A model generated the notes under the pieces. The model was given only the letters and a program-made list of their open reading frames with translations, had not been told where the DNA came from and searched no databases. DNA of 64,000 nt from Deltaproteobacteria bacterium (GTDB lineage: Bacteria; Myxococcota_A; UBA9042): assembly GCA_016875335.1 (NCBI GenBank), contig VGRO01000001.1, positions 51,724 through 115,723 on the forward strand, in the 5' to 3' direction. Of this stretch, positions 1 through 64,000 are shown in pieces (position 1 is the stretch's first letter; the number at the start of each line of letters is the position of its first letter). The position numbers were made by a program, and so were the translations under genes.

Positions 1-507
1 AGCGGCTACGCCGACCGGTGCGGCGAGTCCATCACCCCAAGCCGGGCCGGCGCTGGCGAGGCCCGCTGGAATGCACCCGCCGCTGCCGTGGGCGACCGTG
101 CCGGCGAGGCAAGCCGCCGCTCGTTCCTGGGCTGTGCAGGTCGCGTTTGCCGGCAGGCAGTCCGCATCGCCCGCGTCACAGGAGTCTCCCGCCTCGGTCC
201 GCCACACCAGGCACCAGCGCGGCACGCACTGCTCTGGGTGTTCGACCGCCTGCGATGCGCATTCTGGCGGTCCGACCGCCGCGCACGCCGCGGAAGGCCC
301 GTCCCAAAACCTCCCGGTCGGGCAGCAGCCTCCGCCGGGCATTCTGGCGACCTCGGCACATGTCACGTTGGCCTGCGCCTCGCCGTCGACGGACGCGTCG
401 CTGCGTCCGCCAGGGGCGGCTTCGCCGCTGCACGCCGTGGCGGCGACCGTGCACCATGCAGGCAGCGACCGCTCGATGGAATTTCGCATGGCAGAGACGC
501 GTCGCAT
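1..507 (-). CDS. Cys-rich lipoprotein-like protein, 5' part only (runs off window start); paralog of 26880-29825
   Basis: Not in the ORF track. Manual translation gives MRRVSAMRNSIERSLPAWCTVAATACSG...MPGGGCCPTG...CAAVGPPECAS...CVPRWCL, matching MPEGGCCPAG...CTAVGPPECAS...CHPRWCL of the 981-aa ORF. Alternative start at 489. Confidence 0.8.
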   Translation of the reverse strand, partial: MRRVSAMRNSIERSLPAWCTVAATACSGEAAPGGRSDASVDGEAQANVTCAEVARMPGGGCCPTGRFWDGPSAACAAVGPPECASQAVEHPEQCVPRWCLVWRTEAGDSCDAGDADCLPANATCTAQERAAACLAGTVAHGSGGCIPAGLASAGPAWGDGLAAPVGVAA

Positions 508-604
508 GGTGGCAGGGGACCTGCATCGCCCGGCGTTGTCAAGCGCGCGCGGCACGCGTTTTGCACTCCACGATCGACATCGTCCGACTTTTCGAAACAA
601 AACC

Positions 605-701
605 ATGGATCTGAACAATGGGGGGGGGCGATCGCGGGCCACGAGGATTCGCACTCGACAGGAATCTCCAGTAAATCCATGGATCTGAACAATGGGGGGG
701 G
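605..701 (+). repeat. Dispersed CTGAACAAT-polyG repeat, 2 direct copies (605-628, 679-701)
   Basis: ATGGATCTGAACAAT followed by G9 and G8, between divergent genes. Confidence 0.95.
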
Positions 702-770
702 CAGCATGCGGCCACGGGGCAGCGCGCCGGATTTTTCCGTCAAAACAACGGTCTGGGATGGCCGCGCTGC

Positions 771-798
771 TTGACGACACCGGGCCGATGGCGATAAT
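771..798 (+). promoter_or_regulatory. Putative sigma70-type promoter for the 873-6049 operon
   Basis: TTGACG-16 nt-GATAAT about 75 nt upstream of the first CDS. Confidence 0.45.
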
Positions 799-872
799 CG
801 GCGCCGGGCGAACCGCGGACTGTCGCCCGAGGACATGCACTGGACACCACGCGACCGCCCAGCCGACCCGCC

Positions 873-2450
873 TTGCGCTTGCCCACCGTGCTGGCCCTGG
901 CTGTGGCCGTGGCAGTAGCGGCCGGATCGGCCTGGATGCGGTTTCGCGGCCCGGCGCTCGGCTACTGGGACACGTACATCGCGGCCCCGGCCATGCTGAT
1001 CAACGGGATGCCGGTCGATTTCGTGCTGGCCGACGGCGCGCCGGCATGGACGTACAACCTGAGCGGCCGGCTGCCCGAAGATCTGGTGTCGCCGCACGCC
1101 TACGGCATCGCGACCAAGGACCAACGGTTCGGTTCGGCGCTGGCGGCCGCGCAGGGTTTCGCGTTTGCGGGCGTGCTCGGGTTCCGCCTGACGTTTTGCC
1201 TGTGCGTCGCCCTGCTGCCGCCGCTGACGTTGCTGGTCTGGCGCCGCTCGGGCGGCTCGGGCGACTGGCCGGGCGTAGTCGCGGGGCTGTGGCTGGCGTG
1301 CAATCCGTTGATGCTGGCGACCGACCGCTTGAACCCCAGCGTCTTTGCCTTGCCCCTGTTGCTCGCAGTCATCGCCCTGGTGGTCGACGCTGCACCCCGA
1401 GGCGCGCTGGCCCGAGCTGCCGTCGCGGGCTTGGCCCTGGGGCTGTGCGCGTCGATGCGCGAGGAGGCGGTCTGCTTCGTGCCTGCCCTGGGTGCGTGGT
1501 TGCTGTGGGGTCGAGCTGAGCTGCGCGGGCAGCGCTGGAAATGCGTCGCCGTCTTTGGCACGGCATGTGTCGTCGCGATGGCGCCGAGCCTCGCGTGGAA
1601 GGCGTTCGTCTTTGGCGACCCCTTGATGCACCCCAGCCAGTACGATCACCACGATGGCTGGCGACCGACGTTTCCTCACCAATTCCTCGGGGTGCGGTTT
1701 GCATTCAACGGCCTGCTGAACTGGCCGTTCGCCCAAGAGTGGGTGCGCACGCCGCACTTCGCGTTCCCGGTGGTGCTGCTGTGGCCCTTGACGGCCATCG
1801 TGGCGCTTGGCATGGCCGGCGTGGGCCTTGTCGGGGCGGGTTGGTGGCGGTTGCGGCGCAGGTCACCGGACCTGGCCTGGCTGTGTGTCGGCTGGGTGGT
1901 GCCGCTCTACGCACTTTTCGGGCCGCAGGAGAACTGGGAGGAGGTCAAGATGACCTTCCTGCTTTTGGCGTTTCCGGCCGTGGCGCTGCCGCTGGGCGAA
2001 GGGCTTGTCGCGGCGGTTGCCGGTATCTCTGCTCTGCGTTTGCGGTGGACTTGGCTGTGCCCGCCGGCGCTGCGCGCTGGGCTCGCATCCGGCGCCGTGG
2101 CGACCGTCGTGGTGCTGGCATGCCGGACGGTCGACGTGCCTGCCGACCCGCGCTGGTACGTGCGGTTTCCCAACGCCGATGTGCGACGCAACCCGGTCGC
2201 GTCGCGCGAACTTGCGCAAAGCGAACGCGGCGACTGGACCTTTTTCCAACGCGCCGACCATCCAGCCGAGCTCGCGCGCGAGAGGGCGCGCCTGACGCGC
2301 TGGACGCTGTGGCCGGCCACCTATCTGCCGGCGCGGTGGTCGTGGCACGAGACCATGCAGCAGACCGCAGCGGAGGCCGGCGCCCGTCGCTGGAAAGTGC
2401 TGGACGTCTGGGGCTACATCTACGGGGCACGCCGGTGGCCGAGCGGCTGA
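873..2450 (+). CDS. Polytopic membrane protein, possibly a GT-C-fold glycosyltransferase
   Basis: 525 aa, about 10 hydrophobic segments, GYWDTY motif after the first TM; first gene of an overlapping operon. Confidence 0.6.
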   Translation: MRLPTVLALAVAVAVAAGSAWMRFRGPALGYWDTYIAAPAMLINGMPVDFVLADGAPAWTYNLSGRLPEDLVSPHAYGIATKDQRFGSALAAAQGFAFAGVLGFRLTFCLCVALLPPLTLLVWRRSGGSGDWPGVVAGLWLACNPLMLATDRLNPSVFALPLLLAVIALVVDAAPRGALARAAVAGLALGLCASMREEAVCFVPALGAWLLWGRAELRGQRWKCVAVFGTACVVAMAPSLAWKAFVFGDPLMHPSQYDHHDGWRPTFPHQFLGVRFAFNGLLNWPFAQEWVRTPHFAFPVVLLWPLTAIVALGMAGVGLVGAGWWRLRRRSPDLAWLCVGWVVPLYALFGPQENWEEVKMTFLLLAFPAVALPLGEGLVAAVAGISALRLRWTWLCPPALRAGLASGAVATVVVLACRTVDVPADPRWYVRFPNADVRRNPVASRELAQSERGDWTFFQRADHPAELARERARLTRWTLWPATYLPARWSWHETMQQTAAEAGARRWKVLDVWGYIYGARRWPSG

Positions 2451-3208
2451 CAGTGACCTGGGTCCGCACCTCGTGCGTGCTGCTGCGCTCCGTTGGCCTC
2501 GGCCTGCTGACCGATCCGTGGTTTGCGCGTCACATGCGCGGGCTGCCGGTGTTCCGCAAGCCGGCCGTGGCCCTGGACGCGCTGCCGCGCATCGACTTCG
2601 TCTTGGCGTCGCATCTGCACAGCGACCACTTTGACCCGGCCGCCGTCGCGGCTCTGGCCGCCAAGGGCGCGACCGTGGTGGGGACTGTCGGTACGGCTGC
2701 ACATGTGCGGGCCCATGGCATTGGCGCCGAGGTCATCGAGCTGTCGCCGTGGCAGACGTTTTCGCGCGGCGCGCTGCGCGTGGTGGCGACGCCCGCGTTG
2801 CACACGGGTCCCAAACCCGACGAAATCGGGATGTGGCTCCAGGTTGGAGATTTCCGATGTTATTTCGCTGGAGACCAGCGATTCGGGCCGGTCTTTCGTC
2901 AGGTCGGCGCGAGATTGCCGCGGGTCGACCTGGCCCTGCTGCCGGTGGGCGGCACGCTGATCTTCGGCCACCGGACGACCATGGACCCTGCCGATGCGGT
3001 TCGGGCGGCCCTGGTGTTGCGGCCGCGTCACGTTCTGCCTATCCACGAGGGCGGCGAATGGCTGCCGGTGCCGCCGGCCAGTTGGCACCCGGGTCGCCGC
3101 GGCGCCTTCCTTGCCAAACTGCGCACGACGGGCGCCGACGTCGTCGGTCTCGATGCGGCCCCCGGGGTGGAAGTCGAGGTGCCACCCGCGCCACCCGAGG
3201 CTTCGTGA
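2435..3208 (+). CDS. MBL-fold metallo-hydrolase (UlaG/RomA-like)
   Basis: LTDPWF, SHLHSDHFD, YFAGD, LLPVGG, PIH motifs; GTG start at 2435. Confidence 0.88.
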   Translation: MAERLTVTWVRTSCVLLRSVGLGLLTDPWFARHMRGLPVFRKPAVALDALPRIDFVLASHLHSDHFDPAAVAALAAKGATVVGTVGTAAHVRAHGIGAEVIELSPWQTFSRGALRVVATPALHTGPKPDEIGMWLQVGDFRCYFAGDQRFGPVFRQVGARLPRVDLALLPVGGTLIFGHRTTMDPADAVRAALVLRPRHVLPIHEGGEWLPVPPASWHPGRRGAFLAKLRTTGADVVGLDAAPGVEVEVPPAPPEAS

Positions 3209-4152
3209 CGGCGCGCGTGCCCGCCTGCGAGGTCGCCGGCGACGTCGACGCGGTCGCAGCCGCCCTGCGCTGGATCGGCTGGATCGTCGATCCGCGCAGC
3301 CGTGACGCGGCCACTGGCCATTGGTGGTCGTGGGTCGGCGAGGGTGGCTACCCCTACGCCGAGGCGACAGCCTGGGTCTTGCTCGCACTGGCAGAAGCGC
3401 GCGCCGCCGGCATCGCCCACGGCAGCGCCTTGGCCGAAATCGGTGACGCAGCGTGCGAGGGCCTTGCCCGCGGCGCGCGCCAGGGGGGCCTGGGGCGAGG
3501 CGGCCGCTGGTACGCGTTCGACACCGCCGTGGGGCTGGCCGCGGTCCACGCGTGGCGACCCGAACATCCCGCAGTGAACGCCCTGTGGCTGCAGTTGCGG
3601 ACGATGGCGGCCGAGCGGCGGGCGGTGCAAGGTGGGCCGCGTCTCGGACAACCGGCGCCAGGGGCGCGGTGGAGTGAAGTCTGGGGCGCGCATCTGCTGT
3701 GGCTGGCCGTGGCGGCGCACAGCCTTGGGGAGGTCGCGTGGGCCCGATCGTTGGCGAAAGACTTGTTGGACCCCGCGGCGTTGGTACCGATGCCGACGTA
3801 TTGTCATGCACTGGCCTACGCTTGCGAAGGCTTGGTTGCCCTGCGCGGCGAAGCAGTGTTCGATACGCAGTTGGGGGCGTGGTGGACAAGGTTGCGGCGC
3901 GCCGCCACACCGGGTGGGGTCGTCGCCCATGCCGGCGAAAAAGGACCCGTGCGCGCTGACACCACCGCCCAAACGGCCCGGCTGCTGCGCACGCTCGAAC
4001 CGCAGGCCGATGCGGCGCCGTGGCTGCGCCTGCTGTGGGACTGGACCGACGCCCAAGGGGCGGTGCACTACGAGCCCGGGTCGCCGCATGCCAACGCGTG
4101 GTGCACGGCAATGGCGCTGCGCGCAGCGGTCGCTGCACTGGAGGACGGGTGA
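3205..4152 (+). CDS. Putative alpha/alpha-toroid (prenyltransferase/six-hairpin-like) protein
   Basis: YPYAEAT, YAFDT, HALAYACEGL, RADTTAQ motifs; GTGA overlaps at both ends. Confidence 0.55.
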   Translation: MTARVPACEVAGDVDAVAAALRWIGWIVDPRSRDAATGHWWSWVGEGGYPYAEATAWVLLALAEARAAGIAHGSALAEIGDAACEGLARGARQGGLGRGGRWYAFDTAVGLAAVHAWRPEHPAVNALWLQLRTMAAERRAVQGGPRLGQPAPGARWSEVWGAHLLWLAVAAHSLGEVAWARSLAKDLLDPAALVPMPTYCHALAYACEGLVALRGEAVFDTQLGAWWTRLRRAATPGGVVAHAGEKGPVRADTTAQTARLLRTLEPQADAAPWLRLLWDWTDAQGAVHYEPGSPHANAWCTAMALRAAVAALEDG

Positions 4153-5207
4153 CCACCCATCACGTGCCGCTGGTCATCGTCGGGGCAGGTCCCTACGGCT
4201 TGTGCGCGGCATGGGCGGCGCGAAGACGCGGCTTCGAACCGATGGTGCTGGACCGCAACCCACTGCCTGGCGGGGCGTGGCAGCACATGTGGCCCAACAT
4301 GCGTTGCCTGTCGCCGCGCCAGTTTGACGCCACGCCCGACGGCTTCGTGTCGCGGGGCCCGCACGAGTTTGCGACGGCCGAAGAAGTCGCAGAGCAGTGG
4401 CAGCAGTTTGCGCGCCGCCAGCATTTTTCCCTGGCGCTCGGCACGACGGTGCGGGGCATCGCGGCGCAGGCCGACGGTTTCGCGGTGCACCTCGACGCCG
4501 ACGTCGTGTGGGCCCAGCGCGTGATCCTCGCCACCGGCGAGTTCGACGCACCGGTCTGTGCGAACCTCGCGCCCGACACGCGACAACTGCCCGCAGGGGT
4601 CGTGCACGTGCGGGATCTGTTGCCAGATCGGCTGCGCGGCCTGGGTCGGGTCATCGTGGTCGGCGCGGGCAACTCCGCCGCGCAGGTGTTGGCGACCGCG
4701 GTGCACGCAGGGGCGCGGGTCAGCCTGTGCGCCAAGACCGTGCCGGGCCACGTCTCCGCATGGAAAAGCGGCATTCTCGGCCACGCCCGCTGGCGCTTGT
4801 CGGGCCTGGATCTCAAGGTGTGGTCGCTGTCGTCGCGCTGCCAGATGCGCGCGCCGCTGATGGATCCCGCGCTGCTCGAACTGTTGGGCAGCGGCGCTGT
4901 GCAACGATTCGGCGCCGTGGCCGAGTTGTTCGATGGCGGCGTAGTCACTGCCCAGGGCGAGCGCCTGACCGCCGACCTCGTCGTGCTCGCTACCGGCTAC
5001 CGCCGCGACCTCGATCTGGTCGCCGGTCTCGACCAGTTGGGCCCGAGTTCGTTTCCGGCCCACAAGCGCGGCGTCAGCGTCCGCCACCCGGGACTGGGCT
5101 ACGCCGGACTGCCGTGCGCCCGCACGCTGCGCAGCGGATTCTTGCGCGGTGCAAAGGGCGACGCGATTGCCCTAGTAGGTGCGGTACTGCGCGGAGTTCG
5201 GCCGTGA
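4149..5207 (+). CDS. FAD/NAD(P)-dependent oxidoreductase (flavin monooxygenase/CzcO-like)
   Basis: GAGPYG, ILATG, GAGNSA, LATGY motifs. Confidence 0.85.
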   Translation: MTTHHVPLVIVGAGPYGLCAAWAARRRGFEPMVLDRNPLPGGAWQHMWPNMRCLSPRQFDATPDGFVSRGPHEFATAEEVAEQWQQFARRQHFSLALGTTVRGIAAQADGFAVHLDADVVWAQRVILATGEFDAPVCANLAPDTRQLPAGVVHVRDLLPDRLRGLGRVIVVGAGNSAAQVLATAVHAGARVSLCAKTVPGHVSAWKSGILGHARWRLSGLDLKVWSLSSRCQMRAPLMDPALLELLGSGAVQRFGAVAELFDGGVVTAQGERLTADLVVLATGYRRDLDLVAGLDQLGPSSFPAHKRGVSVRHPGLGYAGLPCARTLRSGFLRGAKGDAIALVGAVLRGVRP

Positions 5208-6049
5208 CGCCGGCCGCGTGGTTGGCCTGGTCTGGCGTCGCGCTGGTTGCCGCGCCCATGGTCGCCTACTGGGCGATGACGTTGGGGGGGCGACGGAGCC
5301 TGTGGCGGCTGGTCGGACTTCGCCACAGCATGATTGCCGTGGGGTGCAGTGTAGTTGCCGTGGGGTCGCTCGTCGCCGGCAGCCCGGCACCTGCGTTCCT
5401 GGCCGTGCTCTCGGTCGCGTACCAGGGCCGCCGGCAGTGGCTCTTTCCCATCGGACCGATTCCGTTGGCCGCTGATACTCGACCGGTGCCCGATGACGCC
5501 TGGCTGGCGGTGTTTGAGGACGGTCGCGCCGCCGCGCTAGAGGAACTGCGCCGCTGCCGCTTGGCCCGCACCGGCCGCGGTGAACTGCTGGCGTGTTGCG
5601 GACTCGCCCGCTCGCTCATCGCCGTGCGCGTGCCGGATGTCGCTGCGGTGCAATTGCACCTGCCCTTGCCGGTCGGGTTTGCCTTTCGCGTGGGCGCCGA
5701 GGTCTTCGACGGCACCACGGGCATCCTTTTGGATGGCGATCGCCGCCTGACGCCTGTTGCGCTGGCGTTGGCTTCGGGCGCGGCTTGGCGCCGCCGCTTT
5801 CCCGACGGCGTGCTGTTGACCGCGGGACTGCCGTTGGCGCCGCTGCGGTGGCCGCGCGCACCAGGCCGGACCGGGTCCAAGCTCCCCATCGTCAGCGGTA
5901 GTCTGGAAAGGGGCCTGTGGACGCCGCTGCCCGACCACGCGAAGGATCTGCCGGAACTGCCGCCAGCGGGGGTGCCGTGGCCAGAACGACGGTTTTGCCC
6001 GCGGCCTGCCGAGGTTGGGCAAGTTTCGTCAACAGTTTCATCGATCTGA
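5204..6049 (+). CDS. Membrane protein with a possible degenerate DUF3179-like domain
   Basis: About 3 N-terminal TMs; CCGLARS...FDGTTG...WRRRFPDG pattern; TGA stop lies inside the dispersed repeat. Confidence 0.5.
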   Translation: MTPAAWLAWSGVALVAAPMVAYWAMTLGGRRSLWRLVGLRHSMIAVGCSVVAVGSLVAGSPAPAFLAVLSVAYQGRRQWLFPIGPIPLAADTRPVPDDAWLAVFEDGRAAALEELRRCRLARTGRGELLACCGLARSLIAVRVPDVAAVQLHLPLPVGFAFRVGAEVFDGTTGILLDGDRRLTPVALALASGAAWRRRFPDGVLLTAGLPLAPLRWPRAPGRTGSKLPIVSGSLERGLWTPLPDHAKDLPELPPAGVPWPERRFCPRPAEVGQVSSTVSSI

Positions 6050-6185
6050 ACAATGGGGGGGTCCGTCCGAGCGGCCCTGGCGGCGGCGATGCCTCTCGGG
6101 CGCCGCACCCACGCCGACTCAAGGCTGCGCGATCAAAGCAACCCCAAAATCCTATTCGAAATCAAGCGTCTGAACAATGGGGGGG
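6040..6185 (+). repeat. Dispersed CTGAACAAT-polyG repeat, 2 direct copies (6040-6061, 6164-6185)
   Basis: ATCGATCTGAACAAT-G7 and AAGCGTCTGAACAAT-G7, each overlapping the end of one of two convergent genes. Confidence 0.95.
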
Positions 6186-7172
6186 ATCGTCCAGCAGCCC
6201 CAGCGCCAGCCGCCGGACCTCGACCGCCAGGCGCTCGCGCCGATAGTCGGCGTCGTAGGGGATGTTGGGCAGCGGCCGGCAGCGGTCGAACGCCATCCGG
6301 CCGAGTTCCGCGGCGAAGGCGGCGCCCATTGGCCGACCGGCCAGGCCCTTGAGGTCGAGCACGCGCGGCCGCGGCCCCAGCACGCCCACGACCAATCGAC
6401 CGCCGACTAGCGCGCCCCCTGCCAATTCCAGGCGCAGCGCCACAGAAATCAAAGGAAAATCGATGCTCTTGCGCACCGCCCACTTGCGGTGGCCGACGCG
6501 GACGTGCGGACCTGGTACTGGCACTCGCACACTGGTCAGCAGTTCACCCGGTGCCAAGCGCACATGGCGCGTGCCGTCGCTGTCGTAGAGGTCGGCGAGC
6601 GGCAACTCGCGCCGTGCGACCTGTCCATCGCGCCAGCCTGCGACCTCCACCACGGCGCCATAGGCGATGAGCACAGGCGCGGTGTCGCTCGAGAGCGCGG
6701 CCACGCACCCCTGGCCCCCGGGTACGACATGGCACTCGCTGCCGTGGCTCTTGAGGCAGCCACCGAGCGCCGAGCGCCAGAACTCGCTCTGGTTGATGTA
6801 GCGACAACGGGTGTCGAGGCACAGGTTGCCGCCGAGCGTGGCCATGTTGCGGATCTGCGGGCTGGCGACGCGCGCAGCGGCCCGGCCAAGTGCGGCGCAT
6901 GTCTCCAGGATCGTCGGGTCCGTGGCCAACTCCGCAAGCGTAGTGCCCGCGCCGATCCACACGTGGTCGCCGCGCCGTTCGAGGCCGCACAGGCCGCCCA
7001 CATTGCGCAACAGCACGGCGGTGCCGAGGCGCGTCTGACCGAGTTTGGCGTTGGGCACCAGGTCGGTACCGCCAGCCAGCGGCCGCGCGCCCTGGTTCGG
7101 ATCCGCAAGCAAGTGCAGCGCGCCGGGCAAGTCCCGCGGCGCCGCGACGTCGAACGCGGGCAACCTCAGCAT
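6162..7172 (-). CDS. hcrB: Xanthine-oxidase-family FAD subunit with 4Fe-4S insert (4-hydroxybenzoyl-CoA reductase beta-like)
   Basis: AGGTDL, QIRNMATLGGNL, Cys insert CLDTRCRYINQSEFWR..GCLK..ECHV..GCVA. Confidence 0.8.
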   Translation of the reverse strand: MLRLPAFDVAAPRDLPGALHLLADPNQGARPLAGGTDLVPNAKLGQTRLGTAVLLRNVGGLCGLERRGDHVWIGAGTTLAELATDPTILETCAALGRAAARVASPQIRNMATLGGNLCLDTRCRYINQSEFWRSALGGCLKSHGSECHVVPGGQGCVAALSSDTAPVLIAYGAVVEVAGWRDGQVARRELPLADLYDSDGTRHVRLAPGELLTSVRVPVPGPHVRVGHRKWAVRKSIDFPLISVALRLELAGGALVGGRLVVGVLGPRPRVLDLKGLAGRPMGAAFAAELGRMAFDRCRPLPNIPYDADYRRERLAVEVRRLALGLLDDPPHCSDA

Positions 7173-9577
7173 GTGCCCGACCTCTCGCGCAGCGCCCGCA
7201 GCACCTTGGCCGGCGAAATCGGCAGGTGGTCGATGCGCACCCCCACGGCGTCGAACACAGCGTTGGCGATGGCCGGGATGGCGCTGTGCAGCGGGCCTTC
7301 GCCGGCCTCCTTGGCGCCGTAGGGGCCGTGTGGGTCGGGCGCTTCGACGATGATCGCCGACAACTGCGGCACATCGAGCGACGTCGGGATGCGGTAGTCC
7401 AGCAGCGACGATGCGGCGAGCAAGCCGTCGCGGCCCGGGCCACTGTCGCGCCGCTGCCGAGGATCGCGCAGACCGCTCGGCATCACCTCGTGCAGTTCCA
7501 TCACTGCCTCGGCCGCGCCCATGTACACCGAGCCCTCGATCTGCCCCTCGACCAGCACCGGGCTGATGGCCTTGCCGCAGTCGTGGGCGCACCAGATCTG
7601 AACCACGCGGACCTCGCCGGTCTCCTGGTCCACTTCAACCTCGGTGACGTGCGCCGTGAACGAGTAGGCCGGACTGGCGCCGATGGTGCCGCCGCGGTAG
7701 TCGCCGTGCACGCCGGTCTTGGGCGTGTTGTACGAACCCGTGGCGCCGAGCAGTCCGTACTTGCCCTCGGCCAGGATGAAGGCCTCTTGGATTGGCATCC
7801 AGCGGTTTGGATCCTCCGGGTCGGTCGCGCGGCGGTGCGCGAGCACGATCCGCTCGGCAGGGACGCCCCACGCCTCGCCCACGACTTCGCGGACGCGCAT
7901 TCCCAGTGTCTTGGCGGCCTGTGCACAGGCGTTGCCGGCCATCAAGGTGATGCGCGAACTGTAGGCGCCGAGGTCCACCGGGCACAGGTCCGAATCGGCG
8001 GCGACCACGCGCACGTCGTCGAGCTCCACGCCAAGCTCGTGGGCGGCGATGGTGGCGATCATTGTGGTGCTGCCTTGACCGATGTCGCTCGTGCCCGCGA
8101 ACACCCGCACCCGGCCCGAGCGATCCAGCGCCATCTGCACGGCGGACTGCGGCAATTCGGTCGGGTAGATGCAGTAGTTGGTGCCGCTGATATAGCACGA
8201 CCCCGCGACGCCGATTCCCCGACCGGCCGGCAGCCTTCCCCATTTGTCGCGCCAGCCGCTCGCCCGCTCGACGGCATCCAAGCAAAGCAGAAAGCCGTTG
8301 CTGCCGACGTGAAAGCCGTTGACGGTCGTGGCGTGTTCGCCCATGAAGTTGCGGCGGCGCAGTTCGAAGGGGTCCAGGCCGAGCGCACGGCTGGCCTTGT
8401 CAAGCTGGACCTCCAAAGCGAATCGCGGCTGCACCGATCCATGGCCGCGCTTGGGGCCGCACGCCGGCTTGTTGGTGTAAACGCGCGTCGAGTCGAACCG
8501 GTAGCTGCCGAACGCGTAGGGCGCCGCGAGCAACTGGCCGGAGTAGTAGGTGGTGACCAGCCCAAACGAGCTGTAGGCGCCGCCGTCCAGCAAGGCCCGC
8601 GAATCGACGGCCAGGATGCGACCATCCGCCGAGAACGCCGTCCGGTAGCGCATGTCGAACGGGTGGCGGCCGCGGTGGGCCAAGAACACCTCTTCGCGGG
8701 TGTACAGACACTTGACCGGCCGGCCCGTCTTCTGGGCCAACCGCGCGACGCAGAACTCCAGGGCAAACGGCTCGGACTTGCCGCCAAATGCACCGCCGAC
8801 TGCCGGCTGGATGACGCGGATCTGCCGCATCGGCAGGCAGAGCACCTTGGACAGCTCGCGCTGCAGGTAGTGCGGCACCTGCGTCGCCGACCACACCGTC
8901 AGCAGCCCCTTGCCATCGACGACCGCCACCGCGCAGTGGGGCTCGATAGGCGCGTGCGCCGAACCGTGGAAGCGGTAGTGTCCCTCGATGACCAGTGGGG
9001 CCTCTGCCAGCGCTGCGTCCACGTCGCCAAACGCCAACTGCACACGCTTGGTCACGTTGCCGTGCTTGTTGTCGTCGTGGATCTTGACGTCACCGCGGCG
9101 CAGCGCCTCCTCGGGATCGACCAGCGCCGGCAGCACCTCGTACTGGACGTCGATGCGGCGGCACGCTTCGTTGGCCACGTCTTCGCTTTCGGCGGCCACC
9201 GCGGCGACCGGGTCGCCCACGTAGCGCACCTTGTGCAAGGCCAACGCGTGCTCGTCGGGAGTCCAGGGAATCACGCCATAAGGCGTCGGCAACTCGCTGC
9301 CCACCAGCACCGCATGGACCCCCTGCAGCGCCTCGGCGCGGCTGGTGTCGATGGCCGCGATGCGCGCGTGGGCGTGCGGGCTGCGTACGAGCTTGCAGTG
9401 CAACATGCGCGGCAGCGCGAGGTCATCGGTGTACCCCGCCGCGCCGGTCATGAGAGCCAGCGCGTCGTGCTTGCCGTGGCGACCGCCCAGTAGCGGCGCC
9501 GCTTCGGCACGGCCGTCGTCCTGCGCCAAGCGGTGCAACTGCGCGGCCGTCTTGTCGCTCGAGATCGGTCCGGTCAC
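7166..9577 (-). CDS. hcrA: Xanthine-oxidase-family molybdopterin-binding subunit (HcrA-like)
   Basis: RSPHAHARI, VGGAFGGK, RGHG, DIGQG, YSSR, GQIEG, GAKEAGE motifs. Confidence 0.8.
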   Translation of the reverse strand: MTGPISSDKTAAQLHRLAQDDGRAEAAPLLGGRHGKHDALALMTGAAGYTDDLALPRMLHCKLVRSPHAHARIAAIDTSRAEALQGVHAVLVGSELPTPYGVIPWTPDEHALALHKVRYVGDPVAAVAAESEDVANEACRRIDVQYEVLPALVDPEEALRRGDVKIHDDNKHGNVTKRVQLAFGDVDAALAEAPLVIEGHYRFHGSAHAPIEPHCAVAVVDGKGLLTVWSATQVPHYLQRELSKVLCLPMRQIRVIQPAVGGAFGGKSEPFALEFCVARLAQKTGRPVKCLYTREEVFLAHRGRHPFDMRYRTAFSADGRILAVDSRALLDGGAYSSFGLVTTYYSGQLLAAPYAFGSYRFDSTRVYTNKPACGPKRGHGSVQPRFALEVQLDKASRALGLDPFELRRRNFMGEHATTVNGFHVGSNGFLLCLDAVERASGWRDKWGRLPAGRGIGVAGSCYISGTNYCIYPTELPQSAVQMALDRSGRVRVFAGTSDIGQGSTTMIATIAAHELGVELDDVRVVAADSDLCPVDLGAYSSRITLMAGNACAQAAKTLGMRVREVVGEAWGVPAERIVLAHRRATDPEDPNRWMPIQEAFILAEGKYGLLGATGSYNTPKTGVHGDYRGGTIGASPAYSFTAHVTEVEVDQETGEVRVVQIWCAHDCGKAISPVLVEGQIEGSVYMGAAEAVMELHEVMPSGLRDPRQRRDSGPGRDGLLAASSLLDYRIPTSLDVPQLSAIIVEAPDPHGPYGAKEAGEGPLHSAIPAIANAVFDAVGVRIDHLPISPAKVLRALRERSGTC

Positions 9578-10137
9578 GCCGCGCCCCCGGGTCCGTCGCC
9601 GATTGCCTGCGCTCGCGAACAGGTCTCTTGCGCTGCGGCCTCGACCGCCTCGAGAATCTTGGTGTAGCCCGTACACCGGCACAGGTTTCCGCCGAGCGCA
9701 GCCGCGATGTCGGCCCGGCGGATGACCGGCGCATCCGCACGGCCCAATTCGTCGAGGTAGTGGGCCGACGACATCAGCATCCCAGGCGTGCAGAAACCAC
9801 ACTGCGCCGCTCCGCGCTCGGCGAAAAGCCGTTGCAGCGGATGAGGTTCGCCACCGACGCCCAAGCCTTCGACGGTCTCGACGTGGCGACCCTCGGCGGC
9901 GACGGCCAGCGTGAGGCACGCAAGGGTCGGCAGGCCGTCGACCAGCACCGTGCATGCGCCGCAGTCGCCCTTGTCGCACCCCTGCTTGCTGCCGACCAAG
10001 CCGAGCTGGTAGCGCAAGAGTTCCAATAGCGTCCAATGGGTGGGCGCGGCCACGGCGTGAGCTTGGCCATTGACGTGCAGTCGCACGACGGCAATGCGGC
10101 GGGCCTGCGCGGGGTCGAGGGGTTCGGCGATCGGCAC
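9574..10137 (-). CDS. hcrC: 2x[2Fe-2S] small subunit (HcrC/CoxS-like)
   Basis: GCDKGDCGACTVLVDG, QCGFCTPG, GNLCRCTGY. Confidence 0.85.
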   Translation of the reverse strand: MPIAEPLDPAQARRIAVVRLHVNGQAHAVAAPTHWTLLELLRYQLGLVGSKQGCDKGDCGACTVLVDGLPTLACLTLAVAAEGRHVETVEGLGVGGEPHPLQRLFAERGAAQCGFCTPGMLMSSAHYLDELGRADAPVIRRADIAAALGGNLCRCTGYTKILEAVEAAAQETCSRAQAIGDGPGGAA

Positions 10138-10147
10138 GGCTGCGAAC

Positions 10148-10657
10148 CTACTTGGCCTTTGCGGGCGGTTTGGCGCCCTTCTTGCCCTTGGCCGGCGCTT
10201 GGGTGGGGGGCAACAACGCTGGGCGTTCGCCAAACTCGAAGCGCAGTTGCACGGCGCCGACCGAGATCTCGATGTGCTGCAAGATGCGGAACGGTTTGCC
10301 CTTCTTGAGGGCCGCCCCAGCGGCAAGGGTGCCGGTCCTGCTGCCGAGGTCCTCGACCGTCACCGTACCGGCGTCATGGCGCACTTTGCAGTGGACCTCG
10401 GACACCGACCTGTCTTGCAGCCGCACGTCTGCCGTAGCGGCGCTGCCGACGACAATCTCGGGCTTGTCGAGCGACCAGGTCTGCTTGCCGTCGCTGGTCG
10501 CCAGTTTGCCCCACACCGGGCCCTTCGCGGCTGGGGCGGGGTCGGCAAGGGCGGTGGTCGCGCCCGCGACGCAGCCGAGGGCCACAGCGGTCAGCACGCG
10601 CAGCAAACGGGTCGGGTCGCGAAGCACTGCGGTCAGGATGCGAAGCAAGGGCACCAT
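10148..10657 (-). CDS. FHA-domain protein with signal-peptide-like N-terminus
   Basis: IVVGS..ADVRLQDRSVSEVHC..VEDLGSRTGT FHA pattern; hydrophobic leader ending ALA-D. Confidence 0.7.
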   Translation of the reverse strand: MVPLLRILTAVLRDPTRLLRVLTAVALGCVAGATTALADPAPAAKGPVWGKLATSDGKQTWSLDKPEIVVGSAATADVRLQDRSVSEVHCKVRHDAGTVTVEDLGSRTGTLAAGAALKKGKPFRILQHIEISVGAVQLRFEFGERPALLPPTQAPAKGKKGAKPPAKAK

Positions 10658-10745
10658 GCAGGACTCCCACCCGCCACGTGGTGCGGGCGCGCAACGATGC
10701 GCCATGCCGGCCGCAAGCGTCAAGGCAGAATCGGCGCAATCGCGG

Positions 10746-13127
10746 TCACGCGGTCTCTTGCGCCGCGGGAACCGGCAGAAGACCAGCGAGCGCGGTCAAC
10801 GCGTAGACCGCGGCGCCGGCCAAGAAGGTCGCGGCGAACCCAAAGCTCATGCAGCACAGCGCCGCTGCGCACGACCCGACGACCGAGGCAAAGCCGTTCA
10901 GGCCCCACGCCCATGGAACCAGCCGCGGCGCCGTGGCGGCCAGGCGCGACATGCCCAGCGGCATCAGCATCCCGAGCACGAAGCCGATGACGCCGACCAG
11001 CACCAAGGTGACGGCGACCTTGACGGCGAACTCAGCCTCTTGGCTGGCCTCGAGCACCCAGCCATGCAGCGCGTTCGACACCAAGAGCACAACCACCGCC
11101 ACGGCTGCGGCCACCGCCACGGTCTTGGGCCGTGCACCGACGTCGCCACGGGTGAAGCGGGCGGCGAAGAACGAACCAAGGCCGGCACCGACCAGCAAGC
11201 CTGCGAGCACGGCCGTCAGGGCGTGGGTCGGGTGACCGAGGTACAGGACAAAGCGCTGCATCATGCTGACCTCGACCAGCATGAAGCCAATGCCCAGCCC
11301 CAAGTAATACGGCATCGCCCGCAGCGCCGCGCCGGGGTTTGCGCCCAACGCCGCCCGGCCGCCGCGCCACAAGGGCAAAAGCAAACACGCAGAACCGAGC
11401 ACGATAGCCAGGATCAGCATCTCCAAGAGCATGAACTCACCATTGAGCATCAGCACGGTCGGGTGCTTGATCAAGGTGCCCAAGGTGTCGTGGTGTGGCC
11501 GGTAGAAGAAGAACGGCCAGTCGTCGGTCGACGGCCGCAGTTCGTAGTGTTGGTCGCGGCTCGCGTTGGCGACGGGGTCGTCGGCGCGCGCGATCTCGGC
11601 GTAGCGGGTCGGCGTGGGCCGCCGCGGGTCGTGCAACCAGTCGAAGCCAGCCTTCTGGGCTTGGTCGCGCAGCGCCTGCACCGCCGTTTCGTCGAATGGC
11701 GAGCGCCGAAAAAGCACGTTGGCCGCGCGCGCCGACTCGGAACCGGTGTGGTGACTGCTCAAGATCGCGATGTGCGCCGCCGGGTTGGCGATGCCGAGGT
11801 TCTTGGCGGCCGCGTGCATCATCGTCAACAGGCGCACCACCTCGTCGCCCTCCCAGCGGATCATCATCAGCACGCCGTCAGGGGTCAGGTGGCCTACGTA
11901 CTCCTCGATGGCTTGTCGGGTGTAGAGGTTGTTTTCCGACGCGGCGAACGCCCCTGCGGCTGTGGCTGCCCACGTATCGACCAGCGACAACTGGATGGTG
12001 TCGTAGCGGTCTTTGCTGCGGCGCACAAATGTACGGCCGTCTTGCACGTGCACCGTCAGGTCGGGGCGCTCGTACAACCGGCCGCTGTACTCGGCGAACT
12101 GGCCGCGCATCACGGCGTTGGCGATGAGCGGGTTGATCTCGACGGCATCGACGCGCTGCATGCCGTGCATGAACGCCGTCAAGATGTCGCGGCCACCGCC
12201 AGCGCCGATGACCAGGCCCCGGCCCTTGGGTGCGCCGTGGTAGCCGACGGCCGTCAGCTCGTAGCGCAGGAATTCGTGGCCTTCGGGTCCCGACTTGGGC
12301 ATCACTGGCGTCGCCGCCGAGGCGTCGATGTCCATCATGTGGCCGGTGACCACCGGCCCCTTGTAGTTGGGCCCGAGCGCCCACGGACCCATCGGCTGTT
12401 CGTACACGGCGATGCGGCTCAGCGCGTTCCAGCCTTCGAACAGCACGACGTCGCCGATGCGCCCCTTGGGCTTCTTGAGGTGCAATGTCCCCGCCGCAAG
12501 GTCCAGGCCGACGAGCGCGAGGCACGCCGCCACCACACCCAGGGTAGCGAGCCTCTCGCGCTTGTGCATGGCCGGGTAGGCCAAGAAAAGGCACACTGGA
12601 CCGCATAAGGCCGACGCGACCACCGCAGCCGGGCCGCCCAGCGACACCAGCAGCGGCACCACCAGCAGCCCCGCCACGCCCGCCGCCGCCAGATCCGCCG
12701 CGTACAGCCGCGCGAACTGCGCGCGATGGTGGGTGAAAAGCAACGTCAGCACCAAGCCGCCGAAATAGAACGGCACCACGCCCACCGCGTACACGCACGC
12801 CAGGATCAGCAACCGCTTCCACGAGAAGTCGAGCGACACGCCGTAGCGAACCAACAGCATCAGCGCACCCACGGTGGTTGCCGCGAACAGCAGTCCGCTG
12901 CGCTGGATGTCGCCATCGGCCCGCTCGGCCGTAAATCGCCCCGGCGCCAGCGACACCCGCACCCCCGCGGCCGCAAGCCCCAACATGCCGATGGAAATCG
13001 CCGCGAACGCGAAGTGGTGGTAGAGCGTGACCGAAAACAGCCGGGTCAGCAGTACCTCGAGCAGAAAAATCGACGCGGCGATGCCGGCCACCGCAAGCGC
13101 GGGTCGACGGGGTGCGGTGGAATCCAT
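10746..13127 (-). CDS. Membrane-embedded spermidine-synthase-like SAM-dependent transferase
   Basis: LLEVLLTR, LYAADL, LVIGAGGGRD, VEINP, DGRTFV, YDTIQLSLVDT, TDDWPFF, WAWGLNG. Confidence 0.88.
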   Translation of the reverse strand: MDSTAPRRPALAVAGIAASIFLLEVLLTRLFSVTLYHHFAFAAISIGMLGLAAAGVRVSLAPGRFTAERADGDIQRSGLLFAATTVGALMLLVRYGVSLDFSWKRLLILACVYAVGVVPFYFGGLVLTLLFTHHRAQFARLYAADLAAAGVAGLLVVPLLVSLGGPAAVVASALCGPVCLFLAYPAMHKRERLATLGVVAACLALVGLDLAAGTLHLKKPKGRIGDVVLFEGWNALSRIAVYEQPMGPWALGPNYKGPVVTGHMMDIDASAATPVMPKSGPEGHEFLRYELTAVGYHGAPKGRGLVIGAGGGRDILTAFMHGMQRVDAVEINPLIANAVMRGQFAEYSGRLYERPDLTVHVQDGRTFVRRSKDRYDTIQLSLVDTWAATAAGAFAASENNLYTRQAIEEYVGHLTPDGVLMMIRWEGDEVVRLLTMMHAAAKNLGIANPAAHIAILSSHHTGSESARAANVLFRRSPFDETAVQALRDQAQKAGFDWLHDPRRPTPTRYAEIARADDPVANASRDQHYELRPSTDDWPFFFYRPHHDTLGTLIKHPTVLMLNGEFMLLEMLILAIVLGSACLLLPLWRGGRAALGANPGAALRAMPYYLGLGIGFMLVEVSMMQRFVLYLGHPTHALTAVLAGLLVGAGLGSFFAARFTRGDVGARPKTVAVAAAVAVVVLLVSNALHGWVLEASQEAEFAVKVAVTLVLVGVIGFVLGMLMPLGMSRLAATAPRLVPWAWGLNGFASVVGSCAAALCCMSFGFAATFLAGAAVYALTALAGLLPVPAAQETA

Positions 13128-13228
13128 CGGTTGGTGACCTTGGCGGCGGCGCGTCAGAGCGGCGGGTTGCGAAGGGTAGGGGCATCCGCGGTGGTTGTCG
13201 AGGACGGGCAGGGTCGGGGTCAGGACGG

Positions 13229-13510
13229 CCCCCCCCATTGTTCAACTACATAAAACAACAACAGAACCGAGTCATGGCCGGTTGCCCCGCCCGCGCAACC
13301 GAGAAAGCGCCACCAATTCAAGGATCTGAACAATGGGGGGGTCTGGAAGAACATCCAAATTCAACAACTTGCGTCAAACGGTGATCCCAGCCGTGGGGCC
13401 GCGCTGCGACTGCGCGTCCCGGTCGGCGAGCAAGCCTGTGGAGGCTGAGCAATGCGAACGTTGAAGACCGAGGTCCACCTTAGATTTCAACGGCCTGAAC
13501 AATGGGGGGG
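13229..13510. repeat. Dispersed repeat, 3 copies (13229-13251 minus; 13320-13341 and 13489-13510 plus)
   Basis: C8-ATTGTTCAACTACAT; AAGGATCTGAACAAT-G7; AACGGCCTGAACAAT-G7. Confidence 0.93.
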
Positions 13511-13525
13511 ATCGGCCTGTGCGGC

Positions 13526-14746
13526 CTATTCGGTCTCGGCGGCCTTGGGCTTGTCCTCTTTGGCGCGGTCGAGTTCCTTGCGGGCGTCGCTCGCCTTGCC
13601 TTCCAAGTACCAGGTCTTCTGCATGGCCTTGAGCACGACCACCGCCTCGCGCAGCGTTGCCGTGAGTTCTTTGGTGATGTGGGGGATTTCCGGGGCGATG
13701 CGGCCGGTTTGTTCGGCCAGCGTGGCGACGTTGTCCAGGATGCGTGCAAGCTTCTTTTCGTCGGTCAGGCGCTCCATGGCGCCGATGAGCCGTTCGACTT
13801 TTCCGTCGGCCAGCAGCCTGTCTGCGTTGGTCAGCACCGAAGTGGCCGGGCCTTTCTCGCCAAGCAGCGCATCCAACCGGCCGACCAGCGCCTCGCTGCG
13901 GTCGATGAGGCGATTGATCTTCTGCGGATCCAGCACTTCGGCCGCGCCGCGCACGAACTTGCGGGCGGCAGGATCTGCGAGTAGCTGCTCGGCCGCGACC
14001 ACGGTCCGTCGCAGCGCGGGATCGGCGAGCAGGCGGTGCGCGGCAGCTAGCGTCTCGCGCAGCGCCGAATCGTGCAACAGGTCGTCCAGCCCCTGCAGCG
14101 CACCCGGCAGCGCCGGGTGCTTGACCAGCGCAGTGATCGGCGTGCCGACGTCGCCCAACAGCTTGTCCAGCTTGTCCAGCAGGGGCCCCAGCCGGTCGAA
14201 GGCCGCCACCAAGCGATCAAGGCGGTCGTTCTCCTCCAACTTCTGCATCAACTTTTCGACCGCCGAGATCGCCCGGTTGGCTGTCTTGAGGTAGGTGCCG
14301 AAGTCCAAATCGGCTACGGCGTCCAGAATGTCGACGGGTTCGTGAACGGGCAGCCACGCGCCATCGGCCAAAGGCTTGCTGGCCGCCGATGGCGGCGTGG
14401 TCAAGTGGATGCGCTTTTCGCCGATGCCGAGCAGGCGACGCACCACGGCCTTGCTGCCCGGCCGCACTCGATGGGCGTGGCCGGCCAGGAGCACCAGCTC
14501 GACCGTGACCTTGCCGTCGTCGGTGATGCGCAGTTCGCCGATTTCACCGACCTCGACGCCGCTCAGCAGCACCGGCGATCCAGTGCGCAGCCCGTCGCCG
14601 CGCTCGACCTGGGCGAAGTACCGCACGCGCGCCGCCAGCCAGCGGTTGTGGACTGCGGCACCCACGAAAAACGCGACGACCAGCGCCACCGTGCCCAGCA
14701 GGAACAGCCCGGCAATGCGCTCGCGGGTGGTCAAGAAGATCTTCAC
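13526..14746 (-). CDS. mlaD: MCE/MlaD-family protein with long helical C-terminus
   Basis: N-terminal TM, GLRTGSPVLLSGVEVGEI, LLGIGEKRIHL. Confidence 0.85.
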   Translation of the reverse strand: MKIFLTTRERIAGLFLLGTVALVVAFFVGAAVHNRWLAARVRYFAQVERGDGLRTGSPVLLSGVEVGEIGELRITDDGKVTVELVLLAGHAHRVRPGSKAVVRRLLGIGEKRIHLTTPPSAASKPLADGAWLPVHEPVDILDAVADLDFGTYLKTANRAISAVEKLMQKLEENDRLDRLVAAFDRLGPLLDKLDKLLGDVGTPITALVKHPALPGALQGLDDLLHDSALRETLAAAHRLLADPALRRTVVAAEQLLADPAARKFVRGAAEVLDPQKINRLIDRSEALVGRLDALLGEKGPATSVLTNADRLLADGKVERLIGAMERLTDEKKLARILDNVATLAEQTGRIAPEIPHITKELTATLREAVVVLKAMQKTWYLEGKASDARKELDRAKEDKPKAAETE

Positions 14747-15438
14747 GCCGTACCGCCGGACGCTTCTGCAACGCAACCGTAGACGTGCGCACCCACTTCG
14801 CACAGAACGGCCGTCAGGGCGCCATTGGGCCGTGAAAGGCACGCGGCCAGCGCACATTCGCCGGCCGAAGCGCGGCCCACCAGACTGCGCCAGGTCGCCG
14901 ACAGCCCGGACGACGCCTCGAAATCGCCGACGCCCTCGACGACGAGCCAGGTCGGCCCGAGCGCCACGGCCCGGGCCGCGCATGTTCGGAAGCGCGTTGT
15001 GCCGTCGACCTCGTGCGGGCGCAGGGCCGCTACGCGCTCGAGTTGGAATTCGGCCAGCAAGGCCTGCACGCGGGCCGCCTCTGCCCTGGCGTCGAGTTTG
15101 CCGTGGGTCGCAATCGGCAGCGCGATGTTGTCGCGAAGCGTGCGGTTGGACAACAGCCCGCCGCGGCCCTGCACGAGCCCGATGCGGTGGCGAGTGCGCA
15201 ATAGGTCGACGTAACCGCGGGCGGCCACCGCTTCACCAAAAAGTGCCAGGGTACCGGCAAGCGGGAAGGCGACCGTGGCCAGCACGCGGGCAATCGCAGC
15301 GGCGAATTCACCTTCGGCCGCGCCGCCCTGCGGCTCGAAAACTGCGATGTCGCCCGCCATGAAGTCGAACGGCGGCGCCCTCAGGCGCAGGCCGCCCGCC
15401 TCGCAGACCAACCCATCGACGGCTGCGGCGATGCTCAC
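14743..15438 (-). CDS. Degenerate MlaF-like ABC ATP-binding protein
   Basis: IGLVQGRGGLLSNRTLRDNIALP is MlaF-like, but Walker A, LSGG and Walker B are not recognisable. Confidence 0.65.
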   Translation of the reverse strand: MSIAAAVDGLVCEAGGLRLRAPPFDFMAGDIAVFEPQGGAAEGEFAAAIARVLATVAFPLAGTLALFGEAVAARGYVDLLRTRHRIGLVQGRGGLLSNRTLRDNIALPIATHGKLDARAEAARVQALLAEFQLERVAALRPHEVDGTTRFRTCAARAVALGPTWLVVEGVGDFEASSGLSATWRSLVGRASAGECALAACLSRPNGALTAVLCEVGAHVYGCVAEASGGTA

Positions 15439-16265
15439 AGCACCCCCATGAAGATCGACGAACCCGTGCCGGTCAGGAATACCGCGACCGTCACCGCGCC
15501 GTGCAGACCGACCAGATACACCAAGGCGTGCAGCGCCGCTTTGGACACCGCGACGGGCACTTCGGTGGGTGACGTGCCGACGTCCATGCCCTGGTAGCAC
15601 GCGATCAGGAATACGCCCAGACCGCCCAGCACGATCTTGGTCAGGAACGCCGCGAGGTCCACCGGCGACGTCGCCGAGAACACCGCCCCGAGGAACACCG
15701 CCGCGGGCAGGCTGACCAGCAGTTGCGCGATCGCGAAGCCACCGACCAGTGCCGCGGCGCTGAATACTACGCTCAACCCGAAAAGCGACAAGAGACCGCC
15801 CAGCAGCCGCGGGGCGACCAACTGGCGCATGGGCGGGATGCCCATCACCTCCAAAGCCTCGATTTCGCGCTGGACGCGCATCGACCCTATCTCGGCCGCA
15901 ATCGCCGTCACCGAGCGCACGATGACGATGATGCCGGTCAAGAGCGGGGCGACTTCGCGCAGGACGACCACTGTGATCGTGCGCCCGAGGCTGTCGGCGC
16001 CGGACAACGCGCCCAGACCGCTCACGCCCTCGACGATGGCGAACAGGCCCACGACAAGCGCCAGCGTGACCACGGGCCCGATGGCCTGCACGGCGGTGAA
16101 ATAGACCTGCAGCGCGACTTGCCGCCAGAAGTCGCGCTGACCGAGATCCCGGCAGATCCACGGGGTCTTGATCGACAAGTACAAGAACGCAAGCAAGAAC
16201 CAAGCGTAGCGCACCAGCCCGATCGCCGCAGCGCCGACCTCGTCCAGCCAACTCAGACGCGCCAC
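15435..16265 (-). CDS. mlaE: MlaE-family ABC permease
   Basis: QVYFTAVQA, LREVAPLLTG, AAEIGSMRVQREIEALEVMGI, VAPRL. Confidence 0.92.
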   Translation of the reverse strand: MARLSWLDEVGAAAIGLVRYAWFLLAFLYLSIKTPWICRDLGQRDFWRQVALQVYFTAVQAIGPVVTLALVVGLFAIVEGVSGLGALSGADSLGRTITVVVLREVAPLLTGIIVIVRSVTAIAAEIGSMRVQREIEALEVMGIPPMRQLVAPRLLGGLLSLFGLSVVFSAAALVGGFAIAQLLVSLPAAVFLGAVFSATSPVDLAAFLTKIVLGGLGVFLIACYQGMDVGTSPTEVPVAVSKAALHALVYLVGLHGAVTVAVFLTGTGSSIFMGVL

Positions 16266-16816
16266 GCGCCACCGCTGCCCCGGTCCAGGTCGTCGAGATA
16301 CTCGCCTGCGACGCCCGCCGCGCGGGCTTGGTCGCGATCGATGCGCACCACCCGCACCAGTGGCCCCACGACGGCCACGGCCACCAGGCCGCCCAGCACC
16401 AGCGCAAGGCCGCCCAGCAGTTGTGCAGCCGCACTGCCGCCGCGCGCCGAGCAACCGGACACCATCGCGACGAGCCCGAGGACGAATGCGCCCCACGCCG
16501 CGAGGAGGCGGTTGGTGCGGGCGTCGGCGTGCTCCCGGCACAGGCCGACTTCGATGCGGGTGCGCCGTCGGACCAGAAGCGCCACCACGATGTAGGGGAT
16601 CGGCCCGAGCAGCAGGACCAAGTACCAGCCTGCGGCGTGCCAATACAACTCGCGACGGTACCGGCGCGTCACTGGGCCATTGCAGCGCAGGCACCGATCC
16701 GGCCACTGTGCGCCGAGCCGCCAGACCAGGTGGTCGCCGTCGCGCCAGACGCCGGTCGGGTCGAACACGCCCAAGCGCGAATCGACAGCGGGTGGGGCAT
16801 AAGGATTGGCGGTCAT
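16253..16816 (-). CDS. Hypothetical membrane protein
   Basis: NPYAPP N-terminus, CLRC and LC..H residues, 3 TMs; overlaps the mlaE start. Confidence 0.7.
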   Translation of the reverse strand: MTANPYAPPAVDSRLGVFDPTGVWRDGDHLVWRLGAQWPDRCLRCNGPVTRRYRRELYWHAAGWYLVLLLGPIPYIVVALLVRRRTRIEVGLCREHADARTNRLLAAWGAFVLGLVAMVSGCSARGGSAAAQLLGGLALVLGGLVAVAVVGPLVRVVRIDRDQARAAGVAGEYLDDLDRGSGGAWRV

Positions 16817-16964
16817 CGGCACACGCTCGGGCCCGTCGGCCGATCGGCATGATGCCGCAACTTCTCGGCGCCGCACAGGGCCGGCTCCGCTGACAGCCAC
16901 CCGGCAATCGGCGTATCGTTGCCGCCGCGCACCCGGGATGCCGGGCAGTCCTGGAGTCCCCGCC

Positions 16965-17666
16965 ATGGCCAACGATCAGCACCCTGTGCCCCCTTCGCCG
17001 GCCTTTGAGGGTACGCCGCTTTCGCGCGCCGAGTACATCGCGGCAATGGTTCACTTCTACCGCGGCGAGATCTACCGCGCGACCCAATGGCGGCTGCGGC
17101 TGGACAACACCACCAACTGGGCAATCCTGTCGTGCACCGGCCTGGCCACGTTCACGCTGGGCGACCGCGCACACTCCCACGCGGCCATCTTGCTCGGCAT
17201 GGGCCTGCTGCACACATTCATGGTCATCGAGGCGCGGCGATTTCGGTTCTTCGACGTGTGGCAGCAGCGCGTGCGGCTCATCGAGACCAACTTCTACGGC
17301 CCGTTGGTACGCCGGGACCTGCAGAGCCCGACCGCGGACTGGGGTCAGCAAATCGCCGACGACCTGCTGCGCCCCACCTTCAAGATGAGCACGCGACAGG
17401 CTGTCCGCGCCCGGCTGACCCGCAACTACGGCGCCCTTTTCGCGCTGCTGATGGCCACTTGGCTGTGCAAGCTGGCGCTGCACCCCGGCGCTCTCGCCGA
17501 CCAACCGTTGTACGCGCGCATGGCCGTCGGCGACCTGCCGTGGTGGGTGCCTGCGGCGCTGGTGACCGGCCAGTGGTTGTACCTGGGCGGCCTGTGGCTA
17601 GGAGTGCGTGGCATCGCTCCCGCCGAAGCCGACTACCGCGAGCGGCCCGACCTTGGCACCTTGTGA
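16965..17666 (+). CDS. DUF2270-family membrane protein
   Basis: HFYRGEI.R...WRLRLDNTTNWA, IEARRFRFFDVW, RL.RNY. Confidence 0.9.
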   Translation: MANDQHPVPPSPAFEGTPLSRAEYIAAMVHFYRGEIYRATQWRLRLDNTTNWAILSCTGLATFTLGDRAHSHAAILLGMGLLHTFMVIEARRFRFFDVWQQRVRLIETNFYGPLVRRDLQSPTADWGQQIADDLLRPTFKMSTRQAVRARLTRNYGALFALLMATWLCKLALHPGALADQPLYARMAVGDLPWWVPAALVTGQWLYLGGLWLGVRGIAPAEADYRERPDLGTL

Positions 17667-17697
17667 CCGCAGAGACAGTCGATTGTTGTGCAGAATC

Positions 17698-17993
17698 ATG
17701 GATCTGAATAATGGGGGGGGGGGGGACCCCAAAACCCCCGGAACCCACGCGCCGCAGGCGGCAGCGCGCCCGCGCAGACCGCCTCACGCGGACCGCCGGA
17801 TGGCAGCCTTGCTGGATCGCGCATTGAAGATTGTTGTTCAGGATCATGGATCTGAACAATGGGGGGGTCGGTTCTGGTCGGTTCTGGCCCCGCATCCGGC
17901 CGCGCCCGGAAGGCGCTCCACAGCAGGCGCACTTCGATCGGCCACCTGCCCAATTGTTGCGCGAAATCATGGATCTGAACAATGGGGGGGGGG
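17698..17993 (+). repeat. Dispersed repeat, 3 direct copies (17698-17725, 17846-17867, 17969-17993)
   Basis: ATGGATCTGAAYAAT plus G13, G7, G10; each preceded by ATTGTTG; between convergent genes. Confidence 0.96.
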
Positions 17994-18014
17994 CGATCAC
18001 CAGAGGGGTCGGGA

Positions 18015-18449
18015 TCACCGGACGCAGCGCAAGCGGTGGAGCGCCGACTTGGCTGTGACCGCCGAATTGCCAGGGCCGAAGTGCACCGACCACGCGCTTG
18101 CCGCGGTCAATGCCGGTGTCACCGTCCAAAAGCTCTCGGCGGTCGTAGGGCCGAATACCGCGGTATCGATGGCCGGGTCCTTCGCTGCACGGTCCACAAG
18201 GCCTTCCAACTCAACCAGCGTCGGCACCCGCCAGCCGCCGCCCGCGAGCGCCAACTGCTTGCACCAATCTTGCGCTCCAGACCAACTGAAAGTGCCGACC
18301 GCTTGGGCCCGTTGCCAGGTGCGGCCAGTGGCGTGATCCAGGACGGTCTCGGTCTTGGCGTCCACGGCGAAGCGGCCGGGCGTCGATGCGGCGAAGGCAT
18401 GGGTCGCCCCCAGCACGACGCACGCACTGGCGACCACCACCCGGTTCAT
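18015..18449 (-). CDS. Secreted DUF1566 (Lcl C-terminal) protein
   Basis: TVLDHATGRTWQ, WRVPTLVEL, FWT, RCVR C-terminus. Confidence 0.9.
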   Translation of the reverse strand: MNRVVVASACVVLGATHAFAASTPGRFAVDAKTETVLDHATGRTWQRAQAVGTFSWSGAQDWCKQLALAGGGWRVPTLVELEGLVDRAAKDPAIDTAVFGPTTAESFWTVTPALTAASAWSVHFGPGNSAVTAKSALHRLRCVR

Positions 18450-19321
18450 CGCACGCACCTCGCGTAGCACTTGGCTGTCGTGGGCGCGAACGCAGTGGTG
18501 CCGCCATTGAAAAGCACAGTCCAATGGCTGGCCTGAGCTGCCGCCGCGACCGGCGAGGCGGTCCACAGGAACTCCTTGGGCGTGTTGGCCAGGGCCGTCA
18601 CCACCGTCGGCGCGGGGGCGGTCACGTCACGAATCGTCAGCAGTTCTGCTAGGGTTGGCAGGCGCCAGTCGTCGTGGCCGCCCGCCGACAGTCCAGCGCA
18701 GTATCCGTTGGCCGCGTCCCAGGCGATCGGCACCGGGCTGGCGTCCTTGGCCCACGTGCGGCCGCTGTGTCCGTCGCTGACCGTGCCCTTGCCGGTGTCG
18801 GTGAACCAAGAAGGGGGAGGTGCATCCGGGCGCGGCCCCCACAACGGAAAGTCCGCGGCACAGACGCTGCCTGTAGCCGTCGCGACCGACACGAAGCCGG
18901 CCGTACAGGTCGTGCAGTTGCCGGGCAGCGCGGCCGGATCGGCACACGGGGTTGCATCCATCGCCACGAACGGCACAATGTCGGTGTCTGCATCCACTGC
19001 CGATCCGGCTTCGGGTCCCCAATCCGCAGTGCCGCTGCCGTCCACCAGGTCCGGGACCGGCGCGACGTCTGCGATCTCGCTTGCAGGCACCGCGTCTTGC
19101 GCTACATCGGGCGTGGCCAGCGTGTCGAGCGCGCTTCCCGGGTCTGGTCCGTCTGCGGAAGCGTCGGCCACGCCGGCACCCTTGCCCGTGTCGGGAGCGG
19201 TTTCGGCAAGCGCAGCGTCGGCCGGGGGCGTGTCCTTGGGATCGAAAGCCGCAGAGTCCGGCAGTCGCTGGGGCGCGCAAGCCAAACTGGAGCAAAGCGC
19301 GATGGCGGCGATGACCTTCAC
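18446..19321 (-). CDS. DUF1566-domain lipoprotein with Asp/Ala/Pro-rich linker
   Basis: SLAC lipobox, DTGKGTVSD, DDWRLPTLAEL, RCVR. Confidence 0.9.
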   Translation of the reverse strand: MKVIAAIALCSSLACAPQRLPDSAAFDPKDTPPADAALAETAPDTGKGAGVADASADGPDPGSALDTLATPDVAQDAVPASEIADVAPVPDLVDGSGTADWGPEAGSAVDADTDIVPFVAMDATPCADPAALPGNCTTCTAGFVSVATATGSVCAADFPLWGPRPDAPPPSWFTDTGKGTVSDGHSGRTWAKDASPVPIAWDAANGYCAGLSAGGHDDWRLPTLAELLTIRDVTAPAPTVVTALANTPKEFLWTASPVAAAAQASHWTVLFNGGTTAFAPTTAKCYARCVR

Positions 19322-20748
19322 CAGCGCACCTCGACCGCGGCGCAGCCGTCGGCCTGGGGCAGCACCGTCCAGGATGCCTTGGCGGGCTCGGGGTCGCCGC
19401 GCAAGGCCCAGGCAATGACGCCGATGAGCGCGATTGCGCCACCCGCCGCGGTCGCGGAAACGCCGATCGTGCGCCGCAAGGCGATATCCTTGGCCTGCCG
19501 GGTCGCTTCGGCGTAGCTCAGGTTCGGACGCTCGCCAGCGGCGATCCGGCCCCAGGTGCGGTCGTCGAGCTTGCGCCGGTCGGTTTCGGCGAGCAGCCAG
19601 ACCGCAGCTCCACCCAGGCCGGCGACCAACCCCACCACCGTCAGCACCTTGGGAGCGGCCGACGGTGCCGCCGCGGCCGCGTTCACGACCGACACGGGCG
19701 GTGCTGCGATGGTTGGCGGCGCGGCGGCGACGTGCACGGGTTTGCGCTCAGGCAGGAGCGACGCACGCCACGCGACGACTTGGGGGCGCTCGGGTGCATC
19801 CGCGGGCGCGGTCTGCAGGTAGCGGTCGAATACCGTCATCGCGGCCGGCCCCTTGCCTGCAATCTGCAGCGCGCGACCCTGGCGCCGCAACCAGTCGTGC
19901 TGGCTCGGGTCGAGTTCGTGGGCCTCGGCCCAAAGTTCGGCGGCCAGGCCGAACTGCCCCTCGCTTTCTGCGCGGCTCGCGACGTCGGCTTTGCGCAGCG
20001 CCAGTTGCCGCTGTACGTTGCCTAGACGTTCCTGAGCCTTGACACGGATCTCTGTGGGCTGGGCAACGTCGGCAGCCACGGCCGCGTACCGGTGCGATGC
20101 GCTCTCCAGGTTGCCTGCCAGCTGGTCGGCGTCGGCGGCTTCGAGCGCAGAGGCGTTCTGGTGGGACCGCGTCAGCTCAGCGCGCCAGGCCTCAACTTGA
20201 GCGCGGTCGCCGGCCGAGACGCCGGCAGTCTTGAGGTAACGCTCGTACGCGGCCGAGGCTTGCGCGTGTTTTCCGCCCAGGTGTGCCGCCCTGCCCAACC
20301 GCTTGATCCAGTCGGCGCGCTTGGGGTCGAGCGTCAGGGCTTCCGCCCACAGGGCGACTGCGGCATCGTACTGGCCTGCGGATTCGGCACTTGTGGCCTC
20401 GTCGGCGCGGCGCTCGGCCTTCTTGGCGAGCACCGCATCCAACTGGGTCTGGGCTTTGGCACGGGCTTGCGGTTCCAGGTCGGCCAGGGCCAGCATCTCG
20501 CGAAACAGGCGTTCGGCCTTGTCCAGTTGTCCGGCGAGTTGGAACGACCGCGCGGCATTGTACAGCGCCGGCACGGTCGTCTTGTCCACGCGCCAGATCT
20601 CGAGGAAAAGCTCAGCGGCGCGCTCGAAATTCCCGGCGTCGAGCTGCTTTTGCGCTGCCGCCAACAACGCCGCCACGGTCTTGCTCGCGGCGGGCGCCTG
20701 GCACCACGCGTTTGGCGCGGGCGACGCCACCGCCAGCGCCAGCGCCAT
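19318..20748 (-). CDS. Exported TPR-repeat protein with C-terminal hydrophobic segments
   Basis: Repeated TPR helices with an internal duplication (AVALWAEA/AAELWAEA); alternative start at 20790. Confidence 0.8.
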   Translation of the reverse strand: MALALAVASPAPNAWCQAPAASKTVAALLAAAQKQLDAGNFERAAELFLEIWRVDKTTVPALYNAARSFQLAGQLDKAERLFREMLALADLEPQARAKAQTQLDAVLAKKAERRADEATSAESAGQYDAAVALWAEALTLDPKRADWIKRLGRAAHLGGKHAQASAAYERYLKTAGVSAGDRAQVEAWRAELTRSHQNASALEAADADQLAGNLESASHRYAAVAADVAQPTEIRVKAQERLGNVQRQLALRKADVASRAESEGQFGLAAELWAEAHELDPSQHDWLRRQGRALQIAGKGPAAMTVFDRYLQTAPADAPERPQVVAWRASLLPERKPVHVAAAPPTIAAPPVSVVNAAAAAPSAAPKVLTVVGLVAGLGGAAVWLLAETDRRKLDDRTWGRIAAGERPNLSYAEATRQAKDIALRRTIGVSATAAGGAIALIGVIAWALRGDPEPAKASWTVLPQADGCAAVEVRW

Positions 20749-20758
20749 GCCGAGGCGG

Positions 20759-22387
20759 CTAGTCCATGTATTGGATTTTCGGCTTGCCATCGGTTGCGGG
20801 CTTGTCGGGCGTTGCGGGGCGCGCAGGTTTGGGTCTCGGGCGCGCGTCGGCCGCGGCGGGCCTGGGCGACGGAACAGACCGTGCAGGTATTCCATCCGCG
20901 GGCGCGGGTGCGGCCCCGGACGGGGCGGACGCCGGGCCGGCCGCGGGTTCAGGCGCCGCAGGTGCGGCGGTCGAGGCGGGACGAACGACGACTGGCTGGA
21001 GCGGCGCCGCAGTGGCAGCCGACGGGGCGATCGGCGGGGCCACGGCGGCCGCGGGCGTGGTGGGTTCGCCGAAGGGAGGATCAGCGGGCCGCGACACCAC
21101 GGCCGCGACAGCGACGGCCAAGGCGATGCAAACGGCCAGCATACCACCGATCAGCCACCGGTTGGCGCGCGGACGCGCAGGCACCGCCGCCGGGCCGGGG
21201 GGCGCCGCGACGGCCTGGGTTGGCTGGGCCAGCGTCGCCGGCGTCAGGGCCACCGTGTGCGCGCCCGGGTCGGCGACGACCGCCACCTCCGTCACCGGGG
21301 CCGCCGGCCGCAGCGAGACGCTGACCGGTGTTCCGGTGCCACCGAGGCTGCCTTCGAGGGCCCTGCGCATGGCGCGGCTGTCTTGCCAACGATCGCCGGG
21401 CAACTTGGCCAGGGCGCGCTCGACCGCGGCGACGAAGGCTTCGCCGAGCGGCGTCTGGGCCGCGCTGCGCAGGTCCGGAGGGGGTTCGTGCATGTGGGCG
21501 TTCAGCAGCGCGAACATGTCACCCTGGAATGGCAGTACACCGGTCACACACCGATAGAGGATGACGCCCAGAGAATACAGGTCGGAGCGCGCATCGAGGT
21601 CGGTTGCGCCATAGCACTGCTCCGGGCTCATGTACATGGGCGTGCCCATCAGGCGGGCACCTTGGGTCATGCCCGAGTTCTGTTGGCGCGCGATGCCGAA
21701 ATCGAGCACCTTGACGACCGGATCGTCTTCGCCGACGTCGTGCAAGATCAGGTTGTCGGGCTTGAGGTCGCGGTGCACGAGGCCAGCGCCATGGGCCTCC
21801 TGCAGCGACTTGAGCACCTGCACGCCGAGCGCCGCCGCCTGCGCCTCAGTCATCACCTGCCCGCCGTGGCGCAATTGCTTGAGGTATTTTTCCAGCGTCG
21901 GGCCGCGCAGGACCTCCATGGCCATGTACAACACGCCGTCGTCGTCCTGGCCAAAATCGTACAGCCGCACGGTATTGGGGTGACGCAGGTTGGCGGTGAC
22001 GCGCGCCTCTTGGAAAAAGCGAAAGTACGTCTCCTCGCCTGCGTCCTCTGGATCGAGGGCAAGCAGTTTGAGCGCGACCTGCTGGCCGCTGGCAGTGTGC
22101 CGGGCCTCGTAGACCGCGCCAAAGCCGCCTTTGCCCAAGCGGTTTTCGATGCGGTAGCGGCCTGCGATGACCGCGCCGGCTGGCAGTTGGGTGGCCCTGG
22201 CGACGTCAACACCGCGCAGTTCGAAGGTCGTCGTGCCGTCGGCCGGGCAGAGCCTTTCCGTGCTGGGAGCCCGGCATTGCGGACAGTAGCGCAGTCCGTT
22301 GAGCGGCCCTGCGCTCGCCAGGGCCAGCGTCGGCGATTCGCTTTCGTCAGCGGCGGCCAGCGCCTTGTCGTCCGCCACGGTGGGCAC
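20759..22387 (-). CDS. Membrane-anchored Ser/Thr protein kinase
   Basis: GKGGFGAVY, VALK, HRDLKPDN, DFG, GTPMYMSPEQ, DLYSLG; N-terminal CPQC; one TM. Confidence 0.95.
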   Translation of the reverse strand: MPTVADDKALAAADESESPTLALASAGPLNGLRYCPQCRAPSTERLCPADGTTTFELRGVDVARATQLPAGAVIAGRYRIENRLGKGGFGAVYEARHTASGQQVALKLLALDPEDAGEETYFRFFQEARVTANLRHPNTVRLYDFGQDDDGVLYMAMEVLRGPTLEKYLKQLRHGGQVMTEAQAAALGVQVLKSLQEAHGAGLVHRDLKPDNLILHDVGEDDPVVKVLDFGIARQQNSGMTQGARLMGTPMYMSPEQCYGATDLDARSDLYSLGVILYRCVTGVLPFQGDMFALLNAHMHEPPPDLRSAAQTPLGEAFVAAVERALAKLPGDRWQDSRAMRRALEGSLGGTGTPVSVSLRPAAPVTEVAVVADPGAHTVALTPATLAQPTQAVAAPPGPAAVPARPRANRWLIGGMLAVCIALAVAVAAVVSRPADPPFGEPTTPAAAVAPPIAPSAATAAPLQPVVVRPASTAAPAAPEPAAGPASAPSGAAPAPADGIPARSVPSPRPAAADARPRPKPARPATPDKPATDGKPKIQYMD

Positions 22388-22589
22388 CCACTCGCCGCGC
22401 CGCCGAACCGGTGGGCGGGCCGCCCGCCGATCTTGGACCCGCCCCGGCGACGGGTCAAGCCAGCTTCGGCTGCGGCTTGCGGTTTGCGGCACTTGACCGT
22501 CGCGCCGGTCGCGCGGAGACTACGCCGGCTTGCGGCCGTTCCGCTCGAGTTCCCCCAGCGGCACCGTGCTGGCGAACCATTGAGGACTG

Positions 22590-25165
22590 ATGCGATTTCA
22601 TTCCCTTGCGTGTGCGTGCGCCGTCCTGGTGGGCGGCGTCTTGGCCGCTACTGCCGTTCGCGCGGCGGTACCGTCGTTTGCCCAGGTCGAAGGCATCATG
22701 ACGTCGGCGGGCGGCGGCCCGGCCGCGGACGGCAGCTACAACGCTACCTTCGCGCTGTACGCCCAACAGGTGGGCGGCACGCCGCTGTGGACTGAATCGG
22801 GCGCGGTGTCCGTCAAGTCCGGCCAGTTCAGCTACCAACTGGGGGCAAGAACCCTGTTTCCGCCGCCGCGATCAACGGTGCGTCGCTGTGGCTCGGGGTA
22901 GCGGTCGCGGGCGACCCTGAATTGCCGCGCCAGGCTGTCGGTGCCGCCTTGTTCGCGCAGCGCGCCGCGGTGGCCGATGCCTTGGACTGCAGCGGGTGCG
23001 TCAAGGCGGCCGCGCTCGAGGCCAGCGTGCTGCAACCCTACGCGAAAGCGAGCGACCTGTCGGCCTACGCAAAGGCCAGCGACCTGTCCGGCTACGCCAA
23101 GGCCACCGACCTGGGCAACTACGCCAAGGCCAGCGACCTGGCCGACTACGTCAAGGCGTCTTCGCTCGCCTCGGTGGCGGCCAGCGGCAGCTTCAACGAT
23201 CTCAAAGACAAACCACAGCTGGCAGACGTCGCCAAGACGGGCGCGTATGGCGACCTCGGGGGCAAGCCAGTTCTGGCCAAGGTCGGCAGCAGTTGCGGCA
23301 CCGGGCTCGTGCTCAAAGGGTTCAAGGCCGACGGGTCATTGGACTGCGGAAAATTGGAGATCCCGCCGGACTACATCGACGAGGTCAGCAATGGCCTGCT
23401 CAACAACCAGTTCACCGACAAGTACGCGGGCGGCCTGCAAGTGCCGATTCCCGACGGCAACGGCGCCGGCACGACCGACACCATCGCGTTTCCGGACATC
23501 GGCATCGCCCAGGCCGTGTGGATTGAGGTCGACGCGTTCAACTCGGATCTGAGCAAGCTCAAAATCGAGCTTTTCGGCCCGGGCATGTCGACGCCCTACA
23601 CGCTCTACGAGGGCAGCAAGTCCGGCCAGACGCTCAAGGCGCTGTTCAACAAGGACACGCCCCTGGCCAAAGGCGACCTCGACGGAGACTGGCTCGGCAA
23701 GAACATCGCCGGCAACTGGTCGATCATCGTCAAGGATCCGCTCAAGAACCAGAACGTCGGCACCACCGACGGTTACTTCTCGTGGGCCATGTACGTCAAG
23801 ACCATGTCCAGCAAGAAGATCCTGGTCAAGGGCGACCTCATCGTCGAGGGCAACATCACCGGCCAGACCGCCACCAAGGGCACGCTCGGCTCGCGCATCG
23901 TGCACAAGTCTGGAAAATTCTACGGCTGGGACGACTTCACCGACCAGTGGCGCACGGTGCCGGGCATGGCCCTGCCGTTCCAGGCCACCGGCGGCCCGGT
24001 CCAAATCTCGTTCTCGTCCCCGATGTGTTGCGGGTCGCACCGCACGTGCCGGGCACTCATCGACGCGCTGCCTGCCGGCCTCTACTCGGTGTCCGACACG
24101 ACGTACAAGTGGCAAGACGGCTTGACGTACACGTGGGAGTCGAGCGGCACCTGGCGCATGTGGAACCCGACGCGGGTGTACGAAGGCATCGCTCCCGGCA
24201 ACCACATGCTGTCCTTTGAGTGCCTGAACGACTCGGCCGGTCAGGGCGGTTCGCGCATCGGCCACGAATCCATGGTGACGACCGGTCACGTCATCCCGTA
24301 CGACCCCAAGATCGAAAGCGAGGTCAAGGTGTACCAAGTCGCGTCGATTCCGAACCAGACCATGGGCGCAACCAACCAGTGGTTCAACGTCAACGGATTG
24401 TCGCTCAAGTTCCAGGCGCAAGGCGGGCCCGTGCGCATCGCGCTGACCGTGCCGATGACCGGCGGGTCGCACTCGGCATGCCGGCCGCTCATCGACGGCG
24501 TGCCCGCGGGCAAGGACGATGTCGACAACTTGTCGTACACTTGGCAAGAGGGCCTGATGTACGTCGGCGGTCCGTGGAACGTGTGGAACCGCACACGCGT
24601 GTACAACAAGGTGCCCGCAGGCGAACACACGCTGACTGTCCAGTGTCTGACCGATTCAGCGCCCTGCGCCTTGACCAACAACCGCATCTCGGCCCACGCT
24701 GCCGTGTGGACCTACAAGGCCGCGAGCGACGGCAACGCCACGGTCAAGGTGTATTCCGGCGCAGAACGCAAGGGCTACGCGAGCCCCAGCGCAAGCACGT
24801 GGCAGTCTTTGAACGGCAGTCCAGCAGGCAGCGGGCTCAACAACTTGGAATTTGTCGCCTTTGGCGGGCCTGTCGAATTGGGCGTTTCCGTTCCGCTCTA
24901 CCATGGCTCGCACTCAGCGTGCCGGTTTCTCGTCGACGACAAGCCGGTGGCCACGGGCGAACCGGATGACGTCAACTACCATTGGCAAGAGGGCCTGGTC
25001 TACACCAAGGGCCGCTGGCAGATGTGGGACCGGGTGCGCATGTATCGCACGATCGCGGCCGGAAAGCACACGCTGGGTATCGCTTGCCATAACGACGATG
25101 GCGGCGGTTCGATCGGCCACACCGACATGGTCTCGCACCTTTTCGCGGTAGCCTACGCCCCGTAG
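22590..25165 (+). CDS. Large secreted surface protein (P-domain-like module plus 3 repeated domains), split by a 1-nt frameshift near 22845
   Basis: The signal-peptide ORF (...FSYQLG) continues in the other frame as KNPVSAAAINGASLWLGVAVAGDPELPRQ into the 747-aa ORF; IPDGNG...GNWSIIVKD resembles a proprotein convertase P-domain. Confidence 0.8.
23039..23173 (+). repeat. In-frame 27-bp tandem repeat (YAKASDLxx x4 plus 1 degenerate)
   Basis: Units of the form TACGCNAARGCNASCGACCTG-N6. Confidence 0.92.
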
Positions 25166-25169
25166 CCGG

Positions 25170-25197
25170 CGGGCTGGTTCGGGCCCGGTTTTGATTT
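25170..25197 (+). terminator. Possible intrinsic terminator
   Basis: CGGGC/GCCCG stem followed by GTTTTGATTT just after the stop at 25165. Confidence 0.3.
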
Positions 25198-25367
25198 AGG
25201 GACTGGAAAATAATAAGTCGATCACTCTCACATCAGGACGGAGCCGCGAGTCGGACCTTTGGTCCGCGAGCTGGCGACCCACGGAGCAAGCAAACGGGCC
25301 CGAGAAATGATTGAGTAAATCATTTCCTGGCCCTTACTCAATCATTCCTTGGAATCCCTGGGGTCGG

Positions 25368-25390
25368 CCCCCCCCATTGTTCAGGGTGCT
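25368..25390 (-). repeat. Dispersed repeat, single copy
   Basis: C8-ATTGTTCAGGGTGCT on the plus strand. Confidence 0.88.
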
Positions 25391-25526
25391 GATAATACGC
25401 AGAAAACTCCGGCCGTGGCGATCGGCGCGACTGCCCCCTTGCCGCCGCCGCCGATTTCCGGCACCTTGCGCGCCCCGCGGCAGGCCAATTGCTGTCGTGC
25501 GCGGCAATTCTGGTCTGGGGCGGCGG

Positions 25527-26864
25527 ATGGGGTACGGGCACATTGGCAGGGCCACGGTCGCATGCGTGGCGCTGGGATTGGCGTTTGCGGCGTGCGGACG
25601 GCCGGTGGGGGTTGCCAGGCCAACGGACGCTGGGGCCTCGACCAGCGTCGACGTGGATCTGCCGGAGGCACCGACGCTGGCGGGTGCGGTGCCCGAACCT
25701 TCTGCGCCCAGCCCTACCGCCATCGACCCGATGCAGTTGCACATCGGCCGCGCGGTGTATGCGCGCTTTTGCGCTTTGTGCCACGGGCCGACCGCCGAAG
25801 GGTACGCCGCGGACAACGCGCCATCGCTGGTATCGCAGACGTTTTTGGAGAGCGCCAGCGACGCATTCTTGCATGCCAGCATCGCGCGGGGTCGCCCTGG
25901 GACGGCGATGGCCGGGTACGGCGCCGAGATCGGCGGCCCCCTCGCGGGGCAGCAGATCGACGCCATCGTGGCACTGTTGCGCAGCCGCGGCGTTGCGCCC
26001 CTGCACGTGCCGCCGAGGCCGGCCGCTGGCAATCCCGCAGCAGGCGAACTGCTGTACAACGCCAAGTGCGTCGAATGCCACGGCACGGTCGCGCAGCGCA
26101 TGAACGCTGTGCACCTTTTCAACCCTCAACTGTTGGCGTCGGCCGACGACGGGTTCCTGCGCCACGCCATCGAACGCGGCCGGCCGGGCACCCGGATGCT
26201 GCCGTTTGTGGGCGTTCTGTCGCCCGAGCAGATCGATGCGATTCTGGCGTACCTGCGCAAGGCCGCTCCGCCGTTGCCCGAGCGGCCCTCGCCCTGGATG
26301 CCGCCCAGCGATGCGACACCCCTGGCGCAACCAGCCACGGCGACCGAGCCTGGGATGCCTCCGGGCATGCCCGCGACGCCCAGGCCGACGGGTCCGGTCG
26401 TGCTCCATCCACACGGCAAGGCGCCGGTGTTCAAGCTGCGCGACGAACGCTACGCGCCCATCGATGCGGTGGCCAAGGCCCTCAAGGACAAGCGGCGCCT
26501 CATCGTGCTCGATGCGCGCGCACCGAGCGACTTCGACATGATGCACATCACGGGTTCCATCGTGACGCCGTACTACGACAAGAAATCGCTGGACGTCGTG
26601 CCCAACGACGGCACCTGGGTCATCGCCTATTGCGCGTGCCCGCACCATGCATCGGGCGAGGTGGTCGACGAGCTCAAGCGGCGCGGCCACAAGAACGTCG
26701 CCGTGCTCGACGAAGGGGTATTCGCCTGGAACGCCAAGGGTTACCCCGTGGTCAAGTCACCGAGCGCCCCGCAGTTTGCCGCGCCGCCGCCGCTCCCCGA
26801 CCCCCATGCCGGTCACGGACACGCTCATCCGGGGCATGGCGAACCGGGGCACCGGCCACACTGA
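25527..26864 (+). CDS. Di-heme cytochrome c - rhodanese fusion lipoprotein
   Basis: FAAC lipobox, CALCH and CVECH, GRPGT.M in each domain, VLDAR..HITGS..IAYCACPHH, His-rich tail. Confidence 0.9.
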   Translation: MGYGHIGRATVACVALGLAFAACGRPVGVARPTDAGASTSVDVDLPEAPTLAGAVPEPSAPSPTAIDPMQLHIGRAVYARFCALCHGPTAEGYAADNAPSLVSQTFLESASDAFLHASIARGRPGTAMAGYGAEIGGPLAGQQIDAIVALLRSRGVAPLHVPPRPAAGNPAAGELLYNAKCVECHGTVAQRMNAVHLFNPQLLASADDGFLRHAIERGRPGTRMLPFVGVLSPEQIDAILAYLRKAAPPLPERPSPWMPPSDATPLAQPATATEPGMPPGMPATPRPTGPVVLHPHGKAPVFKLRDERYAPIDAVAKALKDKRRLIVLDARAPSDFDMMHITGSIVTPYYDKKSLDVVPNDGTWVIAYCACPHHASGEVVDELKRRGHKNVAVLDEGVFAWNAKGYPVVKSPSAPQFAAPPPLPDPHAGHGHAHPGHGEPGHRPH

Positions 26865-26879
26865 CCCCGGGTGTGCGGG

Positions 26880-29825
26880 CTACAGATCCAGGTCCACCAC
26901 CTTGGGCGCCGGGGGCAGGTCCAGTTTGCTGCCGAAGTTGCGGTTCTCGGTGTTGCCCCAGGCCGCATTGCCGAACTGCGCAAACACGTCGGTCTGCTGA
27001 GGCACCACGATGCCAAAGTACCCGCCGACGAAGACACTGTGGTGCATGCTGCCCGGCGGCGGAGCCATCAGCGCCGCACCCGCCCGCTTGTAGCCGGTCG
27101 CCACCACGCGCGCCAGGGTCGCGGACCCGCTGCCGCTGACGAGCAAGGCATCGGCCACTTCGACGCCGTGTTTTCCCATTGCGGTCGTTCTGCTAAGGCT
27201 CTTTTCCGCGACAACCCCTGCAATCGCGAGGTCGGTCACCTGTAGCACCACGTCGTTGAGCGCAGAGAGCGCCGTGCCCGCGCATCCCTCCAGACGCGTG
27301 TGGCTGACCGAGACGAACGGGCCCAGGCCGGCTGCGATACCCAGGGCGCGCCGCGGATCCAACGGGGCAAACCCGCGACTCAGGGCGCGGCTGACCGACA
27401 GGAACGAAGCGCCCGTCACGCCGGCCGTCGCGCGCTCGTTGCCGAGCCAGCGGACGCCAACCGCGCGCAGTTGCCCGCCACGCTGCGACAGCGAGCCAAA
27501 GGCCGGCCAGCCCTGGGACGCGCCCCCGTCGACCAGGGTGTCGGACATGTGCATCACGCCACTGAGGTCGACCAAGGTGCCGATGCCCACCACGTCGCTG
27601 ACGCGCGCCCGGTGGATGCGCGCCCGCCCCTGATCGTGTGCGCCGACGCCGATGCCCATCGCGCTGCCGTCGATCGGGCGGACGCGGGCCACGAGCAGGC
27701 GGTCGACGACCAGACCGCCGCCATGGCTGACGGAAACCGCCATGCCGGTCGTGTCGATGACGCGAACCTCGTGCAGCGCCGAGTGGCTGCCGATGAGCGC
27801 GATGCCGCGACCGCTGCCGGGCACGGGCCGGCCGACGACGTGGTCCACCACCAAGTGGGCACCGTCGATGCGGCTGTCCGGGCCATCGGCGCCGACTCCG
27901 CAATCGTCGGTGTCCGTAGCGCGCACCCAGTCGACGGTGGCCTGGCTGCTGAACCGGACGTTGAGCGCGCAACCGGAAAAGTCGGCCTTGGCGTTGGTAG
28001 CCCGTGTCGAATCGAGCAGCGCGTGGTCCAGCGCGAGTCGCGTTTCGGCGTCGGCCGTCCAGATCGCCGAGTCGCGGTGGTGACTCAACCGGACCTCGCT
28101 CAACTGCACATGGGCGCCCTGGGCAACCAATGCGCCAAATGCCATCGACTCGGCCCCAGGGACACTGTGGTCGACGATGCCCGCGTGCACCTGGACGTCG
28201 GTCTGCGGGCCACCGAGCACCAACCCGACCCGCTCATTGTCGGTGACGCGCAGCGCGGCCGCGGTGAGACGGCCATTGTGCACGCCGATGGCCGCAGTAC
28301 TGGCGGCGTCGCCGGGAGCGTGGCGTGTCCTGGCCACAACCGTGCGCTGCAGCTCGGCATTCGCCGCACCCATGCGCACGGCCACACCGTAGCCCAGGTT
28401 GTCGACAAGGGCAGCCGCGTCGATGACGGCCGTGCCGCCCAATTCCACCAAGAGGCCTGTGCAATCATCGGGACCGGTCGGCAGGGGGCGCGTGCCGTCA
28501 ATTCGCAGCCGCTGCGCCGTGAGCTTGCTTGCCTGGTCGCGCACCTGCACGCCGGCGCGAAGGTTGCCGCGCAGGCGCACCTCGTACAACTCGAGCGCGG
28601 CCCCCGCCTGGGCAGCCGCGCCGAGCCCCAAGACGTTGACGGCTTGGGTGCCATCGACCACCGACTGGCGCAACTCGAGGTGGCTGCCGGGGCCGTGCGC
28701 GACCGCGCCAATCTCGCCGACCTGGGCGAAGAACACCCGCTCTGCGGTGGCCTGTCCACCGGCCAGGGCCGCGAGGCCGGGCTTGGGCGACTGGATCGTC
28801 ACGCCGCGCACGGTCACGGACCCACCGCCGCCAAGGGCGTAGAGCGCCGGATCGGGCCCCTGGCCGACGATGCGGACCATGGCCGCGCAACGGCCCGCGA
28901 TGGTCAGGCCTTTCTTGATTGGCAACGCAGGGATCTTGTGGTCGCCCGCCGCGAGCAGAAGTGTCGCGCCTTGGGGCGCTGTGTTGGCAGCCACCTGCAA
29001 GCTCGACCACGGTTTGGCCTGCGTGCCGTCGCCGCCAGGAGGCGCCTTGGGGTCCACGTACAGGACCTTGGGACCGGACACAGTCGGATAGGGAGCGCTG
29101 CCGCAGTCGGCAGCATCAGGTTGGCACGCGGCAAGCCCCGACGATGGACTGAGCGGCCCCTGCGGCAAAAAGCCCGGTGGGCACACCCACGGCACGCCTG
29201 CCCGCACACAGCCGGTCGGCGTCGGCGTGGCTGTGCAGTCGGGGTCGACCGACCGGCACAGGCGAGGCAGTTGGCCATCGTGCGCACCGCAGAACCAGGT
29301 CTCGTCGGCGGGCGGCAGCGGACCCGGTTGCGGGTAGGCGAGGTCCAGGTCGCCGAGTTCGGGCACGGCCGGCGCGCTGCGCAGGGCGTCGTCTGCCCAC
29401 AAGCCAGCCGGGCGGCACGTGCCGCTCGAATCGGGGTACTGCCCGGCGAGACAGCCCTTGCCGGCGGCGATTTCCTGCGCGGTGCAGGCACGGGCTGTGG
29501 GGCCGCAACTGGTGTCGGTTGCCGCGCACGCGGGTCCGACCGATTCGGTCAGGCACCAGCGCGGGTGGCAGCCCTGCGGGTCGTCGAGCACCGTGGACGC
29601 GCACTCCGGCGGTCCAACCGCGGTGCAGGTGTGAGCTGCCGGGTCATGGACGTGACCTGCCGGGCAACAGCCGCCTTCTGGCATCACAGCGACCGGATGG
29701 CATGGCAGAGTTGCGTCCGCAACCGCACTTGCGTCGGCCACCGGCGCGCCGACCGGGGCCCGGTCTGACCCGCAGCCGCTTGCGATGGCGACAAGGGACT
29801 GCAAGACCATACGCCGGTCAATCAT
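26880..29825 (-). CDS. Lipoprotein with Cys-rich N-domain and right-handed beta-helix repeats
   Basis: ASGC lipobox, YVDP.A..GGDGTQAKPWSSLQ.A, IAGRCAA.VRI, repeated beta-helix-like segments. Confidence 0.82.
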   Translation of the reverse strand: MIDRRMVLQSLVAIASGCGSDRAPVGAPVADASAVADATLPCHPVAVMPEGGCCPAGHVHDPAAHTCTAVGPPECASTVLDDPQGCHPRWCLTESVGPACAATDTSCGPTARACTAQEIAAGKGCLAGQYPDSSGTCRPAGLWADDALRSAPAVPELGDLDLAYPQPGPLPPADETWFCGAHDGQLPRLCRSVDPDCTATPTPTGCVRAGVPWVCPPGFLPQGPLSPSSGLAACQPDAADCGSAPYPTVSGPKVLYVDPKAPPGGDGTQAKPWSSLQVAANTAPQGATLLLAAGDHKIPALPIKKGLTIAGRCAAMVRIVGQGPDPALYALGGGGSVTVRGVTIQSPKPGLAALAGGQATAERVFFAQVGEIGAVAHGPGSHLELRQSVVDGTQAVNVLGLGAAAQAGAALELYEVRLRGNLRAGVQVRDQASKLTAQRLRIDGTRPLPTGPDDCTGLLVELGGTAVIDAAALVDNLGYGVAVRMGAANAELQRTVVARTRHAPGDAASTAAIGVHNGRLTAAALRVTDNERVGLVLGGPQTDVQVHAGIVDHSVPGAESMAFGALVAQGAHVQLSEVRLSHHRDSAIWTADAETRLALDHALLDSTRATNAKADFSGCALNVRFSSQATVDWVRATDTDDCGVGADGPDSRIDGAHLVVDHVVGRPVPGSGRGIALIGSHSALHEVRVIDTTGMAVSVSHGGGLVVDRLLVARVRPIDGSAMGIGVGAHDQGRARIHRARVSDVVGIGTLVDLSGVMHMSDTLVDGGASQGWPAFGSLSQRGGQLRAVGVRWLGNERATAGVTGASFLSVSRALSRGFAPLDPRRALGIAAGLGPFVSVSHTRLEGCAGTALSALNDVVLQVTDLAIAGVVAEKSLSRTTAMGKHGVEVADALLVSGSGSATLARVVATGYKRAGAALMAPPPGSMHHSVFVGGYFGIVVPQQTDVFAQFGNAAWGNTENRNFGSKLDLPPAPKVVDLDL

Positions 29826-29986
29826 CGGACGAACTGGAGCCGCGGGTCGACCCTCCGGGATCAGCGCGGGCGACCCATCCAGCCAGCACAGCGGGCCACG
29901 GCGGGATGGCGCAAGTCATTTCCGGTCCCCACGAGGGGCAAGCAAGTAGCGCTCCCGCAGCCATGCGCAGCAGTCGCGGTTCGCGC

Positions 29987-32050
29987 TCACTCCGGGTCGC
30001 ATGTGCCCTGGCAGGTCGCTTCGACATGGCCGCCGACTCGAAAGAAGCGGTCGATTTGTTCCAGCGACGCCGGCAAGTAGCGCTGGGCGTCGTGGACCGG
30101 GTTGCCGTTGTCGGGCGCGGGTCCGGTGGCGTCCAGCGCAGGCTTGCCAAAGTCGAACTCGACCAGGGCGTCGGCCAGCGGTCCGTCGGCCGTCGGCAAC
30201 CCCCACACCGTGCGCGGCGCCGGGCCGAGTAGTGGCACACCCAGGATGCGCGCGTGCAAGTGGCTGGCAAGATTGGGAACCTGCGTATCGCTGAGCCCGC
30301 AGTGCAAGAGGACCTGCCGCTTGGCCGGCCCGCCGGGGTAGGTGTCCGCCCGCAGGTGGGTGCCATACGTCCCCGGGTCGATGCGCTCCATCGGACCGGT
30401 CATCAACAAGGTCATCCGCGTCGCGCCTTGTGCGCTGCCGGTCACGCCGGTCAGCAGCGCCAGGAAGGTCGAAAACGGCGCGGCCCGCGACATCATCAAC
30501 CCGAAACCTGCGCCGCCCACGCCGAGCGCGGCGCGGTCGATCCACGGGTTCAGGGCGACTTGCGTGCCACCCAAGATGTGGCCCTGGCTGAGCCCGTAGA
30601 AATACACGTCGTTGCTGACGTCGAGCGCCATGCCGTCGCGATGAGGCGCCACCAAAGTCCACAGCCCGTTGCGCGCCGCCCAGGTCAGCGCCAGATGGTT
30701 GGCCATGCCCTGATGCGCGCGCTGCACGAACCGCAACCCCTCGCCTGGCGCAGCGATGAGGTCGCTCACCAGCACCGTCGAGTCGGCCAGCGACATGCCC
30801 CACCAGTCGATGCCCATGCCGACTGCGCCCATCTTGTCGAGCAGATGCGGCAGCACGCCCACCACCACTTCGCTTCGCGTGCCAAAGAAGCCGTGCCCAT
30901 ACTGAACGACCCGCAGAGGACCCTTGGCCTGTCCACTCCACACCTTGGGAGGCACGATCAAGGTGAATGGCAGCCACGCCTGACCCTTCTGTGCGACCTG
31001 GCCATGTGCGTCGCGCACAAGTTTGGCGCCCGGCCCGTCGCTGTCCACGAAAAGCGGCACGCGCAGTTGCCCCTCGAACTGGCGGGCGACCAGCGGCTTG
31101 GGGTTCTCGATGACCTTGACGATCGTGGCCTCGACAGGCAGATCGGCCAATGCAGCCAGTGTCTTGGCGCGTATGGTCAGCATGTCGGCCGTGGCGTTGG
31201 ATTCGCTGCGCGTCGTGAAGTCCCAGGCCAACAACAAATTGTCGCGAGGCACCCCGACCTTGGCCAGCACCGGGAACACGTCGGCCTCGAAGTGGGTTCG
31301 AAGCGCGTCGGCGGCGGGACTCGGCGCCTTGTCGCGCAACGCCTTGAAGGTTGCGGGCGGTGCGAACGGCGTGCCATCGGTGCGCGCGAGGCCCTGGCGC
31401 AACGCCACGACGTAGCGGCGGTTTTCGCGAAGGCGCTCCACCGGTCGGATCATCAGCAGGCGATCGGCCGCAGCCGGCGTGGTGCCATCCGGTTCGGCGA
31501 AATGCGCGATCGCCTTGCCGGTCTCCACATCGACGATGAGCGTCAGGCTCGCAGGCGACTGCGAAGGCGAGAAGTCAGGGTTGACCTTTCCGCCGACGTA
31601 GGCCGGAAGCAGCCCCTTTTCGCTCGGGCTTCCTGGCAAGCGCACCCCGATCTGGCCTAGCACCCCGAAACCATCCTGCGGGAACTGTGCCAGCAGGTCG
31701 ATGGGCGCACCCGGCGCCGAACCACTGTCTTGCGCACGCTTGGGGGCCGCCACGCCGCCCAACACCAGGCGCGGCTGGCCGGTCGTCGCACCCTGCCGGA
31801 ACCAGTCGCTCGGCCACGGCAACATGCAGTCCCATTCGGCGGCCAGCGACTGGCACGTATCTGGCACCTTGTCCTCGGCGTGCCAGGGAAACGGCCCCTT
31901 GTAGGCGGCACCGTCAGACAGAGTCGCGTCGAACGCAATCGCCGCCGAACCATCGTGTGCGTCCGGCGTCGCCGCAGACCGATCAGTACATCCGACGGCT
32001 GCCGCCGCACACGCAACACCTGCCCCGCGCGTCCATCGCCGCTGCGTCAT
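29987..32050 (-). CDS. Lipoprotein with alpha/beta-hydrolase (lipase-like) domain
   Basis: AVGC lipobox, LPWPSD, QYGHGFFG, YGLSQG nucleophile elbow, DTQVPN, NPVH. Confidence 0.8.
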   Translation of the reverse strand: MTQRRWTRGAGVACAAAAVGCTDRSAATPDAHDGSAAIAFDATLSDGAAYKGPFPWHAEDKVPDTCQSLAAEWDCMLPWPSDWFRQGATTGQPRLVLGGVAAPKRAQDSGSAPGAPIDLLAQFPQDGFGVLGQIGVRLPGSPSEKGLLPAYVGGKVNPDFSPSQSPASLTLIVDVETGKAIAHFAEPDGTTPAAADRLLMIRPVERLRENRRYVVALRQGLARTDGTPFAPPATFKALRDKAPSPAADALRTHFEADVFPVLAKVGVPRDNLLLAWDFTTRSESNATADMLTIRAKTLAALADLPVEATIVKVIENPKPLVARQFEGQLRVPLFVDSDGPGAKLVRDAHGQVAQKGQAWLPFTLIVPPKVWSGQAKGPLRVVQYGHGFFGTRSEVVVGVLPHLLDKMGAVGMGIDWWGMSLADSTVLVSDLIAAPGEGLRFVQRAHQGMANHLALTWAARNGLWTLVAPHRDGMALDVSNDVYFYGLSQGHILGGTQVALNPWIDRAALGVGGAGFGLMMSRAAPFSTFLALLTGVTGSAQGATRMTLLMTGPMERIDPGTYGTHLRADTYPGGPAKRQVLLHCGLSDTQVPNLASHLHARILGVPLLGPAPRTVWGLPTADGPLADALVEFDFGKPALDATGPAPDNGNPVHDAQRYLPASLEQIDRFFRVGGHVEATCQGTCDPE

Positions 32051-32085
32051 CGACTACCTCGCCACGCCGGCCAATTGGGCCGCGT

Positions 32086-32856
32086 TCAGCCGTCCGTCGG
32101 ACGCCGGAAACGATCGTACAACCGGTCGCGCCACGCAATCAAATCGGCAAACTCGTCGGCCAGTTCTGGCTCGCGCCACGCCGCGCGCGTCGCCGGGCCC
32201 AGTCGCTGGTGTCCGTCGCCCACCGGCTCGACCACCTGCAATGCGACGGCCATAGCGATGTCGGCGTAGCTGAACGCGCCGAGTAGATGAGCGCCGCTCG
32301 CCAGGGCTTGCCGCAGAGCGGTCAGTTCCGCGCGCATGGCCGAGCGGCGTTCGTTTTGTCCCACGGCCTCCAGGGCGTACTTGTCGCGCAAGTAGCGCAC
32401 CCCGAGCGCCACGAGCGGGGCCGACAAGGGACCCAGCCAGCGCAGCCCCTTGGGCACCTGCTCTAGCGCCGCGCTCGGATCGCCCGCCACCCGCGGTGTC
32501 ACCAGCGCTCGACCATGCGCGAGCACTGCCTCGCTGGCGCGGTTCCAGGCCAGCAATTCCGTGGCGCGCCCGATCGGGAAGAGTTCTGGTCCGGTCCCCT
32601 GCCCTGCTGCCCACTGTGCAATCGCAAGCGAGTCGTCGTGCGCCTGGCCGCTCGCAAAAAGCACCGGCACGGTCACCTTGCCTGACCAGCGCCCCAGGCG
32701 TGCCCGCAGCATGGGCGCTCCGAGCATCGGCAGGTACTCCACCTTGCGGTAGGCCACGCAGCGGGCGTCCAAGGCCCAGCGCGCCTTTTCGCTCCACGGC
32801 GAATAGTGGATCTGGTACAGCGCTGGCAGGGGCATGGTGGGCCGCGCGAACGCCAT
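32086..32856 (-). CDS. Glutathione S-transferase family protein
   Basis: YSPWSEKARWALD, TVPVL, DSLAIA, FSYADI. Confidence 0.9.
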   Translation of the reverse strand: MAFARPTMPLPALYQIHYSPWSEKARWALDARCVAYRKVEYLPMLGAPMLRARLGRWSGKVTVPVLFASGQAHDDSLAIAQWAAGQGTGPELFPIGRATELLAWNRASEAVLAHGRALVTPRVAGDPSAALEQVPKGLRWLGPLSAPLVALGVRYLRDKYALEAVGQNERRSAMRAELTALRQALASGAHLLGAFSYADIAMAVALQVVEPVGDGHQRLGPATRAAWREPELADEFADLIAWRDRLYDRFRRPTDG

Positions 32857-32972
32857 GGGGCGTATCCGCGGATTGCCGCAGATTGGGCTGCTCGTCAAGT
32901 TGCCTTGCGACCGGCGCAACCATGGATCCGCCTGGATTCGATCGCAGCGCCCCGAGAAACAGATGTAGAATC

Positions 32973-33140
32973 ATGCGTCTGAACAATGGGGGGGATCGAG
33001 ATCCGGCCAGTCGCGCCAACCGTCCGAGCGGACGTCCGAGTCCTGTCCAGTTGTGTCCGAGGTCCCAGGGTTGCGCCATGCGGCCTGCTCGCGAGCCGCA
33101 CAAATCCTCCACAGAATCATGGATCTGAACAATGGGGGGG
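32973..33140 (+). repeat. Dispersed repeat, 2 direct copies (32973-32994, 33119-33140)
   Basis: ATGCGTCTGAACAAT-G7 and ATGGATCTGAACAAT-G7, both preceded by AGAATC and followed by ATCGA. Confidence 0.96.
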
Positions 33141-33190
33141 ATCGAAAACCCCCCGGTCTTGCGCGGTGTCCGACGGTGAACTCGGTCGGG

Positions 33191-34093
33191 CTACCAGAAG
33201 CGGTAGAAGTTGAACCAGTTGTCCGGGGCTGCGCGCACGTAGCAGGCGACCCGGTCGGCGTACTGGCCGACCACGCGCGCGAGGGTGGTTTCGCGGTCCT
33301 TGCGTGGCAAAACGATGCGGTCGGAAAAGGGCTCGCAGTGCAGTTCGTAGCAATTGGGCGCGCGGTAGATGCCGCAGACGAAGTAGACTGGGCACTGCAA
33401 CATCGCGGCCAGCAGGAACGGGCCGGAAGGAAACGCCGCTGGCATCCCCAGGAACTCGACGGTCACCGACCGGTCGTTCAGCCCGACGCGGTCGGCTGCA
33501 ATGGCGAGCAGTTCGCCGCGGTCGATGCGGTCCTTGAGGTCGAGCACGGTTTCGGCCCGGCCTGGGTCGATGTGCACGACCTGAGCGGCGGCGCGCGGGT
33601 TGAGGCGGTGAAGCGCGGCGTTGATCATGCGCGCGTTCTTGAAGTAGCCGACCACGCGGATACGCAAGCGTTCGTCATGGCCACCAATCGCCATGGCTGC
33701 AGTCGAGCCTACGTGGGCGGACAGCAGAATGGCACCGCGCCCTTGGGCGTGCAGGCGCTCCAAGTGTTCGTGGCCGTTGCGCGTCACGGCGAACAGATCG
33801 CCGCGACCCTGGATAAGCCACAGCCGATCCAACGCCGCCTCGGAAAAGCACAGCACATGGCGATAGATGGCGCCCAGGCCGCGGCGGTTTTCGCCCAACC
33901 GGTCGCCGAGTTCGCGGCTGGCCTGGCGCACGCCCGGATGCAGCAGGGTGTACCACAAGGCCAGCAGTTTCATGAGCATCCGCGCTGGCACGCGGCCGGC
34001 GACCGTCGCCAGCATCACCGTCAAGCGTATGCCGAGCACACTGCCTTTTTCGGCGACACTCAACCAGTCGCCGCTCGGCTGCCCGGCACTCAC
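33191..34093 (-). CDS. LpxL-like acyltransferase (aryl-polyene-cluster type)
   Basis: W...EKGS, GAILLSAHVG, IAADR, FPSGPF, WFNFYRFW. Confidence 0.9.
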   Translation of the reverse strand: MSAGQPSGDWLSVAEKGSVLGIRLTVMLATVAGRVPARMLMKLLALWYTLLHPGVRQASRELGDRLGENRRGLGAIYRHVLCFSEAALDRLWLIQGRGDLFAVTRNGHEHLERLHAQGRGAILLSAHVGSTAAMAIGGHDERLRIRVVGYFKNARMINAALHRLNPRAAAQVVHIDPGRAETVLDLKDRIDRGELLAIAADRVGLNDRSVTVEFLGMPAAFPSGPFLLAAMLQCPVYFVCGIYRAPNCYELHCEPFSDRIVLPRKDRETTLARVVGQYADRVACYVRAAPDNWFNFYRFW

Positions 34094-34848
34094 CCTTCGG
34101 CCTCGATCCGTTTGCCAAACCGCTGCCACAACAGAATCTTGCGCACCATCGCCTCGGTCACCAAGCGGGTGTGCAGCCACGTAATGCGCAGATTGTCGCG
34201 TACCATGCGAAAGTGCGACACGCCGCCCTCTTCGGCCGACAAGTAGCGCACGGCGACCGGCAGGTTCAGCACCAGCACACCCGCCCACACCATCCGCACC
34301 GCGATCTCGATGTCGAATTCCATGCGGTCGCCGCGCGCTTGCGCCGCCTCTGCGGCAGCCAATGGGTAGACGCGAAAGCCGATCATCGCGTCGGCGATTG
34401 GCCGCCCGAAGGTCTCGACGGCGACCCAGAAGTTCGTGATCTCCCTGCCGATGCGTCGACCGCGCGGGGCTTCGGCCGCAAACACCGGGCGCGCCAGGAC
34501 CAGGGCCGCGGGGTGCGCGCGCGCGGCAGCCAGCATGGCGCCGATGCGGTCCAGATCGTGCTGACCGTCCGCATCCACCTGTAACGCGTGGGTGTAGCCA
34601 TCCGCACGCGCTGCCGCGAAACCTGCCTTGACCGCCGCTCCCTTACCGCCGTTGACGGGTCTCCACACCACGCGCGCCTTGTTCTCGTGCTCCAGCGCGC
34701 GCGCGACAGCCTGGGCATCCGGGCCGCTGCCATCGTCGACGACAAGCACAGGAGTACCGCAACGGCCCGCACGTTCGACGACCCGCCGCAACGTGGCGGC
34801 GTTGTCGTAGGTCGGGATCAAGATGCACGGCCGGAACGGGTCAGCCAT
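34090..34848 (-). CDS. GT2 glycosyltransferase
   Basis: LIPTYDN, VVDDGS, NGGKGAA, QVDADGQH, GFRVYPL, MEFDIE. Confidence 0.93.
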   Translation of the reverse strand: MADPFRPCILIPTYDNAATLRRVVERAGRCGTPVLVVDDGSGPDAQAVARALEHENKARVVWRPVNGGKGAAVKAGFAAARADGYTHALQVDADGQHDLDRIGAMLAAARAHPAALVLARPVFAAEAPRGRRIGREITNFWVAVETFGRPIADAMIGFRVYPLAAAEAAQARGDRMEFDIEIAVRMVWAGVLVLNLPVAVRYLSAEEGGVSHFRMVRDNLRITWLHTRLVTEAMVRKILLWQRFGKRIEAEG

Positions 34849-36538
34849 GCGAGACGCCCGCGTCGAACACCAGTCGACCGCTCGCGCACGGCTCGTCGTG
34901 TCGCACGATGGTGAAATCCGCCGTGCCCACCGGCCGCGCAAACGCGATGGCGACCGCCACCACGTCGCCAGGACCGATGACGCGGCGGAACTTGAGGCGC
35001 TGTACCCGCAGCAGCCCGGCCCACGTTGGCCGCGCCGCGCGCACCGGGCGCACCACCAGCTCATGAACCTGCACGATGCCCGGCAGCACCGGGTGGTCGC
35101 GGAAATGTCCTTGGAACCACATGAGATTCTCGGGAACGCGCAGCCGCATTGTGAGCGACTCCTCGGTCGCCGAGTGCTCCAAAACCTCCAGGTCTCGCAC
35201 CGGGCCGAAAAGGCCGCGGACCCTGTGGACCGGCAACTTTCCGGTGTCGGTGCGCGGCAAGCGCTCGACGTGAACGAAGCGGCGTGGCAGTGAGGTGGGT
35301 TCCAGGTTTCCCAGCAGCGACGCTCGCAGGTCGGCTGCGGTCAGGGTTGGCGCAACCACGGCCGCCCACAGCTCGTGCCCGCGGGCGGCCTGGGCGGACG
35401 GAACCGCGATGACCGCAGCGTCGGCGACACCGGGAGTCGCCAGCAGCAGGGCTTCAACCTCTGGAAGCGAGACACGGATTCCGCCGGTCTTGACGACGCC
35501 GTCCCGCCGGCCCAGGTGGTCGAACGTACCGTCGGGATGCACCTCGACCAAGTCTGCGCAGGCAAAAGCGGTTGCCCCGCCGCCCGGCACAAACGGCGAA
35601 AGAACCCGCGCCGTGCCATCGTCTGCCCCGGCGACGCGGACCGCCGGCAGCGGAACCCACCGCGGGTCCAGCCGCTGGCGCCGCGTGGCGATTCCGCCCG
35701 TTTCCGTGGACCCAAACACCTCGATCGGGCACAGGCCGTGCCGATCCTGCAGTACCTGCGCGGTAGCTGCGTGCAGCGGGGCCGTGGACGACAGGCCGAC
35801 CGCGACCGGGGCCAGGGCGCCCGCGTCTTGGCCTGCGAGCGAACGCCAATGCGCCGGAATCGACACCAGCAGCGCGCCGCGCATGGCAGAAAGGCGCCCG
35901 ACCGCCGTTTCCGCGTGCAGCGGCGTCGTCCGGTCGAAGCGCCAACCGCCCATCAGCGGGGCGAGCACGGAGAACAGCAAACCATACAGGTGGTGCGGCG
36001 GCACTGTGGCCAGCACCGGCGTGCCTGCGGGCAAGGGCAGGTGGTCGGCCCACAGCGCCGCCTCGCCCAAGAGTTGCGCCGCCGTCTTGGCGCAGGGTTG
36101 CGGCGCACCCGTGGATCCGCTGGTCCAGACGGTGGCCATCAAGCGACCCGCGTCCATCGGGTCCAAGAGCGACGCGTGCCCAGTGGGTCGGTCGCTCAGC
36201 CAGTTGCGCAGGTCGTCGCCGCGGGCACCCGCAGTATCGTGCAGAAGGGCCAGGACTTCGGGCCGATCGGCGACGAGGCCGACTGTTTGCGGTTGGCCGT
36301 TGGCGGGCAGCGCCACCGCGTGCCCGCGCTGCCAAGCCGCCAGCAGCCCGACGGCAAAGCAGTACCGGTCGGCACAGATCAGCGCGATGTGGCTGCCGGA
36401 GGTGGGCGGCGGTAGCCGATTCGCCACGCCTGCGACGTCGGCCAGCAGGGCTCGCCGTGTCCGCTCGCCGCCATCGCCCCAGGCGACGACATCGTCCGGA
36501 CCGTGGCGGCCGAGCAACGAATAGCTGCCGGCCGTCAC
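34841..36538 (-). CDS. AMP-dependent acyl ligase fused to a hot-dog dehydratase (ApeH/ApeI-like)
   Basis: TSGSTG, HLYGLLF, EVFGSTETGG, GRRD, LPRTDTGK, then FQGHF..PVLPGIVQ. Confidence 0.9.
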   Translation of the reverse strand: MTAGSYSLLGRHGPDDVVAWGDGGERTRRALLADVAGVANRLPPPTSGSHIALICADRYCFAVGLLAAWQRGHAVALPANGQPQTVGLVADRPEVLALLHDTAGARGDDLRNWLSDRPTGHASLLDPMDAGRLMATVWTSGSTGAPQPCAKTAAQLLGEAALWADHLPLPAGTPVLATVPPHHLYGLLFSVLAPLMGGWRFDRTTPLHAETAVGRLSAMRGALLVSIPAHWRSLAGQDAGALAPVAVGLSSTAPLHAATAQVLQDRHGLCPIEVFGSTETGGIATRRQRLDPRWVPLPAVRVAGADDGTARVLSPFVPGGGATAFACADLVEVHPDGTFDHLGRRDGVVKTGGIRVSLPEVEALLLATPGVADAAVIAVPSAQAARGHELWAAVVAPTLTAADLRASLLGNLEPTSLPRRFVHVERLPRTDTGKLPVHRVRGLFGPVRDLEVLEHSATEESLTMRLRVPENLMWFQGHFRDHPVLPGIVQVHELVVRPVRAARPTWAGLLRVQRLKFRRVIGPGDVVAVAIAFARPVGTADFTIVRHDEPCASGRLVFDAGVSHG

Positions 36539-37155
36539 TGTTGCTCCTGCGCGCTTGGGCGCCGTCGGGCTCCGAACCGCACGGTGCGCACCGCGTACTC
36601 GGCCGCGAAAAGCACGCCGACGAATCCATAGCTCAGCACACCGGTGAAGGCGGCCCACCACGCGACCGGCGCCCACAGCAACAGGCCCGCCGAAACCGCC
36701 GCATTGCACACGAAGAAGCCGCACCACACGTGGGTCACCGTGCGACAGTAGGCGATCTCGTCGTCGGCTAGATCCGCGTGCACCAATCGTGCATAGCGTT
36801 CGGCCATCGGCACCTCGCGCAGCGATCGGCCAAAGGTCAGCAGTAGCGCAAGGTTGACCAAGGTCGGCACCGTCATCATCCAGCGCGCGTCGCCAAGCAG
36901 CACGCCGCCCAACAGCACCAATCCGGCGAGCACGGGCGCCTGCGCGACCGCCCAGCGACCGCCCGAGGGAACCCGCCACACCCGCAGGGCCGTCAGTGCA
37001 GCGATGAGCAAGAGCGCAAGCCCTCCGACGCGGCGCGCCGACCAGTGCTGAAGCCCGTACCACAGCAGCAACGGATAGGCGACACCGCCCACGACTGCGA
37101 TCGCGCCAACTGCACGCCTTAGCTGCGACAGAGCCACGCGACGGGTGTCGTCCAC
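36535..37155 (-). CDS. COG4648-type membrane protein (ApeG-like)
   Basis: AYPLL, PTLVN, FGRSL..PMAERYAR, YCRTVT.VWC.FF..N, AEYAVR. Confidence 0.88.
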   Translation of the reverse strand: MDDTRRVALSQLRRAVGAIAVVGGVAYPLLLWYGLQHWSARRVGGLALLLIAALTALRVWRVPSGGRWAVAQAPVLAGLVLLGGVLLGDARWMMTVPTLVNLALLLTFGRSLREVPMAERYARLVHADLADDEIAYCRTVTHVWCGFFVCNAAVSAGLLLWAPVAWWAAFTGVLSYGFVGVLFAAEYAVRTVRFGARRRPSAQEQQ

Positions 37156-37170
37156 TATCCGCGCGAGGCG

Positions 37171-37434
37171 CTACGCCTGCGCCAATTGCGCCTGCACCAA
37201 ATCGACCACGTCGGCGATGGTGCGGACCTTGCGCAACTGGTCCTCGGGGACGCGTTTGCCGGTGATTTCTTGCAGCTTGACCACCATGTCGATGGCGTCG
37301 ATGCTGTCGAGGTCCAGGTCATTGACCAGGTGCGACTGCAGCGTGATGTCGTCGCGGTTGAGTTCAAACATCTCGACCAGCAAGTCGGCGATGCGCGCGA
37401 AGATTTCGTCGCGGGTCATGGTTGGGGCGCTCAT
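37171..37434 (-). CDS. Acyl carrier protein
   Basis: DLDLDSIDAID phosphopantetheine motif. Confidence 0.95.
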   Translation of the reverse strand: MSAPTMTRDEIFARIADLLVEMFELNRDDITLQSHLVNDLDLDSIDAIDMVVKLQEITGKRVPEDQLRKVRTIADVVDLVQAQLAQA

Positions 37435-37703
37435 GGGGCTCCTGCCGGTTGGGTGCGGCTGGCGGCGATGTGCTGCGCAAGCGTACGCACCGATTGAAAG
37501 ATCTCGCGGGTGCGCGCGTCCTCGGCTTCGATGCGCACGCCAAACTTCTTGTGGATGGCCATGGCCAGTTCCAGGGCGTCGATGCTGTCCAGGCCGAGGC
37601 CGGTGCGAAAGAGCGGCGCGGCGCTGTCGATGTCGGCGGGCACCACGTCTTCGAGCGCCAGCGATTCGACGATAAGCACCTTGAGTTCGTTTTCAAGTTC
37701 CAT
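37431..37703 (-). CDS. Acyl carrier protein
   Basis: GLGLDSIDALEL motif. Confidence 0.95.
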   Translation of the reverse strand: MELENELKVLIVESLALEDVVPADIDSAAPLFRTGLGLDSIDALELAMAIHKKFGVRIEAEDARTREIFQSVRTLAQHIAASRTQPAGAP

Positions 37704-37721
37704 GGCTTCCTTGCAATTCGC

Positions 37722-38579
37722 CTACGCCGGCTGCAGCGTCGCCAAACCTGCCATTGCGGGCGCTGGCACGCCCTCGATCCGCGCGTAGTAGAGGCGGGCG
37801 GCCGCCGCAGCCATGGCCTTGCTGTCCCCACTGAACTCGGCGGAATGCAAGACGTTCAGGTGTTCGACGGCGTGGAACGGCACGGTGCGCGGAGCGCGAT
37901 ACCACGGCGCGGTCTTGGCCAGCACTGGCGGTTGACAGCGCGCCAACAGCAGCACGACCGGAACGCGGGCGCGGACCGCCATCTCGAAGGCGCCCCGCTT
38001 GAACGGGTGCAAACCGTTTTCCGGCGACCGCGTGCCTTCGGGAAAAACCAGCACAGGCAGGCCCGCCGCCAACCGCTCGGCTGCCTCGGCCAACACCCGC
38101 GCGTTGTCCGCCGACGTCCCGGAACCGCCGTCGACATGCCAGCAGTGGCGCAGCAGGTTGCCAAGCAAGAGCCCGCGGAACAGCGGACCCTTGACGACAC
38201 ACGCCACGGTCGGCGCGGCCGCCAAGACCGCCGTGACGTCCACCAGGGTCGGGTGGTTGCAGACGACCACGCACGGCCCCGCGGGCAATCCGAGTCGTGT
38301 GGAGCGCGGGTCCGCCTTGAGCAGGAACCCCCAGCGCATGCCGTCGTGGAACAACCGGAACGCGCCGCGCACGATGGCCTGAGCGCGCGCCACCCGCGCC
38401 AGCCGGTCGCCGCCCCGCAGCCCGGCCAAGGGCAACACCACCCACGACAGCATCAGGCCGCCCAGATAGAAGGTCGCGAACGTCCACGCCGTCAGGACGA
38501 CGCGCAGCACTTGGCCAGCGGGCACGAGCAACGACAACGGCGGCTCCGGGCCTGGCGCAAGGTGCGTCGCGGCCAGCAT
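37722..38579 (-). CDS. Lysophospholipid acyltransferase (PlsC/ApeD-like)
   Basis: NHPTLVD, FPEGTRS, FKRGAF; start uncertain. Confidence 0.9.
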   Translation of the reverse strand: MLAATHLAPGPEPPLSLLVPAGQVLRVVLTAWTFATFYLGGLMLSWVVLPLAGLRGGDRLARVARAQAIVRGAFRLFHDGMRWGFLLKADPRSTRLGLPAGPCVVVCNHPTLVDVTAVLAAAPTVACVVKGPLFRGLLLGNLLRHCWHVDGGSGTSADNARVLAEAAERLAAGLPVLVFPEGTRSPENGLHPFKRGAFEMAVRARVPVVLLLARCQPPVLAKTAPWYRAPRTVPFHAVEHLNVLHSAEFSGDSKAMAAAAARLYYARIEGVPAPAMAGLATLQPA

Positions 38580-38930
38580 CCGGCCGGCATGGCGAGCGAC
38601 GAAGGTGCGCGGGGGCCGCCGGAGCGGCCCAAGGGTAGCGCGCAGGCGACAGGGCGGCAAGGGGTTGCGCGCGGCCACGGTTCCGTTGCTCTCGGCGCAT
38701 CTGTGCGTTGTCATTGCGCTGCGGTACGCACGACCACAGCGGGCGTCGTCGCTCCGGGAATCACCCCGGCCTGATCGGCATCAGGAATCTCCGTCCGGGA
38801 GGACCCCTGCGTTCGGATTCGGGCACGGCGCGAGGGTGCCTTCCGCTGGCCACAGTTCCCCAACGTTCGCACCCGCGCTACACTGCCGGCCCTCGCCGTG
38901 GCGCCCTGCCTCGGCCGCCCCGGGTGTCCG

Positions 38931-39950
38931 ATGCCGCGCATGAACATGGTCCAGGCCATCAATGACGCCCTTTTCGTGGCCATGCGGCGCGATCGCGATG
39001 TCGTCGTGCTCGGCGAAGACGTAGGCCGGTTCGGGGGCGTGTTTCGCGCAACTGTGGGCTTGCAGCAGGAATTCGGCGACGATCGGGTCATCGACACGCC
39101 GCTGGCCGAATCGGGCATCATCGGCACCGCGATCGGCATGGCCATGTACGGGCTGCGACCGGTGGCCGAGATACAGTTCAGCGACTTCATCTATCCGGCG
39201 TACGACCAGATCGTCAATGAACTCGCCAAGTCCCGCTACCGGTCGGGCGGCGAATTCCCGGCGCCGATGGTCATCCGCACGCCTTTTGGCGGCGGCATCC
39301 GCGGCGGCCACTACCATTCGCAGTCGCCCGAGGCGGTCTTTTGCCACCAGGCCGGTCTCGTCGTCGTTGCTCCGAGCAACCCCTACGACGCCAAGGGAAT
39401 CTTGCTGAGCGCCATCGAGCGGCCCGACCCGGTGTTGGTGTTTGAACCCAAACGCGTCTACCGCGGGCCCGACCACGGCACCAATTGGACGGCACACCCC
39501 AAAAGCGAAGTACCCGAGGGCGCCTACACCGTGCCGATCGGCACCGCCGAACTGGTGCGGACCTTGTCGGGCCACGGCACGCCGGTGTCGTTGCTGACCT
39601 ATGGCGCCATGGTGCACACCTGTGCCAAGGCGGCGGAACTGGCCCAAGAACACGGCGTGGACGTCGAGCTCATCGACTTGCGCAGCCTTGTCCCGTTGGA
39701 CCTGCAAGCTGTGGTCGCGACGGGCCGAAAGACCGGCCGGGTCGTCGTCGCCAACGAAGCACCGCGCACCTGTGGCTACGCTGCCGAACTGGTCGCGTTG
39801 GTCATGGAGCACTGCTTTGACTGGCTGCAGGCGCCCGTGGCCCGGGTCACGGGCTTGGACACGCCGTTTCCGTACACGTTGGAGAACGCGTACATGCCGG
39901 ATCCGCAGCGCGTGTTGCGCGCGATCCTGACAACGGCGGCCTACAACTAG
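38931..39950 (+). CDS. 2-oxoacid (branched-chain/pyruvate) dehydrogenase E1 beta subunit
   Basis: GEDVG..GGVFRAT, DTPLAE, EIQFSDF, YHSQSPE, FEPKR. Confidence 0.96.
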   Translation: MPRMNMVQAINDALFVAMRRDRDVVVLGEDVGRFGGVFRATVGLQQEFGDDRVIDTPLAESGIIGTAIGMAMYGLRPVAEIQFSDFIYPAYDQIVNELAKSRYRSGGEFPAPMVIRTPFGGGIRGGHYHSQSPEAVFCHQAGLVVVAPSNPYDAKGILLSAIERPDPVLVFEPKRVYRGPDHGTNWTAHPKSEVPEGAYTVPIGTAELVRTLSGHGTPVSLLTYGAMVHTCAKAAELAQEHGVDVELIDLRSLVPLDLQAVVATGRKTGRVVVANEAPRTCGYAAELVALVMEHCFDWLQAPVARVTGLDTPFPYTLENAYMPDPQRVLRAILTTAAYN

Positions 39951-39983
39951 ATCGGGCCCGAGGGTCAACATCGAGGGGGCATC

Positions 39984-41282
39984 GTGGCGTTCCTTTTCAA
40001 GCTGCCGGATATCGGCGAGGGCGTGGTCGAGGGCGAGTTGACCAAGTGGCTGGTCGAGGACGGACAGGCCGTCGCCGAGGACACGCCGCTTTTCGAGGTG
40101 CTGACCGACAAAGTTTCGGCGGTCATTCCGAGCCCGCGCAAGGGCACAGTGGTGGTTCGGCATTTCAAGGAGGGCGACATGGTGCCGGTGGGCGCCGTGG
40201 TCGTGACCATCGACGAAGCCGCGGGTGCCACTCATCCCGCGCCGGAACCGGAATCGGCTCAAAAACCGCCCAAAACGGCCGCTCAGGCGTCCACGGTCAC
40301 AGCGACCCTGGTCCACCTGCCGCCTGTCGCGCAGCGCGCCCCCGACGAACGGGTGCGGGCCGCTCCGGCGACGCGCAAGCTGGCGCGCGAGATGGGCGTG
40401 GAACTGTTCGAGGTGCCCGGCACCGGCGAAGAGGGGCGCGTCACCCGCGACGACGTGATGGCCTGGGCGCAACGCGTGGCGCAAGGAACCAGCAAGCCGG
40501 CCGCAGCACCTGAACCTCCGCCATCCCCAGCGCAGCAACCGCCGACGTCGGCCAGGCCGGCACCCAAGCCCATCGAGCGCGGCCCGGACGAGTCCCGAGA
40601 ACGCCTCAAGGGTCTGCGCAAGCGCATCCACGCCAAGATGCGCGAGAGCAAGGACATCGCCGCCCATTTCACGTACGTGGACGAGGTCGATTTCACGGCA
40701 ATCAACGAGATGCGGACGGCCCTGGAGCGCTTTGGCGTCAGGGCCACGTTCCTGCCGTTCGTCCTCAAGGCGGTGTGTCTGGCGCTCAAGAAGCCGGAAT
40801 TTCGCTACCTGAACGCGAGCGTGGACGACGCCGCTGGCGAAATCGTGGTCAAGCACCGCTGCCACATCGGCGTCGCCGCGGCGACGGACGCGGGCCTGGT
40901 GGTGCCGGTGGTCAAGGACGCCGACCAGTTGTCGATGCGGCAGTTGGTGGACGAGGTCAAGCGCCTTGGCGAAGGTGCGCGCGACGGCAAGCTGGCGGCC
41001 GAGGACATGAGCGGGTCGACGTTCACGATCACCAGCCTGGGCAAGCTGGGCGGCATGTTTGCCACGCCCATCATCAACTACCCGGAGGCCGCGATCCTCG
41101 GGCTGCACAAGGTCGAGAAGCGGCCGGTGGTGGTGGGGGACCAGATCGTCATCCGCGAGCGCATGTACATGTCGTGCAGCTTTGACCACCGGCTGATCGA
41201 CGGCCACGTCGGCGCGGCCTTCGTGCAGGCGGTCAAGGGGTACCTGGAAGAGCCGGTGTCGATGATGGTCGAGTTGGTGTAG
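39984..41282 (+). CDS. Dihydrolipoamide acyltransferase E2
   Basis: LPDIGEG..TDK lipoyl domain, APATRKLARE..GTG..GRV, DHRLIDG. Confidence 0.96.
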   Translation: MAFLFKLPDIGEGVVEGELTKWLVEDGQAVAEDTPLFEVLTDKVSAVIPSPRKGTVVVRHFKEGDMVPVGAVVVTIDEAAGATHPAPEPESAQKPPKTAAQASTVTATLVHLPPVAQRAPDERVRAAPATRKLAREMGVELFEVPGTGEEGRVTRDDVMAWAQRVAQGTSKPAAAPEPPPSPAQQPPTSARPAPKPIERGPDESRERLKGLRKRIHAKMRESKDIAAHFTYVDEVDFTAINEMRTALERFGVRATFLPFVLKAVCLALKKPEFRYLNASVDDAAGEIVVKHRCHIGVAAATDAGLVVPVVKDADQLSMRQLVDEVKRLGEGARDGKLAAEDMSGSTFTITSLGKLGGMFATPIINYPEAAILGLHKVEKRPVVVGDQIVIRERMYMSCSFDHRLIDGHVGAAFVQAVKGYLEEPVSMMVELV

Positions 41283-41400
41283 GCGCTCGATCGCGCTGCC
41301 AGTCCAAGGGGCAGAGCGACCTTCGCCGCGACGCCGTTGCGATCCACATCAGGTCGGAAACCACAGCATTGTCAACGCCCTGAACAAAGCCCCCCTCCGT

Positions 41401-42183
41401 TCACACCCCGTCCCCCCGGCATTTCCAGACCGCCGCGCCGGAACCAGCCACGCCCAGCAGCAGCAGCGCTGCAAGTGCGCCCGGAATCTCGCCGGCCATG
41501 TTCGCCGCGGTCAACTCCTTGCCAGGCAGGGTCTGCACCAGCGTGCCGATGTACACCGACGGCGACAGCTTGGCAGCCAGGTCCACCCACTGCGCCATCA
41601 GCAGGTCCACGGCGACCAAGTAGCCGAGCCCAAGGCCCGTCGCCGCTTTGAACAGCGCGCCCATGCCCAGGAAGATTCCCGCGTAGGCAAAGCCGCCAAA
41701 CAGCGCCGCCAGCACCTGCCGCGTCATGTAGCCGACGTCGGGCGAATACAGCGTGCCCAGCATCAGCCCGGCCGTGCCCGCCATCATGGCGGCGCCCAGC
41801 GCACAGACCAGGATCGCCACCGCAAGCAGCCGGCCGATCGGCAATGCGACCGGCGCGCGCGGCTTGAGCAGCAAGAGCGGCAGCGCCCCTGCCTCGGCGT
41901 CGTCGCGAATGGCCGACACGCCCAGCCCCAGCGCACACAACGCCAGCGCCCGCATCGCAAAGTGCTGGTAGAACCGTCCGATGGTGCTGCTGTCGTCGAT
42001 CGACAGCCGCGCAAGTCCTGCGGCCGCCGCGACCGGCAGGGCCACCAGGAGCAAGTACGGCCACATGCGCCGCAGGGTCAAGGTGTTGCGCAGGTGCTGC
42101 GTCGCATGCAGGGCAATCGCCGCGCCCATCGACAAGCGGCCGGGCCACGACACGTCGGTCAAGCTGAAGGTCGCCTGCGTCAT
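41401..42183 (-). CDS. ABC-2 type permease
   Basis: About 6 TMs, IRDDAEAGALPLLLLKP. Confidence 0.82.
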   Translation of the reverse strand: MTQATFSLTDVSWPGRLSMGAAIALHATQHLRNTLTLRRMWPYLLLVALPVAAAAGLARLSIDDSSTIGRFYQHFAMRALALCALGLGVSAIRDDAEAGALPLLLLKPRAPVALPIGRLLAVAILVCALGAAMMAGTAGLMLGTLYSPDVGYMTRQVLAALFGGFAYAGIFLGMGALFKAATGLGLGYLVAVDLLMAQWVDLAAKLSPSVYIGTLVQTLPGKELTAANMAGEIPGALAALLLLGVAGSGAAVWKCRGDGV

Positions 42184-42185
42184 GG

Positions 42186-43145
42186 TCACCGCACCTCTGC
42201 GGCCAGTGCCGCGAAAAGACTGACGAGATCGTCGCCCTGGGTGTCCACACGTTCCACTGCCACGCCGCTGGCGAGCACCGCGTGCGGCAATGCCCGACAA
42301 AGAGCTTCCGCGTCGGCGGCCTGCACGGTCAGCACATCGTTGCCAGCCGAGTCGACGCGCACCAGCGTCACCGGGGCCTTCGCCAGCAATTCGCGGGCCA
42401 GTGAGCGGGCGTCGGAGCATGAAATCTTGAGCAGCGTCGCTTGGTTGTGTAGCAGGTCCCGGATGTCTTCCTGGTGGCCCGCGGCGACCAAGCGACCCTT
42501 GAACAGCAGCACCAGGTGGCTGGCCAGCGCCTCGACTTCCTCAAGGATGTGGCTCGACACCACCACGCACGCGCCCGCGGACGCGGCTTCGTGCATCAGC
42601 GCCGCCACCTCGCGACGCCACACGGGGTCCAGGGCATTGAGCGGCTCGTCCAGCAGCAAAAGGGTCGCGGGCAATGCGAACGCCTGGGCAATCTTGACCC
42701 GTTGGCGCTGACCGCGCGACAGCGTCTCCAACTTGGCGTCTTTCTTGGCGTCCAGGCCCAGGCGGTCGAGCATCTGACCGGCCCGCTGCCAAGCGTAGCT
42801 TGCGGGGCAACCGCTCAGCCGCAGCATGCCGGTCAGCCACTGCATCACAGTCAGTCGCCGCGGCATCTGGTCGTTGTCGGTACACAGGTTGACGCGGTTG
42901 TCCAAACCCGGGTCGCGACGGCCCAACTCGCCCAGCCAGCGCACCTGCCCGGAGCTTGGTGCAACCAGGCCGGCAGCGAGGTTGAGCCAGGTGGTCTTGC
43001 CGGCGCCGTTCGGCCCCAGCAGGCCCACCACCCCCGGCTGCAACTCGACCGAACAGTCGAGCAGTGCGACACGCGACCCAAAGGCCCGGGTCACGCGCTG
43101 GAATGCCACCACCGGCCGGGCCGTGGGGTGTGCGAAGGTGGCCAT
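42186..43145 (-). CDS. ABC transporter ATP-binding protein
   Basis: GPNGAGKT, LSRGQRQR, LLLDEP, SSH. Confidence 0.95.
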   Translation of the reverse strand: MATFAHPTARPVVAFQRVTRAFGSRVALLDCSVELQPGVVGLLGPNGAGKTTWLNLAAGLVAPSSGQVRWLGELGRRDPGLDNRVNLCTDNDQMPRRLTVMQWLTGMLRLSGCPASYAWQRAGQMLDRLGLDAKKDAKLETLSRGQRQRVKIAQAFALPATLLLLDEPLNALDPVWRREVAALMHEAASAGACVVVSSHILEEVEALASHLVLLFKGRLVAAGHQEDIRDLLHNQATLLKISCSDARSLARELLAKAPVTLVRVDSAGNDVLTVQAADAEALCRALPHAVLASGVAVERVDTQGDDLVSLFAALAAEVR

Positions 43146-44111
43146 CTACGATCGCCCCTTGCCCAGCGGCGGATTGGCCAAGAAGCGCTGCAGGGACCAC
43201 CAAGCACCAGCGGTCAGGGCGATCCACAGCACCAAGCCGCCAGCTGCCGCTACCGCATGGGTGTTCGGCGGCCGCGCCGGGTCGATCGGAAACGACAGCA
43301 GCACCCACGCCGCCGACATCGCATGGTGCAAGTCGAGCGCCCGCGCCGCCGACTCGCGGCCCCACGCGGCCTGCGCCACCCACGACGCGGCGGTGCTGCC
43401 CAAGATGACGCCGCCAAATGCCAGCGGCGCCGAACTCGGGTTTCGCACGATGGCGCCCGCCGCCAAAGCGACCAGCGACGCCATCGCTACGGCCGCCGCG
43501 GCCGACAGCGCCTGGCCCACCAGCAGGGCCAGCCACCACAGTGCGCCTGCCGCGCCCGGCAACGGGCACCCACCGGGCTGCAGCCCGTATTGCGACAGCA
43601 GCACGACGATGAGCAGCACCGCGGGAGCCAAGATCTGGCCCAGGCCACTCAGACACGCCGCGCCCCACCGCGCGAATAGGTAGTGGGGCCGCAACACCGG
43701 CCGCGAAAAGTACAACAACAACGCACCTTCGTGGGCGTCGCGGGCGATCTGCGGTGCCACCTGGGTCGCAAGGCCGACCAGCAGCAGCCCAGTGGTGATG
43801 AGACCATGATAGTGCAGCAGCGTCGCGACCCACTTGGCCTGATCAGCCACCGGCACGGCCAGGCCTTGGACATCGAACTTGGCGCGCACGATCGCGACGG
43901 CGGCCATCACAAGCGCCGACAGCACAAAAAACACGGCGAAAATCTTGGACTTGGTGGTGCGCCACTGGTCGCGCGCGAAGACAAGCAACAGCATCCGCAG
44001 ACGCTGGCTCTCGGCCACCCGCGCACCGGCGTGGCGCGCGTAACCGCCCGGCTCGAACACCACGGCGCCTTTTTGGCCCGGTGGCCGCGTGTTCAAGGTC
44101 GCCCCGTTCAC
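43146..44111 (-). CDS. ABC-2 type permease
   Basis: IARDAHEGALLLYFSRPV, multiple TMs. Confidence 0.82.
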   Translation of the reverse strand: MNGATLNTRPPGQKGAVVFEPGGYARHAGARVAESQRLRMLLLVFARDQWRTTKSKIFAVFFVLSALVMAAVAIVRAKFDVQGLAVPVADQAKWVATLLHYHGLITTGLLLVGLATQVAPQIARDAHEGALLLYFSRPVLRPHYLFARWGAACLSGLGQILAPAVLLIVVLLSQYGLQPGGCPLPGAAGALWWLALLVGQALSAAAAVAMASLVALAAGAIVRNPSSAPLAFGGVILGSTAASWVAQAAWGRESAARALDLHHAMSAAWVLLSFPIDPARPPNTHAVAAAGGLVLWIALTAGAWWSLQRFLANPPLGKGRS

Positions 44112-45103
44112 ATGGCCCCCTGTCGCTGTGCACCAGCTTGGCGGCGCAACGGATCGTCGATGCGCAGGTGGCGCACGAACGCCGAACCCATGTCCTCTTC
44201 GAGCGGACCGAAGGCCCGCACGCCTACGCCCGCGCCGACACACAGGCTCCACAGCATCGCAGCGGCGTCCGCCGGCGCCGAAACCACGACGCTGCGGCCC
44301 TCGACCTCGCACTCCAATCCCGCTGCGCGCACGGCGCTGGCCAAGTTTTGGGCGTCGCCGACCACGCGGATCTTCCACCGCGATCCAGTGCCCGACTTGA
44401 ACCCCGCGACCGTGCCGTTGTAGCCGACCTGGCCGCGAGACAGCAGCACGACGTGGTCACAGACCGCCTCGACATCGGGCAACACGTGCGTGCTCAACAC
44501 CACGGCGACCCCGGCGGCGGCGATCTCGGCGACCAAGTCCAGCATCTGCTGGCGACCCTCGGGGTCGAGCCCGGCGGTCGGTTCGTCGAGGATCAACAGC
44601 TCGGGGCCGTGCGCCATCGCCATCGCCAGTCGCAGCCGTTGGCGCATGCCCAGCGAATACGACGCGCCGAGCCGATAGCGCGCGTCGGCCAAGCCGCACA
44701 GATCGAGGGCCTGGTGGGCCCGGCTGCGCGCGTCCGTCGCGGACAGGCCGCTGAGCTGCGCGGCGTGCACCACCTGTTCGATGCCGTTGAGCCCCGGAAA
44801 AAGGCTATCGTCTTCAGGCATGTAGCCCACGCGCGCCAGCACATCGAGGGTGTGGTCGGGCATGGCGCGACCGAGCACGTCCACCGTGCCGCTGTCCGGG
44901 ATTTCCAGGCCGAGCAGCAAGCGGAAAAGCGTGGACTTGCCCGCGCCATTGGGCCCGAGCAGACCGACCGCGCCCTTGGGCAGGTCTAGTTCAACGTCGC
45001 GCAGCGCGATCAACTCGTCGTAGGTCTTGGTCACGCCGCGCAACGCTGCCACCGGTTCGGTGGCGGGCGGCGGTGGGGCAGCATCGGCGGGCGGCGTCGG
45101 CAC
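44108..45103 (-). CDS. ABC transporter ATP-binding protein
   Basis: GPNGAGKST, YSLGMRQR, LILDEP, STH. Confidence 0.95.
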   Translation of the reverse strand: MPTPPADAAPPPPATEPVAALRGVTKTYDELIALRDVELDLPKGAVGLLGPNGAGKSTLFRLLLGLEIPDSGTVDVLGRAMPDHTLDVLARVGYMPEDDSLFPGLNGIEQVVHAAQLSGLSATDARSRAHQALDLCGLADARYRLGASYSLGMRQRLRLAMAMAHGPELLILDEPTAGLDPEGRQQMLDLVAEIAAAGVAVVLSTHVLPDVEAVCDHVVLLSRGQVGYNGTVAGFKSGTGSRWKIRVVGDAQNLASAVRAAGLECEVEGRSVVVSAPADAAAMLWSLCVGAGVGVRAFGPLEEDMGSAFVRHLRIDDPLRRQAGAQRQGAM

Positions 45104-45181
45104 GCGGCGATGGTGCCACTGGCCGGCGCAAAGCGGAAGGCCGGATTGCCGGCGCGCCGCGCCCCTCGGTATCCTGGGCCC

Positions 45182-45955
45182 ATGAAGCCCCTCGCCCTGT
45201 CTGCCCTTGTCCTTGTCGTCGCCTGTGCAGAGGCGCCTGTGCCTGCGGCTGTCGATGCGGGCGCCGATGTGTTCGTCCCGCCTGGCTTCGGTCGATCTTG
45301 CGAACCAGCAACCGGCTGCGCCAAGGGTTTGCTCTGCCTGAAAAGCGACTATTCGGTCAAGCCGTTCTGCACGGCCCACTGCCCGAGCGCCCAGGTCAAG
45401 GACTATTGCAAGCAGTCGGAGTTGGCCGGCGCCGCCGCCTTGTGCGTGCAGATGCCCAAGGAGTTCCAGGGACCCAAGGATCCGCTGTGCCTGCCCTTGT
45501 GCGGCAATCTCGCCGAGTGCCTCACCGCCAACCCCGACTGGGAGGTCTGCGCCAAGCCGAGCTACAAGAACCAGCTTCTTTTCAACGATTTGCCGACCAA
45601 GGCCTGCCAGAGTCCGAGCGCGCACGGCCAAATCCAGGTCGACCCGGTGCTGTGCGACTGGCAGGACAAGGCCGCCGCGCTGCCGCAGTTCGCCGAAGCC
45701 AAGCAGGCGTGCCTCGCCGTGTGCAAGAGCATCTTGAAATCATGCCAACTGTGGCCCAAGGGCAAGTCCGAAGACTGCTGCGGCTGGGCGTGCTTCCAAT
45801 GGCTGACTCCGGGCGGCAAGCTCGACAACAAACGGCTGTCGGGCACGATCAAATGCCTCAACACCGCGTATGCGGCCTTCTTGGGCACACCCCAAGTCTG
45901 CACCGGCTGGAAAGAACAGTGCGGCGAACTGCCTGCCTGGGTGCAGGCGCCGTAG
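45182..45955 (+). CDS. Cys-rich lipoprotein
   Basis: VVAC lipobox; 23 Cys in about 257 aa. Confidence 0.85.
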   Translation: MKPLALSALVLVVACAEAPVPAAVDAGADVFVPPGFGRSCEPATGCAKGLLCLKSDYSVKPFCTAHCPSAQVKDYCKQSELAGAAALCVQMPKEFQGPKDPLCLPLCGNLAECLTANPDWEVCAKPSYKNQLLFNDLPTKACQSPSAHGQIQVDPVLCDWQDKAAALPQFAEAKQACLAVCKSILKSCQLWPKGKSEDCCGWACFQWLTPGGKLDNKRLSGTIKCLNTAYAAFLGTPQVCTGWKEQCGELPAWVQAP

Positions 45956-46080
45956 TTCCGTGCGGGTGCGGCGAAAAACTTGCGCAACGGACAGCGCAGT
46001 TACAATGGGACTGGGCACGAATCCGCGGCCGGTCTGCGCGTTGTGCCCGGCGTGCCACCATGGGCACCGAAGAGGCTGCG

Positions 46081-46701
46081 ATGTTCTCCACCCTGCGCAC
46101 CTGGACCGCCGCGGCGGTTGTCCTGGCGCTGACCCTGGCCGCGCCCGCCCAGGCCGTCGAGGTCTACCTGAACGGTGTGCGCATCAGTTCGCTCAAGAAC
46201 GCGGAATTGCTGCACTGCTCGGTCAAGTTCGACGTCAACGGCGACGTGCACATCCTGTCGCCCGGCTATCGCATCGAACAGGGACCGGACGGTGGCCAAA
46301 AGGTCGCCGGCCAGAGCGACTACGAGAAAGCCAGGACGCCTCAAGCCAAGACCAAGATGCGCTATGTGCTTGCGTACGAGCCCAACCCCAAGGTCAACTT
46401 CGCGTTCGAGGTGTGGGTCAACGGCAAGCTTTTCCAGAAGATTGGGCTGGAGTCCGCCAAGTTCACCATCGAACTGACCCAGGACCTCACCGTCGGCGGC
46501 AACGTGGTGCGCATCGTCGCCAAGCCCGGCGATGCGCCTCCCGGCGGCAGCGAAGCCGACATCACGGCGTTGCGCATCTATCGTGGCGAGGCGACCGGTG
46601 ACGGCACCTTCCGTGCCAAGGCGCCCGCTGTGTGGGAACTGGTGCGATCGGCCATCGACCGCAACCCGCTCGACCGCTCGTACACGGTCTACGCTGAGTA
46701 G
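46081..46701 (+). CDS. Secreted hypothetical beta-rich protein
   Basis: Signal peptide ending AQA-V; VYLNGV; strong GC3 codon bias. Confidence 0.8.
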   Translation: MFSTLRTWTAAAVVLALTLAAPAQAVEVYLNGVRISSLKNAELLHCSVKFDVNGDVHILSPGYRIEQGPDGGQKVAGQSDYEKARTPQAKTKMRYVLAYEPNPKVNFAFEVWVNGKLFQKIGLESAKFTIELTQDLTVGGNVVRIVAKPGDAPPGGSEADITALRIYRGEATGDGTFRAKAPAVWELVRSAIDRNPLDRSYTVYAE

Positions 46702-46710
46702 TCGGCCCGC

Positions 46711-47745
46711 GTGTCCACTGACCGCGGCCGTTTCGGAGCTGGCGACGGCCAGTTGCGCGATGCCGTGCGCGCCCGCGCAGTGGTCCTGCGCGCCATCCGT
46801 CAGTTCTTCGATCGCCGCGGGTTCCTGGAAGTCGATCCGCCCCAAGTCGCGACCAGCCCTGGCCTCGAGGTGCACCTCGACGCCATGCGGGTGGACCTGC
46901 GCGCCGGCATGGGCGGCCGGCCTGTGGTCCGGTACCTGACCACCAGCCCCGAATACTATTGCAAGCGCCTGCTTTCCGCGGGTTTCGAGCGCATCTATGC
47001 GTTGCAGCACGCCTTCCGCTCCGGCGAGTCGGGGGCGCACCACAACCCCGAGTTCATGATGCTGGAGTGGTACCGAGCGGGCGCGGGGTGGCGGCACATC
47101 GCGGCCGACGTGCGCGCTCTGCTCGGCCATTGCGCCAGCGCCCTGCGCGCGGCCGGGTTCGACGGCGCGTGCGGCGAGCGGTCGCGCTACGATCCGCAGC
47201 AGCCTTGGACGAGGCTCGGCGTCCGCGCGGCGCTGCGCCGTTGGGCCGGTTTCGACCCCATCGGCCCGCCAGACCGCGTCCTCGCGCGGGCGCGAAGGGC
47301 TGGCGTCGAGGTGCGCGCTGGCGACACGGTGGCCGATGTGCTGGTACAGGCGCTGGTAGAACGCGTCGAACCTCGCCTGCGCGACCTGCCGGTGGTCGTG
47401 TTGGCGCCTTGGCCCGCGGTGTTGGCCTCGCTGGCCCGCCCGGTGCCCGGGCGACCGGAGTTGGCCGAGCGATTCGAGGTCTATCTGCGCGGCGTGGAAC
47501 TGGCGAACGGCTTTGGCGAACTTACCGATGCGGGCGAGCAGCGCCGGCGCTTCGAACAGGACCTCGCAGATCGGCAGCGCCTGGGCAAGCCCGCGTATCC
47601 CATGGACGAGCGCTTCCTTGCGGCGCTGGCCGACGGCATGCCGCCCGCCTCTGGGGTCGCCCTGGGCGTGGATCGGATGCTGATGGCGCTACTAGGCCTG
47701 GGGAACGTCCGCGGCGTCATGGCCTTTCCGTTCGACCAGGCTTGA
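46711..47745 (+). CDS. epmA: EF-P lysine aminoacylase EpmA/GenX
   Basis: YLTTSPE, FRSGE...HNPEFMMLEWYR, ERFEVY, ELANGFGEL, GVALGVDR; no anticodon domain. Confidence 0.93.
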   Translation: MSTDRGRFGAGDGQLRDAVRARAVVLRAIRQFFDRRGFLEVDPPQVATSPGLEVHLDAMRVDLRAGMGGRPVVRYLTTSPEYYCKRLLSAGFERIYALQHAFRSGESGAHHNPEFMMLEWYRAGAGWRHIAADVRALLGHCASALRAAGFDGACGERSRYDPQQPWTRLGVRAALRRWAGFDPIGPPDRVLARARRAGVEVRAGDTVADVLVQALVERVEPRLRDLPVVVLAPWPAVLASLARPVPGRPELAERFEVYLRGVELANGFGELTDAGEQRRRFEQDLADRQRLGKPAYPMDERFLAALADGMPPASGVALGVDRMLMALLGLGNVRGVMAFPFDQA

Positions 47746-47752
47746 CGTGGGG

Positions 47753-47781
47753 TTGACCGTGGCGGCGCGCGGGCCTACAAT
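47753..47781 (+). promoter_or_regulatory. sigma70-type promoter of rpsT
   Basis: TTGACC-17 nt-TACAAT. Confidence 0.7.
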
Positions 47782-47904
47782 GCTCGGCCTTGCGCGGCGG
47801 CCCATGTGCAGTCGCCGCTGCCATTTTTGGCGAGATTTCAACGCAGTCCGAACTCCGCCGTGCGACCAAGCTGCCTTGCCGGCAGCCTGACCTCAGAGGA
47901 TCCA

Positions 47905-48159
47905 GTGGCCAACCACACCAGCGCCCTCAAACGGGCCAAGCAGAACGAGAAAACCCGCGAGCGCAACCGCGCTGGCCGCGCCGCCAACCGCACCGCCGTG
48001 CGCAAGTTCGAGGCTGCCGTCGACAACGGTCAGGGCGCCGCGCAGCTTCCGGTCTTGATGGCGCAGCTGGCCGGCAGCGCGGCAAAGGGCACCATCCCCA
48101 AGAAGCGGGCCTCGCGCAAGATCGCGCGCATGGCCAAGCTGCTGTCGCACAACGCCTAG
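47905..48159 (+). CDS. rpsT: 30S ribosomal protein S20
   Basis: ANHTSALKRAKQNEK..RN, KGTIPKKRASRKIAR; GAGGA RBS before GTG. Confidence 0.95.
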   Translation: MANHTSALKRAKQNEKTRERNRAGRAANRTAVRKFEAAVDNGQGAAQLPVLMAQLAGSAAKGTIPKKRASRKIARMAKLLSHNA

Positions 48160-48294
48160 CCGATCGCCGTTGCCCCGACCGCTCGCAGGGCGGAGCGCGG
48201 ACCCACGATTGCCGCGGCTGCTGCGTCTCGAACGGTTCGGCCCAATGGCGTGCGCGGCACCGCTTGCCGCGGTGGAAGCGCCAGCGAGGATGCC

Positions 48295-49050
48295 ATGGGT
48301 TTTCTCGACAGTGCGCCCCTCGGTGCCAACGCCGACGTGCTGCGGGCCAAGGTGCGCAAGGCGCCGGCCGGCTTGGAGATCGCCACCTATTGGCAGTCGG
48401 TCGCTCAGGCCACGACCGATCCGCAGCGGCGCTTGCTGAGCTACATGGTGGCGGCGCTGCTGGCCCGCGGCTGGATGCTGCCGGTCGACCGCGTCCTGGA
48501 GTCGGCGGCGGAGACGTTGGGCGAAGCGCCTGCGCAAGTCCAGGCCGAGTTTGACGCCCTGGTGGCGTTGGACCTCGTGACACTGGACGGCCCCAAGATC
48601 GCGACCTTGGCCGGGCTGCTGACGACACGCCCGGGTTCCCTGGTCTTCAAGTACGACTCCCAGCACGAAGTCGGGCTGGTGGGGCCGCTTGCGGCGCTGG
48701 CGGTGGGCCGGGCGCTGCAAAAGACCGGCGCAGTGCGCGCCAGTTGTGCCGAAGACAAGGCCATCAAGCTGACCTTGCAAGTGGACAAGGACGGCGTCGC
48801 CTCGCGCGATCCAGACGGCATCTGTGCGTTCCTGCCGGCCTGGAACGGCCAGCTTGTGCCTACGGAGGCGACGGCGGGCGGGGTGCTGTTGCGGGACGAC
48901 GATGCGCTCGGCCGCTGGCAGGAATCGGCCGGCGAGCCAGATGGCATGCCGCTGACGTCGCTTTTCTTTCCCATGGCCGCTGCGGACCTCGCCGGCCAGG
49001 TGGGCGCAGCCTTGGAGTCGGTGCTCAACCACCTGCCCGACTTCGACTGA
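48295..49050 (+). CDS. MerB (organomercurial lyase)-fold-like protein lacking catalytic residues
   Basis: N-terminal HTH-like region; ALQKTGAVRASCA..IKLTLQVDKDGVASRDP parallels the MerB core. Confidence 0.5.
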   Translation: MGFLDSAPLGANADVLRAKVRKAPAGLEIATYWQSVAQATTDPQRRLLSYMVAALLARGWMLPVDRVLESAAETLGEAPAQVQAEFDALVALDLVTLDGPKIATLAGLLTTRPGSLVFKYDSQHEVGLVGPLAALAVGRALQKTGAVRASCAEDKAIKLTLQVDKDGVASRDPDGICAFLPAWNGQLVPTEATAGGVLLRDDDALGRWQESAGEPDGMPLTSLFFPMAAADLAGQVGAALESVLNHLPDFD

Positions 49051-49077
49051 CCGCGGCCTGCGCGACTTGCGCCAAGG

Positions 49078-50397
49078 TCAAAAGGCCGTGTCGAGCGTGA
49101 CCACGCACAGGTGCTCTGTGGTCAGGGTCGCGTCGGCCGCGATCTTCTTGACCGACCGCATGCCCTCGCCTGGCTGGAAAAGGCCGTAAAGGACGTGCAG
49201 CGATGCGCCCTTCTGGAATTTCCACAGCAGGCGCACGTCCACTTCTTTGCCCAGGTCGGTCTCGGGTTGCTTGTCGCCCGCCGCCTTGAGCGCGTCGCCG
49301 GCCAGGGCATGGGTGGCGAACAGGTGGACGTCGAGACCCACCGACAGGCCCGCGGCCGGGCTCGCCGACAAGGTGACGCCCATGTCGCGCAAGCCGCGTT
49401 GGAGCGTGTCCTTGCCGAAGGCCAGGAAGTAGTCCATCTCGCCGTACCAGCGGTGGTTGGTGCCGTAGTTCAGTTCGAAGGCATTTGGGGCGTTGCCGTC
49501 GCCCGAAAGGTCCTCGAAGAACAGGCCGACGGTCGGCGTGCCCGGCGCCGGCAAGCTGTACGCTGCACGCACGCCGAGCATGCTCGCCGAGATGTCTTTG
49601 TCGCCGAGATGGCCCAACTGCTGGTAGAACTCGGCCATGAACGACACATCGGCCACCTTGCCTTCGGCGAATAGCCCCTCGGTCAGCCGCAGTTCGTTGG
49701 CCGTCTTGACCGCCGTGTCGTTCTTGCGCGCCAACGACATCAGCGAGACCTTGGCGATCTTGCCCACCGCATACTTGCCGTGGACCCCGCCGAAGTACAC
49801 GTCGCCGGCCCCGCCCGCAGGCACGTGGCCATCGCCGTCCACCGCGTCGCGTTCGGTGATGAGCGCCGCAAAGCCGCTGACGTCCCAGGCATCTTGGGCG
49901 TAGCGCAGGCGGGCCGCGTCGAAACGGCGGGCTCGCATGGTCCAGTCCAGGTTGCCGACGATGCGGTGCTGATCCAGGATGATCTCCTGCTTGCCCAGCT
50001 GCAGCGACAAGCCCTGCACGCCGAGCGGCACGAGCGCGTACGCTTCGTGGATGTCCATGCCGAGCGCGCCGTTGCTGAGGACCGGCTGGCCTGAGGCGTG
50101 GGTTTCTTCGCCCCAGACGCGCACGTCCTGGAAGCGCACGACGACCTTGGTGCCGCTGGTGTGCGCGGCGGCCATACCGATGCGGGCGCGGTGCGAGAGC
50201 CACTCGCGGTCCGCGATGTCGTCGCCCACAAAGTTCTTGCCGCTGTCGAATTGTCCGCGCAGCTTGTATTGGCCGTCGAACGACAGCTTCCAGTCAGCGG
50301 ACTCCAGGGTCGGGTGATCCTGCGAAAAGCCGGGCGTCGCCAGCGCGAGCAGGGTCAGTGCGCAGAAAAGGGGCAGGGAGCGTTTCGAGCGATTCAT
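49078..50397 (-). CDS. Alginate-export-family outer-membrane beta-barrel
   Basis: Signal peptide, FQDVRVWG, DIHEAY, GKQEI..HRIVGNLDW..RRFDA, YGTNHRWYGEMDYF, terminal Phe. Confidence 0.88.
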   Translation of the reverse strand: MNRSKRSLPLFCALTLLALATPGFSQDHPTLESADWKLSFDGQYKLRGQFDSGKNFVGDDIADREWLSHRARIGMAAAHTSGTKVVVRFQDVRVWGEETHASGQPVLSNGALGMDIHEAYALVPLGVQGLSLQLGKQEIILDQHRIVGNLDWTMRARRFDAARLRYAQDAWDVSGFAALITERDAVDGDGHVPAGGAGDVYFGGVHGKYAVGKIAKVSLMSLARKNDTAVKTANELRLTEGLFAEGKVADVSFMAEFYQQLGHLGDKDISASMLGVRAAYSLPAPGTPTVGLFFEDLSGDGNAPNAFELNYGTNHRWYGEMDYFLAFGKDTLQRGLRDMGVTLSASPAAGLSVGLDVHLFATHALAGDALKAAGDKQPETDLGKEVDVRLLWKFQKGASLHVLYGLFQPGEGMRSVKKIAADATLTTEHLCVVTLDTAF

Positions 50398-50678
50398 GGC
50401 ATTGTCCTGAAAACCTGGCGGTTTCGAAGCAACCCGGTTCGCTCCAGGTGCAGCCACAGCATGCGCCCTTCGCGCCCAAACCGGCATGGCTCAATCGACA
50501 AAAACGTCGGTTGTGCGTCATGCTACGGTCACGACGGGCACATGTGTCGCGCCGCGCCGTGAATGTGCCGACTTGCAAAGGTGGCCGGCAAGCGCTGGCT
50601 GCGGCGTCAGTGATTGTCGGCGTGCGCGGGTGGCAATCGAACGCCCAATCCGCGGCGTCGCCCTGGTTTCGGCTCGGC

Positions 50679-51350
50679 TCAGCGATCCAGTGGCCGCGGT
50701 GGCGCGCCCATTTCGAGAACCGCCTGGGTGTCGCGGAACAGCACCATGGCGGCGTTGTCGTGCACGATCGATTCGACGATCCCCAGCCCGTGGCTCTTGT
50801 GCAGCAGCACGTCGCCAGGTTTGTATTTGCGTGTGGCGTTGTAGGGCCGGCCGTCGCGCGCGCTCAACGTGGCCGTCAGGCGCTGCCAGCGCGCCCCAGG
50901 CGCGTCGCCTTGCGAGGCTGGGATGAGTCCGACGGCAGCGGCTTCGGCGGCTGCTCTTTCCTGTTCCGCGCGCGCGGCCTGCATCAGAGCTTGCGGGCCG
51001 ACGATCGGCGGAACGAGGTCGGGATCGCGGCCCATCATCTCGCGAAACGCCCTGAGCGGCATGGCCAGGTCGCCACCCTCGCCTGCGCCCTTGGCCTTGC
51101 GCGACGCAAACGTGATGATCGAAGGCGCCGACTGGTCCTTGAGGCGCTTGCGCACCATGGTCTTGAGCTTCTTGACCTGGTTCTCGCGCAACTCGTCCAT
51201 GCTCAGTTCCGGCCGCCATTGGAAGGTGTTGCGGCAGGTCCGGCAGGTGGCCGAGAACACCTCGCGGCCATCGGTGGCCGAGACGATCTGGTAGGTGTTC
51301 AGGCGGCAGCGCGGGCAGTATCCGTCCACAATGTCACCGATCTGGTGCAT
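50679..51350 (-). CDS. Zinc-ribbon protein with C-terminal SH3/Tudor-like domain
   Basis: CPRC...CRTC; Y..GDVLLHKSHGLGIV..MVLF. Confidence 0.8.
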   Translation of the reverse strand: MHQIGDIVDGYCPRCRLNTYQIVSATDGREVFSATCRTCRNTFQWRPELSMDELRENQVKKLKTMVRKRLKDQSAPSIITFASRKAKGAGEGGDLAMPLRAFREMMGRDPDLVPPIVGPQALMQAARAEQERAAAEAAAVGLIPASQGDAPGARWQRLTATLSARDGRPYNATRKYKPGDVLLHKSHGLGIVESIVHDNAAMVLFRDTQAVLEMGAPPRPLDR

Positions 51351-51616
51351 GGCATTCCTCGCCGCAGAGCGGGTGCGAGGCAACGCGCTCCTGGGTCGGG
51401 GCGCGCGCGAGTCGGGCTGTCGAGATCCGGCGGCGCGCGTCCGATGGGAGGTCGGAGCGACCGGCCAGTTGGGTGGCATCTCGCCAACCCATTGTAATCC
51501 AAGGGGCATGCGGCGGGCGCGGGCTTTCGCCGCCCATCCACGCGTGCTAGACTGACAACATGCCCGCCGCTTTGCAAGGCCGACCGGCGCCGCCGCCCTG
51601 AACCACCGGAGTTTTC

Positions 51617-53308
51617 ATGGACAATCGCGACCAGGAGGCTCCCGCCGACGGCGCCGCAGACGATCCCGGCCCGGACGACCCTGCGGCCATGTTCGAGATA
51701 CCGCCGCCCGGGGACCCAGAAGACCGCAGTTTTTTCGATGACGACGGACCGCCCGAGCCGGCGCCGCCCGAGGCGGAAGACGTGCCGGCCCACATGGATT
51801 TTCATGATTTCGTGGGCCCTGGCGCGGCCGACGCACCCGCGCATCCGCCCGATCCGCACGCGGTCCCCACCCGCCTCGGCCCCGTGGTCGCGCATGTGGT
51901 GCAGTCGGCGCCCCCCCGCCACCGCCACGGCCATCCTGCCGCCGCCGGTCCCATCGACGTGGTGCCGCCGGCCGACCTCTCGGCGGAGCGCGCCATTCTG
52001 GCTGCGGCGTTGAGCGACCCGGCGGCCCTGGCCTTGGCCCAAAGTGCCATGCGCGCGAACGACCTGTATGACCACCGACACCGCGTCTTGTTCGAGGCGA
52101 TGCGCAACCTCGCGACCCGCAGCGAAATCATCGACCCCCTCAACGTCGAGGCCGAGGCGCGGCGCCTGGGCCACGGCGACATCGTGACGCTGCAGTACCT
52201 GCTCGACCTGGCGTTCGTGCCCGGCAGCACCCTTGCCGTCGAGGGCTACGCGCGCCGCGTCGCCAAACTGTCAGTCATCCGCAAACTGCTCGACGTCACC
52301 CACAAGCTGCAAGTGGAGGGCTATGGCAAGAGCCTCGACCCCGACGCATTCCTCGATGCCGCCGACCGGCACTTTCGCGACGCCATGGATGCTGCGGTGC
52401 GCGGCGGCCCTGAGCGTGTGATGGGCATCGTCACCGAGGTCTTCAACGCCATCGTCGAGGCGGCGCAAGCCGGCGGCGCCATCCTGGGTACCTGCTCGGG
52501 ATTCCGCGACATCGACCGCATGCACCTGGGTCTGCACGCGACCGACCTCATCGTGCTCGCGGCGCGGCCCGCCATGGGCAAGAGCGCATTCGCGCTCAAC
52601 CTCGCCTACAACGTGGCGCGCCAACAACGGCGCAAAGCCCTCGACCAGCGGTGCCGGGTGGTGGTGTTCTCCCTCGAGATGGGCAAGCAACAGCTGGTCC
52701 AGCGCATGCTGAGCGCGCGGTCCGGCGTCGAACTGACCAGCCTGCGCAAGGGCGAACTCAGCCCGCAGGACGAAAGCAGCCTGCGCGAAGCCGCCGCTGA
52801 ACTTGGCGAACTCGAACTGTACATCGACGACACCGCGGGCCTGACGCCGCACGACATCCGCGCCCGCTGCAAACTCGTCGCCATGAACGGACCCATGGAC
52901 CTGGTTGTCGTCGACTACCTGCAACTGATGCGCGGCACCGGCGGCGACCGTCAGAGCACCGAGAACGCCATCGCCGAGTGCTCGCAATCGCTCAAGGGCC
53001 TGGCCAAGGAACTGCGCTGCACAGTGCTCGCTCTGTCGCAGCTGAACCGCGAGGTCGAAAACCGGTCGGGCCGCAAGCCGCAGATGAGCGACCTGCGCGG
53101 TTCCGGGTCCATCGAACAGGACGCCGACATCATCTGGTTCATCCATCGCGAGCACTACTACGACCCGACCAAGGACGAGCACCTCGCCGAGCTCATCGTG
53201 GCAAAGCACCGCGCTGGCGCCGTCGGCTCGGTGAGCCTGTACTTTGACGGGCGGCTGACCAAGTTCGGCACCTACGATGATCGCGTCAACGACAGCTACG
53301 TGGGTTGA
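51617..53308 (+). CDS. dnaB: Replicative DNA helicase with long low-complexity N-terminal extension
   Basis: AERAIL, ARPAMGKS, FSLEM, VVDYLQLM, LSQLNR, SGSIEQDAD. Confidence 0.95.
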   Translation: MDNRDQEAPADGAADDPGPDDPAAMFEIPPPGDPEDRSFFDDDGPPEPAPPEAEDVPAHMDFHDFVGPGAADAPAHPPDPHAVPTRLGPVVAHVVQSAPPRHRHGHPAAAGPIDVVPPADLSAERAILAAALSDPAALALAQSAMRANDLYDHRHRVLFEAMRNLATRSEIIDPLNVEAEARRLGHGDIVTLQYLLDLAFVPGSTLAVEGYARRVAKLSVIRKLLDVTHKLQVEGYGKSLDPDAFLDAADRHFRDAMDAAVRGGPERVMGIVTEVFNAIVEAAQAGGAILGTCSGFRDIDRMHLGLHATDLIVLAARPAMGKSAFALNLAYNVARQQRRKALDQRCRVVVFSLEMGKQQLVQRMLSARSGVELTSLRKGELSPQDESSLREAAAELGELELYIDDTAGLTPHDIRARCKLVAMNGPMDLVVVDYLQLMRGTGGDRQSTENAIAECSQSLKGLAKELRCTVLALSQLNREVENRSGRKPQMSDLRGSGSIEQDADIIWFIHREHYYDPTKDEHLAELIVAKHRAGAVGSVSLYFDGRLTKFGTYDDRVNDSYVG

Positions 53309-53313
53309 ACGGA

Positions 53314-53674
53314 CCCCATTGTTCAGGCCCGTGAATTCGCAGGGGTTGAACGCCCCCCCCATTGTTCAGGTCCATGAATTCGCAGGAACTGTGAGGCCAG
53401 CGAGTCCGCATCTTGATCGGACAGCGGCCGGCTGATCGGTGGCGCCAATGCTCCCGCCGTACGCAGATTTAGAAAGCGTAGTAATTACAATGATCTGAAC
53501 AGAGGGGGGGCATGCTGCACGCATGATACCCCCCATTGTTCAGGTCCCTGAAAACACGAAGGTATCCTCGACGGCCGCGAGCGCCGCCTCGTGGCGACCT
53601 GTGCCGCTGTCCCGGCAACGAGCGCGAGCGGCACAAAACCGGCGCGAAATCATGGATCTGAACAATGGGGGGGG
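53314..53674. repeat. Dispersed repeat, 5 copies (53314-53332 -, 53353-53375 -, 53489-53510 +, 53529-53549 -, 53652-53674 +)
   Basis: CTGAACA(AT/GA)-G4..8 motifs between convergent dnaB and 53650-54222. Confidence 0.95.
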
Positions 53675-54222
53675 AGTGGCCGCCAGCGCTGCAGTACGAA
53701 CCACGACCCCGTGGGCCAGTGGCGCCCAGCTACCTCGACCAGGGAGACTCCGAGCAGTAGCGTCGGATCGTTCGGCCGCAAAGCTACCAGTGGGTCGCGC
53801 ACCAGGCGGGTCGGGTCGACCGCGGCGTTGCGCGGGTGGACGTAGTCGAGCATCACGCCAGGACCGCAGGGTCGGCGCAGGCGCGCGCGGGTGCGCTGCC
53901 ATTCGTCGAGCTGCGTGACGTGGAAGTGGCCAAACTCCCATGGCTTGCCAGCCCGGCTGCGTAGCACGAGTTGGGCGTCGGCTTCTAGCAAGCGATCGTC
54001 GCCTTGCACGATGCGCACGTTCCAGCCGACCACGCGGTCGCCATCGGCTGCAAATGCCTTGACAAATACCGACCACGTCAACCGTTCGACCCAGCGCGGC
54101 AGGCCGAGCGAAATGCCCTGGTACTGCCATCCTGCGAGATCGCCCGGCGCCAGCGCATGACCGGCGGCCAGTGCATCCGCCAGTTGCGGTTTGGACCAAC
54201 TGCGAAACTCGGCCAGATTCAT
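53650..54222 (-). CDS. Hypothetical protein whose C-terminus derives from the dispersed repeat
   Basis: 190 aa, GWNVR, FGHF, RDPLV; ends PPHCSDP-stop within the repeat. Confidence 0.8.
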   Translation of the reverse strand: MNLAEFRSWSKPQLADALAAGHALAPGDLAGWQYQGISLGLPRWVERLTWSVFVKAFAADGDRVVGWNVRIVQGDDRLLEADAQLVLRSRAGKPWEFGHFHVTQLDEWQRTRARLRRPCGPGVMLDYVHPRNAAVDPTRLVRDPLVALRPNDPTLLLGVSLVEVAGRHWPTGSWFVLQRWRPLPPHCSDP

Positions 54223-54243
54223 GGTTCTCCGCGCGCTCGTTCG

Positions 54244-55644
54244 CTACTTGAAGCACCCCGCCAAGAACGTCCACTTGTCGAGCGCCAGGGCCGCCTGAGC
54301 GCGCTGGTCGGCGCCCCATCCCGGCGCGCGGTCCGCGAACACAGCATAGGCGGGCGTGCCGGCAAAGCACCAAAAAAGCAGCCCCGGATCGGTCATCTTG
54401 CCTGCGATGTCCAGGCCCGTCCTGCACTCGGCGAGACGCCCCGCAGCACGCTGTCGCAACACCCACGCAGCCTCGACGTGGCGCTTGAGTCCGGGGTAGC
54501 CGCCCGCGGTCTCTCTTTCGAAACAGCCTGTTGCCCCAGGTGACCCATGTGCCTTGAGCCAGGCCTTGCGGTCGAACGTCACCTGCTCGTGGGCGTGACT
54601 GACCTCTTCGTCCAAGTAGTCCAGACCCGTCGCCGGAGAATGTTGCCACGCACACAGCAGCGCAGCGTTGGCCTCGCAGTTCGGCAGATGCTGGCCACTG
54701 TAGCGGGGATTGCACTCGTTGCTCGCCGGCCACAACACCAGCCGCACACCCCGGCCCGGCTGGTCTGCCGTCCAGCGCCGATACAGAAGCCCCATCTTCT
54801 CCTTGTAGTCGTGGCGGCAGTGCGGGCACGACACGTCGAGCATCTCGACCATCGTCGGCTGGCCGGGCTTGGCCGCCGCGAGCACCAGCGACCCCTCGTC
54901 GGCGGGCAGATCCGAGTTCGGGCCGACAAGCGGCGCCATGCAGCTCTTGGCGGGGCACCTCAACATGACCTCGCCGCGGGCGACGATGAGCGGCTGGTTG
55001 TTCACGCGCTTCTTGTGCAGGCGCTCGGCTTGGGTGGTGAAGTAGAAGTCGGTGCTGACGCTGGCGATGAACCAGAACCCAACGCCCAGCGCCATGGTCG
55101 CGCCAACCTGGGCCTTCCACGCGCTGCCCTGCTGGCGCGCCAAGTCGCGCAGCCGTTCGCCGAAGTGGTTCCACGCCCAGCCCACCACCACACAGAACGC
55201 AGCGTTGGCGGCATGCATGGCCAAGCACAGCGTGCATTTTGTGCCGATCTGCACAAGGCCGATGTACAAGAAGGCCAACGTGCCCAGCAAGTCGATGATT
55301 GCCCACGCAACCAGCAGCGCGAACGCAAATGCTGCCGCCTGGAACGCGCCGGTGGTCATGGTGACCGCAAACGCGATGGCCGTGCCCAGCGCCACCGTCA
55401 TCGTCGCCATGCCCCAGATGGCGACCGGCACCCCCAGGATCTTGCCTTGGTCGCTGGTCAGCGCGCCTTTGCACGAGTCGCCCTGGCCCTTGGCGAGCGC
55501 GGCACATGAACTTGGCACACCGGTGTCCAGCCCGATCGCCAGTTCGTGGTGGCGCTGCGACGCCGACAAGCCCAGTCCGGCGCCCATGCCGGCGATGAGC
55601 ACCAACGCGAAGACCAGCAGGTAGTCCAGCAACCGACCGGTCAC
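54244..55644 (-). CDS. VKOR-family disulfide-formation protein fused to a DsbA-like thioredoxin domain
   Basis: Loop Cys pair (SSC..DSC), LGVPVAIWG, CTLC; then DVSCPHC and GTP. Confidence 0.88.
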   Translation of the reverse strand: MTGRLLDYLLVFALVLIAGMGAGLGLSASQRHHELAIGLDTGVPSSCAALAKGQGDSCKGALTSDQGKILGVPVAIWGMATMTVALGTAIAFAVTMTTGAFQAAAFAFALLVAWAIIDLLGTLAFLYIGLVQIGTKCTLCLAMHAANAAFCVVVGWAWNHFGERLRDLARQQGSAWKAQVGATMALGVGFWFIASVSTDFYFTTQAERLHKKRVNNQPLIVARGEVMLRCPAKSCMAPLVGPNSDLPADEGSLVLAAAKPGQPTMVEMLDVSCPHCRHDYKEKMGLLYRRWTADQPGRGVRLVLWPASNECNPRYSGQHLPNCEANAALLCAWQHSPATGLDYLDEEVSHAHEQVTFDRKAWLKAHGSPGATGCFERETAGGYPGLKRHVEAAWVLRQRAAGRLAECRTGLDIAGKMTDPGLLFWCFAGTPAYAVFADRAPGWGADQRAQAALALDKWTFLAGCFK

Positions 55645-56771
55645 GGCGTCTCCAGGCAGGTCAGAAGTTGCTTGACGCGGTTCGGGCATTCTTCGCGGGC
55701 GACCAGAAAGCCCAGCGCTTGCTGGCAGTTGGCGTGCGACTTTCCGTAGCGTTCGCAAATTTGCCGGGCGACATTGGGCAACTGGCGGCTGCACGCGGTC
55801 AACGGCTGGCGGTCGAGCATGGCGCGCGTCAGTTTGCTGTCTTCGGCCGGCAGCGAAACCGCGGCAGCCAACACCAGCCCGGCGGCGGCGGCCACGGCGA
55901 ACCCCAAATCCATCGCCGATCGGCCCCGCGGCTGCGGCAACGCTTGACCCAGGCCGAGCAGCGACAGCAGTTCGGCGATGTGCGCCGGGCGACTGCGCGG
56001 ATCGCTGTCGAGCGCGCGCCGCAAGGGTTCGGCCACTGTGGGCCAGCGCGCCACCAACCCCCATGCCGCCTGGGCGCGATCATCGCGGATCTGCGGCGGC
56101 GGTATGCCGCGGGCGATGCGGGCCGCCGCGGGATCCTCGTCGTTCCACGGCGTGATGCCGGTCAACGTGAAATACGCCAGCAGCGCCAACCGGAACACGT
56201 CGGTGCGCGCGTCGACCAGGCCTCCGCCCAGTTGCTCGGCCGCCATCCAGCGGGCGCGCGGCCCACCCACCACAGGCGCGGATCGGGCGAAATCCGTGAC
56301 TTTGACGGTCAGACGGCCGTCGGGCGACAGGTCGACCCACACGCTCTCGGCCGTGAGCGTGGCATGCGCCACACCCGCAAGGTGCGCGGCCTGAATCGCG
56401 TCGCCGACGGTGCGAATGACCGTTTGGGTCACCAGGTCCCAGCCGCGCGCCGCGAGGTAGCCGTGGCGTTGCTGGCCGATGCGCACGATCTCGTCCCAGC
56501 GGCGGCCCGACGGACGCTCAAAGACCAGGTGCAGGGCGCCGTCCGGCCCCGACCAGAGCCCCAAGGGTCGCACCACCGCCGGGTGCGCCACCAACCGAGT
56601 CGCCTGCAACTCGGTCTGCAACCACAGCGCCGCCGACTGCGGGTCGATGGGCACCGGGTAGCTCTTGGCCAGCGCCTGCAGTCCGTCACAGCGCGCGGGC
56701 GTCCACACCTGCGGGCCGCTGCAGGGAAGGGGCGCGCCACTGAGCACCACCCGGCCGTTTTCCAGCATCAT
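55641..56771 (-). CDS. Membrane-anchored Ser/Thr kinase-like protein (probable pseudokinase)
   Basis: HPAVV, AHATLTAESV (for HRDLKPxN), DFA, WMAAEQ, DARTDVF, TGITPW; C-terminal TM and Cys-containing tail. Confidence 0.8.
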   Translation of the reverse strand: MMLENGRVVLSGAPLPCSGPQVWTPARCDGLQALAKSYPVPIDPQSAALWLQTELQATRLVAHPAVVRPLGLWSGPDGALHLVFERPSGRRWDEIVRIGQQRHGYLAARGWDLVTQTVIRTVGDAIQAAHLAGVAHATLTAESVWVDLSPDGRLTVKVTDFARSAPVVGGPRARWMAAEQLGGGLVDARTDVFRLALLAYFTLTGITPWNDEDPAAARIARGIPPPQIRDDRAQAAWGLVARWPTVAEPLRRALDSDPRSRPAHIAELLSLLGLGQALPQPRGRSAMDLGFAVAAAAGLVLAAAVSLPAEDSKLTRAMLDRQPLTACSRQLPNVARQICERYGKSHANCQQALGFLVAREECPNRVKQLLTCLETP

Positions 56772-59608
56772 GCCGCCCGGCCCCCTCCGAGCAGGCCTTG
56801 CAGCACCCGAATGGCTTTGTGCCGGTCGAGGTTCTGGTTGTGCGGTTGGTGGGTGCAGGTCACGCTGCGGCAGCATTTGGCGCAACTGGCCTGGCAGTCG
56901 CAACTGCCCAGGATTTCCAGCGCTGCATGCAAGATAGCGTGCAGGTCGCGCTCGTCGTCGATGTCGTCCAGGCATCCCAAGCCGTCGGGGTGGCGGTCGA
57001 AGAACACGATGCCCGGCTTGCCGTCGAAGTCCAACTCGTAGCTCACACCCAGAAAGTCCGAGGCGCCCAGGAAGAACCAGTCCAGGCTGTCGCGCAAGAC
57101 GTGGCTCAGCGTGTGCAGCACGGTTTCGTCGGCGCCAGGCAAGCGCAGCACCCACGCCCGCGTGGCGAATCCAGCGACCTCATGGGGTTGCGGCAACATG
57201 TTCTCGTAGCGGCGCTGCAGCGAGTCGGCGTCGCCCGCGGCGCTCGCCGCATTCTGGTCGCGGTCGTAGCCGAAGTTGTGGACGCCGCGATGGGTCAGGT
57301 GCAACTGCACACCGACACGCACCGTTTCCAAGCTGTCGCGGCCGCCAAACCGCGGCCGCTTGATGTCGGGCAGACCGGCGCCATGGCGGGCGAAGCGGAT
57401 GCTGCGCACCGGCGTCGCGGTCCGGTACGACGGTTCTTCTTCGAGCAGACGGACCTGGCCGCGCAGCCCCGCCGCCTTGTCCAGCGCGACCTTGTAGCGC
57501 TTGCCCCCCAACGTGACCCGCGCACCCTCGAAATACTGGAAATCGAGCAGCGACCGCGCCACCGGCCAGCGCTCGCCCGTGCTCGGCGCCAGCAGCTCCG
57601 CAGGGTCGCGCACGCGGTCGCGGTCTGCCTCGACGGCGCCTTGCGCGCGGCACAGCCGCACGATCTCTGGCTTCTTCGGGTCGGCGGGGTTGGGGCGCCA
57701 GCCCTCAAAGCTCGTGAAGATCCGAGAGCCCTCGAGCGTGCCCAACACCCTGGCCGTGACTTCGCGAGAAAACACCCGCTCCAGCCGCGCCGTGTCTACG
57801 AATCCCTTGTCGAGCGCGGCGCGCAGGTGCATCCGGGCCTCGGCCTGCAGGCCCGCAGGGGTCGCTTGGCCGGTCGGCACCGCCGACAGCACCCGCGGAA
57901 AGCGGCTGACGTCGTACCATGCCGGCCACCAGCGCTTGTGGGTGCGGTATTGCCGCAGCAGCAACTGCGACATCGGATCGTCGGCGAAAAGCAGATACTC
58001 GTGGGCAGGCTCGGGCCCTTCGGCGTAGTAGCGGCGGTGACCCAGCACCTGCCAGGCACAGCGCGGGCCGATGCGCGCCAGCAGCACCTCGGCGCTGCCC
58101 TCGGGCTGGGGATCGCCCGGCGGGGGCCACGGCGCCCACGGTTCGCCGACCAATTCGGCAAAGAGGCGCTCGTGTGGCCCTTCGACCTCGGTGACCACCC
58201 GTGCATAGCCATCGCGTACGCCGAGCAGTCCCGCAGTGGCGGTCTTCTTGTGCTGGATCCTGCCCAGTTCGACCACGAAACGCCGCACTGCGCGCGAGGC
58301 CGCCCCCTGGGGATCGTACTCGCCAGCCGTGGGTGCCACCTTGACCTGCGCGGTGGCGATGCGGTCGGCGATTTGCTGCAAGACCGCCGTGCCGAGGTTG
58401 CCCACCAGGAGTACCGCGGGCGGACTGGCGCCGCGCAAAGCGGCGAGCCGATAAACCAAGAACCGGGCGCGCGCCACCGCCGGTCCGTACAACTCCTCGA
58501 CGTCGTCCAGGACCACCAGCTTGCAGCGCTCGATCAGCGGATGGGCGCCCGGATCGGCAGCGTCGTCGAGAAACGCCTGCACGTCGTCGAGCGACGCCAC
58601 CCAGATATCCGCCGGTCGCGGCGGCAGGCCGTCGTCGATCGCCACCGCGGCGCCGGCCGCGATCTTCTCCGTCAACGCCCGCAGTTGCCGCACGGTGGCC
58701 CCGACGCTTTCGCGCTTGGGGGTGACCACTACACAACTGGCGCCGGTCGTCAGGGCCAAGTCGATCGCCCGCACAAGCGCCGCCGTGGTGCGCCCGGTGC
58801 CGACCGGACCCGCAAGCGCCAGCGCCGGCAGCGCAGCCCACTCGTCGATCACCCGCGCCTGGAACGGGTAGAGGTCGAGGCCAAACCGCGGTTCGCCCTT
58901 CTTGCCGGCCTTGCTGCTGCGGTCGATGGCCGGCAGCGTCTCGACCGCCGCCGGGGCCCCCAACCACTGGTGCAGAGCATCGATGCGCTGGGCGAACGGC
59001 AGACGGTCCGGTGGCGCCTCGACGTTGCGCGGCGGCCGCGGTTCCGGCAGCGGTCGGACCGGATGCGTGGAACCGAAAAGCACGCCCAATAGCGCCGCAT
59101 AGCCGAACGCCCACAGCGTGTACTGCGGCACGCCCTTTGCGGGCACGACTGCAAGGTCCATGCCCAAGATCGCCAAGGTCGCAAGGCCGAGGCCAAGCAC
59201 CGCGAACGTGCGCAGCATCCAGCGCAGGCCGACCAGCGGCGAGCCGTCGGGGGCGATGCCAAACGCCACGAAAAGCGGCGGACACGGCGGGTCGCGCGGT
59301 CCCGGCTTGTAGAGCGCGCCGAGTACGAGTCCAAACAGCGGAAACGACGCCACGAGCAGGATGAGCGCCAAGAGCAAAGCGTTGAACGTGCGCGGGAATC
59401 CAAGGATCGCATGGCCACGCACCACGCCGTGGGTCTGGAGCGCCGCGACCATCCCGCCCACAGCGAGCACCGCTGCCGCCGAACCGTACCACAGGGGGCC
59501 GTGGCCCGGGCGCAACCAATCGGGGCCGGATCGCACGGCAAGCAGCCACGCCGTGACCAGCACCCCGACCAGCAAGAGCACGTACACCAGCAGGTCGGTG
59601 TTGCCCAT
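56768..59608 (-). CDS. Membrane-anchored degenerate SF2 helicase with DUF1998 Zn-binding domain (MrfA/YprA/Hrq1-like)
   Basis: About 5 N-terminal TMs; LYPFQ, GPVGTGRT, VVLDDVE; LHTLSHVL..FFD..DGLG..CDCQASCAKC. Confidence 0.82.
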   Translation of the reverse strand: MGNTDLLVYVLLLVGVLVTAWLLAVRSGPDWLRPGHGPLWYGSAAAVLAVGGMVAALQTHGVVRGHAILGFPRTFNALLLALILLVASFPLFGLVLGALYKPGPRDPPCPPLFVAFGIAPDGSPLVGLRWMLRTFAVLGLGLATLAILGMDLAVVPAKGVPQYTLWAFGYAALLGVLFGSTHPVRPLPEPRPPRNVEAPPDRLPFAQRIDALHQWLGAPAAVETLPAIDRSSKAGKKGEPRFGLDLYPFQARVIDEWAALPALALAGPVGTGRTTAALVRAIDLALTTGASCVVVTPKRESVGATVRQLRALTEKIAAGAAVAIDDGLPPRPADIWVASLDDVQAFLDDAADPGAHPLIERCKLVVLDDVEELYGPAVARARFLVYRLAALRGASPPAVLLVGNLGTAVLQQIADRIATAQVKVAPTAGEYDPQGAASRAVRRFVVELGRIQHKKTATAGLLGVRDGYARVVTEVEGPHERLFAELVGEPWAPWPPPGDPQPEGSAEVLLARIGPRCAWQVLGHRRYYAEGPEPAHEYLLFADDPMSQLLLRQYRTHKRWWPAWYDVSRFPRVLSAVPTGQATPAGLQAEARMHLRAALDKGFVDTARLERVFSREVTARVLGTLEGSRIFTSFEGWRPNPADPKKPEIVRLCRAQGAVEADRDRVRDPAELLAPSTGERWPVARSLLDFQYFEGARVTLGGKRYKVALDKAAGLRGQVRLLEEEPSYRTATPVRSIRFARHGAGLPDIKRPRFGGRDSLETVRVGVQLHLTHRGVHNFGYDRDQNAASAAGDADSLQRRYENMLPQPHEVAGFATRAWVLRLPGADETVLHTLSHVLRDSLDWFFLGASDFLGVSYELDFDGKPGIVFFDRHPDGLGCLDDIDDERDLHAILHAALEILGSCDCQASCAKCCRSVTCTHQPHNQNLDRHKAIRVLQGLLGGGRAA

Positions 59609-59611
59609 GCG

Positions 59612-61570
59612 CTACGCCCCGTGCCCGGCCGGCCGGCTGATCGCCGCATAGATGTCGGCCAATCCAGGGTGGACGCGCTGGTGGCCGACCCCAGAGTCCG
59701 GCACGGCGTCTTCCAACTGCTTGGGCAGCACCACGAAGCGCTCGGCGCCGAACTCCAGCGGCAACAGGTCTTGCAGGCGGTCGATCATCTGATCCATGGC
59801 GCGGCGGGCCGGGCCGATCGCGGCCTCGCGCAGTTCGGCGCGGTCGGAGAACGGTACCTGTTCGGCAAAAGCGCCGTACTTGCGAGCGCAGTGGGCAATG
59901 AGCGCCTCGGAGTTCATGAATTCCAGTTGCCAGCGCCAGCTTTCGGCGCGCAGCGCGGCGTCGTAGGGGTCAAACACCTCGGCCGGGTCCACGCGCGATT
60001 CGGCCCGCGCGTAGAACTCCTCGGGCAACTGGATGTCGCTGTCGAACGCGGTGTCGCCGACCAAGCGCATGCGCTCAGGCTTTCTGTGCTGCTGCTGCAA
60101 GTCCAGCAAGGTGTCATGCACCGTGCGCAGCCAGTGCAGTTCGGCCGTGGCGACTTCGACAGCAAAACGCAACATGCGGCCGTGCAAATGGTGGCCGATT
60201 TGCGCGATGTGGTCGCGGATGAGCGCGGACCAGCGGGACCGGTACGCTTGGCGGCATGCGGCTTCGGCGGCCTCCAGGCGCTGGAAGGTGGCCTCGGCGG
60301 CACGCTTGCGGATTGCGGCAACCGCCCAGCCTGCCACCAATGCCGCGACCGCCACGCCGCCACAGGCGACCATCCGCCACGCGCCGAACCCGACCAAGGC
60401 CGGCCACGCACAGGCTGCGACCACGGCAGAGAGCGCAAAAGTCCAGCCGCCAAAAAGGACGCCGCTGTCGTCGAACGTCGCCCGCGCCCGCGCCAAGGCC
60501 CGCGCCGCGTCGCGCACTTCGCCATCGTCGGGTGCCTGCAGCCGCATCGCCATGCGCGGCCCCTGATCCTGGTCGCCGAGCGGCGTCGCGCCTGCGGTGT
60601 CGCGCCAGCGTTCGAGCTGGTCGATGAGCACCGGCAGGGCCGCGAAGCCCGCCCGCTCGAGGTTGTCGTCGCTCCAACGCCGCAACTCGGCCTGCCACTT
60701 GAGCGCCTGTTCGCGCAGGTCGCTGCCGTGGCGGCGCAGCACGTCTTCGAGCCGCGCCGGAAGTTCTTTGAGCGCCAGGTCCGCGCGGCGCTGCACGTCG
60801 GCCTCGCTCGGCAGATCGCCCTCGCCCACGATGCGCCGAGCGATGCCCTCGCCGAGATCTGCGGCGCGGCCCTCGATGGCGGCCTCGACGTCCTGCTCGG
60901 GCGGGGCGGGCGGGTCGGCCAGGTTGGGGCGGGCCGACGAACTGCGCCCCTGCTGCAGCGTTTGCACCATGCGGTCGGCGACCTTGGCGGCCAGCCTGCG
61001 CGCCAGCACCCGCTGCACGATCGGCGCCTGGAAGCGCGCGGCCTGGGTGATGGTGACGCGCACGCCGCCATAGGTCTCGCACCACCGCGCAACGTGCTCG
61101 CGGGCCTGCGGCAGGCGCGCAATGTCCACCAGCAGGCCGAGCAGGTTGGCGGCGGCGCGCTCGCGCTCAGAAAGGGTCAGCACGCGCTGGACCAGGGTGT
61201 GCGGGACGGCGTGCACTGCATGGAGCCCCGCCGCACCGCCTTGGGCCACCTCGGCCTCTTCGGCCAGCACAATGGCGATTCGCGCCCACGGCGCGCGCAC
61301 CGCGGACTCCGGCGGCGTGCGGCCGGCCAGGGCGACAAGGTCCGCCAGTTTGTCGGCCAGCAGAATCTGGACGAAACCGCCCTCGTGCTTGCGGACCGCC
61401 AGCATCGCCCGCTGGTGGGCCAGCAGCTTGTTGCCCCAGTCCGGGTCCTCCAGGCCCGCGAGCACCCACAGGGCCTGGGCGCCCTCGACGGTGCCAGCGC
61501 GGCCCGCGACCTCTTCGACCGCCGGCAGGAGCGCCGGGGCGCTGACGAGCACTTGGACGGGAACGCTCAC
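59612..61570 (-). CDS. Large helical/coiled-coil protein with a central TM hairpin
   Basis: About 650 aa, two hydrophobic segments flanked by amphipathic helices; ends 3 nt before the next gene; start uncertain. Confidence 0.72.
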   Translation of the reverse strand: MSVPVQVLVSAPALLPAVEEVAGRAGTVEGAQALWVLAGLEDPDWGNKLLAHQRAMLAVRKHEGGFVQILLADKLADLVALAGRTPPESAVRAPWARIAIVLAEEAEVAQGGAAGLHAVHAVPHTLVQRVLTLSERERAAANLLGLLVDIARLPQAREHVARWCETYGGVRVTITQAARFQAPIVQRVLARRLAAKVADRMVQTLQQGRSSSARPNLADPPAPPEQDVEAAIEGRAADLGEGIARRIVGEGDLPSEADVQRRADLALKELPARLEDVLRRHGSDLREQALKWQAELRRWSDDNLERAGFAALPVLIDQLERWRDTAGATPLGDQDQGPRMAMRLQAPDDGEVRDAARALARARATFDDSGVLFGGWTFALSAVVAACAWPALVGFGAWRMVACGGVAVAALVAGWAVAAIRKRAAEATFQRLEAAEAACRQAYRSRWSALIRDHIAQIGHHLHGRMLRFAVEVATAELHWLRTVHDTLLDLQQQHRKPERMRLVGDTAFDSDIQLPEEFYARAESRVDPAEVFDPYDAALRAESWRWQLEFMNSEALIAHCARKYGAFAEQVPFSDRAELREAAIGPARRAMDQMIDRLQDLLPLEFGAERFVVLPKQLEDAVPDSGVGHQRVHPGLADIYAAISRPAGHGA

Positions 61571-61755
61571 GGTGCGGTTCCAGGGCGGCGTCGGGCCGCA
61601 GGCGCGGGCGGCAAGGGTATGCCGGGTGCGCGGTCTGGGGCAAGCCGGGCGCAGCGCTGGACTCGGCCACCCCGCTAGTTGACGCCAGCGCGGCACCTTG
61701 CCAGCATCGCGACCCTGTCCGCGCAGCCGTGCGGGCATGACGAGGGAACCGCGCC

Positions 61756-63207
61756 ATGTCCTCCGCCCCAAAATTCTGCGCCGAGTGTGGCGCGCCGCTT
61801 GCCGAAAACGCAAAGTTCTGCGCTGGTTGTGGAAAGCCGGTCGCAACGGCAACCGCCCCAGTGCCGGTGGTTGCGGATGCCGCACCCACCGCAGGCCCTG
61901 CCGCAAAGCCGGGTGCCGCCCAGCCCGTTCCGCCCGCCGACGATCACGACGACGACGGCGAACTTCCGATGCCCAAGGGCCTGGACGACATCGAGAAGCC
62001 GGGAAGGCCACTGCCGGTCGCCGCCATTTCGGTGGGCGCCGTGCTCGCCGTCGTCGTCGGCTTGGTGCTGTTCCTGACCAGCAACCCCGAGCGGCTCGCC
62101 GCCTTCCAATGTCGCGTGCTCGGCCAAGCCGACAAGTGCGAAACCGAGGCGATGAAGCTCAAGAAACTGGAACGCCAAAAGAACGAGGAAGAACAGCAAC
62201 TGATGGTCTCGGTGGTCGCCCAGTTCGACTTGCAGTTTGCGCCCAAAGAGTCGACGTGGGCGACGGTGGTGCAGAAGCGCTACGAAGAGCCTCGCGATGA
62301 TTTCGTCAAGCGCGTGCGCGACAGCGGCCCCGACAACCGCAAGCTCGTCGAGACCAAGTTTGGCGAATACAAGCAGGCTGCCGCCAAGGATGGCCAGATC
62401 AAGGGCGCGATCGCGTTCGTGACCGAGTCCGATTGGACCGCCGCGCACAGTGCTGGCGATGCCAAGCCGGCGCTCATCCCCGAGGATCCGCCGCCGCCGC
62501 CCCCGGCGCCGCCTCCACCCCCGCCGCCTGTGCCGCCGACCGGCCCCATCTCGTGGTGGCCCAAGAAGGACCAGTCGCTGACGCTGCCCATGAGCGTGCA
62601 GAACCTGCCGATGCTCGAAAAGGAGCAGGCCGATGGCAACGGCAAACGCCTGACCGCCGACGACGTCGCCAAGATCATTGCGTTGGAAGAGGCCGGCGGC
62701 GCCAAGTCCAAGGAGGGTGAGGAAGGCAAGCCCGACCCGACCAAGAACGTCAAGACGATTGCCGTCTCGACCTGGGTCTACGAGATTCGGCTGTGGGCCC
62801 CTGGGTACGAGCAGCGCAACATCGTGTTCTACGACGACCCGCTGCCGCCCGACCTGAACAAGAAGAAACTCGAAGCCGACAAGTGGACGCTGCGCAAGTT
62901 CAAGCGCATGCCCGACGGAAAGCTGGTCATCGACAACGCGGGGTTCGACCTGCTGCCCTTCCCGCGCACCATCCAGACCCGTTACCTCGTGGTGCTCAAG
63001 GAGCTGCACTGTCTCAAGCTGACCAAGGAGTACGAGGCCAAGAGCCAGCAGGGCAAGGTCGACGCCGAGCAGCTCATCTGGGACCAGAAGGCCTTTACCA
63101 AAGAAGAGCAGGAGGTTGCCAAGAAGAACGACGGCGACCCGGCCTTCGAGGCCCTCAAGGCCGAGGCCATCAAGCAGGTCAAATGCGAGTTGGTGTTGCC
63201 GCAATAG
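61756..63207 (+). CDS. Double zinc-ribbon, single-TM protein with poly-Pro insert
   Basis: FCAECG..KFCAGCG, one TM, PPPPPPAPPPPPPP; GAGGGA RBS. Confidence 0.88.
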   Translation: MSSAPKFCAECGAPLAENAKFCAGCGKPVATATAPVPVVADAAPTAGPAAKPGAAQPVPPADDHDDDGELPMPKGLDDIEKPGRPLPVAAISVGAVLAVVVGLVLFLTSNPERLAAFQCRVLGQADKCETEAMKLKKLERQKNEEEQQLMVSVVAQFDLQFAPKESTWATVVQKRYEEPRDDFVKRVRDSGPDNRKLVETKFGEYKQAAAKDGQIKGAIAFVTESDWTAAHSAGDAKPALIPEDPPPPPPAPPPPPPPVPPTGPISWWPKKDQSLTLPMSVQNLPMLEKEQADGNGKRLTADDVAKIIALEEAGGAKSKEGEEGKPDPTKNVKTIAVSTWVYEIRLWAPGYEQRNIVFYDDPLPPDLNKKKLEADKWTLRKFKRMPDGKLVIDNAGFDLLPFPRTIQTRYLVVLKELHCLKLTKEYEAKSQQGKVDAEQLIWDQKAFTKEEQEVAKKNDGDPAFEALKAEAIKQVKCELVLPQ

Positions 63208-63219
63208 GCTGCCGTCCCT

Positions 63220-64000
63220 GTGTCAGCCGTATCTGACGCCAGGGTTGCGCCTGTGTCGTGGATGGCCGCGGCGGGGGCAAGCCTGGGCCTGGGTTGGTTG
63301 GCAGGCGCCGCGCTCGCCCATACCCGCGCCGACCACATCACGGACTTGACGTTGCGCAGTGCTGCGGCGTTTGCCGTGGTCTGGCCTGTCGTACTGCTCG
63401 ATCGCATGACCACGCCGCCGCAGTGGGCGACCCGATCGTGGCTTGGCGACACCGCGGCTTCAGCAGTTGCGCAGGGCGTGCGCGGCTCGTTCGCCTGGCT
63501 CGCGGCAGGTCTGTTTGCGCCGATTGGTGTTTCACTGCACACCGATGGCATGCCCTGGCATGGCCCGGCGGCCGCGACGATCGCGCTGGCAATGGTTGGC
63601 GTGTGGCTGGCGACGGTCCAAGCACTGCTGGGCGCTCTGCGCGCGATGGGCACGGGCCGCAGGGTGCCGGACGCGCTCGCCGGGGGCGGCACGTTCGGTC
63701 CCGCAGACGCCGCCCAGCTAATCTATGCGCCAGCCCAAGGGTTCGTCATCGGCCTGGCGCCAGTGGTGGTGTGGTCCGCCTGGTGGGCCGCGCGCGGCCT
63801 GGAGTTCGCCCTGCCGGCGTGGCTTTTCGTGCCAATGATTGCGCTTGGCGCGCGCTGGCTCGCCACGGTCTGGGTGTCCAGATCTGGCGGGGACCTGTAC
63901 GCCGGCTTGCGCGCAGTGCAGGTGGCGCACGCAACGCGTTTTGCGACCGCGCAGCTCTTGCCTCCGCCTCCTGGGTGGTTGCTGCTCGCCCTGCGGACGG
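63220..64000 (+). CDS. Polytopic membrane protein, partial (runs off window end)
   Basis: Not in the ORF track; the frame from GTG 63220 is open to the window end and highly hydrophobic. Confidence 0.6.
   Translation, partial: MSAVSDARVAPVSWMAAAGASLGLGWLAGAALAHTRADHITDLTLRSAAAFAVVWPVVLLDRMTTPPQWATRSWLGDTAASAVAQGVRGSFAWLAAGLFAPIGVSLHTDGMPWHGPAAATIALAMVGVWLATVQALLGALRAMGTGRRVPDALAGGGTFGPADAAQLIYAPAQGFVIGLAPVVVWSAWWAARGLEFALPAWLFVPMIALGARWLATVWVSRSGGDLYAGLRAVQVAHATRFATAQLLPPPPGWLLLALRT

Follow-up and report, generated by a model that had tools for sequence, protein, structure and literature searches.

Results

The locus and its upstream partner

The window, a 64,000-nt stretch of contig VGRO01000001.1 from a deltaproteobacterial genome of the Myxococcota_A (G000), carries five genes on its minus strand in the order G1-G2-G3-G4-G5, separated in turn by a 3-nt gap, two 4-nt overlaps and a 21-nt gap, and a sixth gene that diverges from G1:

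61756..63207, plus strand: zinc-ribbon TM gene, divergent from G1 (Pfam Zn_Ribbon_1)
59612..61570, minus strand: G1 (tubB), 652 aa, GTG start; predicted GTP-dead tubulin-fold protein
56768..59608, minus strand: G2, 946 aa; membrane-anchored pseudo-helicase of the MrfA/DUF1998 fold
55641..56771, minus strand: G3, 376 aa; Ser/Thr pseudokinase with one TM segment
54244..55644, minus strand: G4, 466 aa, GTG start; VKOR plus DsbA-like domain
53650..54222, minus strand: G5, 190 aa; soluble hypothetical protein

All coordinates, gaps and overlaps were re-derived from the sequence, bearing out the tight coupling described in the first-pass annotation. Its domain calls hold as well: Pfam assigns DEAD and MZB (DUF1998) to G2, Pkinase to G3 and VKOR to G4, with no Pfam family for G1 or G5, and hydropathy finds the TM segments. 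G1-G4 evolve under purifying selection (dN/dS 0.08-0.11). A search for sigma-70 promoters at the locus found none, and terminator-like sites occur at chance level.

In relatives, the gene directly upstream of G1 is tubA, which encodes an FtsZ-like GTPase of ~1,100 aa (genomes G001, G004, G006, G009, G137, G171 and G328, and metagenome contigs L051 and L055), whereas in G000 tubA sits on another contig, C112, together with the gene for its receptor and an FHA gene. Since G1-G4 follow tubA in relatives and stand apart from it here, they are likely the membrane half of a filament machine, and we conclude that a larger operon of FtsZl1 (Tubulin_2) has G1-G4 as its downstream half. The synteny expected among Myxococcota relatives is thus borne out for G1-G4 by their shared order after tubA, but the notion of a self-contained five-gene system is not, its central gene being on C112. 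Four tubA orthologues match Tubulin_2 (E 1e-44 to 1e-50), the GGGTG(S/T)G-type loop reads AGGTGSG in 8/8, and the T1, T4 and T7 residues are kept. TubA coexists in the genome with a canonical FtsZ (PF00091 on C104, E 1e-47).

The G000 receptor is 462 aa long and gives no vWA match; its orthologues in the genus align with longer receptors over the C-terminal half of the latter (33-37%). A vWA domain is weak in G328 (E 0.008) and clear in the distant loci L107, L108 and L095. A Cys-rich family with weak OmpA matches (E 0.007, 0.042) follows VKOR in G328, L051, L054 and L055; this family has no member at the window locus and two homologues elsewhere in G000.

Distribution and the split

Across a sample of 401 genomes of the phylum, tubA is present in 76, and the system persists in most of a genus and in 27 of the 34 genomes of one family. 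Top-tier tubA occurs in ten genomes, nine of which have a strong G2 match, while in the tenth, G003 (84% complete), G1 is present and runs off the end of a contig. A tubB match was obtained in 50 other genomes, of which at least 43 have tubB behind tubA, at least 33 a TM helicase behind tubB, and at least 31 the full order tubA-tubB-TM helicase; the helicase counts are lower bounds drawn from 41 of the best 150 matches, with 120 further matches outside these. The 41 comprise all matches to E 1e-85 bar G220, together with weaker ones judged to be of the TM form by position or coverage. The A8 helicase profile itself matches 236/401 genomes and also picks up ordinary MrfA genes, and is hence unfit for counting the TM form. 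Four loci (G221, G189, G112 and G199) have tubA-tubB without an adjacent helicase. No tubA relatives were found in viral contigs, and plasmids yielded three distant, N-terminal matches.

The separation of tubA from G1-G4 is seen in four genomes: G000, G003 and G010, which the tubA tree unites in a single clade (100/100), and G005. Their halves being apart, and three of the four genes lacking catalytic motifs, it could be argued that G1-G4 (or G1-G5) are an independent system or a remnant decaying after the split. We regard this as highly improbable, given that both halves persist in each of the four split genomes, that their tubA is 80-82% identical to the unsplit copies, that dN/dS at the locus is about 0.1 and that unsplit members of the genus already have a dead kinase. 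It does count against a joint machine that the halves lie on different contigs in G000, so that co-regulation is not required.

The remaining two genes of the locus are not part of the system. The G5 family is widespread and independent (315 homologues, against 12 for G1), its GC3 is 0.74 as compared with 0.85-0.87, and it lies beside G4 on the same contig only in G000 and G005, being on another contig in G001, G004, G006 and G010. G5 is a local passenger, and the conserved unit is G1-G4 instead of the five genes first grouped together. The zinc-ribbon TM gene does diverge from the operon as described, starting on the plus strand at 61756, but it adjoins G1 only in G000 and G005, where it occupies the place that tubA holds in unsplit relatives; it marks the break point and is not a system member.

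G1, a predicted dead tubulin

Sequence searches of Pfam, NCBIfam and PDB returned nothing for G1, and PADLOC a single weak LeoBC row (E 0.059). Its AF2 model (pLDDT 83.8) has a two-domain tubulin fold, and in VIA-align ranks 1-10 all belong to the FtsZ/tubulin superfamily. Against FtsZ 2vaw the model scores Z 13.6 (rmsd 4.2, 220 aligned, model 1..647 onto chain 10..316), as compared with Z 9.1 for the best non-tubulin row. Foldseek on the same model returned long-helix matches only, including alpha-pore-forming toxins and dynamins (TM 0.15, rmsd >27 A), and was set aside as uninformative, having missed the tubulin fold. In the model, the C-terminal tubulin domain is interrupted from about residue 209 to about 510 by a helical arm of ~300 residues, which is tipped by a TM hairpin, placed by hydropathy at about 369-413. 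The GTP-binding T1/T4 loops have no GGxG or GGTG in G1 or in 14 aligned relatives, while some distant tubB rows keep a T1 remnant. Those distant tubB proteins also provide the connection to tubA: profile comparison links them to G1 (prob 98, E 2e-13, 500 columns) and tubB to tubA (prob 94), but gives no direct match between G1 and tubA (prob 0.1). TubB cannot be aligned with tubA over their C-terminal parts, and the split C-terminal domain is therefore modelled for G1 only. We predict from these models that G1 is a GTP-dead tubulin-fold protein with a membrane hairpin. The decayed tubulin offered as speculation in the first-pass annotation gains support from the model ranks and from the profile chain through distant tubB, and if G1 is read this way the pseudoenzymes of the operon number three, not two.

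G2, a membrane pseudo-helicase

G2 begins with four to five TM segments by hydropathy. Its AF2 model (pLDDT 84.3) has a RecA1-RecA2-WH-OB-Zn architecture, with MrfA (6znp) as best Foldseek match (E 1.7e-20, 839 columns, TM 0.44-0.53). It hence shares the whole cytosolic fold and Zn-binding domain of the MrfA/Hrq1 (DUF1998) helicases but adds an N-terminal TM anchor and lacks motifs Ia, II (DExH), III and VI, as seen against the genome's own canonical MrfA-type gene on C393; the residues aligned to DExH, SAT and QxxGRxGR are DDVE, GNL and QVLGHRRYY. The reading of G2 as a degenerate, TM-anchored DUF1998 helicase is supported. What is kept is the Walker A-like GxG[KR], partly retained in G2 and found in 19/19 family rows covering that site, and the Zn cysteines (20/21 aligned members). 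Together with the MrfA fold, this conservation might suggest a membrane-tethered device for nucleoid anchoring, DNA uptake or DNA repair, in which G2 would bind ATP and DNA and the tubulin pair would move DNA, much as TubZ moves plasmid DNA. We consider such a role quite unlikely: DExH and motif VI are gone from all nine G2-family rows compared, the canonical control P0057 excepted, the genome already has the MrfA-type gene on C393, and none of the loci read showed genes for DNA uptake. Judging from its modelled fold, G2 may bind DNA. No effector domain follows the Zn domain of G2, but peptidase-like C-terminal domains were seen in four of ten longer TM relatives scanned (DUF553, DUF6782 twice and Peptidase_M61), with the DUF553 and M61 matches reaching or exceeding the cut-off.

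G3 and G4, a pseudokinase and a probable disulfide catalyst

G3 matches Pkinase (E 4.9e-9) and, as originally described, is a TM pseudokinase with a Cys-containing tail: its catalytic loop reads HAT where relatives outside the genus have HND (alignment of 11 orthologues and paralogues), it has one TM segment by hydropathy (285-310), and the tail has five Cys. The catalytic Asp is lost only in this genus, unsplit members included. The kinase-VKOR pair is restricted to this subclade, being absent from the 18 other tubA loci read, and is also found as a tubulin-free module on C82. We considered that the intact-looking C82 kinase might replace the dead G3, but rejected this as a general rule: the linked VKOR paralogue of C82 type is found in G000, G003, G005, G008 and G010 and not in G001, G004, G006 or G009, and G001 and G004 carry a dead kinase too.

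G4 (Pfam VKOR, E 2e-12, TM segments by hydropathy) has all its redox cysteines intact, in the loop (C47/C58), in CTLC (C137/C140) and in CPHC (C273/C276). The latter belongs to the DsbA-like part, which also has a C-terminal GTP loop and a weak PDB profile match to a DsbA-type protein (E 0.003). VKOR fusions to DsbA or thioredoxin, of the cyanobacterial type, occur elsewhere, and G4 likewise joins a VKOR with four redox Cys to a thioredoxin-fold domain with CxxC. It differs in belonging to a specific operon, in having about nine extra Cys in its periplasmic part and in being one of three VKORs in the genome, for which reason it is probably not the housekeeping one. G4 is likely a disulfide-forming enzyme dedicated to the operon, in agreement with the dedicated catalyst first postulated.

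Discussion

A proposed membrane-anchored tubulin pair

We are confident that G1-G4 represent the membrane half of a split FtsZl1 system with a GTP-dead second tubulin. The gene set, the split, the loss of motifs and the selection are read from sequence and synteny, the folds of G1 and G2 from modelling, and the envelope-associated complex envisaged at the outset is supported. For the system as a whole we lean, by somewhat better than an even chance, towards a tubulin pair that is anchored in the membrane, gated by a signal and joined by a partner which binds DNA or acts as a scaffold. We would put the following mechanism at about even odds. An outside cue would reach the Cys-rich periplasmic domains (those of the C112 receptor, the G3 tail and, in relatives, the OmpA-like protein), which G4 would keep oxidised. 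A kinase/PP2C/FHA switch would gate assembly in relatives, G3 being only a scaffold in this genus. TubA would polymerise with GTP, starting from G1 at the membrane, and G1 would likely nucleate or cap the tubA filaments and hold them at the inner membrane, while G2, in place of unwinding, would bind DNA or serve as a scaffold and so link the filament to nucleic acid. The likely output would be to remodel or tether the envelope locally, as a function of the normal cell. More tentatively, at clearly less than an even chance, we suggest a second cytoskeleton widespread in the Myxococcota, built from an obligate pair of an active FtsZ-like GTPase and a GTP-dead integral-membrane tubulin, the latter as nucleator and anchor, coupled to a DNA-gripping, membrane-bound dead helicase, where the C-terminal tubulin domain of FtsZl1 would be present but split by a coiled-coil arm, and where assembly would still proceed with scattered genes and a dead kinase. 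To our knowledge, a built-in membrane nucleator and anchor has not been described for any tubulin.

The same parts could instead form an anti-phage conflict system, in which the dead helicase would sense DNA entering at the membrane and trigger a tubA/tubB assembly, with membrane damage, membrane sealing or the activation of an effector as its result. DUF1998 helicases occur in the defence systems DISARM (DrmB) and Druantia (DruE), G2 has weak DruE matches, and the patchy distribution of tubA and the peptidase-like domains of longer G2 relatives would fit such a role. In those parts of Kaur et al. (2020; PMC7159879) considered here, tubulin-vWA neighbourhoods, including two-tubulin firmicute versions, are placed among predicted conflict systems. 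We nevertheless hold the conflict role proposed in the first-pass annotation to be rather doubtful. None of the 12 system proteins matches PADLOC at E 0.001, the flanks have no defence-island content (PADLOC matches 7/68 flanking proteins, namely four generic kinases and three short mad3), an effector domain is absent from G2, most of a genus and of a family retain the system, and neither GAP1-M (PF20014; the C. glutamicum control was positive) nor DO-GTPase2 (PF19993) was found in G000 (92% complete).

Comparison with known systems

The tubulin pair recalls BtubA/B, alpha/beta tubulin and gamma-tubulin in being tandem tubulin-fold paralogues (structural matches Z 10-12), but tubB is without any GTP motifs, and the helical arm inserted into it bears a TM hairpin. 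DISARM and Druantia resemble the present system in the helicase, but no partner genes of either were seen in the loci read, and the DruE matches to G2 cover only the length of the Zn domain (E 5e-7). The GAP1-N2/DO-GTPase tubulin systems, as presented in the parts of PMC7159879 considered, share two coiled-coil tubulin genes, TM vWA proteins, kinase/PP2C ties and a membrane-proximal role, but are defined by GAP1 and DO-GTPases, of which searches with PF20014 and PF19993 found none in G000, and come from Firmicutes and Actinobacteria. The main text of that paper mentions neither DUF1998 nor VKOR. A literature search found no description of the tubulin, TM DUF1998 and VKOR set, which the supplements of PMC7159879 could nonetheless list among their neighbourhoods, and no experimental test of the FtsZl1 systems.

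The closest counterparts are the operons of FtsZl1 (Pfam Tubulin_2, PF13809), vWA, kinase and OmpA predicted by Makarova and Koonin (2010; PMC2875224), which, in the portion considered, share with the present system a ~1,100-aa coiled-coil FtsZ-like GTPase, a Ser/Thr kinase (here G3, catalytically dead in the genus), large downstream membrane proteins, and coexistence with a canonical FtsZ. Their vWA-type receptor and OmpA-like protein may correspond to the receptors and the Cys-rich family described above. They differ in that here there is no diverged GTPase, the genus receptor gives no vWA match and the operon is split. Their table has an arrangement vWA-FtsZl1-B5-B12, B12 being a membrane 'zincin fused to Zn finger', which is possibly the same layout, unrecognised. 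The examined portion of the main text does not identify the downstream protein as a tubulin, and helicase, DUF1998, VKOR, vitamin K and DEAD are mentioned in none of the six supplements. Two hidden parts of FtsZl1 systems can now be named, a predicted dead tubulin inserted in the membrane and a dead MrfA helicase anchored there. The G1 model, in which a long helical arm interrupts the C-terminal domain, also suggests a structural reason for the seeming lack of that FtsZ domain in the FtsZl1 family. The natural split separates the genes that stay together (G1-G4) from those able to leave (tubA, the receptor and FHA), and the system described here is a variant of a class predicted in 2010.

Gene layout and selection in the window

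The first-pass annotation described a five-gene membrane operon diverging from a zinc-ribbon transmembrane (TM) gene; the divergence, all five ORFs and the spacing between them (a 3-nt gap, two 4-nt overlaps and a 21-nt gap) are as it had them.

Genes of the operon region
61570-59612, minus strand: G1 (tubB), no Pfam family
59608-56768, minus strand: G2, TM pseudo-helicase, Pfam DEAD and MZB
56771-55641, minus strand: G3, pseudokinase, Pfam Pkinase
55644-54244, minus strand: G4, VKOR-DsbA, Pfam VKOR
54222-53650, minus strand: G5, hypothetical protein, no Pfam family
61756-63207, diverging from G1 at 61756: zinc-ribbon TM gene, GC-rich third positions

The operon membership of G5 did not survive: its family has 315 matches against 12 for G1, and it adjoins G4 only in the window's genome (G000) and G005. 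GC3 is 0.85-0.87 for G1-G4 versus 0.74 for G5. Between the window and locus L001, dN/dS is 0.09 for G1, 0.08 for G2, 0.11 for G3 and 0.08 for G4 (dS ~0.8), a range of 0.08-0.11 that rules out pseudogene status, so even those that have lost catalytic motifs encode maintained proteins.

GC-rich third positions suggest that the zinc-ribbon ORF is a real gene, whose product has a single TM segment, a poly-Pro linker and an outer part without a family. On the other flank, dnaB (51617-53308) carries an acidic, Pro-rich N-terminal extension of ~115 residues, and between it and G5 (53314-53677) lie short repeats of ~30 nt in either orientation, REP-like, with a 13-nt core that occurs 59 times over 18 contigs.

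A conserved unit, split in one clade

G2 is matched in 7 of the 10 other genomes of the genus and in 12 of 401 phylum genomes (10 strongly); that the relatives belong to Myxococcota is assumed from the Atlas cluster of G2 and the source names of some G5 homologues. The order G1-G2-G3-G4 recurs in G005, G010, G009, G001, G004, G006, G137, G328 and metagenome loci L051 and L055 (the G1 orthologue in G328, L051 and L055 being assigned by position, at 17-22% identity); synteny thus holds for these four genes and fails for the five-gene unit with G5. Immediately upstream of G1 in G001, G004, G006, G009, G137, G171, G328, L051 and L055 lies tubA, encoding a 1,070-1,140-aa Tubulin_2 protein (the domain scan covered four of them); in loci long enough, genes for a TM receptor and for an FHA or PP2C protein come before it. 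Downstream of VKOR, G328, L051, L054 and L055 carry a Cys-rich, weakly OmpA-like gene.

In G000, tubA, 82% identical to that of G009, sits on another contig, C112, together with the FHA gene and the gene for its receptor. An assembly break does not account for this separation: on C112 the tubA group is followed by at least 9 kb of unrelated genes or other DNA, and a divergent gene precedes G1 in the window. The same split is found in G005, G010 and G003. A tree built from 15 tubA proteins, which leaves out G005, groups the three split genomes into a single clade (100/100) within the genus; since unsplit operons surround it on all branches, one derived break is the simplest reading.

G1 as a predicted dead tubulin

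The suggestion that the first gene is a decayed tubulin-like protein has gained support. A template-free model of G1 (15 sequences, pLDDT 83.8), compared with 48,161 solved chains, ranks only FtsZ, CetZ, tubulin or PhuZ in places 1-10, with FtsZ scoring highest (Z 13.6, rmsd 4.2, 220 residues, model 1..647 onto chain 10..316); outside these families the top row, a helical bundle, reaches Z 9.1. A Foldseek search with the model missed the tubulin fold. In the modelled secondary structure, residues 1-209 comprise a Rossmann-like N-domain and the first C-domain strand and helix, followed by ~300 residues of helices including a TM hairpin, with the remaining C-domain strands at 510-647.

Profile comparisons point the same way: the G1 family picks up the gene downstream of tubA in distant Myxococcota (prob 98, 500 columns), and the distant tubB family matches tubA (prob 94-97) over a strand-helix-loop-helix-strand-helix core. 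Direct profile comparison of G1 with tubA gave no match, and tubA and tubB cannot be aligned in their C-terminal parts, so G1 is the only protein for which a split C-domain is modelled. A remnant of T1 survives in some distant tubB, all those read lack T4, and G1 lacks both; from model and profiles, G1 is a predicted dead tubulin. At L104 and L108 (G046, G330), tubB is 1,330-1,380 aa long and has a large insert directly after the first strand-helix, and the helicases lack the Zn cysteine pattern.

Breadth across the phylum

tubA occurs in 76 of 401 phylum genomes, and G2 is strongly matched in nine of the ten in the top tier. A profile from 14 distant tubB matched 51 genomes, one weakly; tubA is present in every one of the remaining 50. 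In at least 43 of these 50 tubB comes after tubA, in at least 33 a TM helicase comes after tubB and in at least 31 the full order is kept, all lower bounds, as helicase rows were hand-picked and many contigs are short. The genomes are kin and not independent, so these counts are descriptive, not a test. The kinase-VKOR pair was in the operon at none of 18 distant loci read. We therefore take tubA-tubB-(TM helicase) as the core and the pair as a subclade addition.

Four loci (L097-L100, in G221, G189, G112 and G199) have tubA-tubB without an adjoining helicase, and several of these genomes may carry a minimal two-tubulin version. By first residues, we presume, the neighbours resemble lolC/E and moeA.

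Helicase-like, kinase-like and putative redox proteins

The G2 model (pLDDT 84.3) best matches MrfA (E 1.7e-20). Relative to the canonical MrfA-type gene of G000, motifs Ia, II, III and VI are gone in G2 and in all seven aligned TM relatives; the Zn cysteines are retained, as is a Walker A-like loop. A peptidase-like domain follows the Zn domain in 4 of 10 longer relatives scanned; G2 has none. Among DUF1998 helicase relatives, P0042, P0063, P0069 and P0071 have a transglutaminase-like or metallopeptidase domain at the C terminus.

In G3 the beta-3 Lys and alpha-C Glu are still in place, but the catalytic loop reads HAT instead of HND, in line with the earlier pseudokinase call. Four other close relatives have HAN or HGN, whereas HND is intact in G137, G328, L051, L053, L055 and a paralogue on contig C82 of G000; inactivation of the kinase is thus recent and predates the split.

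G4 retains C47/C58, CTLC and CPHC, as a VKOR-DsbA should; the VKOR gene of G137 has lost both CxxC motifs. G000 has three VKOR genes and no match to DsbB. The G3 tail (five Cys) and the C112 receptor (~10) are candidate G4 substrates.

C82 holds a second kinase-VKOR-OmpA-like module without tubulins (L017:7340-12225): a possible PP2C-like gene (no Pfam match), a kinase with intact catalytic motifs, VKOR-DsbA and a Cys-rich OmpA-like TM protein. Its VKOR is present in G000, G003, G005, G008 and G010 and was not found in the four unsplit genus genomes. On C405 of G000, a contig that breaks off, a second copy of the receptor-type gene (L057:125-1408, 31% to the tubA-linked family) lies beside a long coiled-coil gene.

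Proposed function and known systems

We posit that G1 would anchor a tubA filament to the membrane and nucleate or cap it, that G2 would be a non-catalytic DNA-binding or scaffold partner, that G3 could be the relic of a phospho-switch and that G4 might oxidize Cys-rich outside domains. A defence function for tubA and G1-G4 seems less likely: GAP1-M and DO-GTPase2 were not found in G000, PADLOC matched none of 12 system proteins, the 68 flanking proteins yielded no more than 4 generic kinase matches and 3 short ones to mad3, and the system is retained across a genus. For these reasons we lean towards a constitutive role in envelope remodelling or tethering.

The original definition of FtsZl1 operons included vWA, kinase and OmpA proteins as well as membrane proteins left unnamed, and the search for an FtsZ C-terminal domain in FtsZl1 was unsuccessful (Makarova and Koonin 2010, PMC2875224); two tubulin genes were noted in firmicute GAP1-N2 systems (Kaur et al. 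2020, PMC7159879), and the FtsZl1 family has been set aside as divergent (PMC9871819). The portions of these papers that we consulted do not mention a DUF1998 helicase or VKOR within such a system, and we found no description of these components of a split FtsZl1 system in print. We conclude that G1-G4 are a real, split member of the predicted FtsZl1 class.
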